Assembly (NCBI GenBank): GCA_038844785.1
Contig: JAWBRA010000017.1
Coordinates: forward strand, 1 to 32,860
Source of the DNA: Candidatus Caldarchaeum sp.
Lineage (GTDB): Archaea; Thermoproteota; Nitrososphaeria_A; Caldarchaeales; Caldarchaeaceae
Direction: 5' to 3'
Length of the DNA: 32,860 bases
In this document: positions 1 to 32,860 of the stretch, in pieces
How the letters are laid out: the number at the start of each line of letters is the position of its first letter
Numbering within the stretch: the stretch's first letter is position 1
Made by a program: the position numbers and the translations under genes
Notes under the pieces: generated by a model
Database searches by the model: none
What the model was told of the DNA's origin: nothing
Seen by the model: only the letters and a program-made list of their open reading frames with translations

Positions 1-2
1 CG

Positions 3-239
3 TACGCCGACTTCAGTAAGGGAATCACGAAGCTAAAAAACTATTTTGGACCCTTCAAAGTAGATGGAAGGAAAAAGGGTAAGAGGAAGATATTCAGCGG
101 GGAAGCTCGTAAAGCCTTAGAGATGCTTACGATGGCTTTAAAAGGAACTGCGATGATAACAGCCAAAAACCAACTACAAACAATCGAGAAAATCAGAGAG
201 ACGTTGTCAGGAGAGAGGCTGGAGGTCATACCGGCTTAG
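3..239 (+). CDS. 3' end of a probable IS110-family/Nop-domain-like transposase (truncated by the window edge)
   Basis: Not in the ORF track. Open frame from 3 to TAG 237-239: YADFSKGITKLKNYFGPFKVDGRKKGKRKIFSGEARKALEMLTMALKGTAMITAKNQLQTIEKIRETLSGERLEVIPA. The DF...L..Y.G...basic loop...R.AL spacing resembles the IS110 C-terminal domain. A structured non-coding end follows. Confidence 0.5.
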   Translation, partial: YADFSKGITKLKNYFGPFKVDGRKKGKRKIFSGEARKALEMLTMALKGTAMITAKNQLQTIEKIRETLSGERLEVIPA

Positions 240-382
240 ACAGCAAAGAAAAACCCCAAGCCGGTATGACAAATTTTTTAACATGTATGGGTGTAAAACC
301 CGTACATGACACCTAGTTTAACATACCGGCCTCTCTCTTACAGGGGTTCTCAGGTGCTGTCTTGTTGGGATGGCCTCCAGCC
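217..382 (+). ncRNA. Long rod-like structured RNA with a symmetric guide-like internal loop (candidate bridge/seek/tigRNA-like RNA)
   Basis: Nested helices 217-229/370-382, 238-245/355-362, 252-257/343-348, 260-268/322-330 and 282-292/298-308. Non-WC positions are G-U on the + strand. The 13x13 internal loop (269-281/309-321) carries ATGAC-N9-AACAT twice. Confidence 0.65.
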
Positions 383-393
383 AAACCCTCCCC

Positions 394-411
394 TTATTTT
401 TTCCTTCTTTT
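394..411 (+). terminator. Archaeal-type oligo-T terminator after the structured RNA
   Basis: TTATTTTTTCCTTCTTTT lies 12 nt after the base of the long hairpin. Confidence 0.45.
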
Positions 412-479
412 GGTTTCTGTGTTAACCGTGTTTTATTTAGGCATATTCTTTACGATGTTTTTTGGATAGCGTCAGCAGC

Positions 480-487
480 TTTTTAAC
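480..487 (+). promoter_or_regulatory. TATA-like box upstream of the C/D-box-like sRNA; also the candidate element junction/target site
   Basis: TTTTTAAC lies about 25 nt upstream of the C box at 512. Confidence 0.4.
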
Positions 488-506
488 TAGGTTATCTATT
501 GGTTGT

Positions 507-566
507 ACGGGATGATGACGAACGTCCATCTTGAGCTGTGATAGGCGATGGGCAGTCTGACCAACC
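507..566 (+). ncRNA. Box C/D sRNA-like gene
   Basis: C box ATGATGA 512-518, 12-nt guide 519-530, D' TTGA 531-534, degenerate C' GTGATAG 538-544, 12-nt guide 545-556, D box CTGA 557-560. Flanks GGTTG 501-505 and CAACC 562-566 are complementary. Ends are approximate. Confidence 0.7.
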
Positions 567-1660
567 TACGCTAAAGATGTGTCCAACAAAGTGACGTCTG
601 TCGACCCGTCCTCAGAATATGTTGCGAAGACACGGTCGGGGTAGAGAAGCGAGAGGTATGAGAATGCGCGTGCGGCTGAGGAGGGAGATGACCTAAAACC
701 ATCTTCGACAAGCTTGTAAGCCGCGGCGAGGCAGAGGACGTCAAGCCTAACCCTACCCAGAACCCTGTTGAGGACCCTGTACACCTCAGTCAACGTCTGG
801 GCTTCAACATTCTGCGTAGGGTGTTTGAGAGAAAGCACGGATGGCGCGAGATAGTTGAACAACGCTTGCTCAAGCTTGTCACGCGGCTTCTCCAGCACAA
901 CCTCCAAATCACGAGAAAGCTTCAAAACCTCAAGCGCTGCGGCGTATCTCCCCCTTTGCGCTCTCTCCAAAAAACCTAGGTCGATAAGCCATTCCAGCCT
1001 AGGTGGGACAGCATGACGGTACTTGGCATACTGCCGGCTACGTATCCAGTCAGCTTTCGAACGGTATGTCAAACGTGTTTCCCTAAACTTCAAGGCTTCC
1101 TGAAGCTCTGCGTTGATGGACTGCCGCATCTTATCCGATGGGTTTTTCAAGGCACGTTTCAGAGCCTCTGGGTAGATCTCCTCCATGACTGTTTCCATGG
1201 CTTGTTGGCGGGAGAACACACGGGTTTTTAAAACCCAGCGGACAATCTGGCCTGTCATGAGGAAATCTTTGATCAACAATGTTTGGGTGAACAGAAGCTT
1301 CTCCACGCTGTTGAGAAGGAGGGCGGAGGACAGTTTTGCAGTGCTTTCCCCAGCTACGTGACGTTTCAGAGTGTATGACGAGCTTAAGCATGTGTAGACC
1401 GCGCCAAACTCGCCCACCTTCCCCGTTCTTCTGTCGTAGAAGCCGAGCTGGGAAGCCAGTTTCACATAGTTGCGGGCGTTAACCTCATTCCTCAGCAGCC
1501 CGGGCATCCTGTCTCCTACATCGTCTTCCATAGACCGGCATGTCTCCAGCAGAACTGATGCGAGATAGTCGGGAGACCTTGCTGCACCGTCTTCAAGTAT
1601 GCAGGCTACAAGCTTGAGGTAGCCAAGCCTGCAGGCGTCGCCGTGCAGTTCAAAGATCAT
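566..1660 (-). CDS. Hypothetical 364-aa helical protein with winged-helix-like segments, coupled to the methyltransferase
   Basis: Long ORF starting 1 nt after the MTase stop. wHTH-like segments NYVKLASQLGFYD and PRLEWLIDLGFLER..RGRY. No catalytic motif recognised. Confidence 0.75.
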   Translation of the reverse strand: MIFELHGDACRLGYLKLVACILEDGAARSPDYLASVLLETCRSMEDDVGDRMPGLLRNEVNARNYVKLASQLGFYDRRTGKVGEFGAVYTCLSSSYTLKRHVAGESTAKLSSALLLNSVEKLLFTQTLLIKDFLMTGQIVRWVLKTRVFSRQQAMETVMEEIYPEALKRALKNPSDKMRQSINAELQEALKFRETRLTYRSKADWIRSRQYAKYRHAVPPRLEWLIDLGFLERAQRGRYAAALEVLKLSRDLEVVLEKPRDKLEQALFNYLAPSVLSLKHPTQNVEAQTLTEVYRVLNRVLGRVRLDVLCLAAAYKLVEDGFRSSPSSAARAFSYLSLLYPDRVFATYSEDGSTDVTLLDTSLA

Positions 1661-1661
1661 C

Positions 1662-2834
1662 CTACACCAGCCTCCCCCAAGCTAAGAACCTATCCCTAAC
1701 GTCGGGCTCGCCCTTGCTAAGCACCAGAATTCTTTCCTTTCCCACGCCCTGCCCCCTCTTAAGATACATCAGATACTTGCGACCCTTTCTAATCCCGTCG
1801 CTGATGACGGTTTTGGCTGTGAACCCTGCTTTCTCAGCGGGGTTGACTAAAAGCTCAGCCATGTCTACAACACGTCCGCCAAGCCGTACCTCGCCGACAA
1901 CCAAAACACAGAACCTATCATCTTTGAGCAGGCGATACATTTCGCTCAAGGCCTTTTCCATGAACCTGACGTATTTCTCCACAGATTGTGTTCCGAAAAG
2001 CTTTCTCCCAACTTCACGGTAGTCGTGTCCGAGAAACCATAGCCTAAGCCAGTTATCCCAAGCGTATGTCTGGATGTTAAAGTATGGTGGGGAGGTGACG
2101 ATGAGGTCGACGGATTCGTCCGCTAACGGAAGCTTTAGCGCGTCTGTGTTGAAGCAAGCACCTTTCACAGGCGGAAGACCATCCGCCAAAACCATCTCAG
2201 CCTTCCGAAGCAGGCATGCGAGAACGTTTCTGACCGGTTTCTTCAACCTGTGATGTTGAGCATATCGTCTAATGTAGCCCGGAGCCATGGAGAAAGAATG
2301 GCTGCATGGGAGGCTCAGGCTTATCTCAGAAGACCCATGTAAAATTCCCAGCATCAACGCTTTGACAAAGTTTGAGACATCGTCTTCAGCCTGCAGAAGC
2401 AGCTCCCGTACAGCTAGGATTTGCTTGAGGGTTTGGGGGTGGAAGAAGACTCGAACGTCTTCGTCAACGTCGTAGGTTGAAACGGTGTCAGGCCTCATCA
2501 GCTTAGAGGCTTCCTCAACCCAGCGTCTAACTTCTCTGAGCGTGGCAGGGTTCACCTTAGCGCGCGTCACAACATAGGCTTCCGGAGCCAGGTCGTTTCC
2601 AACCCCAACACGTCCAGCCAAACATGCCTCGAGGGGTGCTGTCCCCTTCCCTGAAAACGGGTCCAGCACGATCTGACCCCTGTCGGAAAACTTTTCAACA
2701 ACCCATCTCGCCAGAGCGGGTGGGAAAGATCCTGTCCTCGACATTATGCGGTGGAGCGATGAGCCCCAGTTCTTTCCAGCAAGCTTCCATGAATCGGCAA
2801 TCTCGCTGCTTAGGACGTATGTGACCTCCCTCAT
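1662..2834 (-). CDS. Amino DNA methyltransferase, probably N4-cytosine
   Basis: SAM-binding motif I VLDPFSGKGT near the N-terminus. Catalytic motif IV LIVTSPPY; SPPY is typical of m4C MTases. Confidence 0.9.
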   Translation of the reverse strand: MREVTYVLSSEIADSWKLAGKNWGSSLHRIMSRTGSFPPALARWVVEKFSDRGQIVLDPFSGKGTAPLEACLAGRVGVGNDLAPEAYVVTRAKVNPATLREVRRWVEEASKLMRPDTVSTYDVDEDVRVFFHPQTLKQILAVRELLLQAEDDVSNFVKALMLGILHGSSEISLSLPCSHSFSMAPGYIRRYAQHHRLKKPVRNVLACLLRKAEMVLADGLPPVKGACFNTDALKLPLADESVDLIVTSPPYFNIQTYAWDNWLRLWFLGHDYREVGRKLFGTQSVEKYVRFMEKALSEMYRLLKDDRFCVLVVGEVRLGGRVVDMAELLVNPAEKAGFTAKTVISDGIRKGRKYLMYLKRGQGVGKERILVLSKGEPDVRDRFLAWGRLV

Positions 2835-3041
2835 CGGAAAACTGCGGCATGCCCATGCCTCGCTTTATCCGTTGTCTCTCACAGGCTGCATGCTATTCCC
2901 TCATTATCCTCAAAGGCAGCACCGACGTAATTCATCGGTATTATCTGTATGGTTGAGGGGTTTTTGCGAGGATTTGGATGCGGCTGTCCGAGAAAACAGT
3001 TAACTAAAATATGTCCTCTTACATTGTTTTAGAACGCCGGT

Positions 3042-3620
3042 GTGGCTGGCGTGGAGGCCACTGTCCTAAAGTATGACGGCCGGCCCTACTACGACTTGGT
3101 GATTAGAAATTTTCATAGACGGCTTCCGCTCATCCAAGTCTCGCCCGACACATGGATAGCATACTTCGACAGCTTAGGCGACCGAGAGTTCATAGAGCAT
3201 TGTGCGAGAATTCTCGCAGAGAACCTGGCAGACTGCGAGGTTCTCGTCACGTCTGAGAGCAAGGGCATACCACTCGTCCATGAAATAGCATCAATCCTCA
3301 AACATCCACGCTACATCGTCTGCAGGAAGGAGAGGAAAGCTTTCATGAAAGACCCCATAGCCGTCAAGTATAAGCCGATAACTTCGTCGAAAGAGCTTGA
3401 GCTCGTCATAGACGGAAGATACGTCACCTACATCAAAGGCAAGCGAGTAGGTATCGTCGACGACATAGTCAGCACAAAAAACACCATGGAAGCCATGGAA
3501 AAAATCGTCCAAATGGCTGGAGGTATAGTAACTAAAAAAGCAACCGTTCTAGTCGAAGGCGAACACCACAAAGACGTTATATATTTAGGTGTTCTACCCA
3601 TATTCAAATCAACATTATAA
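3042..3620 (+). CDS. Type I phosphoribosyltransferase (adenine/purine PRTase-like)
   Basis: ESKGIPL, CRK and the PRPP-binding loop VGIVDDIVST. Confidence 0.85.
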   Translation: MAGVEATVLKYDGRPYYDLVIRNFHRRLPLIQVSPDTWIAYFDSLGDREFIEHCARILAENLADCEVLVTSESKGIPLVHEIASILKHPRYIVCRKERKAFMKDPIAVKYKPITSSKELELVIDGRYVTYIKGKRVGIVDDIVSTKNTMEAMEKIVQMAGGIVTKKATVLVEGEHHKDVIYLGVLPIFKSTL

Positions 3621-3621
3621 A
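3615..3621 (+). promoter_or_regulatory. TATA box for tRNA-Gln, overlapping the PRTase stop codon
   Basis: TTATAAA lies 25-31 nt upstream of the tRNA 5' end at 3646. Confidence 0.5.
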
Positions 3622-3645
3622 CAACCGTTTACAAAAATAGATTGC

Positions 3646-3765
3646 AGCCCGGTCGTCTAGTGGCCAAACCCTCCACCCCAGCAGCGGGGTCAGGGATCTC
3701 GGGCTCTGGATCACGCCGGGGTGAGGGGATCCCCGAGGACGCCGGTTCGAATCCGGCCCGGGCTA
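3646..3765 (+). tRNA. tRNA-Gln(CTG) with two introns (D-loop 21/22 and canonical 37/38)
   Basis: Acceptor AGCCCGG/CCGGGCT-A, T arm GCCGG-TTCGAAT-CCGGC, anticodon stem TCGGG/CCCGA, anticodon CTG 3706-3708. Intron 3668-3693 has helix GGCC/GGTC (relaxed BHB). Intron 3710-3730 has BHB CTCT/GGGG with inner stem TCAC/GTGA. CCA is not encoded. Confidence 0.92.
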
Positions 3766-3872
3766 TTTTTCCGTTTGTCGGCTAGCCTGTGGCTTGGTTT
3801 TGGCGACAACACGCTGACATAAATTTGAAGGGGTAAGGCTTTAAATCGTCATGCAAGCATTAAGTAGGTGTT

Positions 3873-4715
3873 ATGAGTTGGGGTCGTCTTCCCACGGAGC
3901 CGAAAATAGAGGGCGAGGTTGTGCCGGAGAGACGTGCTGTCAAGCTTGGCAGAAGGTTTGAAGGCCTTAACTGCATGGTTACCGGTGCAGGCAGGGGTTT
4001 TGGAAGGCTGATTGCCTTGGCTTTCGCCCGCGAGGGCGGCAACGTAGTAGTCCACTACAACACTTCTGCTGAGAGCGCGCTCCAGACCGCTAAAGAGATT
4101 GAGGCGATGGGTGTGAGGGCTTTCACGGTAAAGGCTGACGTAACGAAATGGGATGAGGTCAAGCAGGCTGTGGACAAGGTTTGGCGCGAGTTCGGGCCTA
4201 TAGACGTGTTAGTCAACAACGTCGGCGACACCGCTCCAGGCCAGATGTCTTGGCGTGAGATAACGGAGGAGAGGATAGACAGGGTTCTGGCCGTGGATAT
4301 CAAGGGGACTCTCTTCATGACGCATGAGGTTGGGTTGAGGATGCTTGAGAGGAAGAAAGGCTCCATCGTTAACATCTGCTCCAACGTAATCACAACAGGA
4401 AGCCCAAGAGCCCCGCAGTACGCAGCCTCAAAATACGGCGTCCTAGGGCTGACCAAATCATACGCCCAAGCCTTCGCTCCATGGGTCAGGGTAAACGCGG
4501 CAGCCCCCGGATACATGGAGACAGAATCCCTCCTCAGAAGACCTGACTGGACGCCGGAGAGAAGGAAATGGATAGTAGAGCACACTCCTCTCCGAAGGAT
4601 TGGAAAGCCTGAGGACATCGTGCCGGTTGTCCTATTCCTAGCCTCCGACGACGCTATCCACATGACAGGCAACGTCGTTATCTGTGACGGCGGTTTCAGC
4701 ATGCCGGGTGCTTGA
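3873..4715 (+). CDS. Short-chain dehydrogenase/reductase (FabG-like)
   Basis: TGAGRGFG, NNVG, YAASK and RVNAAAPG motifs. Confidence 0.92.
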   Translation: MSWGRLPTEPKIEGEVVPERRAVKLGRRFEGLNCMVTGAGRGFGRLIALAFAREGGNVVVHYNTSAESALQTAKEIEAMGVRAFTVKADVTKWDEVKQAVDKVWREFGPIDVLVNNVGDTAPGQMSWREITEERIDRVLAVDIKGTLFMTHEVGLRMLERKKGSIVNICSNVITTGSPRAPQYAASKYGVLGLTKSYAQAFAPWVRVNAAAPGYMETESLLRRPDWTPERRKWIVEHTPLRRIGKPEDIVPVVLFLASDDAIHMTGNVVICDGGFSMPGA

Positions 4716-6008
4716 ATGACCGCGACGATAAAAGACGTACTGGCTAGGGTGGACGTAGAAAAAACCATCAAGAGGACGCTAGACCTCGCAAACGTCGAAA
4801 GCCCTACAGGGTTTGAAGGCGAGTGCGCCGAGCTTTACGCTAGGATGATGGAGGAGGTTGGGATGCGTGTCAAGCTGCAGGAAGTCGAGCAGGGAAGGTA
4901 CAACGCCGTCGGCATACTGCCGGGGAAGGGCGGCGGCCCGTCGCTGATGTTCAACGGACATCTCGACACGTCTTTCTCGCCGCGGGAGCCTCCTGAGATA
5001 CTCAGAGCCATATCTCCCGTCTACAGGCTTGAGCCTCCTTGGGCTTACCGTGAAGGCGAATGGCTTTACGGCATGGGTGTCTTCAACATGAAAGGAGCCT
5101 TGGCAGCATACATTTCAGCCGTCGAGGCTTTGCAAAACGCCGGCGTAGAGCTCAAAGGCGACATAATGATAGCAGGCGTTGTAGGCGAGATTGAAAAGAC
5201 TCAGGTCGACCAGTACAAAGGCGTCCAGTACAGGGGCTATGGGACAGGAACCGCGTATCTTGTAACACATGGAGGAGTGACGGATTTTGCTGTGCTCGGA
5301 GAGCCGACTGGGTTGAGGCTGATGCTGACCCATTTCGGCTCTGTCTGGGCAAAAATATATCTGAAAGGCCAGATGGTCCACACAGCTCACTCGGCAGGCT
5401 TGACCAACCTAATCCTCCAGATGAACCGCGTCCTCAACGTTTTAGAGGAATGGATACCAGCATATCAGGAGAGGTTTAGCTTCAACGGAGTAAAACCCAC
5501 GGTCAACATAGGCTCGATAGAGGGGGGCTGGCCGTGGAGATGCTCTAGGACGCCGTGGTTCTGCAACCTTTACGTAGACCTGAGGTATCCGCCTCCCTAC
5601 TCTGCTGTGGACGTTAAAGAGGCTTTGGAGGAGATGCTTGACATCGTCCAACAGCGTTACGGCTTCAGACCCAACCTCGACATCTACGTCAGCGATGCAT
5701 GGGCCCATGTCCCCGAGGACGCGGCTGTCGTCAAATCGATAGACAACGCTCATCGAACGGTTTTCGGAGCTCCAGCTGAGAGGGTTGTGTTCTCATGGTC
5801 TTCTGACGCAAACGTGCTGACCCGAAACGGTGTTGTAGCCGTCAACTACGGTCCATCGGGAGGTCCGGGAAAGGAGATGCGTGGAACGCTCTACATCCCA
5901 AACCTGATAGCCTGCACGAAGGTCTACAGCATAGCAGCCATGGACTTGTGCAGCCAAGACAGAAAGAAAGTTAAACGAGAGTTCACGATCAAATACGGTG
6001 GTCTGTGA
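4716..6008 (+). CDS. M20-family (ArgE/DapE-like) amidohydrolase with atypical metal ligands
   Basis: MFNGHLDT, LYGMGVFNMKG, GEPT, SDAN and NYGP motifs. Abuts the SDR stop. Confidence 0.85.
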   Translation: MTATIKDVLARVDVEKTIKRTLDLANVESPTGFEGECAELYARMMEEVGMRVKLQEVEQGRYNAVGILPGKGGGPSLMFNGHLDTSFSPREPPEILRAISPVYRLEPPWAYREGEWLYGMGVFNMKGALAAYISAVEALQNAGVELKGDIMIAGVVGEIEKTQVDQYKGVQYRGYGTGTAYLVTHGGVTDFAVLGEPTGLRLMLTHFGSVWAKIYLKGQMVHTAHSAGLTNLILQMNRVLNVLEEWIPAYQERFSFNGVKPTVNIGSIEGGWPWRCSRTPWFCNLYVDLRYPPPYSAVDVKEALEEMLDIVQQRYGFRPNLDIYVSDAWAHVPEDAAVVKSIDNAHRTVFGAPAERVVFSWSSDANVLTRNGVVAVNYGPSGGPGKEMRGTLYIPNLIACTKVYSIAAMDLCSQDRKKVKREFTIKYGGL

Positions 6009-8347
6009 TGGGCAGGTATATCGGACAGCCTGTGAAGAGAAGGGAGGACCCCATCCTGCTCACAGGCCGTGGTAGGTTTGTCGACGACATAAAGCTCCCC
6101 GGAATGGTTTACGCAGGCTTCGTCAGGTCGAGATACGCCCATGGCAGAATAGTCTCGATAAACCTCTCAGAAGCCGTTAAACACCCCGACTTCGTAGCCG
6201 CGCTGCTACCAGACGAGGCTGCGCCACTTCCTAGCTGGATGAAGTATAAAGGCTTGAGGAATGTTCCGAGGTTTTCTTTGGCTAAGGGTAAGGTAAGGTT
6301 TGTGGGAGAGCCTGTGGTGGCGGTGGTGTCGAAAGACCGTTACAGCGTAGAGGATATAGCCTCGCTGGTTGAGGTGGAGATAGACCCCCTGCCAGCCGTG
6401 GTGGATGCTGAGAAAGCTCTCCAGCCCGGCTCACCTCTCCTCTACGAGGAATGGGGCGACAACATCATCATGAACTATGGCTTCAAGGCTGGAAACGTTG
6501 AGGAAGCCTTCGCCTCCGCAGACCTCGTCATCAAACGCCGTTACGCCAACCAACGCTATGCGCCAACGCCTATAGAGGGGAGGGGGCTTGTCGCAGACTT
6601 TGACAAAGCACGCGGAGAGCTGACCGTCTGGGATTCGACACAGTTCCCCCACGTGCTGCAGACATATCTGTCGCAGGCCCTCAACTATCCCGAGCATAAG
6701 ATACGGGTTATAGCCCCCGACGTAGGCGGAGGCTTCGGACCAAAGTCGAGCGTCTGGCCAGAGGAGTTGGCAACCATACAGCTTGCGATGAAGCTCGGCA
6801 GGCCTGTCAAATGGGTTGAGACGAGGAGAGAGCATATGCTTGTCTGCGGCCATGAAAGGCAGCAGGTCCACTATATCGAGGCGGCTTTCAGAAGGGATGG
6901 GAAGCTTTTGGCGATAAGAGATAAGGTGATAGCGGACATAGGCGTTTACGGAGCTTTCTGGACGGAGACACAGCCGGTTATGGTGACTATGGCGGCAATC
7001 CCAGGCCCATACACGTTGGAAGCTTACGAGTATGAGGTCTTCTGCATGGCAACGAACAAAGCCCCCTACGCGCCTAACAGAGGTTTCGGCAGACCTGTAG
7101 CGGCCTTCGTCATGGAGCGGTTGATGAACGACGCCGCCCAGCAGCTCGGGCTCGACCCGGCTGAGATAAGGCGGAGAAACCTCATACCGGCCGAGGCCAT
7201 GCCCTACAAAAACATACATGGAATAGTTTACGACAGCGGAAACTATCCCAAAGCTTTGGAGGAGGCGCTCAAGCTGTCAAAATACACGGAGTGGCGTGTG
7301 AGGCAGAAGGAAGCCTTGAAGGAAGGTAGGCTGATAGGCATAGGCTTAGCCATGTACGTGGAATACACTACGCCGAGCAGCGAACGGTTGGACAAAGGGC
7401 TTGGATGGGAGGTGGGGGGCTACGACTCGGTAACCGTTAGGGTTGAGCCGGAGGGCAAGGTGGTTGTCTTGACCGGCACAGCCAGCCAAGGCCAAGGCCA
7501 TTACACGGTTTATGCGCAGATAGCCGCAGACTATCTCGGCGCAAACATGGATGATGTGACGGTTTTGGAAGGCGACAGCAAAACATGCCCATACGGCTTC
7601 GGCGCGTGGGCTAGCAGAAGCACGGTCGCAGTAGGAGGCGCAATAATACGGGCCTGCGAAGCTGTGTTGGACAAGATGAGGAAGATAGCTGCACATCTTC
7701 TTGAAGCAAACCCTGACGACATCGAGGCTTCGGACAGCAGGCTTTTTGTCAGAGACACGCCCGAAAGGTCGGTGTCTTTCGCCGACGTGGCGAAGGTTGC
7801 ATGGCGTCAGCCAACCCGTCTTCCACAAGGCATGGAGCCGGGGCTGGAGGCTACAGCCCACTACGAGCCTAAAGCCTTCACAACATGCAGCTACGCCGTC
7901 CACATCCCCGTGGTTGAAATCGACCCAGAAACAGGAAGAATACATGTTCTCGAATACAACATCTTCGACGACAGCGGAAGGGTTGTGAACCCGCTAACTG
8001 TGTACGGCCAGATCCATGGCGCTGTAGCCCACGGCGTCGGCGGAGCGGTTTACGAAGAACTGGTGTATGATGAAAACGGCCAGCTTCTGACCAGCACTTT
8101 CATGGACTACCTCATCCCCTCGGCCGTCGAAATGTTCAACATCAACATAGAACACATGGAGACACCTTCGCCGCAGCCCGGAGGGTTCAAAGGCATGGGT
8201 GAAGGCGGGGCTATAGCGGCGCCGGCGGCTCTGGCAAACGCCGTCCAAGACGCGCTGGCTCAACAGCGTGCGGTCGTTGAGGAAACGCCGTTAAAACCTG
8301 AATACGTAAGGAGGCTGGTCATCGAGGCTGGATACGGGTTTAAATAG
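6005..8347 (+). CDS. Molybdopterin-binding large subunit of the xanthine dehydrogenase/CoxL superfamily (not a canonical CODH)
   Basis: RREDPILLTG, DVGGGFG, GQGHYT and KGMGEGG motifs. Active-site loop is APNRGFGR rather than AYxCSFR or AYxGAGR. Confidence 0.92.
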   Translation: MMGRYIGQPVKRREDPILLTGRGRFVDDIKLPGMVYAGFVRSRYAHGRIVSINLSEAVKHPDFVAALLPDEAAPLPSWMKYKGLRNVPRFSLAKGKVRFVGEPVVAVVSKDRYSVEDIASLVEVEIDPLPAVVDAEKALQPGSPLLYEEWGDNIIMNYGFKAGNVEEAFASADLVIKRRYANQRYAPTPIEGRGLVADFDKARGELTVWDSTQFPHVLQTYLSQALNYPEHKIRVIAPDVGGGFGPKSSVWPEELATIQLAMKLGRPVKWVETRREHMLVCGHERQQVHYIEAAFRRDGKLLAIRDKVIADIGVYGAFWTETQPVMVTMAAIPGPYTLEAYEYEVFCMATNKAPYAPNRGFGRPVAAFVMERLMNDAAQQLGLDPAEIRRRNLIPAEAMPYKNIHGIVYDSGNYPKALEEALKLSKYTEWRVRQKEALKEGRLIGIGLAMYVEYTTPSSERLDKGLGWEVGGYDSVTVRVEPEGKVVVLTGTASQGQGHYTVYAQIAADYLGANMDDVTVLEGDSKTCPYGFGAWASRSTVAVGGAIIRACEAVLDKMRKIAAHLLEANPDDIEASDSRLFVRDTPERSVSFADVAKVAWRQPTRLPQGMEPGLEATAHYEPKAFTTCSYAVHIPVVEIDPETGRIHVLEYNIFDDSGRVVNPLTVYGQIHGAVAHGVGGAVYEELVYDENGQLLTSTFMDYLIPSAVEMFNINIEHMETPSPQPGGFKGMGEGGAIAAPAALANAVQDALAQQRAVVEETPLKPEYVRRLVIEAGYGFK

Positions 8348-8364
8348 GGGGTAGGCTCAGCCGC

Positions 8365-8691
8365 ATGCGAGAAATGATGCGAAAAACATTCCTAAGCATC
8401 TCCACGCTGGCTTTGCTCGGCGTTGTAATGTTGATAGGCCCGGTTCACGCAGCGGAAGCGCAGAACACGCTTTTCGGAGAGCTGGGTGCTAGAACTTTCG
8501 CTGCCGCCATCGCCTTCGCAGTAGCGGTTGCTTCATCAGGCTTTGGAATAGCTAGAGCTGGCTCGGCAGGTCTGGCAGCCTCTGCTGAACGACCGGAGAT
8601 AAGAACCACCGCCATCATCATCGCAGCTTTCGCAGAGGCTCTGGGAATCTACGGGATAGTCATCGCCTTCTTCATCCTGGCAGCGGCTTGA
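8365..8691 (+). CDS. atpK: A/V-type ATP synthase proteolipid (subunit K/c) with N-terminal leader
   Basis: Two TM helices joined by AERPE, with the conserved carboxylate in FAEALGIYG. Start may be 8374 or 8377. Confidence 0.88.
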   Translation: MREMMRKTFLSISTLALLGVVMLIGPVHAAEAQNTLFGELGARTFAAAIAFAVAVASSGFGIARAGSAGLAASAERPEIRTTAIIIAAFAEALGIYGIVIAFFILAAA

Positions 8692-9592
8692 AGTAGTTTA
8701 TAAGATGAGACAGGTAGAAGAAGGTCAACGCCACACCCATAGAGTTCTGCCACTTCATTTTTTTCACATAAGCCACAGCCGCGCTTATGAGAAATATTGT
8801 TATGGTTTGTGAGAGGATTAGGAGGGAGTCTCTCACGAAAACGTTTCCCAGAAGGCTTGACTGGTTTACTCTGTCGATTACGGCAATTCCTGGAACGAGG
8901 CCGAGGGGTAGGAAGGCTACAGCAATCGCAGCCGCCAGCTTGCCTGTCTCAGCCAAGAAACCTTTAACCTCCCCAGAGCTTTGAAACTCTTTCAAAGCAG
9001 ACCAGAAAGGTCTGAACCTGCCTGAAAACAAGAAACTGAACACGCCCAATATAGCTAGACCTGTGGCGTATGTGATTGCTAGTTTGACTGCGAAGATTAT
9101 ATGGTTTACAGGGGTCATAGGTGATGCATTAAGGAGAAACAGCTCATATCTGCCGGCAAGAAGCACGAACACCAGCACAAACACAGAAAGAGGGCCGAGA
9201 ACAGCTGCAACCACCTTACTCTCGTAAATCGGTGAAAAAAGCCACAGTGGGAAGAAAACGGATGAAAAAAGCTCGGCTGCTTTTGACGTTTTGACTACAT
9301 TCTGCCCAGAGCCCGACTGCGTAGTCAAAGCTTTAAAGATCCGCACCCCATCCTCTGTAAGCCTGTAGCTCTTCCTCTCATCCTGGGTTATGAGCTGGCT
9401 CATCTGCCTCAGGTTGTAGTAGAGCGAGCCTGTGCTTATGCCCAGCTTCTGCTTCAAGGCTGTGGCTCCAATCCTCCCCTCCTCACCGACAGCCAGAAGT
9501 ATAGCCCTCCTGACCTTGTGCCTTACAAGCCAGAGAAGCTCTTCGTCAGACATCTTTGGAGGCCGCTCCGAAAACTCGTTCACGTCAATCAA
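8672..9592 (-). CDS. Membrane-anchored winged-helix (ArsR-like) transcription regulator
   Basis: N-terminal HKVRRAILL...LKQKLGISTGSLYYNL...YRLTEDG, followed by about 5-6 hydrophobic segments. Confidence 0.8.
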   Translation of the reverse strand: MIDVNEFSERPPKMSDEELLWLVRHKVRRAILLAVGEEGRIGATALKQKLGISTGSLYYNLRQMSQLITQDERKSYRLTEDGVRIFKALTTQSGSGQNVVKTSKAAELFSSVFFPLWLFSPIYESKVVAAVLGPLSVFVLVFVLLAGRYELFLLNASPMTPVNHIIFAVKLAITYATGLAILGVFSFLFSGRFRPFWSALKEFQSSGEVKGFLAETGKLAAAIAVAFLPLGLVPGIAVIDRVNQSSLLGNVFVRDSLLILSQTITIFLISAAVAYVKKMKWQNSMGVALTFFYLSHLINYFKPLPG

Positions 9593-9742
9593 GACCCACA
9601 GCCCCTTTGAAGGCTGACGTAAATCCTCTAAAACAGTATATTAACTTAGACTGGGTTTGTCGACAGGACTCGGTGTCTACATTTTACGAATGTTATAAAA
9701 AGTATTATAGGTATGCTGGTTGTTTGCATAGATGGGTTTGCT

Positions 9743-10300
9743 TTGTCGTGGGTTGAAGATACGGTTAGCTTTAGGGGTGTTATAAGGAGGAGTGGTAAAC
9801 AGCCTTATAGCCACAATACCGCCCGAGCTCTCTCAACGTTTCCTAATCCGTGAGGGGCAGGAATACATCATCATGGGGATGAGTAGGATGAACCCCGATT
9901 TCAGGGAGCTCTTCAAATTTACCTCGGGTTCTTCGTCGTCCTTGAAAAGGCTCCCAAGCTGGACGTGACTGTTGAGGGGGTGGACTTTGCTGTGGTGGAG
10001 AGGGTGTTGAAAAACTTTGGAGCCGCGGACGTTGTGCAAACATCCTCCGAAAACGGGCTGGTAAAATGCTATGCGTTGTTTACGGCCGTCGAGAAAAACA
10101 GGGTTAGGGTGCAGAAGACTGTTGAGGAGGTTGCGAAAATCTTGCCCGCGGTGAAGAAAGAGATAGAGGCTCGAGGCGGAGTGGTCAAGTCGATGGATGT
10201 CTCCGAGGTAACGCATGAGAACAGGCAGGTTGAGCCAGCGGTGTTGGCCAAAAGCCAGTCAAGGCTCGTGAAAAACATAGCGTGGAAGTGGGAGGTTTAG
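9743..10300 (+). pseudogene. AbrB-like N-terminal domain protein interrupted by two compensating frameshifts (pseudogene or sequencing error)
   Basis: TTG 9743 gives MSWVEDTVSFRGVIRRSG. After an extra A in 9797-9799 the frame reads NSLIATIPPELSQRFLIREGQEYIIMG. After a missing base at 9902/9903 it reads GALQIYLGFFVVLEKAP and continues into ORF 9965-10300. Confidence 0.75.
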
Positions 10301-11472
10301 CCATCTCCGTTAGCCCTCAGCTTCTCAAAAGCCGCCACAACATCCAGCAGGTCTTCTTCATCAGCCAGCAGGACGTATTGAGGTATCCATACGGCTTCCT
10401 CATGGCTAGCTCTCTCGGCCGCCGTCGTAGGATAAGGTGTGCGAGATTTTTCTGAGATAAACTGGTATGATTGGAGAGGTTTGTAGCCGGCGTTGCAGGG
10501 TATGCCCTCCGCGTTCAACGCTTTGACAAACTCATCCTTCGAGCTGAAGCCAAACCTTCTGTAGTCTACGCGGACTATGTAGAGATGGTAGCTGTGAGCC
10601 GTGACTTTTTCAGGCTTCCCGAGAGGTTTTACGCCATCTATCTTGGAGAGCTTTTCGCTGAGGAACCTTGCTGAAGCCGTCCTCTTCCTATTCATTCCCG
10701 GTAGTTTTCTGAGCTGGGCTCTGAGTATGGCTGCTTGGAAAGCCGTCATCCTAAAGTTCCAGCCATACCTCACATGCTCGTACCATCCCTTTCTAACGTC
10801 TCTGCCGACGTTGACGAGTGAGCGGGCTAGCTGGGCAATCTCCTCATCGTTAGTCGTTATGATACCGCCTTCGCCCGCCGTCATGTTTTTGCTCTGGTAG
10901 AAACTGAAGATGCCGCAGTCTCCAATTGAGCCAACCCTTCTCCCATCCCACTCGGCCCCATGCGCCTGCGCCGCATCCTCCAAAACCTTCAGCCCATGCT
11001 TCGCAGCCGTATTCATGATTTCATCCATGTTGGCTGGGCAGCCGGCTAAATGGACGGGGATGATGCATTTTGTCCTTTCTGTCAAGGCAGCTTTAACAGC
11101 TTCGGGCGATATAGTGTATGTATCCGGGTCTACGTCAACTATGACAGGAGTGGCTCCGGCATCTATAACCGAGCTGGCTGTGGCTAGAAACGTGTAGGCT
11201 GGGACGATCACCTCGTCTCCAACACCTATCCCGAGGGCTTTCAAAGATATGAAGAGGGCTGTTGAGCCGCTGCTGCACGCAACACCGTAAAGAGCCTGGT
11301 GAAAAGATGAAAACTCTTCCTCAAACAGCTTTATCTTAGCCGAGCCGGCAGACCAGGGGCCTTCGCGCAAAGCCTCCAAAACCTCTTTAACTTCATCCTC
11401 GTCGAAGTAAGGCCAGCGGGGGAAGGGTTTCTTCCTTACAGGCTCCCCACCCCTAACCGCCAGACGCTGCAT
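10297..11472 (-). CDS. DegT/DnrJ/EryC1/StrS-family PLP aminotransferase
   Basis: SSGSTAL, EDAAQAHGA and SFYQSKNMTAGEGG motifs. Confidence 0.93.
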   Translation of the reverse strand: MQRLAVRGGEPVRKKPFPRWPYFDEDEVKEVLEALREGPWSAGSAKIKLFEEEFSSFHQALYGVACSSGSTALFISLKALGIGVGDEVIVPAYTFLATASSVIDAGATPVIVDVDPDTYTISPEAVKAALTERTKCIIPVHLAGCPANMDEIMNTAAKHGLKVLEDAAQAHGAEWDGRRVGSIGDCGIFSFYQSKNMTAGEGGIITTNDEEIAQLARSLVNVGRDVRKGWYEHVRYGWNFRMTAFQAAILRAQLRKLPGMNRKRTASARFLSEKLSKIDGVKPLGKPEKVTAHSYHLYIVRVDYRRFGFSSKDEFVKALNAEGIPCNAGYKPLQSYQFISEKSRTPYPTTAAERASHEEAVWIPQYVLLADEEDLLDVVAAFEKLRANGDG

Positions 11473-11587
11473 GTCAAACGCTAGCTAATCACGTGCTATA
11501 TATTGTTAGCCAAAATCTTATCCGAAGACTTCGCAGGATATGGTTTAGCACGGGTTTAAAAGCAGGCTTTCTCGCTTTCTGAGTGGT

Positions 11588-11980
11588 TTGAGCAAGCCTG
11601 TAGACCTTGGCTCCCTGAAGGAGGGCCACAACATCATAATCGACGGAGAGCCTTGCAGAATTGTCGAGGTTGAGAAGAGTAAGCCGGGAAAGCATGGGTC
11701 TGCTAAGGTGAGGCTGGTTGCCATAGGCATCTTCGACGACGTGAAAAGAAGCCTTGTCGGACCTGCGGACAACAAGGTTGAGGTACCCATAGTGGACAAG
11801 AGGAGTGGGCAGGTTGTCGCCGTCTCCTCCGACTCTGTTTCTGTGATGGATAACGAAAGCCTTCAGATAGTTGAAGTACCCATGCCCAAGGACGAGGCTT
11901 TAAGGGCTAAGATAGAGCCGGGGGTGTCCGTCGAGTACTGGAGCATCATGAACCGTTACCTGCTTGTAAACGTGAAGTAA
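11588..11980 (+). CDS. eif5a: Translation factor aIF5A
   Basis: Hypusine loop SKPGKHGSAK. Confidence 0.96.
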   Translation: MSKPVDLGSLKEGHNIIIDGEPCRIVEVEKSKPGKHGSAKVRLVAIGIFDDVKRSLVGPADNKVEVPIVDKRSGQVVAVSSDSVSVMDNESLQIVEVPMPKDEALRAKIEPGVSVEYWSIMNRYLLVNVK

Positions 11981-13523
11981 GCCTGCCTTCGTCAATTACT
12001 AGAAGCTTGTACGAGTAGCCGTCTATGATGGCTTTGAGGCTGGCTTCCACTATGTTTCTTGAGACGCCTGTAGTAGCCCATCTGTTACCGTCGTCGGCGA
12101 ACTCTATGAAGACCCTGACAGCAGCGGCTGTCGCATCTCTCGTGTCTACAACCGAGACCTTGTAGTTGACCAGCTGCGTTGTCTCGAGGTTGGGGTATTT
12201 CTTGAGTATGGCTGCTCTGATGGCTGCGTCAAGGGCGTGCACGGGTCCAACACCTTCAGCAGTCGTGGTAACCGCCTCGTCGTCTATGTCCATGGAGACA
12301 ACAGCGCGGGACGTCAGCTTGCCTGCTTCAAGAACCTCAACCCACCACGTCCTAACCCGAAGCCTTTCAACGTCAACCCCGACCGACTTGAGAACCAGAA
12401 GGGAGAGAGTTGCGTCAGCAGGCTCGAAATGGTAGCCAACCGCCTCAAGCCTTTTCACCTCTTCCAAAATGCTTGATGCCTGTTCCTTGGTCAGGGTTAT
12501 CCCGAGCTTAGCCGCATGGTTTACTAGAGCAGATCTTCCAGCCAGCTCCGAGACCGACAAAGCCCTGTCCATACCGAGCAGGGAAGGGTCCACATGCTCG
12601 TATGTCCTTGGGTTCTTGAGTATAGCGTCTATGTGAACCCCGCCTTTGTGGGCGAAGGCGTTTACGCCGAAGAAGGGATATCCAGGGCTTAAAGGCATGC
12701 CTGCAACCTCGGCGACATAATAGGCTGTGTCCTTGAGCTTCTTCAGGCCGTCAGGCGTTTTGAGAACCCTGTACCCCATTTTGAGAACAAGGTTGGGGAT
12801 TATCTGTGTTAGGTCGGCGTTGCCACACCGCTCACCCAAGCCTATCATAGTACCCTGAACGTGTCTAACCCCCTCCACCACGGCGACCAGGCTGTTGGCA
12901 ACTGCTACGCCGCAGTCGTTGTGGGCGTGTATTCCAAGAGGCCCTTCCACCTCTCTTCTAACATTTCTGACGGCTTCGGCAAGCCTGTGGGGCAGAGTCC
13001 CACCGTTTGTATCGCATAAAACTATCGTGCTCGCCCCAGCCTCCTTTGCACGTCTCAAAACCTCAACCGCATAGTCAGGAGATTCGGCGTATCCGTCGAA
13101 GAAATGCTCTGCGTCGAAGATAACGTCCAGCCCATGCTCCCGCAGATACTCCAGCGTGTCCGTCACCATTTCAAGGTTTTCTTCAAGGCTGCAGCGGAGA
13201 ACCTCTCTAACATGCAGCGTCCATGACTTGCCGAATATTATCGCCGTATCCACGTCAGCGTCTAGGATTGCGTTGACTGACTGGTCTTGGCTGGGCCTTA
13301 ACCCAACTCTGCGAGTGCTTCCAAAAGCACCGACCCTGCTGTTGCTTAGGGAAAGCTTTTTCACCGCCTTGAAAAACTCAACGTCTTTAGGGTTTGAGCC
13401 TGGCCAGCCGCCTTCAATGATGTCTACTCCCACCTCGTCGAGCTTTTCAGCAACCCGGAGTTTGTCGTGGAGGGTGAAAGTTACACCTCTCGTCTGTGCG
13501 CCGTCGCGGAGAGTGGTGTCCAA
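11946..13523 (-). CDS. cimA: Citramalate synthase (LeuA/CimA family); true start probably near 13541-13545
   Basis: DTTLRDGAQ, EGGWPGSNPKD, DAEHFFDG, HAHND, GERCGNA and HKGGVH motifs, plus a C-terminal regulatory domain (GVGPVHALD). Confidence 0.9.
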   Translation of the reverse strand: MDTTLRDGAQTRGVTFTLHDKLRVAEKLDEVGVDIIEGGWPGSNPKDVEFFKAVKKLSLSNSRVGAFGSTRRVGLRPSQDQSVNAILDADVDTAIIFGKSWTLHVREVLRCSLEENLEMVTDTLEYLREHGLDVIFDAEHFFDGYAESPDYAVEVLRRAKEAGASTIVLCDTNGGTLPHRLAEAVRNVRREVEGPLGIHAHNDCGVAVANSLVAVVEGVRHVQGTMIGLGERCGNADLTQIIPNLVLKMGYRVLKTPDGLKKLKDTAYYVAEVAGMPLSPGYPFFGVNAFAHKGGVHIDAILKNPRTYEHVDPSLLGMDRALSVSELAGRSALVNHAAKLGITLTKEQASSILEEVKRLEAVGYHFEPADATLSLLVLKSVGVDVERLRVRTWWVEVLEAGKLTSRAVVSMDIDDEAVTTTAEGVGPVHALDAAIRAAILKKYPNLETTQLVNYKVSVVDTRDATAAAVRVFIEFADDGNRWATTGVSRNIVEASLKAIIDGYSYKLLVIDEGRLTSRLQAGNGS

Positions 13524-13609
13524 AACCTCAACGTAATCGATTCAACCACCCCCACGTGGTGTCTTTCATAAACGACCTCTGCTAATAAATGTTTTCCAGC
13601 CTTTATCGG

Positions 13610-14284
13610 CTAACCCTTCTCAACCAAAACAGCTTCGTGAACGATTAAATATCCGTAGTTGTTTCTCCAAACCCTCTCCACCCTTCTCGGCTCAAGCTTT
13701 TTGGAGAAGAGCGGGCAGTCGAGGACAAGCGTCTCCATCTCACCGCCTTCGCCAGCAGGATGCACGCCATACTTTTCTCTCAGAACCGACAGCTCAGCTA
13801 CGGCTTGGTAATCGACTATCCTGCCGAGCCATTCCTCCCCAAGACCCGCAGCGGCAACAGCCACCACCATTATCTTGAAACCATCCTCCAGCACCTGTCT
13901 AAGCAGCTGGCTAGGCTCAACGCCCCAGAGAGGTGTTAACAGCTTTAGCCCGTGTTTCTCAGCGGCCCTGGCCATACGGTCTCTCTGATACCTGCTGGCT
14001 ATAGCGCCTGAGACTAGGCCGTCAACCATCCCGGCGACATCCGCCAAAGCCAAGTCCAATACCTTCTCTTCATCCCTTCCTTCAACCGGGATCAACAGCT
14101 GCTTTTTCCCCATAGCCTCCGCTTGGAGCGGGGTTATGTGGAGGTTGGGGTAGTGGAATAAATAGCTGTCCATGGATTTGGGCAGGAAGGTGAGCAAAAC
14201 GACGACCTCGTGCCCCATCCTCTCGGCGAGCAGGACAGAGTAGGTCGAGTCCTTCCCCCCTGAAAACAAGGCGGCAAGCTTCAT
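13610..14284 (-). CDS. dph6: Diphthine--ammonia ligase (Dph6, PP-loop ATPase)
   Basis: LFSGGKDS, SYLFH, PLW and GEGGEMET motifs. Confidence 0.88.
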   Translation of the reverse strand: MKLAALFSGGKDSTYSVLLAERMGHEVVVLLTFLPKSMDSYLFHYPNLHITPLQAEAMGKKQLLIPVEGRDEEKVLDLALADVAGMVDGLVSGAIASRYQRDRMARAAEKHGLKLLTPLWGVEPSQLLRQVLEDGFKIMVVAVAAAGLGEEWLGRIVDYQAVAELSVLREKYGVHPAGEGGEMETLVLDCPLFSKKLEPRRVERVWRNNYGYLIVHEAVLVEKG

Positions 14285-14425
14285 GGGTCAACAGCTCCAC
14301 GCTTTGAAAACGCTTGGTATCATGGAGCCACATCATCTGTTGTAGCCGGCGTTTATAAACCGATTTGCTAACTTGACAGGAACGTGTAGAATCTGTCTTA
14401 AATTCTGGCAGTGAAAACTTTTGCC

Positions 14426-15547
14426 GTGAAGCTGTACGAGTTTGAGGGTAGACAGCTTTTTGAACGGTACGGCATACCCGTCGGCTATTACACGGTTGTC
14501 AGAGACGCTGATGCGGCACGCATGGCTGCAGAAAAGATAGGTGGTAAGGTTGTCGTCAAAGCTCAGGTGCTTGTAGCCGGCAGGGGTAAGGCCGGCGGCA
14601 TAAAAGTTGCTGAAACACCTGAGAAAGCAGCTGAAATCGCCTCACAGATGTTAGGCTCCACGCTCAAAGGAGAGAAGGTCGAGCAGCTCATAATAGCGCC
14701 TTACACGGAGATATCTAAGGAGCTTTATCTCGGAATCATAGTGGACAGGTTCAAGAGGTCTCCTCTGGTGATAGCGTCGGCGGAGGGAGGCGTTGAGATT
14801 GAGGAGCTGGCTAGAAAAAGCCCTGAACATGTTTTGAAGATTGAAGTAAACCCGTTGCTCGGCCTCAGCAGCCATCAGGTGAGAAAGGTGGTCAAGTTTT
14901 TGAAGCTCGATGGAGGCCTTGGCGAGGAAGCTGGCAAGATATTGCGAGGTCTTTACAGATTGTTTGCGGAGATGGACTGTGAGCTGGCGGAGATAAACCC
15001 GCTGGCCATAACCTCCGACGGGAAGCTTCTGGCAATAGACTCTAAGGTTATACTGGATGAAAACGCTCTCTACAGACATCGTGAGTTCACCAGACCGTCG
15101 GCGGGCTCAGGGCTTGAGGAGGAGGCGCGTAAGCTTGGCTTCACCGCTGTCGAGCTAGACGGCGACATCGGGATAATAGGCAACGGCGCAGGACTAACAA
15201 TGGCCACGATGGACATGGTTATGCTGAAAGGCGGTAAGCCAGCCAACTTCCTCGACATAGGCGGCGGAGCAGCTGAAGAAGTTGTCGAAAAAGCTTCCCG
15301 GCTTCTTCTAACACATCCAAGGGTAAAGGTTCTGTTCGTCAACATACTAGGCGGGATAACAAGATGCGATGAAGTAGCGCGAGGGCTCGTCTCAGCATAC
15401 AAAGCTGTCGGCACGGGCAAGAAAATAGTCGTCAGAATGATGGGAACCAACGAGGAGGAAGGGAAGAAGATACTGAGCGAAAACGGCATATTCCCTTACG
15501 ACAGCATGGAGGAGGCCGCTGAAAAAGCTGCAAGCTTGGTGAGGTGA
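14426..15547 (+). CDS. sucC: Succinyl-CoA synthetase beta subunit
   Basis: KLYEFEG, KAQVLVAGRGKAGG, NGAGL, PANFLDIGGG and GGITRCD motifs. GTG 14426 gives the canonical N-terminus. Confidence 0.95.
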   Translation: MKLYEFEGRQLFERYGIPVGYYTVVRDADAARMAAEKIGGKVVVKAQVLVAGRGKAGGIKVAETPEKAAEIASQMLGSTLKGEKVEQLIIAPYTEISKELYLGIIVDRFKRSPLVIASAEGGVEIEELARKSPEHVLKIEVNPLLGLSSHQVRKVVKFLKLDGGLGEEAGKILRGLYRLFAEMDCELAEINPLAITSDGKLLAIDSKVILDENALYRHREFTRPSAGSGLEEEARKLGFTAVELDGDIGIIGNGAGLTMATMDMVMLKGGKPANFLDIGGGAAEEVVEKASRLLLTHPRVKVLFVNILGGITRCDEVARGLVSAYKAVGTGKKIVVRMMGTNEEEGKKILSENGIFPYDSMEEAAEKAASLVR

Positions 15548-15553
15548 TGTAGG

Positions 15554-16429
15554 ATGGCGATACTGGTGGACGACAACACACGCGTCCTCGTACAAGGCAT
15601 TACAGGCAGGCAGGGGATGTTTCACACAAGAGCTATGCTGCGTTACGGGACAAAAGTGGTTGCTGGCGTGACGCCTGGAAAAGGTGGGCAGACTGTGGAG
15701 GGCGTGCCTGTTTACGACTCGGTGGAGGAAGCGGTCGCTGAACACAGCGGGGTAAACACGTCGCTTGTTATGGTTCCAGCGCCCTACGCCGCAGACGCGG
15801 TCTTTGAAGCGCTCGACTCAGGGATAAAGCTTGTGGTCGTAATAACCGAGCACGTGCCAGTCCACGACGCCATGAAGTTTATCAAATACGCCTCCTACAA
15901 AAACGCGTACATTGTTGGCCCCAACTGTCCCGGAGTTATTACACCTGGGTCGTCCAAGGTTGGGATAATGCCAGGGCACATATTCAAGCGTGGAAGGGTC
16001 GGCATAGTTTCGAGAAGCGGCACGTTAACCTATGAAATAGCCTACGCCATAACGGTCAACGGCCTAGGCCAGTCCACGTGTGTGGGGATTGGGGGAGACC
16101 CTGTGGTTGGGCTTAACTTCATAGATGTGCTGGAGATGTTCCGCAAAGACCCTGAGACCGAGGCTGTTGTGCTGATAGGAGAGATAGGTGGAGACCTTGA
16201 GGAGAGAGCTGCAGAGTATATCAGAGCAACTAACTATCCGAAGCCCGTGGTTGGATACATAGCTGGTCGGACGGCGCCGCCTGAGAAAAGGATGGGCCAC
16301 GCAGGGGCCATAATAATGCTTGGAGCCGGAGACCCAGTTAGCAAGATCAAGGCTTTGAGCGAGGCAGGGGTCTACGTTGCATCCACTCCCAGCGGTGTGG
16401 CAGAGAAGCTGGTTGAGCTGGTGGGGTAA
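15554..16429 (+). CDS. sucD: Succinyl-CoA synthetase alpha subunit
   Basis: [24 protein letters not shown] and the phospho-His motif RMGHAGA. Confidence 0.96.
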
Positions 16430-16433
16430 TCGT

Positions 16434-17222
16434 TTGGAGAGGCTGGTTTCCTTAGCCGAAGAGGTTGAACAAATCTTTAGACAAGAACCATCGTTAATCA
16501 GAGCCAGCTTCACCTCGTTTCTAGTTGTAGGCGACACGCATGGCGATGTAACGTCTTCAAAGAAAGCCTTGCAGATCGCCGACGAATATAGCTGCCCCGT
16601 AGTTTTTCTCGGAGACTACGTTGACAGAGGTCCTTACCAGCTGGAGAACCTGGAGACGCTTTTTGAAAGAAAAATCTCAAGCCCAGAGACATGTCTCCTG
16701 CTGAGAGGCAACCATGAAACGTTAACGATGAACACATACTACGGTTTCCTCGACACGGCGGCGAAAAGATACGGCGTCAAAGCCTACAGGTCTTTCCTGA
16801 GGGCTTTCACGATGATGCCTTACGCCCTCGTCAACCGGGATGGTGTTTTATGCGTTCACGGCGGCCTGCCGGACGGGTTGAAGGACCTCAGCCAGCTGGA
16901 GAAGATTCAACGCGGCCAAGAAGACTTGGACGATCCGTTGGCTATGCAGCTTCTTTGGAACGACCCGCGCGAGAACTTAAAAGGGTTTGCTGAAAGCGAC
17001 AGGGGTGGTGGAGCGCTCTACTTCGGCGAAGATGTTTTCAGAGAGTTCATGGACAGAAACGGGTTAAGGCTTATGGTCCGCTCCCACGAGCCTCAGCCAG
17101 AAGGCTACCGCTTCATGTTCGGGAGAAAACTGTTAACTGTCTTTTCATGCCGATACTACAACATCCCTCCCAAAGCAGCCATAATAACGCGTGAGGGTGT
17201 TGAGTTGATTGGGCTGGGGTGA
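16434..17222 (+). CDS. PPP-family Ser/Thr protein phosphatase
   Basis: GDTHG, GDYVDRG, LRGNHE, VHGG, LLWNDP, RSHE and TVFS motifs. TTG 16434 follows the sucD stop. Confidence 0.9.
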   Translation: MERLVSLAEEVEQIFRQEPSLIRASFTSFLVVGDTHGDVTSSKKALQIADEYSCPVVFLGDYVDRGPYQLENLETLFERKISSPETCLLLRGNHETLTMNTYYGFLDTAAKRYGVKAYRSFLRAFTMMPYALVNRDGVLCVHGGLPDGLKDLSQLEKIQRGQEDLDDPLAMQLLWNDPRENLKGFAESDRGGGALYFGEDVFREFMDRNGLRLMVRSHEPQPEGYRFMFGRKLLTVFSCRYYNIPPKAAIITREGVELIGLG

Positions 17223-17226
17223 TGGT

Positions 17227-18108
17227 ATGAAGATTTCAGACAAGGTTTTCATAATAGACACGAAGGCGTTGGGTTTCGAGCAGACGGTTGCATGCTATCT
17301 TGTGAAAGGAAGGAAGACCGCGATAGTAGACACGGGTTATTCCTCAAGCAGCGAGACAGTAATCAAAACCCTTAAACAGCTCGGCGTCGACGAGCTGGAC
17401 TATATCATACCCACCCATGTCCACCTCGACCATGCGGGAGGCGCTTGGAGGCTAGCTCGACAGTTCCCCAACGCACAGGTGTTGGCGCAGGAAAAAGCTG
17501 TCAAACATCTTGTAAACCCTTCAAAGCTTGTGGCAAGCGCAATAGAGTTTTTCGGCGAGGAGGCTGTGAAGATGTTCGGAGAAGTTAGGCCTATTGATGA
17601 ACCGAGAGTTTTCAAGGCAGGCGACGGCGAAACACTGTCGCTGGGAGACGTGGAGCTTGTCTTCATCTACACGCCTGGCCACGCCCCGCATCAAATGTCT
17701 GTTCTCGTAAGCGACCGCTCCCTAATAACGGCGGACGCGGTACCAATAAGATATCCGGGAATGCCCTTCATCATCCCAACAACTCCTCCGCCAAGCTTCG
17801 ACTACAGCCTTTATTTAAGAAGCCTCAGAAAGCTTGGCGAAACTGACGCTAAGAAATTCCTCACACCCCATTTCGGGCCTACTGAGGCTGGCCAGGATTA
17901 TGTGGAGAGACTTGTCAGCAAGGTGGATGAATGGGTCAAAACTGTTGAGAAGATCTTGAAAGAGGGGGGCGGTGTAGCGCAGGTTGTGGAAACTTTCGAA
18001 AAGAAGCTTGAGCAGGAAGCTGGTCAGCGCCTGCCTCCCTACGCGTGGAGCGTTCTGAAGCTTTCGTCGCTCGGCATAGTTGACTATTTAAGGAGAACAA
18101 CGTTTTGA
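17227..18108 (+). CDS. MBL-fold metallo-hydrolase
   Basis: THVHLDHAGG, TPGHAPH and PHFG motifs. Confidence 0.9.
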   Translation: MKISDKVFIIDTKALGFEQTVACYLVKGRKTAIVDTGYSSSSETVIKTLKQLGVDELDYIIPTHVHLDHAGGAWRLARQFPNAQVLAQEKAVKHLVNPSKLVASAIEFFGEEAVKMFGEVRPIDEPRVFKAGDGETLSLGDVELVFIYTPGHAPHQMSVLVSDRSLITADAVPIRYPGMPFIIPTTPPPSFDYSLYLRSLRKLGETDAKKFLTPHFGPTEAGQDYVERLVSKVDEWVKTVEKILKEGGGVAQVVETFEKKLEQEAGQRLPPYAWSVLKLSSLGIVDYLRRTTF

Positions 18109-18146
18109 CAGCTTATCTATTTATCGAGCTGGCGCATATATAGTCC

Positions 18147-19067
18147 GTGACCTTAATCACCGTAGTTGGTTCTGGAAGGGTTGGAACATCTGCGGCTCTC
18201 CATATAGCTATGAGAGAATTGGGGGACATCCTCTTGATCGACATAGTCCCAGGCCTTCCGCAGGGTGAGGCCCTAGACCTCAACCATGCATGCTCTATTC
18301 TTGACCTCGACGTCGACGTGAAAGGCTCCAACGACTACAGAGATATGGCTGGCTCAGACGTTGTCGTAGTAACAGCCGGTCTTATACGCAAGGCCGATAT
18401 GACCCGTCTAGACCTGTTGTACAAAAACGCCGAGATAATCAAGGAAGTTTCACGGCAGATCAAAGAACATGCACCCAAGTCGAAGGTTATCGTTGTGACA
18501 AACCCGCTTGATGTTATGACCTATCTAGCCTACAAGATGACAGGGTTTGAGAGCAGCAGGGTTATGGGGTTCAGCGGCCTCCTTGACACAGGCAGGTTCC
18601 GCTACATTATTCACGATAAGCTGAAGGTGAGCTACAAATCTTTACGCAGCATGGTTCTCGGCGAACATGGGGACAGCATGGTGCTCCTGCCCAGCCACAC
18701 CTACGTAGGTGTGGAAAAGCTCAGCATGTTCATGGACGAGAAGACGATAACGGAGTGTATCGAAAACACTAGGAAGGCGGGGGCTGAAATAATCAAGCTC
18801 AAGGGATGGTCTGCGCATCACGCGCCTGGAGCAGGCGTGTCGCTCATGGTCTCAGCCATTGTAAAGGATGAGAAAGCCGTGATACCTACCTCAGCGTATC
18901 TAGACGGCCACTACGGCGAAAGAGATGTCTACGCCGTCGTACCATGCATCCTCGGTGCAGGAGGCGTGGAGAAGATAATCGAGCTATCGCTCTCAGACGA
19001 GGAGATGAAAAAGTTCAAGGACAGCATCAAGGTCCTCAGAGATGCCATCGCTCAGCTGAAGCTATAG
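18147..19067 (+). CDS. mdh: Malate dehydrogenase (LDH-like)
   Basis: GSGRVG, TAGLIRKADMTRLDL (Arg specificity residue), TNPLD and GEHGD motifs. Confidence 0.92.
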   Translation: MTLITVVGSGRVGTSAALHIAMRELGDILLIDIVPGLPQGEALDLNHACSILDLDVDVKGSNDYRDMAGSDVVVVTAGLIRKADMTRLDLLYKNAEIIKEVSRQIKEHAPKSKVIVVTNPLDVMTYLAYKMTGFESSRVMGFSGLLDTGRFRYIIHDKLKVSYKSLRSMVLGEHGDSMVLLPSHTYVGVEKLSMFMDEKTITECIENTRKAGAEIIKLKGWSAHHAPGAGVSLMVSAIVKDEKAVIPTSAYLDGHYGERDVYAVVPCILGAGGVEKIIELSLSDEEMKKFKDSIKVLRDAIAQLKL

Positions 19068-19118
19068 CTTGCGGTTCATCGGGAAGGCTTAAAAACGCCT
19101 GCAACCGACATCGTGTCG

Positions 19119-19247
19119 ATGGAGGAGAAAAAGTTTAGATGCCCATACTGTGATTCAGTCTTCAAAACCGAGGCTGAGCTATCCAAACACATAGACCGCA
19201 TACACATAGGGAGCGGGCTGCTGGAAGGCGATAGAACCAAATGGTGA
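19119..19247 (+). CDS. 42-aa C2H2 zinc-finger microprotein
   Basis: Below the ORF-track cutoff: MEEKKFRCPYCDSVFKTEAELSKHIDRIHIGSGLLEGDRTKW. Upstream TATA-like CTTAAAAA; ends 4 nt before the next ATG. Confidence 0.85.
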   Translation: MEEKKFRCPYCDSVFKTEAELSKHIDRIHIGSGLLEGDRTKW

Positions 19248-19251
19248 TGGT

Positions 19252-20598
19252 ATGGAACGCTACTCGGAGCTCTTCAGTCGAATAGAAAAAAACAAAGAAA
19301 AATACCTCGAATGGGTGTCACGTCTTATCAGCATTCCTAGTGTTTCAGCCCATAAAAGCGGGCTTGACGAGTGTGCAGAGGCTGTAGCCGACCTTTTCGA
19401 GAGAGTAGGTCTACGGTCCAGCGTTTACGACAACGAGGCCGGCGGCCCCATCGTCTTAGGCGAGCTCAACACTGAGGCTCATGCCACGCTGATGTTCTAC
19501 AACCATTACGACGTCCAGCCAGCAGACCCTTTGGAGAGATGGAGCTCTCCACCCTTCACCCCGGCGGTCAGAGATGGACGTCTGTACGGACGTGGCGCAG
19601 CCGACAACAAGGGAAACGTCGCCGCAAGGCTTGCAGCTGTAGACGCTTTGCTCGAAACGTTGGGCGAGGTTCCTGTAAACGTGAAAATGCTTGTGGAAGG
19701 GGGTGAGGAGGTTGGAAGCCCAGGGCTTGAAAAGTTTGTAGAGAGGCAAAGGAATAGTCTTTTCGCAGACGGCTGTATCTGGGAGTATGGTTACAGGAAC
19801 AGGAAAGAGTCTCCCGTCGTCTATCTCGGTGTAAAGGGAATGCTTTACATAGAGGTTGAAGCCTCTGGGCTGGGGAAAGAAATCCATTCTTCATGGGGTG
19901 CTGTTGCTGAAAACCCTGCGTGGAGGCTTGTCCAAGCACTTTCGACAATAAGGTCTTCTGACGGACGAGTGCAGATCGAAGGCTTTTACGACGACGTGGA
20001 CTATACGGGGGAGGAGCTGTTGGAATCCGTGAAACTGGAGGATTTCGACCCACCGTCAAAGCTTATCCCCTCCGTTGTAGAAAACCCGTTGAAGGCCCTT
20101 CTTCTCGAGCCGGCTTGCAACATAAACGGGATAATCGCAGGCTACACAGGGCCTGGCAGCAAAACAATCATCCCATCCAACGCTTCGGCAAAACTCGATT
20201 TCAGGCTGGTTCCACGGCAAAGCCCAGACGACATTTACAGAAAGCTCGTCGAACATCTGAGGCGGAACGGTTTCGGCGATTTAACTGTAAGATTGCTGCA
20301 GGCTTATCCAGCGGCGAGGACAGACCCTGACAGCTTTATCACAAAGCTTGTAATGGACACGGCTGAAGAGGCTTACGGCGTCAAGCCCGTCGTAATCCCT
20401 TCCGGAGCCGCTTCAGGACCAATGTATGTCGTGACAGACATGCTCGGCATACCTTGCGTGGCTACTGGTGTTGGATACTATGGCTCATCCGTCCATGGCC
20501 CCGACGAACACATAAGGATAGCCGACTTCGTGGCGGGCATTAAACACATCGCGCTCATCATGCTTAACTTCCACCGTTACCTGCATGGCGTCGGCTAG
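19252..20598 (+). CDS. M20-family dipeptidase-like metallo-hydrolase
   Basis: YNHYDVQP, GRGAADNKG, EGGEEVGS and HGPDEH motifs. Confidence 0.92.
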   Translation: MERYSELFSRIEKNKEKYLEWVSRLISIPSVSAHKSGLDECAEAVADLFERVGLRSSVYDNEAGGPIVLGELNTEAHATLMFYNHYDVQPADPLERWSSPPFTPAVRDGRLYGRGAADNKGNVAARLAAVDALLETLGEVPVNVKMLVEGGEEVGSPGLEKFVERQRNSLFADGCIWEYGYRNRKESPVVYLGVKGMLYIEVEASGLGKEIHSSWGAVAENPAWRLVQALSTIRSSDGRVQIEGFYDDVDYTGEELLESVKLEDFDPPSKLIPSVVENPLKALLLEPACNINGIIAGYTGPGSKTIIPSNASAKLDFRLVPRQSPDDIYRKLVEHLRRNGFGDLTVRLLQAYPAARTDPDSFITKLVMDTAEEAYGVKPVVIPSGAASGPMYVVTDMLGIPCVATGVGYYGSSVHGPDEHIRIADFVAGIKHIALIMLNFHRYLHGVG

Positions 20599-20601
20599 AC
20601 A

Positions 20602-21741
20602 TCACCTTAGAAGGTTTTCAGCTATTCTTCGGTAAACCTCCGCCGCTTTAACAAGCTCTGAAACAGCAACCTTTTCACGGAAGCTGTGAGCTAGGGAGAG
20701 GCTGCCGGGCCCCAGTATCACGCCTTCAACCTGCCTCTGTCTCACAACTCTGTTCAAGTCTGTGGCAGCCCTAAACCCGGTTAAGACGGGTTTCAAGCCA
20801 GCCTCCGCAAGCGCCTTCTTAGACGCCTTGACCAAGCTGCTGGCGACATCCGTCTTGAAGCAGGGTATGACCGAGGTCACAGCGGCTTTGAAAAAGGCTT
20901 TAGGTGTTAAAACCTTCTTAACGTGCGTGCTCACGGTTTTGAGAACCTGTTCAGGGCTTTCCCCGACTGTTCTGAAGTCCACTCTCAGACGGGCCCTGTC
21001 AGGTATGACGTTGGGTTTCAACCCACCCTCAAACATTGTGACAGCCGCTGAAGACCTGCCTAGAAAAACATCTCTTCTGCCGAAGCCCTTCTCCATCCTC
21101 GCCAGCCTTACCGCTGCCTTGGCCGCTGCAACTACGGCGTTGACCCCTTCCTCGGGGGTGGAGGCGTGGGCGGGCTTTCCTAGAAACTCGACAGAGACCT
21201 CAACCCTCCCCCTGCTGGCCACGCAAAGCCTCAGCGACGTCGGCTCACCCACGACCATGTAATCCATCCTGTCCATCTCTTTGGCCAGCGACAAAGTTCC
21301 CAATCCGCCGACTTCTTCGTCGGCAACAGCCATCAAAACAACCTTTCCCGAGAGTTTTTCCAGCCTGCCCAAAGCAGCCACTGCAGCAAGCATAGACGCC
21401 AAACAACCTTTAGCGTCGACTGAACCCCTACCACATAGATAGCCATCCTTCACACCTGTCTGGAAAGGGTGGAAAGGCCATCTATCCGCAGGGCCGGCTG
21501 GAACGGTGTCTAGGTGTGAGTTGAAGACAACTGTGGGGCCCTCTCCCCAGACAAGCTCAACAAGCGCAGAGCCTCTGTCGCCTCCGTGGTTGATGATTCT
21601 GGCCCTAAGCCCATGTTCAGCGGCTTTCTCCGCCAGGAAGCTGGCTGCCTCCCTCTCCCTGCCCGGCGGGTTCTCGGTGTTTATGGCTACAAGCTTAGCT
21701 GCAGCATCCTCGATAAAAGTCCTGAACCATGCCTCGGCCAC
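20602..21741 (-). CDS. M20-family ArgE/DapE-like deacylase
   Basis: NSHLDTVP, GRGSVDAKG, ADEE, GEPT and AHSFREK motifs. Confidence 0.92.
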   Translation of the reverse strand: MAEAWFRTFIEDAAAKLVAINTENPPGREREAASFLAEKAAEHGLRARIINHGGDRGSALVELVWGEGPTVVFNSHLDTVPAGPADRWPFHPFQTGVKDGYLCGRGSVDAKGCLASMLAAVAALGRLEKLSGKVVLMAVADEEVGGLGTLSLAKEMDRMDYMVVGEPTSLRLCVASRGRVEVSVEFLGKPAHASTPEEGVNAVVAAAKAAVRLARMEKGFGRRDVFLGRSSAAVTMFEGGLKPNVIPDRARLRVDFRTVGESPEQVLKTVSTHVKKVLTPKAFFKAAVTSVIPCFKTDVASSLVKASKKALAEAGLKPVLTGFRAATDLNRVVRQRQVEGVILGPGSLSLAHSFREKVAVSELVKAAEVYRRIAENLLR

Positions 21742-21765
21742 AGAACACTAGCTCAAACGCTGCGC

Positions 21766-21978
21766 TTAAAGCTCTATCCTCACGTACTTGCTGGTTGCTG
21801 AGGGCTTCTTCTTCCTAGGGCTGTTCCTCAGCAGGATTCCGCAGTAGGGGCAGCGGACGCCGTCCGTCAAATGGTAAACCCTGCAGCGTGAGCAGTACTT
21901 GTAGCCGTTGGCATAGCTCCTTCGGGCTGACGTCTTCTGCACGAGGAGTGTTTTCTGCACCATTCTCACCACCATCAC
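21766..21978 (-). CDS. Small basic Cys4 zinc-ribbon protein
   Basis: YCSRC...RCPYCGILLRNSPRKKK; GGTGA Shine-Dalgarno-like element at the start. Confidence 0.75.
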   Translation of the reverse strand: MMVVRMVQKTLLVQKTSARRSYANGYKYCSRCRVYHLTDGVRCPYCGILLRNSPRKKKPSATSKYVRIEL

Positions 21979-22076
21979 CTAATCAGTTCTACATATATGG
22001 ATTCCGTAATTTATGTATATAGTTTAATTTTGCGCAGCCGAATCATATATAAATTTTAGATAATAATAGATAATCC

Positions 22077-23117
22077 ATGCCATACGCGAGAAGAGTCCAG
22101 CGAGTGGGCTCGGGTACGCTGACAGTTTCGCTTCCGCGGAAATGGGTGGAGAAAACAGGCCTCAAGCCCGGGGACGTCGTGTCGATAGTGGAGCTCTCTG
22201 ACTCTGTTTTGAAGCTTGAGGTAAGGCCTACGAAGCAGCCTCAGCATACTGTCTTCACGCTTGATGTAGCCAGGGTAAAGGACAGCAAACTGCTCAGCAG
22301 GCTTTTGATAGGAGCATATCTCCAAGGCTTCGAAGAGATAAACATAATCGGCGGCGAAGGCATTCCTGAAGAAATGCAGGAAGCCATAACAACTACCGTC
22401 GACCTTCTCCCCGGCGTCGAGATCGTTGAACACTCGTTCAGAAAGATAGTTGTCCAGTCATTCCTCGACCCCAGCAGGTTTCCAGTACCCAGCATAATCA
22501 AACGTATACAGGTCATGCTGACAATGGGGATCAACAACCTTGCAGAAGCTTTGAGGGAGGGGAAGACGGAGCAGTTGCAGGAGATTAGCAGGATTGAGAC
22601 AAAAATCGACGAACTATACTTCCTGTGTATAAGGCAGATATTCTTCAGCGTGAAGAGAGAGGTTTGGGGGGAGGAGGAGGCACACCCGTACATAGGAGCC
22701 ATAGGAGATAGGCTTGTCGTCCGAGCCTTAGAAGAGATCGCAGACTCCATCAAGCTCGCTTCCGACGAGGCGTTCAAACTTATTGAAAAAGAGCTTCCAA
22801 AACCTGTGGTGAACAAGCTTGTCAAACTTCTTGAATCAATTCAAGTGGTCTTCGGCAAAACCATGAAAGCTTTCCTATCCTTAGACATCCAGCTCGCCAA
22901 CGAGATAATAGACATAACAACCCAAGAATACGGTGAGGAGATGGCTTTTAACGACGTCTTCCCACAAAGCCTTCACGACGTCACCCTCACAATCAGCCTC
23001 AGAAATTTTGTCTACAACGTCGTGAACATCGCGAGAAACTGCAAGATGATCGCGGAAGTTACGATCAACAGGTTTGTAAGGATGCCGTCAAAGATAATAA
23101 CAGTTGAGAAAGTCTAG
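22077..23117 (+). CDS. AbrB-PhoU phosphate-uptake regulator family protein
   Basis: RRVQRVGSGTLTVSLPRKW AbrB domain, followed by PhoU-like helical repeats (IDELYF, LEEIAD). Confidence 0.88.
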   Translation: MPYARRVQRVGSGTLTVSLPRKWVEKTGLKPGDVVSIVELSDSVLKLEVRPTKQPQHTVFTLDVARVKDSKLLSRLLIGAYLQGFEEINIIGGEGIPEEMQEAITTTVDLLPGVEIVEHSFRKIVVQSFLDPSRFPVPSIIKRIQVMLTMGINNLAEALREGKTEQLQEISRIETKIDELYFLCIRQIFFSVKREVWGEEEAHPYIGAIGDRLVVRALEEIADSIKLASDEAFKLIEKELPKPVVNKLVKLLESIQVVFGKTMKAFLSLDIQLANEIIDITTQEYGEEMAFNDVFPQSLHDVTLTISLRNFVYNVVNIARNCKMIAEVTINRFVRMPSKIITVEKV

Positions 23118-24223
23118 GACCTTATCTTTAGGTTAACCAGCCCAGCTGCGATGGAGGCGGCGGCGAAAGCCTGTAACAAAGCCGGCATCCCGTAAACATC
23201 CGTCAAAAAACCGGCTACAGGAGGGCCTGCGAGGAAAGCGAGGCCTATGAGGGTTTCAAACAATCCTATGTAGAAAACGTCCTGCGTGTTTGTTTTTGAA
23301 GAGACAAGATAAAGCGTGGTGACGTAAGCCATCGAGACCACACCACCTATGAGCACTAGCAACATCAGGTACGCTGGAAAACTTGATGTATAAAAGGAGG
23401 AGATGATGAAAGAAAATCCAAGCATGAAGCTTAACGCTGGAAGAAGCAGCTCAACCAACTCTAACTTTATCTTTGACAGGAGATAGGAGACGGTTACACG
23501 CGACAGCATCAAACTGAAGAACAAGATGCCGACATCCAGCTCTGTCATACCGTTTAAGACCAAAAACCCTGGAAGAACCGAGAATGAGGAGGCCAGCATC
23601 AAGAAGTATGGCGTGGAGAAAAGCAGTGGTCGCGCTATTGTTCTAAGGTTTGAGCCCCCCAGCCGTGTTTCCATGTTATTCACAACCTTAACTTTAGAAA
23701 GAAGAACGGCTCCAACTAAGGCGATGAATGCTGCGGAAGCAAACAGTATCTTTAAGCCAGCTAAGTATGCTATAACGCCTGCCAGAAGGCTTCCTAGAAG
23801 AAAACCACCGCTGACCGCTGACAGGAAGATGCTGAACGCTCTAAACCTATCTGCTCCAGTATAAGAGTTTGAGATTATTGACTCACCGCATGGGAAGAAG
23901 TAAAACATTGAAACCCCCATGACCAGTTGCGCGGCTAAAACAGCAAGCAGGTCGCCGGCGCTCCACATGACTAAAAGGGAGACTGACATTAAAACGGCTG
24001 ACAAAGGAAGTGGGATGTTCCAGTTTATCCTTGAAAGAATTACAGCGGTCAATGGCGAAAGAATCACGTAAAGCAGGTTTCTGGCAAAACCCATCAGCAG
24101 CCCAACGTCGGTGTAAGATGCTTTTAGCAAAACCGCCTGCAGAGGGGCCATCTGCATCATAACAGCCATCGACGCCCCGACCAGCAGTGCTCCAGGCCAG
24201 AGCGGGTTGATGTCTAGTCTCAA
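23114..24223 (-). CDS. MFS transporter
   Basis: About 12 hydrophobic segments; C-terminal GPPVAGFLTDVYG. Confidence 0.8.
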   Translation of the reverse strand: MRLDINPLWPGALLVGASMAVMMQMAPLQAVLLKASYTDVGLLMGFARNLLYVILSPLTAVILSRINWNIPLPLSAVLMSVSLLVMWSAGDLLAVLAAQLVMGVSMFYFFPCGESIISNSYTGADRFRAFSIFLSAVSGGFLLGSLLAGVIAYLAGLKILFASAAFIALVGAVLLSKVKVVNNMETRLGGSNLRTIARPLLFSTPYFLMLASSFSVLPGFLVLNGMTELDVGILFFSLMLSRVTVSYLLSKIKLELVELLLPALSFMLGFSFIISSFYTSSFPAYLMLLVLIGGVVSMAYVTTLYLVSSKTNTQDVFYIGLFETLIGLAFLAGPPVAGFLTDVYGMPALLQAFAAASIAAGLVNLKIRS

Positions 24224-25342
24224 TCACTCCACCAGCCGCAGATGCTGCGTCGTTTTCGATCCAAAGCCTGTCACAAGCACCATCACTTTCTCATCCATCG
24301 ACACTATCTTGTCTAGGTCGCGTCTGACAGCGGCGTAGGCGACGGCTGAGGAGGGCTCGGCGTAAACCCCCGCAAGCCCCATCTGCTTCAGAGCTCTCAG
24401 TATCTCATCGTCTGAGACGATTTCGACATCGCCTCCAACAAGCCTAAGAGCTTCAACCATCTGCCGAAGCCTGGGAGGGTTTGTGAGGGTAAGCGCATCG
24501 GCTATTGAGGGCTTCGTCTCCCTCGCCAGCTTGACGTTTTTGAAGGCTTCATAAAGAGGTGGGCAATGGATTGTTTGAACGGCGATAATTTTTGGTATTT
24601 TCTCGATGTACCCGGCTTCAAGCAGTTCTTTGAAGCCTTGGATGATGCCGATGAGGAGAGTGCCCGCTGAAACGGGTGTATATATTCTTTCGGGCGGGTT
24701 CCACGACGTTTGCTCAGCTATCTCGTATGCCACCGTCTTCATCCCCTCTATGAAGTAGGGGTTCCACGCATGGCCGACGTAGACAAACCCTTGTTCTAAG
24801 GCCTGCCGCTGGGCTTCTGCGGCCACGTCATCCCTAGATCCTTTGACAACCCTAAGGTCTGCGCCGTAAGCCCTTATCTGCAAGGCTTTTTCAGCAAGCA
24901 TGCTCTCCCCTCCGAAGACACGGCATTCAAGCCCTATGGCTGCGGCGTAAGCAGCTATGGAGGCCCCAGCGTTGCCTGAAGAGTCTTCGCACACGCCCTT
25001 AACGTCTTTAACTATGTTCCTCAGGCTTGTGAAAAGGGCTGCGGAGCCTCTGTCTTTGAACGAGCCTGTTGGAGCTACGTATTCGAGCTTCATTGTGATG
25101 TTAGGCGTCACAGCTGGACAGACCGGTGTCATGCCTTCGCCAAGCGTTACAGGGTTGGACTGCATGCTCGGGGGAAGCATTAGCCTGTACCGCCACATGC
25201 TGTTGACGCTTTTCTTTATGTAGGATGTGTTGAATTCATGCGGGTATGTTAAAACTCCAGGGCCGCCGCAGCTTGGGCACCGCCACTGTATGAAGGGTTG
25301 CATGGGGTTTTCGCAAAAGTAGCATACCACCTCCTCTCTCAA
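24224..25342 (-). CDS. thrC: Threonine synthase-like PLP enzyme with N-terminal zinc ribbon
   Basis: TLGEGMTP, PTGSFKDRG, DSSGNAG and EPSSA motifs; CxxC...CPxCGG. TTG 25342 is preferred over 25417. Confidence 0.85.
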   Translation of the reverse strand: MREEVVCYFCENPMQPFIQWRCPSCGGPGVLTYPHEFNTSYIKKSVNSMWRYRLMLPPSMQSNPVTLGEGMTPVCPAVTPNITMKLEYVAPTGSFKDRGSAALFTSLRNIVKDVKGVCEDSSGNAGASIAAYAAAIGLECRVFGGESMLAEKALQIRAYGADLRVVKGSRDDVAAEAQRQALEQGFVYVGHAWNPYFIEGMKTVAYEIAEQTSWNPPERIYTPVSAGTLLIGIIQGFKELLEAGYIEKIPKIIAVQTIHCPPLYEAFKNVKLARETKPSIADALTLTNPPRLRQMVEALRLVGGDVEIVSDDEILRALKQMGLAGVYAEPSSAVAYAAVRRDLDKIVSMDEKVMVLVTGFGSKTTQHLRLVE

Positions 25343-25535
25343 CCGTGTTTCAAATCTACGGGCGATGGCTACTATTTTCCCTTTCCTCGAGCGGTTGGAG
25401 AGACGGCGTAACAACAACCATTATTCCATTGAAGTCGTTGATTATAGATGATGGAGATACGGCTGTAGTGTTGGTGTTTGGTGTTAAAAACGTTTGTGTG
25501 TTCGGTTTAATAGCTTGTGGACAGGCTCCATTTCT

Positions 25536-26627
25536 GTGAAAAAGTCCTACATGCTTAGGCTGGTGGCGGTTGCTGCTGTTTTGTCATGGTTTTTAAGCTT
25601 TTACATCCACCACCCCAGCGTCGAAGGCAACGTATACAGCGATGTCGCATCTTTTTGGTGGAGGGAGGAACATCTCCAAAATGGGAAGATTCCTTGCTTA
25701 CAGTATTTCTTCGAGTACCCGCCCGGCGCTTGCTTTATCGTCTACGCAGCAAGGCTGATGGGCGGTCAATCCCTCGAGGGATACTATGTTGCTTTTTCAA
25801 TGCTGAGCCTGCCTGCATACCTAGCTCTCGCATGGGCTCTGAACCGTTTAGCAGGTTTTCCAACCAGCCTTTTCTTCATCATGATGCCAAGCCTCATCGT
25901 TTACGGGATATACAACTTCGACCACTTCTTCACAGCGCTGGCTGCGTCCTCGCTGGTCTTTTTCATGGAAGGACGGAGACGGGTCTCTTATCTTCTGCTG
26001 GGGGCAGCGTTCTCTGTAAAGCTTTTCACACTTCTCCTACTTCCTGTATATATACTGGACAACGCTCGGAGACGGCGGGATGTTTACGGGGCGGTTGTGT
26101 TTTTTTCAGCAGGGGCCTTGCCAGCCGTGGCTCCTGTTCTGCTGTCGGACCCGTCATGGGTTTCTAAGTTCGTAGAATACCACCTGGGCTGGGGGCTTGA
26201 AAACTCCTGGACTGTCTGGCTGTCCTCAGACCCATTCTCCCAGTCAGCCAAAATAGTTGGATACCTGACGGCGTTCATACTTCTGGTAAGGTCTTACTTC
26301 TCCCAAGCTTCGTTGGCTGTGAAGGGGTTCATGGTGTTTTCGGGATGGCTTCTCGGCAGCCCAACCTTCACGCCTCAGATGGCTGTCTGGCTGATACCCT
26401 TCACTGCTGCTGTGTCTAAGCTCTGGTTTTGGATACCGTTGTTCGAGGCTTCAAACACTGCAATAATCTTCACATGGTTCATGACCAGCATGCCTACATA
26501 TCCTTGGACTCCTCCGCAAACCATGGCGCTGATTAGGGCGGCTGCGTTAGCAGCCATGTGGGTGACTGCGTATAAATCCGTGCAGCAGACACGGCTTGAA
26601 ACATTGTTAAAAGTCGATGAAAAATGA
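25536..26627 (+). CDS. GT-C-fold (GT87/PIG-M-like) membrane glycosyltransferase
   Basis: YSD...FFEYPP first loop, NFD, and KLF and TPQ motifs in a multi-TM protein. Start is uncertain (25494, 25536 or 25551). Confidence 0.7.
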   Translation: MKKSYMLRLVAVAAVLSWFLSFYIHHPSVEGNVYSDVASFWWREEHLQNGKIPCLQYFFEYPPGACFIVYAARLMGGQSLEGYYVAFSMLSLPAYLALAWALNRLAGFPTSLFFIMMPSLIVYGIYNFDHFFTALAASSLVFFMEGRRRVSYLLLGAAFSVKLFTLLLLPVYILDNARRRRDVYGAVVFFSAGALPAVAPVLLSDPSWVSKFVEYHLGWGLENSWTVWLSSDPFSQSAKIVGYLTAFILLVRSYFSQASLAVKGFMVFSGWLLGSPTFTPQMAVWLIPFTAAVSKLWFWIPLFEASNTAIIFTWFMTSMPTYPWTPPQTMALIRAAALAAMWVTAYKSVQQTRLETLLKVDEK

Positions 26628-27790
26628 GCCTAAAAGAGAGAGCCTTCGTCTATGTATCCATTCTGTCGGCCCTTTTATCAGCTCACATGGTTGTTCCCCT
26701 TATAGGTCTTTACACGTCTGTTGTTTTGGGAGCCGGGCCGTTGACGGTGGGTCTCGTCTACGGCGTTGGGACGTTGACGTCCTTTGTTCTCAGGCTTCCC
26801 ACCGCATGGGTCAGCCGTAGGCTTGGCCTCCGAAACACGATGGCTGCAGGCCTTATCGCCAGCACCGCAGGAAGCACGGTATACGGGTTTGCAACCACGC
26901 CGGAGCACATGGTTGCAGGCAGCCTGCTTAGAGGGCTCGGCTCTGCTTTCTTCTTCCCATCGGCTCTTTCAACGGTTTATGAGGAGGCGGGCGGCGGGAA
27001 AGGGGATGCAAAAAGCCTCGGCTACATGCTTACCGCACCAGCTTTGGGGATGACGCTTGGCCCGATTGTGGGGGCGGGAGTTCTATCTCTCATGGGCTAC
27101 CAGCCCACTTTTTTCTCAGCGGCAGCAATCTCCTCGATAGGGTTGTTAAGCATACTTTCGGCAAGAAACCACGTCAAAAACAACGTAGAAAATTCAGCTG
27201 CTCCGCTCAAGGATAAAAGGTTTCTAAGCCTTTTGATTTCAAGGTTTTTCATAAACTACATCACCGGCACAGTCTCAGCCTTTCTCCCGCTGATGGCTAA
27301 GATCGTCCTGAAATATGATGAGCCTGTCATACTGCTCCTGTTTTCCGCAGGCGCTTTGGCGAACCTTTCATCGCGTGCGGTTATGGGGGCTGCTGCTGGA
27401 AAGCTGGGGGCTCACAACTACATACTCGCAGGCTCCGTGTTGTTGTCTGCTTCGGCGACGTTGTTTAGCTTAGGCAGCGAGACGTTGACATGGGCTAGCA
27501 TGCTGCTCTACGGTTTTGGGATGGGTGTCTTCGTCCTCGGAAGCGTCTACTTTACAGGGCTTATACTGCCTCCAGAGTCTAGGACAATGGGCTTCGCCTT
27601 GCTAACGCTTGTGATCGACGTGGGAAGCTCGGCGGGAAACTTCTTCTCTGGCGTTGTTCTCACATTTGCTGGTTTTGCGGAGGTTTTCATGGTGGCGGCT
27701 TTAGCCGGGTCTGTGGGGGCTGCCGTCGACGTCTTCAGCCGACGATGGCCCTTGCCTTCAGAAAGACAGCGTCGAGCATCCGCTGGGTAA
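26624..27790 (+). CDS. MFS transporter
   Basis: About 12 TM segments; motif-A-like SRRLGLR; RGLGSAFFFP. Confidence 0.85.
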   Translation: MSLKERAFVYVSILSALLSAHMVVPLIGLYTSVVLGAGPLTVGLVYGVGTLTSFVLRLPTAWVSRRLGLRNTMAAGLIASTAGSTVYGFATTPEHMVAGSLLRGLGSAFFFPSALSTVYEEAGGGKGDAKSLGYMLTAPALGMTLGPIVGAGVLSLMGYQPTFFSAAAISSIGLLSILSARNHVKNNVENSAAPLKDKRFLSLLISRFFINYITGTVSAFLPLMAKIVLKYDEPVILLLFSAGALANLSSRAVMGAAAGKLGAHNYILAGSVLLSASATLFSLGSETLTWASMLLYGFGMGVFVLGSVYFTGLILPPESRTMGFALLTLVIDVGSSAGNFFSGVVLTFAGFAEVFMVAALAGSVGAAVDVFSRRWPLPSERQRRASAG

Positions 27791-28427
27791 GCCTTCCAGT
27801 GTTTGTGTTCTGCCGGGATGGATGGTAGGATGCTATCAGCGTTGGAATCGGTCTTCCATAAAGCTGTCCATCAAGCCTGTAAACCGCGCCATGGCGGAAG
27901 ACAAGCCTCCTGCTCTGGAGAAAGCCTTCGCGCCTCAGCAGCCTTATATAGGTGGAGAAGGCCAGCCTGCCCAGCGTCACACAAACCTTCACCTTATCAA
28001 GAAGCCTAAGCTCTTCAGCAAGGTATTGAACGCAGTTGTTTACCTCGCTGCTGTTTGGCTTGTTGTCAGGCGGGGCGCATCTTACGACCGCCGTCAGGTA
28101 CGCGTCTTTAAGGATGAGGCCGTCATCACGGTTTTCGCTTCTGTCGATGTTCGCGAACCCAGCCCTATACAGTGACTTCATTAAAGTGTTGCCGCTTGAG
28201 TCGCCGGTAAACATCCTGCCAGTCCGGTTGCCGCCGTGAGCCGCTGGAGCAAGCCCTATCACGAGCAGCCTTGCGTTAACGTCGCCAAACCCTGGCAACG
28301 GCTTCGCCCAATACTTCTCAAGCCGGTAGCGTGGAGGAGGGTTTTCAGCAACCTTCTCACGATGTCTGACAAGCCTCGGACAAAGCCTGCACGAGATTAT
28401 CCTCGCGTTGAAGCCGTCAAGGCTCAT
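27735..28427 (-). CDS. udgB: Uracil-DNA glycosylase family 5
   Basis: Fe-S cysteines CRLCPRL, plus GLAPAAHGGNRTGRMFTGD and YHPSRQN. Confidence 0.92.
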   Translation of the reverse strand: MSLDGFNARIISCRLCPRLVRHREKVAENPPPRYRLEKYWAKPLPGFGDVNARLLVIGLAPAAHGGNRTGRMFTGDSSGNTLMKSLYRAGFANIDRSENRDDGLILKDAYLTAVVRCAPPDNKPNSSEVNNCVQYLAEELRLLDKVKVCVTLGRLAFSTYIRLLRREGFLQSRRLVFRHGAVYRLDGQLYGRPIPTLIASYHPSRQNTNTGRLTQRMLDAVFLKARAIVG

Positions 28428-29080
28428 AGCCTTCTACGCAGCATCCCACCCTCTCCGACGAAAGGGTTGTTTTTCTTCTCCCATCCCAGCGTAGTTAAAG
28501 GCCCGTGGCCCGGAAGGACCTCAACTTCGTCGGGAAGCTTGAAGAGCTTGTTGACGATCGAGTCGACGATCTGCTCGGTGCTGCCGCCGGGGGCGTCGGT
28601 CCTACCTATCGAGCCTTGGAAAAGTGTGTCGCCGCTGAAGAGGAGGCTGCCGGCGTGGTAGCATACGCTGCCAGGCGAGTGGCCTGGTGTGTGGATAACT
28701 GTTAGCTTCTCCTCCCCAACCTGTATGACCTGACCTTCGTCGACGTAGCCGTCGGGAGCAGGTGGGTCGGCTATCTCTATTCCAAGAAAGTTTCGCGTCA
28801 TCTCCTTGCTCATCAGAAGTATCTCCCTGTCCTGCTGGTGGATGTAGAAGGGTATGTTGAGCGCGTTTTTCAGGTCGTCGACGGCCATGACATGGTCGAA
28901 GTGGCAGTGGGTTGCGTATATTGCAAGGGGTTTGAGCTTGTTTCTCTGTATTGTTTCGAGGATTTTCCACGCATCGTCTCCAGCATCTATAATAATAGCT
29001 TCACGTGAGACGCTGTCATAGGCTATGTATGAGTTGCTCTGAAGCAGTCCAACCGTGTTAACCAAATACGTTAGCGTCAA
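28424..29080 (-). CDS. MBL-fold hydrolase (glyoxalase II/YcbL-like)
   Basis: THCHFDH, TPGHSPGS, GDTLF and PGHG motifs. Confidence 0.9.
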   Translation of the reverse strand: MTLTYLVNTVGLLQSNSYIAYDSVSREAIIIDAGDDAWKILETIQRNKLKPLAIYATHCHFDHVMAVDDLKNALNIPFYIHQQDREILLMSKEMTRNFLGIEIADPPAPDGYVDEGQVIQVGEEKLTVIHTPGHSPGSVCYHAGSLLFSGDTLFQGSIGRTDAPGGSTEQIVDSIVNKLFKLPDEVEVLPGHGPLTTLGWEKKNNPFVGEGGMLRRRL

Positions 29081-29103
29081 CCAAACAACCCGGCTTCAAG
29101 CCA

Positions 29104-29922
29104 CTATATAACAACATCTTTGACGGCGTCGGGTTTGACGGCCCCTTTCTCCGTCAGATACATGTAAACGTGTTCTTTGCCTACCTTTTCGAAAACAGGG
29201 TTAAGCACCGATAAACCATTTTCTGCTGAGACTTCTTCAGCAGGCCCGTGTTCGTTCTCAAACCTCTCTGCATATTTCCAAGTGTCGCAGGCTACGTAGA
29301 AAGGTTTACCGGCTTCTTTTGCGAGCAGAGCTAGGGGTCTTACGCCGACCTTGCCTGCGAAAGAGCCGTCTGGAAAGAAAGCGTCACCACCTACTACAAC
29401 TGCCTCCGAGGCGTCGACAGCATAGCCTGCTGCAGCGTCAACGCAGACGGTAACTCTCTTCAAACGCTTCAGCTCCGACGCCATGATTAAACCCTCGCGC
29501 AAAGGCCTTGATTCAAGGATGAAAACATCGCTTACCGTGTCGATCTTTTTCAGGATGTTCAGAACTGTTCCGCTGTGGCTGATTGTGGCCACGGCTTTGC
29601 ATCCTTTTAGTTGTTTCTCAGCGTTTTCCACGAGCTTTTCCACCATCATGCGGTAGGCTGTCTCAACCTGTCTGCATGCTTCCACAATCTCGTCCGGGTA
29701 GAAGCGTTTAACCCTCTTCAAAACCTCGTCGCTGAAACGTTTCACCAAAGGCATCGCAGGCCTGGCCTTCCCTATCATCTCCGAAAGCAGCGCAACATCA
29801 CGTTCGAGGTTCTTGCTCTCCTCAGCTATTTTTCGGTAGGCTTCCAAAACCATCCCGGCAAGAGCCGTTGACCCGCGTCTCCTCTCCCTTACAATTTCCT
29901 CAACTATATCAAACGCCATCAA
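29104..29922 (-). CDS. eIF-2B alpha/beta/delta-like protein (R15P isomerase/MtnA fold)
   Basis: RPAM, TISHSGTV, ESRPLREG, VGGD, KVG and PFYV motifs. Confidence 0.85.
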   Translation of the reverse strand: MMAFDIVEEIVRERRRGSTALAGMVLEAYRKIAEESKNLERDVALLSEMIGKARPAMPLVKRFSDEVLKRVKRFYPDEIVEACRQVETAYRMMVEKLVENAEKQLKGCKAVATISHSGTVLNILKKIDTVSDVFILESRPLREGLIMASELKRLKRVTVCVDAAAGYAVDASEAVVVGGDAFFPDGSFAGKVGVRPLALLAKEAGKPFYVACDTWKYAERFENEHGPAEEVSAENGLSVLNPVFEKVGKEHVYMYLTEKGAVKPDAVKDVVI

Positions 29923-30941
29923 GGTATTAGCACGAGTTTGCCGAAGAAGGCGTCCGATTCCATCAGCTTATGGGCTTCCGCAGCGTTCTTGAGTGGGAAT
30001 GTTCTGTCAACAACTGGCTTGAGAAGCTTTTTCTCGAAGAGCTGGAGAACAGCTGGTATCTCCTGCTTGTTCCAGCTGTAGCTTCCCAGCAAGCTTAACT
30101 GTCGTCTGTATGTGTACCGGATGTTGATTGACGCGTTCTCGCCTGACGTGGCTCCGAAGTAGACAAGTTTTCCTCCGGGGCTGAGGCTTTTCACCGCTTC
30201 ATCCCACATCGCCTGCCCAGCGTGCTCTAACACCAAGTCAACTCCCTTCCCCTTCGTTATCTCGTTGACAGCCTCGCTCACCTTTCTCTTCTTCCTGTTG
30301 ACGACGTAGTCGGCTCCGAGAGCGTAGGCCTTTTCAGCCTTCCAATCCTCGCCCACCGTGGTGATGACCGTCGCTCCGAAAAGCTTGCACAGCTGTATGG
30401 CAGCAACACCGACGCCGCTGCCTGCGCCTACAACGAGCACTGTGGACCCTGGCGTTATGTTGGCTCGCGTTACAGCAGCATGCCATACAGTCATATATGT
30501 CACCATTATCGAGGCGGCTTCATGCATCTGCAAGCCGTCGGGTATGGGATAGAGATTGATAGCTGGGACCGTTATCTTCTCTGCGTATGTTCCGTCTGCT
30601 CCATGTCCTAGCAGCTTATGGTTTTCGCATAGTGAGTCGAAACCTTTTAAGCAGAACCTACATCCCCCACATGTGACGGCGGGGTTGACGACAACCCTGT
30701 CACCTTTTGAAACGTTGGCCACATCCTCACCCACCTCCTCCACGACACCAGCAGCCTCAGCTCCTATGATCCGAGGCAGAGAAACCTTGTAAACACCGCT
30801 CCGAATCCAGATGTCTATCCTGTTCATCCCAGCCGCGTGAACCCTGACTACAGCTTCACCCTTGCCAGGGCGTTTTTCGGCAACGTCGACGAGTTTTAGG
30901 ACCTCAGGCGGCCCGGGCTGCTCTAAAACCACCGCTTTCAT
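29919..30941 (-). CDS. Medium-chain dehydrogenase/reductase (Zn-ADH/quinone-reductase-like)
   Basis: Structural Zn site CGGCRFC...C and GAGSGVG. Catalytic Zn ligands are replaced (GMNRID, IGAE). ATG 30941 gives MKAVV. Confidence 0.9.
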   Translation of the reverse strand: MKAVVLEQPGPPEVLKLVDVAEKRPGKGEAVVRVHAAGMNRIDIWIRSGVYKVSLPRIIGAEAAGVVEEVGEDVANVSKGDRVVVNPAVTCGGCRFCLKGFDSLCENHKLLGHGADGTYAEKITVPAINLYPIPDGLQMHEAASIMVTYMTVWHAAVTRANITPGSTVLVVGAGSGVGVAAIQLCKLFGATVITTVGEDWKAEKAYALGADYVVNRKKRKVSEAVNEITKGKGVDLVLEHAGQAMWDEAVKSLSPGGKLVYFGATSGENASINIRYTYRRQLSLLGSYSWNKQEIPAVLQLFEKKLLKPVVDRTFPLKNAAEAHKLMESDAFFGKLVLIP

Positions 30942-30998
30942 ACAAAACTTCTCCGAACGCATGGTTATATTGATGTTGCTTTTGACTGTCCGCTGGAC

Positions 30999-31985
30999 AT
31001 GTCTGTTGACTCCCCCGCCTCCCGTCCGCTGGTGTCGCTGGAGGATGTTCAGGCTGTTTACCGTGTGAGGAAGGGTTTTCTCGGCTCACGGGTTGTTAAA
31101 GCTGTTGACGGGGTCAGCCTCTCAATCCATGAAGGCGGGGCCCTGGCCTTGGTGGGGGAGTCGGGATGTGGGAAAACAACGGTTGGAAAGCTGAGCATAA
31201 GGCTTCTCAAACCATCTTCAGGTAGGATAGTGTACGACGGGGTTGACATCACAAACCTTCCGGAGAAAAACCTTCAGAAGCTGAGAAGGGAGACGAGGAT
31301 GATTTTCCAAGACCCCTATTCCAGCATTAACCCCTACATGACTGTAGGCGAGACAGTCGAAGAGCCTCTGACAGTCCATGGAGTGGACAGCAGAGAGGAA
31401 AGGGCTGAGATGGTTTACAAAGCTCTTGAAGAAGTCAGGCTCACTCCACCCCAGGATATCGCGGTAAAGTATCCTCATCTTCTTTCAGGCGGTCAGAGAC
31501 AGAGGGTAGCAATAGCCAGAGCTATTGTCCTCAAACCTCGCTACATAGTGGCTGACGAGCCTGTCTCGATGATAGATGCTTCAAGCAGGGCCGAGGTTCT
31601 CGAGGTCTTGAAGAATCTTCAAACATCGCACGGCATAGCCTTTCTCTACATCTCACACGACCTTGCTACAACACGTTACTTCGCCGACAGAATCGCCGTG
31701 ATGTATCTGGGCAGGGTTGTTGAGATGGGCGGTGTTGAGGAGGTGTTGTCGGAGCCGCTGCATCCTTACACGCAGGGGCTGATAGCATCCATACCTGAGC
31801 CAGACCCATCTAACAGGTTTGTGGAGCGGCCTGCGATAAAAGGGGAGCCGCCTTCGCCGTTCAACATACCGAGAGGATGTCGTTTCCACCCACGCTGTCC
31901 AAAGGCTTTCGACAGATGCTTTGTTGAAGACCCAGTTCTACGGAGGGTGGGTAAAGACAGGTATGTGGCATGTCATTTATACTGA
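30999..31985 (+). CDS. Oligopeptide/dipeptide ABC transporter ATPase (OppF-like)
   Basis: GESGCGKTT, LSGGQRQR, ADEP, HPYT and GCRFHPRC motifs. Confidence 0.93.
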   Translation: MSVDSPASRPLVSLEDVQAVYRVRKGFLGSRVVKAVDGVSLSIHEGGALALVGESGCGKTTVGKLSIRLLKPSSGRIVYDGVDITNLPEKNLQKLRRETRMIFQDPYSSINPYMTVGETVEEPLTVHGVDSREERAEMVYKALEEVRLTPPQDIAVKYPHLLSGGQRQRVAIARAIVLKPRYIVADEPVSMIDASSRAEVLEVLKNLQTSHGIAFLYISHDLATTRYFADRIAVMYLGRVVEMGGVEEVLSEPLHPYTQGLIASIPEPDPSNRFVERPAIKGEPPSPFNIPRGCRFHPRCPKAFDRCFVEDPVLRRVGKDRYVACHLY

Positions 31986-32693
31986 CCGCTGCTCCTGCTG
32001 AGGCTGCTGCGGTACAGGCTTTTCCTCGGGTTTGCTGGGCTCCTGACCACGTTTAGCTAAGTTCTTTAAAGCATCCGAGGCCGCGTACCCAGTGTAGAGA
32101 AGAGCGCCCGCCAACACTGCTAGGCCAAGCGCCGTCCAAGGAATCCTCTCAACCTCGACAGCCCTGCTTTCAACAACTGTTGCAACCCTCTCCGAAACAA
32201 CAGTGTTCGTAACGAAAGACAGTACGGTTGCTGTTTCAGTTATCCTCTGCGTTACCGTGGCGGTCACGGTCTGCGTTACGGTTTTCGGTTTCTGGACGGA
32301 TACCGTCAGCGAATAAGTGCCTGTGGAGCCTCCGAAGCCTGCCACAGCTATGTAGTGTGGTCCACGCTCGGCTGCTATGTATTCGACGGCGTCCGTAAGC
32401 CCCGCCGCACGGACGCTCTGGCCTACAAGCTCCCTCATCGGGTTAAGCAGATAAAGGTCGAAGTCTTGGTTAGAGGCCATTCTCACCATCGCAACCAGTA
32501 TATCTCCAGGCTCGAGCACAACCTTGAAGAAATGAACTTCGCCAGCGGCTAGGTAGAAGGAGTAGGTGCCTGGGCTTAGCTCAGGCGCTGAGCTGAAGCC
32601 GACTCCGGGGGCAAGCTGCTGAGCCGAGGAAACGATTATTGAAGCTGAAGCCAAGACTAATAACAGCAGCTGAACTGTTTTCATCCACCGCAC
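31977..32693 (-). CDS. Secreted, C-terminally anchored surface protein with a PPC-like beta domain and Thr-rich stalk
   Basis: Signal peptide, DFDLYL...GTYSLTV (PPC-like), TVTQTVTATVT linker, TM helix and a Q/P-rich tail. Confidence 0.8.
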   Translation of the reverse strand: MRWMKTVQLLLLVLASASIIVSSAQQLAPGVGFSSAPELSPGTYSFYLAAGEVHFFKVVLEPGDILVAMVRMASNQDFDLYLLNPMRELVGQSVRAAGLTDAVEYIAAERGPHYIAVAGFGGSTGTYSLTVSVQKPKTVTQTVTATVTQRITETATVLSFVTNTVVSERVATVVESRAVEVERIPWTALGLAVLAGALLYTGYAASDALKNLAKRGQEPSKPEEKPVPQQPQQEQRSV

Positions 32694-32733
32694 ATGCTTA
32701 GAACAGCTTATAAACGTTTAACCGGCGAACAAC

Positions 32734-32860
32734 GGTACTGTCAACCAAGTAATACGCCTCCTTCTGTCTTGGTTTTTATGAGTGTGTTGTGTGTTAGGGC
32801 TATTGCTGCTGCTATCTCCTCAACACTCTTTACTGTCTTTGAGTTTATGTTGTTGTAGAA
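32734..32860 (-). mobile_element. Right end of an IS6-family-like insertion sequence
   Basis: GGTACTGTCAACC at 32734-32746 matches the IS6 terminal pattern GGYWCTGT (IS26 begins GGCACTGT) and overlaps the transposase stop. Confidence 0.65.
32741..32860 (-). CDS. 3' end of an IS6-family-like DDE transposase (truncated by the window edge)
   Basis: Not in the ORF track: FYNNINSKTVKSVEEIAAAIALTHNTLIKTKTEGGVLLG*, resembling archaeal IS6 C-termini. The stop lies inside the TIR-like sequence. Confidence 0.7.
   Translation of the reverse strand, partial: FYNNINSKTVKSVEEIAAAIALTHNTLIKTKTEGGVLLG

Follow-up and report, generated by a model that had tools for sequence, protein, structure and literature searches.

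A repeated archaeal gene and its predicted guide RNA: a candidate RNA-guided, site-specific mobile element in Caldarchaeum

One contig of a Candidatus Caldarchaeum sp. genome (JAWBRA010000017.1) begins inside a gene, and the last codons of that gene run into a sequence that can fold into a long rod with a large loop formed by a direct repeat. What is this unit, and what do the variable segments in its loop specify? The window examined here is the whole 32,860-nucleotide stretch (contig C17 of the 57 contigs of this 1.74-Mb genome, called G000 below). An original prediction, made from the letters alone, had seen here the tail of an IS110-like protein followed by a bridge- or TIGR-like RNA with two guides in a single loop. 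Our comparison of copies, related genomes and insertion sites indicates, with a probability that we put at about 0.8, that the unit is an RNA-guided, site-specific mobile element, that one loop of its RNA would read both strands of a 16-18-bp site, and that window positions 1-479 are its right part. This reading is carried by the observed fold, its covariation, the variable guides, the identity of guides and junctions, and the presence of both filled and empty sites. The features of the window copy are collected in Table 1.

Table 1. Parts of the window copy and of its insertion site
Feature	Coordinates	Strand	Basis
Protein C-terminus, 78 aa and stop, gene cut at contig start	3-239	+	Open frame; 64% identity to the full-length paralog on contig C53
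Predicted guide RNA, rod of four to five helices, overlaps last ORF codons	217-382	+	z -7.6; covariation at 19/51 pairs
Small internal loop, 5′ side, AAGAAA, nearly invariant across the family	246-251	+	Fold, alignment
Small internal loop, 3′ side, CTCAGG	349-354	+	Fold, alignment
Guide A (putative), AAATTTTTT, sense to target top strand; nt 1-8 match target	271-279	+	Junction comparison
Guide B (putative), ACCTAGTTT, antisense to target top strand; nt 1-8 match target	311-319	+	Junction comparison
Conserved 3′ tail CCTCCAGCCAAACCCTCCCC and T-run (398-403), likely terminator	374-403	+	31 genome copies at <=6 mismatches
Right-end segment of inserted DNA, T-run to junction	404-479	+	Homology to the uninterrupted locus of relative G007 begins only at 477
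Right junction, target remnant TTTTTAACTAGGT = guide A nt 4-8 + reverse complement of guide B nt 1-8	480-492	+	13/13
Left junction AAATTTTTAA	G000:C45:8944-8953		Comparison with G007 locus
C/D-box-sRNA-like gene	508-562		~25 nt downstream of insertion site

A repeated gene with a structured 3′ end

The unit is repeated about 30 times in the genome. Window positions 1-420 have 41 matches there, a looser scan with the 3′ tail motif (<=6 mismatches) finds 31 copies, and tblastn with the full-length C53 paralog finds about 25-30 gene copies or fragments, many of them frameshifted or cut by contig ends. Protein matches number 29 in G000 and 0-9 per relative, and the family occurs in 15 of 31 related genomes (G000 included), a patchy presence, as mobile elements tend to show. 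In complete related genomes, several near-identical, intact copies of the window's subfamily lie at different places. In protein collections there are 281 matches, all of them "hypothetical" or nameless at source and, among the 120 listed, none with a Pfam domain; a scan of 1.84 billion cluster representatives gave 111 matches.

The original prediction placed at this end of the window a 78-aa reading-frame tail, then a rod, then a T-tract, and all three are present as described. The frame is open and runs off the contig start, and positions 200-420 fold into one rod of -95.3 kcal/mol (shuffled sequences -59.5 +/- 4.7, z -7.64, none of 200 as stable), with the minus strand less stable at -89.5 (z -6.63). 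The direct repeat lies exactly where it had been placed, as ATGAC-AAATTTTTT-AACAT at 266-284 and ATGAC-ACCTAGTTT-AACAT at 306-324. The accompanying claim of a single internal loop holds for the one large variable loop; there is also a second, smaller 6x6 loop of nearly invariant sequence (Table 1), so that part of the description needs amending.

Capture of further RNAs by their end motifs was too loose, giving 309 candidates that were filtered to 30 (17 from G000 and 13 from 10 related genomes), and covariation was evaluated in these 30 on the window's structure with the five pairs inside the loop left out. Paired cells amount to 88.4%, compared with 31-44% when the partners are slid, and both sides change in 19 of 51 pairs. 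The 95 compensatory cells compare with 20-36 in slid controls and 38.8 +/- 7.7 in shuffles, none of 500 of which reached the observed value, and the covariation score of 0.212 exceeds that of the slid controls, which reach 0.071 at most. Frequent G-U pairs (alignment columns 17/168 in 25 of 30 sequences, columns 27/156 in 16 of 30) fit the proposed plus-strand RNA.

Three RNA sequence subfamilies share one architecture, common to all copies: an outer stem, the small invariant 6x6 loop, a middle stem, the large symmetric loop and an apical hairpin. Within the large loop the 9-nt segments vary from copy to copy while the handles are kept, so that what had been set beforehand as a test, stems that covary around N9 segments that vary, came out on the side of a structured RNA, and the hairpin accompanies the homologous copies as anticipated. 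The RNA follows the ORF even between subfamilies that are only about 30% identical in protein. Each gene has a single guide unit downstream, with no array; the extra material on contig C4 is a partial tandem duplicate of the 3′ part only. Some partial RNA copies lie without a nearby ORF. Pieces of related copies also occur in contigs from RNA-library runs X13 and X14, where the material consists of assembled contigs only.

The protein family and its predicted fold

The full protein is ~285 aa long (276 aa in the C53 paralog). Its start codon is a GTG, opening the sequence M-G-R-R-F-Y-x-D-V-H, and follows a TTATAAA box by ~27 nt, within a segment common to all 15 copies that have the N-terminus. 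In Pfam there is no relevant family, with DEDD_Tnp_IS110 and Transposase_20 absent at E <= 10 and Nop absent too; the NCBIfam IS110 model NF033542 falls below significance (E 0.069, 12.3 bits vs a cut-off of 140), and a PDB search with a single sequence gave coiled-coil noise only. A profile of 29 diverse members, searched against PDB sequences, has TasH as its top match (E 4e-4, over the Nop-like part) and reaches the IS621 transposase at E 0.023.

Structure comparison is more informative. An AlphaFold2 model of the intact C14 copy, made from a 48-sequence alignment, has a pLDDT of 93.3 and a pTM of 0.87. Its top Foldseek match in the PDB is TIGR-TasR 9mty (E 3.8e-7, TM 0.62, 295 columns, full length), followed by ISCro4 and IS621 (E about 1e-5, TM 0.59-0.63, about 295 columns); the TasH structural match is confined to the C-terminal part, and the 13 chains matched at E <= 1e-3 are all TasR, ISCro4, IS621 or TasH. 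As modelled, then, the protein appears to combine a RuvC-like domain of the DEDD type with a coiled coil and a Nop-like domain, as in IS110 recombinases and TIGR-TasR, and the relation to these proteins that had been suggested from the 78-aa tail is recovered by structure, with the Pfam and NCBIfam IS110 models below significance.

Four acidic residues (D8, D31, D55 and D100) are kept in 92-100% of the 48 sequences, and D100, within K95-x-x-x-x-D100, is invariant. Most members have the motif K-S-D-x-N-D-A; the window's subfamily has K-T/N-A-R/K-N-D, with Ala at the first Asp, the place of the third acidic residue, and may have a weakened RuvC site. The helix motif of the family, K-S/T-D-x-x-D, presumably resembles the IS110 motif. 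The catalytic serine of IS110, which the original prediction could not find in the tail, is equally absent from the family alignment: no column past residue 100 reaches 50% Ser in the 48 sequences, and the segment expected to hold it is variable, or deleted in several members. Thus, the structural matches to TasR and IS110 together with the lack of a Ser-rich column point to an IS110/TasR-like fold without the IS110 serine.

Guide segments and insertion sites

The guides of the window copy are AT-rich. At the right junction in the window cagcagc is followed by TTTTTAACTAGGT (480-492), and at the left junction, on contig C45, gcgtAAATTTTTAA is followed by gagttg; the site rebuilt from both junctions, AAATTTTTAACTAGGT, agrees at all 16 positions with the sequence obtained by joining nt 1-8 of guide A to the reverse complement of nt 1-8 of guide B. 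In relative G007 the locus is continuous, its upstream half similar to G000:C45:8346-8953 (95%) and its downstream half to window 477-1660 (85%), and since these halves are split between C45 and the window, the G000 locus is interrupted. The empty sites agree with the guides at 14 of 16 positions both in G007 (AGATTTTTAACCAGGT) and in G004 (AAATTTTTAACCAGGC). The junctions overlap by 3-7 nt around the A/B boundary, up to 7 nt (TTTTTAA), an overlap whose length is ambiguous because of nucleotide runs. The site itself is the TATA-box region ~25 nt upstream of a C/D-box-sRNA-like gene. As judged from these junctions the element inserts at the site spelled by its guides, and the proposed relation of the loop segments to their flanks has in this copy become an exact correspondence.

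On contig C45 the left-end module, a ~190-nt repeat that occurs about 19 times, gives way to a unique gene of 313 aa in place of the element ORF, so that the left and right junctions are read on separate contigs and not as one intact element. Copies may have recombined and so detached the left junction; alternatively, the link may be hidden by the assembly. Among copies with the window's RNA type, 4 of 13 match at the right junction with at most one mismatch in 13-14 nt, compared with 1 of 156 non-cognate pairs; 8 of the 13 match their own downstream flank poorly, which weighs against the main reading.

A sister subfamily appears to be aimed at tRNA genes. A handle-pattern search of the 76 genomes of the order found 23 copies in 7 genomes (0 with a reversed-pattern control), and in all 23 the joined sequence of guide A and reverse-complemented guide B corresponds to tRNA positions 21-38, from the 3′ strand of the D-stem through nt 26 and the 5′ strand of the anticodon stem to the 7-nt loop. 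These guide pairs have T at position 33 and a purine at 37, and represent 12 anticodons. In 14 of the 23 copies the 18-mer has no more than 3 mismatches to a tRNA gene located ~45 nt past the T-run; non-cognate guide/tRNA pairs reach that level in 46 of 492 cases. The best matches are 18/18 in one copy, in a related genome and at an intron-bearing tRNA-Thr(GGU) gene, and 17/18 in six. Against the main reading stand the other 9 copies, with 4-8 mismatches to the downstream tRNA (eight of the nine in G000), and the state of the tRNA-aimed ORFs in G000, which are all broken or cut by contig ends.

Of the 14 matches, 12 have an interrupted target tRNA gene. In ten of these an insert of 25-31 nt separates precisely nt 4 from nt 5 of the guide-A site (tRNA 24/25); the other two (G004:C52 and G017:C86), split by 12-13 nt only, are doubtful. 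Inserts found in different tRNAs are related to each other. Fragments of tRNA 5′ ends, ending 2 nt past the A/B boundary, abut the left-end module of the element. Over about 1,050 nt, loci G000:C9 and G004:C39 share about 99% identity and differ only by a 30-nt intron and 1 base; the element is upstream in both, which again weighs against the main reading. Contiguous guide 18-mers compared with the whole genome at <=3 mismatches stayed at chance level except for a tRNA-Ala match; a flank test needing both 9-nt halves in unspliced DNA, which preceded recognition of the intron and of the 8+8 register, made 3 of 20 copies stand out; and ARAGORN mislabels intron-bearing tRNAs and gives spurious giant introns.

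Relation to known systems and possible mechanism

The family shares with IS110/IS1111 elements (IS621, ISCro4) a coiled coil, a Nop-like fold and probably a RuvC-like domain by its model and, in the reading proposed here, a non-coding RNA beside the gene, an internal loop whose sides read two target strands, and site-specific insertion. It differs from them in having neither a conserved Ser nucleophile nor a significant Pfam/NCBIfam match, in having one variable loop in an RNA 3′ of the gene where bridge RNA has target and donor loops, and in junctions that overlap by up to 7 nt, with a right end that holds a replacement piece of the target gene. The TnpB/IscB omega-RNA nucleases of IS200/IS605 are likewise transposon-borne RNA-guided proteins with a guide related to their own insertion site, but their fold is unrelated and their single guide lies outside the element end. 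Archaeal box C/D sRNPs (Nop5) also have a Nop-like C-terminal domain with a coiled coil, and two guides beside conserved handles; here, in contrast, one guide is sense to the tRNA, the target would be duplex DNA and the N-terminal acidic residues are kept.

TIGR-TasR provides the best structural match (9mty) and has two guides of about 9 nt, one per DNA strand, flanking a hairpin. By sequence, the arrangement of guide A sense and guide B antisense to adjoining stretches of a contiguous target is also like TIGR-Tas. The TIGR-Tas paper and a 2026 preprint describe dual-spacer guides that include stem-loop units which may overlap the 3′ end of the gene, as the unit does here, and dead TasR proteins that act as repressors (PMC12045711; 10.64898/2026.09.09.750476). 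Unlike TIGR-TasR, the family here has one unit per gene and no array, the unit is multi-copy and inserted at the site it specifies, and tRNA genes and promoters of the host itself serve as targets. Vaysset et al. (2024) report no homologs with the same domain make-up beyond IS110 recombinase, Nop5 and Prp31, and infer an origin of Nop5 in an extinct archaeal IS110 clade or an older ancestor (PMC11213020); an archaeal family that keeps active-site residues and lacks the serine is a candidate for the evolutionary gap outlined there.

The element as an insertion has been known since 2012. In Ca. Caldiarchaeum subterraneum, Sugahara et al. (2012) described a 1,868-bp insertion with a 5′ fragment of tRNA-Thr(GGU) on one side and a tRNA-Thr that has an intron on the other; within it a repeated 545-bp non-coding region "a" precedes an 813-bp ORF "b", with six to seven copies per genome (PMC3293823). 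They reported filled and empty tRNA-Thr(GGU) loci, an intron gained at 24/25 and a 3-nt junction overlap, called "b" a putative recombinase on the basis of a machine-learning classifier, proposed a model based on pNOB8-type plasmid integrases, and suggested that the intron protects against re-invasion (PMC3293823). Their insertion and the element here, compared through the text of that paper and not its sequences, appear to belong to the same family: both have an ORF of ~270 aa, an upstream repeated region (~450-800 nt in the elements here), insertion into a tRNA gene at about 24-27 and an intron brought in. An RNA, guides, an IS110/TasR fold, other tRNA targets and non-tRNA targets do not figure in that paper (PMC3293823). 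As far as our searches show, the RNA guide, the fold and the programmable targeting of many tRNA genes and promoters are not in print; no paper was found that joins Caldiarchaeum or tRNA introns with bridge RNA or IS110, and the supplementary tables of the TIGR-Tas papers may list the family.

In the proposed mechanism, the mRNA 3′ end, or a separate transcript, would fold into the rod and be bound by the protein, and both guides, of 8-9 nt, would be displayed in the large internal loop. Guide A has the sequence of the target top strand and would therefore base-pair with the bottom one; guide B would base-pair with the top strand, in the neighbouring stretch to which it is complementary, so that a 16-18-bp duplex is probably read on both of its strands. 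In the tRNA-aimed elements the right end would carry a substitute promoter and tRNA 5′ exon, by which an essential tRNA gene could survive the insertion, and would also bring the ~30-nt intron that splits the guide-A half-site and so presumably gives immunity to re-insertion. Chemically, the element could exchange strands, or it could make a staggered cut that is then joined or repaired. With the IS110 serine missing, an IS110-like exchange would need another nucleophile. The second, TasR-like route agrees with the fold and with the polymorphism that affects only the intron, and suits less well the leftover target fragments at left ends. The further idea that a serine-less IS110/TasR relative with a single dual-guide loop acts as an RNA-guided integrase and installs non-canonical introns in archaeal tRNA genes is one we hold tentatively, at rather less than even odds.

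The TasR likeness also admits an RNA-guided homing nuclease in place of a transposase, whose RNP would cut the uninterrupted target and leave host homologous repair to copy in the element, the intron or both. The protein most closely matched in structure is after all a nuclease, the family has no Ser nucleophile, G000:C9 and G004:C39 differ by an intron at the guide site (and 1 nt) with the element in both, and the intron lies between guide-A nt 4 and 5, TasR being reported to cut beside the 5th spacer base (PMC12045711). This explanation is somewhat unlikely, however: the tRNA 5′ fragments joined directly to the left end, like the duplicated 5′ exon in the 2012 clones (PMC3293823), point to integration at a defined crossover, and a donor with its 5′ exon next to the intron would, through repair, pass on the intron but not the element upstream. 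For the window's subfamily only, one may think instead of an RNA-guided DNA-binding regulator, a "dead" TasR-like repressor seated on the adjoining promoter. Catalytically dead TasR proteins do repress transcription according to the preprint (10.64898/2026.09.09.750476), this subfamily has lost its third acidic residue, guides of its RNA type resemble TATA boxes, and the window's own guide matches a promoter 25 nt upstream of an sRNA-like gene. Since that promoter match is explained by the insertion itself, at a locus with filled and empty forms, and since intact near-identical copies of the subfamily lie at several different places in complete related genomes, we consider a regulator improbable.

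Two simpler accounts can be given very little weight. A protein-independent DNA palindrome (a MITE-like repeat or terminator hairpin) accompanying an unrelated repeated gene would explain why both strands fold well and why some partial copies lack a nearby ORF, but not the G-U pairs specific to one strand, the compensatory changes, the stems kept while loop segments vary, the match of those segments to the junctions, or an RNA that follows the ORF across subfamilies about 30% identical in protein; it is very improbable. Hardly more credible is a box C/D-like guide for tRNA modification or processing, with guide B antisense to the anticodon loop, even though the C-terminal domain is Nop-like and guide B of several copies is exactly complementary to adjacent tRNA positions 30-38. 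Guide A has the same sense as the tRNA and so cannot pair with it, guides of the window type match promoter DNA, the RuvC-like domain keeps its acidic residues, and an Rfam E-value scan of window positions 1-3000 found no family on 217-382, C/D families included.

The reading as an RNA-guided, site-specific mobile element bears on how non-canonical tRNA introns come to lie in archaeal genes, of which a 2026 preprint states that "how they arrive remains open" (10.64898/2026.10.13.758758). A defined element that carries a readable address for the intron site makes this origin testable. If the more tentative integrase idea is true, the element would be the long-sought agent of "tRNA intron transposition" and, as an archaeal lineage alive today, would connect the IS110 recombinases with the TasR nucleases and Nop5. 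On the main reading it would offer a compact system of ~285 aa, thermophilic and RNA-programmed, for inserting DNA, with a single 16-18-bp dual-strand guide, and, lacking the IS110 serine, would be a mechanistic variant of bridge recombination. As a separate observation among the three RNA subfamilies, we note that the third is located near tRNA-Gln genes.

tRNA genes at and around element junctions

Several tRNA genes of G000, the genome to which the window belongs, carry an AT-rich hairpin intron of ~30 nt between positions 24 and 25, inside the guide-A site (Table). ARAGORN gives wrong anticodon labels for these genes; for example, CAT or TTT tRNAs are reported as Arg-TCT or Asn-ATT, with the intron put at position 35. 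On contig C24 (about 24322 minus 460 nt) the left end of an element adjoins an apparent 3′ end of such an intron followed by tRNA positions 25–31, an arrangement suggesting that the element entered, or recombined with, a tRNA gene already carrying the intron. The small G000 genome also has four near-identical tRNA-Gln(CTG) genes; for three of them, a copy belonging to the third of the three guide RNA subfamilies lies ~110–190 nt upstream.

Rearranged copies and the left junction of the window element

Some element copies lack the equivalent of window 211–277, and with it guide A and the rest of the rod's 5′ half; in these the apical hairpin directly follows the ORF tail. Another has the full RNA and then a tandem duplicate of its own 3′ part and tail. 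At the left junction of the window element, on contig C45, a left-end module of ~190 nt is immediately followed by a unique 313-aa ORF, which is either cargo or the product of a rearrangement.

Neighbors of the element

Beside the window copy lies a C/D-box-sRNA-like gene whose matches to archaeal sR families (E 0.4–2) all fall under the gathering scores; at least five related genomes keep this gene together with its promoter. Next come two adjoining ORFs, known from translation. The 390-aa product contains the motif ...VTSPPYFN..., which we take to indicate resemblance to DNA methyltransferases, and judging by sequence the two may constitute a restriction-modification pair. An unrelated family of ~250-nt repeats (76–83% identical) occurs close to the element but outside it.

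Table. Coordinates of features (contigs of G000 unless stated)
Feature	Location	Strand	Remark
tRNA gene, 24/25 intron	C2:73614-73718
tRNA gene, 24/25 intron	C2 ~83150-83294
tRNA gene, 24/25 intron	C3:27433-27537
tRNA gene, 24/25 intron	C3:86250-86355
tRNA gene, 24/25 intron	C9:13828-13932
tRNA gene, 24/25 intron	C47 ~2013-2120
tRNA gene, 24/25 intron	C50:6325-6430
tRNA-Gln(CTG) genes	C1:89155, C26:20628, C33:14604, C35:13246
Copies without 211-277 equivalent	C11:10646-10993, C22:27113-27387, C57:5076-5341; locus L039 of related genome G004
Copy with tandem duplicate	C4:13882-14281	-
313-aa ORF	C45:9177-10118 (= L102:2332-3273)	-	directly after ~190-nt left-end module
C/D-box-sRNA-like gene	window 508-562	+	weak matches, several archaeal sR families
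364-aa ORF	window 566-1660	-
390-aa ORF	window 1662-2834	-
~250-nt repeat	C14:29147-29404, about 12 further places		match to query 97-354

Follow-up and report, generated by a model that had tools for sequence, protein, structure and literature searches.

A single-gene mobile element of Candidatus Caldarchaeum whose guide RNA loop probably spells its own insertion site

The window, by which we mean the whole stretch of DNA that was analysed, is 32,860 bases long and starts at the first base of contig C17 in a Candidatus Caldarchaeum genome (G000; 1.74 Mb in 57 contigs). It opens inside a gene: positions 3-239 (plus strand) hold the last 78 codons of an open reading frame that runs off the contig start, and a full-length copy of this gene (L004:376-1206) encodes a protein of 276 amino acids. 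The last codons overlap the outer stem of a structured RNA (217-383, plus strand), which is followed by a conserved module closing in a run of T (384-410, plus strand) that may be the terminator of the RNA, and then by a right arm (411-479, plus strand) which is specific to this copy, apart from a portion common to two other copies, on contigs C11 and C22, up to about 445. Positions 480-486 (no strand assigned) are the TATA box in the promoter of a box C/D sRNA at 508-562 (plus strand). The sRNA itself produces weak C/D matches in Rfam (18 bits, against gathering thresholds of 40-50), and this stretch on its own matches many relatives, being 80-96% conserved in many genomes of the order; given such conservation, we consider it a real sRNA that is poorly covered by the Rfam library. 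Just downstream of it, window positions 566-2834 on the minus strand carry a 364-aa open reading frame without a family and a 390-aa N6/N4 DNA methylase (PF01555, E = 4.8e-19), a pair which may represent a restriction-modification system. All evidence on the element described below is comparative, and sequencing runs were examined as contigs.

We regard the structured RNA as real: the predicted fold of positions 200-420 has an energy of -95.3 kcal/mol (z = -7.6), not reached by any of 200 shuffled sequences, and when copies are compared 5 of the 36 predicted pairs still pair after changes on both sides. No Rfam family was found for it in a search of window positions 1-3000, nor did we see a C/D box consensus in it. 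It is built from an outer stem, a pair of conserved internal loops, a lower stem, an internal loop that is symmetric and variable, and an apical hairpin. The two strands of the variable loop, which we call guide strands A (271-279, plus strand, 5' side) and B (311-319, plus strand, 3' side), are each preceded by GAC and followed by AAC. Across nine genomic copies of this RNA type, stems and GAC/AAC frames are maintained and the enclosed 9-mers are almost completely different, while two further RNA subfamilies follow the same plan with other frame letters. Each RNA has one variable loop only, the remaining unpaired stretches being conserved among copies, and every copy that was read has one guide unit per gene. 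Visual inspection of the RNA for a further guide that would bind the donor gave no more than a weak similarity of a conserved stem to the right arm of this copy, which was not found in the copy on C23, and no match between the RNA and the element ends was established. Three copies (C11:10853/10854, C22:27268/27269 and C57:5203/5204) lack exactly the 67 nt corresponding to window positions 211-277; this deletion removes the outer 5' stem and guide strand A, so the RNA of these copies cannot form the loop, and they are probably dead copies sharing one deletion.

The gene and its RNA are repeated many times over. Window bases 1-500 match 41 places in the genome and the 276-aa gene matches 33 stretches, many of them at contig ends, which amounts to about 20 or more gene copies or fragments. 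Similarity between copies generally stops at about 405-411, with two copies (C11 and C22) extending to near 445, and contigs from four sequencing runs have loose ends at 405-407. Some copies (L004:1-310 and others on contigs C12, C15, C46, C9 and C27) also have a GC-rich upstream leader of several hundred nucleotides in common; it includes an inverted copy of the right-end motif, and on C27 the leader occurs without the gene. Taken together with the junctions analysed below, and as far as comparison of sequences can tell, window positions 1-486 are very probably the right end of a Candidatus Caldarchaeum mobile element that carries one conserved gene and, immediately after it, a guide RNA of about 170 nt.

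What drew attention to this locus was a correspondence between the loop and the DNA beside it. Positions 311-318 form an 8-mer whose exact reverse complement stands at 485-492, and the 8-mer at 275-282 is identical to 480-487; these two matches, reported in the preliminary description, are indeed present in the window. Counted on either strand of the whole 32,860-nt window, the 311-318 8-mer occurs 2 times where 1.0 is expected (at least 2 in 26 of 100 shuffles), and the 275-282 8-mer, which recurs at 25483-25490, has an expectation of 0.95 (at least 3 occurrences in 10 of 100 shuffles). The counts alone are thus not significant, and it is the closeness and the geometry of the matches that are unusual. 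Moreover, the match of 275-282 takes in the conserved AAC at 280-282, leaving five T as the only contribution of the variable part, so that the earlier caution about its low complexity was well placed. Considering the full 9-mers, strand B is complementary to 484-492 at 8 of 9 letters, and strand A, which reads in the same sense as the target's left half, agrees at 8 of 9 letters with both a left flank on another contig (C45:8944-8952) and an allele without the element (L013:54-62). The significance of the loop-flank match comes from its replication in other copies.

Alleles without the element reveal what the site looked like before insertion. Three relatives (G007, G004 and G002) have an uninterrupted TATA-like site 22-28 nt before the same C/D sRNA, and the DNA upstream of that site is unrelated to the window in all three. 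Window positions 477-1660 are 85% identical to the DNA on the right of the empty site in G007 (G007:C27:8845-10028), and the 1.2 kb on its left are 93% identical to C45:7746-8943 of the genome under study. Directly afterwards, C45:8944-8951 reads as the first eight letters of strand A, followed by AA and then by other DNA; the left junction (C45:8947-8953, no strand given) is thus TTTTTAA, as at window 480-486. The connection between C45 and the window rests on synteny together with one contig from a related strain. This contig, from sequencing run X8, joins the left-flank sequence directly to window position 482 and is an empty allele in a related population. Since similarity to the empty alleles begins at about 477-482 and the X8 contig joins at 482, the right junction lies at 480-486 and not at about 405-445, and 487-492 are host DNA, the part of the target's right half that lies beyond the shared letters. 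An element end at about 405-411 (or 420-445 for C11 and C22), with 480-492 as a chance match, had been a candidate boundary and was dropped after the empty alleles and the C45 flank were found; the right arm at 411-479 is likewise missing from the empty alleles.

Each prediction from the window letters that could be checked is borne out, subject to four corrections given below. The left flank expected from strand A exists at C45:8944-8953, and the proposal that the two loop strands are meant for opposite DNA strands of one site, as in bridge RNA and tigRNA guides, is supported by empty alleles in which both half-sites are adjacent. An empty allele close to the predicted one occurs in G007 and G004 (L012:1501-1516 and L013:54-69), with one T and one A fewer than predicted. 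The earlier placement of the right junction near 485 rather than near 400 was likewise accurate, as was the idea of an insertion into a promoter whose TATA box is rebuilt: the sRNA keeps a TATA box at the right junction, since both junctions carry these seven letters. That the site is a promoter could also be read differently, namely that the RNA-protein complex is a regulator bound to the adjoining promoter, comparable to transcriptional repression by nuclease-dead Tas proteins, 480-492 being a binding site and no junction at all; dead Tas proteins act as repressors according to the part of a preprint considered here (bioRxiv 10.64898/2026.09.09.750476). We regard this regulatory reading as very improbable, given that the target is split in the occupied locus with its left half on C45, that similarity to the empty alleles starts at the site, and that only half-sites stand beside elements. 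Furthermore, a genome-wide scan for intact 18-mers built from eight loop pairs found none with fewer than two mismatches, which is about chance level and fits targets that are split or absent.

If the loop specifies the insertion site, then the loops of other copies should resemble their own flanks, and this is what a survey of 35 units suggests. Loops were read off the RNA structure alone; downstream DNA was too short in one unit (n = 34) and upstream DNA in seven (n = 28). An exact half-site lies within 1 kb on the right flank in 18 of 34 units, compared with 1-2% for non-cognate loops, and six units have an exact half-site on the left as well. Within 1 kb downstream, the exact complement of B was found for 10 of 34 cognate pairs against 19 of 1140 non-cognate ones, and the exact complement of A for 8 of 34 against 11 of 1142. 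Within 3 kb upstream, exact A was found in 3 of 28 cognate and 8 of 944 non-cognate pairs, and exact B itself in 3 of 28 and 30 of 940. The wrong-strand controls were empty, both for B itself downstream (0/34) and for the complement of A upstream (0/28). Covariation of loops with flanks, proposed earlier from the one copy in the window, is therefore seen across copies, with the reservation that these copies are related and several have guides or ancestry in common, which means that the counts overstate independence; for 16 of the 34 units, the 1 kb on the right contains no exact half-site. The survey also bears on whether the matches are mere coincidences in AT-rich promoter DNA. An 8/9 match within 1 kb does arise in 219 of 1140 non-cognate loop-flank pairs, and such coincidence would also suit the low-complexity left match of the window; a chance origin is nevertheless extremely improbable in view of the roughly 18-fold enrichment of exact matches, the empty wrong-strand controls and the discovery of the predicted left flank on another contig.

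Individual copies allow the same comparison at higher resolution. For instance, the copy on C23 has a 9/9 complement of strand B about 160 nt past the T run, and the orthologous place in three genomes without the element (G006, G002 and G003) has both halves side by side, strand A matching at 8/9. The material includes two near-complete genomes, G008 (4 contigs) and G009 (1 contig). In their elements L092, L096 and L101, strand A is found at 9/9 at -1549, -1496 and -1382 from the loop, and the downstream complement of B at 9/9, 8/9 and 9/9, respectively. L091, L093 and L094 are the mirror image of this arrangement, with B itself upstream and the complement of A downstream, all exact; both orientations relative to the target thus occur.

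The four elements with both junctions in hand (the window copy, L092, L096 and L101) define the geometry of the target. On the reconstructed sites the two guides overlap by 2-3 nt, so that the target measures 15-16 bp; the joined 9-mers envisaged in the preliminary description do supply both halves of the site, albeit in this shorter, overlapping form. Neither a single 3-nt overlap rule nor an 8+8 rule was retained, as each fits some elements and not all. By reading, the letters common to both junctions number 7, 6, 4 and 7, respectively, around the centre. In the RNA subfamily of the window, site centres are A/T-rich and TATA-like, and three of the sites have the start of a gene or sRNA 7-37 nt downstream. 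The insertion site of the window copy is a TATA box, as had been proposed, and one RNA subfamily targets tRNA genes instead. We thus amend the first account of this locus in four respects: the length of the target, the size of the element including its right arm at 411-479, its orientation and its target range. From these comparisons we consider it highly likely that the loop strands spell the element's own insertion site, with one guide strand for each DNA strand, and that insertion splits this site.

In the tRNA-targeting subfamily, which is the second RNA subfamily, the complement of B falls on the anticodon arm of the tRNA gene that follows immediately, where it covers the last two letters of the stem and six letters from the start of the loop. 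This register is the same at C9 (8/8), C3:86099 (8/8), L098 (8/8) and C3:27693 (7/8), and C6:3474 has an exact 8/8 match downstream for which no tRNA register was placed. By manual count, strand A joined to the complement of B agrees at 16 of 17 letters with the native tRNA-Lys genes of G006 and G007, which have no intron. At C3:86099, the tRNA-Arg locus is 98% identical to that of G004 from about 6 nt before the B site onward, and the first ~25 letters of the tRNA differ from the native gene of G004; we take this 5' divergence to mean that the new 5' part of the tRNA came in with the element as a replacement. In L027 a leftover 5' fragment of tRNA-Val breaks off precisely at the B site, and the tRNA there is in the opposite orientation, which points to a relation with the DNA and not with the tRNA transcript. 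Among L023 and L025-L028, searches upstream for strand A (at least 8/9; 2.5 kb covered for L025, L026 and L028) and for displaced tRNA halves found neither. In L026, the B-matching site, about 100-135 nt after the end of the guide RNA, lies within a 21-nt tandem duplication whose two near-copies are adjacent.

The tRNA-Lys beside the element at C9 (L074) contains a 30-nt insertion in its D-arm region (C9:13853-13882), inside the A half-site; this insertion is missing from the native genes of G006 and G007, and also from G004, where element and tRNA are arranged in the same way. Similar stretches (C3:27483-27496 and C2:73664-73677) appear as partial BLAST matches of 14 nt beside two other elements of this subfamily, and the remaining tRNAs next to its members seem, by eye, to carry look-alike insertions. 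Another peculiarity concerns the similarity between copies. The last ~500 nt of C2:73761-74300 and C9:13100-13800, including the guide loop, are nearly identical; the 5' halves of this element pair are about 85% identical, and the sequence after the RNA is different. Such a mosaic pattern suggests, from sequence comparison, gene conversion between copies. Two copies, C2b and C28, have the same loop as C9 without matching their own tRNA, and gene conversion may explain these mismatched loops.

On C45, the left junction of the window copy is followed inward by about 75 nt of DNA specific to this copy, then by a repeated module, and then by an open reading frame of 313 amino acids on the other strand which reaches the contig end, giving at least 1.17 kb between the junction and the end of the contig; this copy is therefore larger than the unit of gene plus RNA. 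A 56-nt piece just inside the junction (C45:8957-9010) is 96% identical to C3:70975-71030 and may be flanking DNA carried over from an earlier site. The repeated module (C45:9026-9141) belongs to a conserved left-end sequence of ~190 nt found at about 17 other places in the genome. In several of them it directly follows tRNA 5' fragments that stop in the anticodon loop, and these sites look like left junctions of tRNA-targeting elements. With the 313-aa reading frame on the other strand and at least 1.17 kb of such content, and with tRNA genes being classical integrase targets, one might suppose that an unrelated integrase of a larger island made the junctions, the TasR-like gene and its RNA being a passenger that cuts or blocks the empty site in the service of retention or homing. 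We judge this scenario improbable. The 1.53 kb between the junctions of L101 contain no other open reading frame above 100 aa, the elements of L096 and L092 measure 1.9 and 2.5 kb, and junction sites differ from copy to copy and follow the loop. Guided insertion thus remains our preferred reading of these junctions.

Sequence searches say little about the 276-aa protein. Pfam, NCBIfam and PDB sequence searches returned no significant family for it; PF01548 and PF02371 gave no Pfam match at E values up to 10, the NCBIfam model NF033542 (IS110) scored 12.3 bits against a cut-off of 140 (E = 0.069), and a PDB search with a profile of 27 homologues retrieved neither an IS110 chain nor any other relative. 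The 281 homologues detected are all without a name, and nearly all come from Caldarchaeum and related MAGs. Structure prediction is more informative. An AlphaFold model built from 27 homologues (pLDDT 82, pTM 0.77) matches TasR (9mty_A) in VIA-align with Z = 13.3 (rmsd 3.9, 235 residues, covering model residues 6-273), TasH chains with Z = 12.3-12.9, and ISCro4 and IS621 with Z = 12.9 and 12.8, respectively (246-248 residues, model residues 11-270), while Foldseek compares the model with ISCro4 and IS621 chains at E = 9e-6 to 2.6e-4. Nop5 (3pla_A) is more distant (Z = 7.8; 147 residues) and covers only model residues 107-272. The protein is thus predicted to have a TasR/IS110-like fold. Across the 27 aligned homologues, residues D20, D39, D44 and D90 are invariant and E107 nearly so, and no serine stands among the 24 invariant or 27 nearly invariant columns. 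At the best candidate serine position, a manual count gives S in 17, N in 7, D in 2 and Y in 1 of the 27, and copies whose flanks match exactly are of the N type.

These features have to be weighed when asking whether the protein is a true recombinase or transposase, which, with target recognition unchanged, would exchange strands directly between the excised, circular element and the target in the manner of IS110 bridge recombinases, with the shared junction letters as the crossover core. The predicted fold, matching ISCro4 and IS621 over the whole length (up to 248 residues), speaks for this; the 4-7 letters common to both junctions, the presence of a single-gene element of 1.5 kb at many sites, and the weak NCBIfam hint of IS110 speak in the same direction. 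On the other hand, an invariant serine is lacking, the exact-match copies having N, the RNA has one variable loop with no donor-binding loop seen, copies do not share conserved element ends beside the junctions, and both orientations occur. We therefore consider direct strand exchange rather less likely than not.

We tentatively favour a model of cleavage followed by repair, while placing its chances at somewhat below even. By analogy with TasR and the IS110 recombinases, a protein dimer would hold the pseudo-symmetric loop and unwind the empty site, and each strand of the unwound site would pair with one guide strand; the occupied locus would be safe, as insertion splits the target. The RuvC-like domain might then make staggered cuts around the site centre in the manner of TasR, a step to which we give a little less than an even chance. 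On the same chemistry, and with the same reserve, the element would afterwards be copied or joined in by repair, leaving a short duplication at the junctions. In the part of the paper considered here (Faure et al. 2025, PMC12045711), TasR makes cuts with 3' overhangs of 8 nt and remains active when its spacers are swapped. Our preference for cleavage comes from the absence of a conserved serine, of a second variable loop and of conserved element ends, as well as from the occurrence of both orientations, the 8-nt overhangs of TasR and its tolerance of swapped spacers. The varying number of shared letters (7, 6, 4 and 7) is a poor fit to a fixed stagger, and the exact matching of loops to new sites is accounted for by neither the cleavage nor the recombinase model.

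Among known systems, TIGR-Tas is similar in that the predicted fold of the 276-aa protein matches TasR over its whole length; Tas proteins have a Nop domain and a coiled coil, to which TasR adds a RuvC domain. The stem-loop array type of TIGR, as far as the part of the literature considered here describes it, likewise has a pseudo-symmetric RNA unit in which two 9-nt guides face each other, each addressing one DNA strand of a contiguous site, and its guide roles are symmetric, TasR accepting swapped spacers just as the Caldarchaeum element shows both orientations. That the guides address opposite strands of one contiguous site follows for our element from comparison, the empty alleles holding adjacent half-sites. 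The loop strands here have GAC and AAC as conserved frames, with other letters in the other subfamilies, and any counterpart of the box C-like and D-like motifs around TIGR spacers would be putative. The differences are, however, considerable: there is one guide unit per gene, partly overlapping the 3' end of the gene, instead of a tandem array, the guides target the place in the host chromosome where the element is itself inserted, the cassette is a multi-copy mobile element, and no similarity to the 276-aa protein was found at the sequence level. Furthermore, the guides overlap by 2-3 nt, whereas the part of the TasR paper considered here (PMC12045711) reports no overlap and a tolerance of gaps of 1-2 bp.

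IS110 and IS1111 elements offer the second point of reference, and in IS1111 the RNA lies downstream of the gene, as it does here. On the basis of the parts considered of Durrant et al. (2024, PMC11208160) and the structures 8wt6, 8wt9 and 9t56, the resemblance extends to a single-gene mobile element with a fold combining a RuvC-like domain, a coiled coil and a C-terminal, Tnp/Nop-like RNA-binding part, to strands of an internal RNA loop that match the left and right flanks, and to a short sequence common to both junctions. Unlike these elements, the Caldarchaeum protein has neither a Pfam or NCBIfam IS110 match above cut-off nor an invariant serine like the conserved catalytic one in the C-terminal domain of IS110, its RNA has one variable loop in place of the target and donor loops described in these sources, the element ends are not conserved, both orientations occur, and some right arms carry a replacement tRNA 5' part. 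Box C/D sRNPs, represented by Nop5, have in common with our system a coiled coil with a C-terminal domain and a guide RNA with two guide segments; the similarity is weaker and confined to the C-terminal part, a C/D box consensus is missing, and the Caldarchaeum guides match both DNA strands at insertion sites rather than methylation sites in rRNA or tRNA. Tyrosine-integrase elements, finally, insert into tRNA genes and replace the 3' part of the tRNA. One Caldarchaeum subfamily similarly enters the anticodon arm and restores the tRNA with a replacement part, with the difference that an RNA loop picks the site, that the 5' part is replaced, and that the small elements are without an integrase gene.

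The comparative evidence supports a new form of natural, programmable RNA-guided DNA targeting and insertion, and in the literature passages that we searched no description of this archaeal family was found. If the reading is correct, a 276-aa protein and one single-loop RNA of about 170 nt would choose a site of 15-16 bp with no flanking motif, a system smaller and simpler than the bridge recombinases and directly reprogrammable. Moreover, natural retargeting has occurred many times within one genus, which makes the targeting rules readable from genomes, and the fact that promoters and tRNA genes are hit and repaired by the element bears on the origin of archaeal promoters, split tRNAs and tRNA introns. 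TIGR-Tas is not known to be mobile; the element would thus provide, inside the archaea, a link between TIGR-Tas and the mobile IS110 family.

A more speculative joint reading, which we think unlikely to hold in full, is that of a self-contained archaeal insertion system guided by a single protein and a single-loop RNA, without the IS110 serine or donor loop and without TIGR arrays, which may stand near the mobile ancestor of Tas, IS110 and perhaps the Nop5 RNPs. Its tRNA branch would bring its own tRNA 5' part, and the 30-nt insertion, which splits a guide half-site in the tRNA next to the element and is present in the genome studied here and absent from G004, may guard against re-targeting and thereby give rise to certain non-canonical tRNA introns of archaea. 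In a 2024 preprint on the origins of IS110 and Nop5 (10.1101/2024.06.21.599552), going by the part considered, an archaeal clade ancestral to Nop5 is said to be possibly absent from the data. Overall, the Caldarchaeum element works like the target loop of a bridge RNA or like a tigRNA, and it stands outside IS110 by its sequence, its lack of the serine and the absence of a two-loop RNA, and outside TIGR by the absence of an array.
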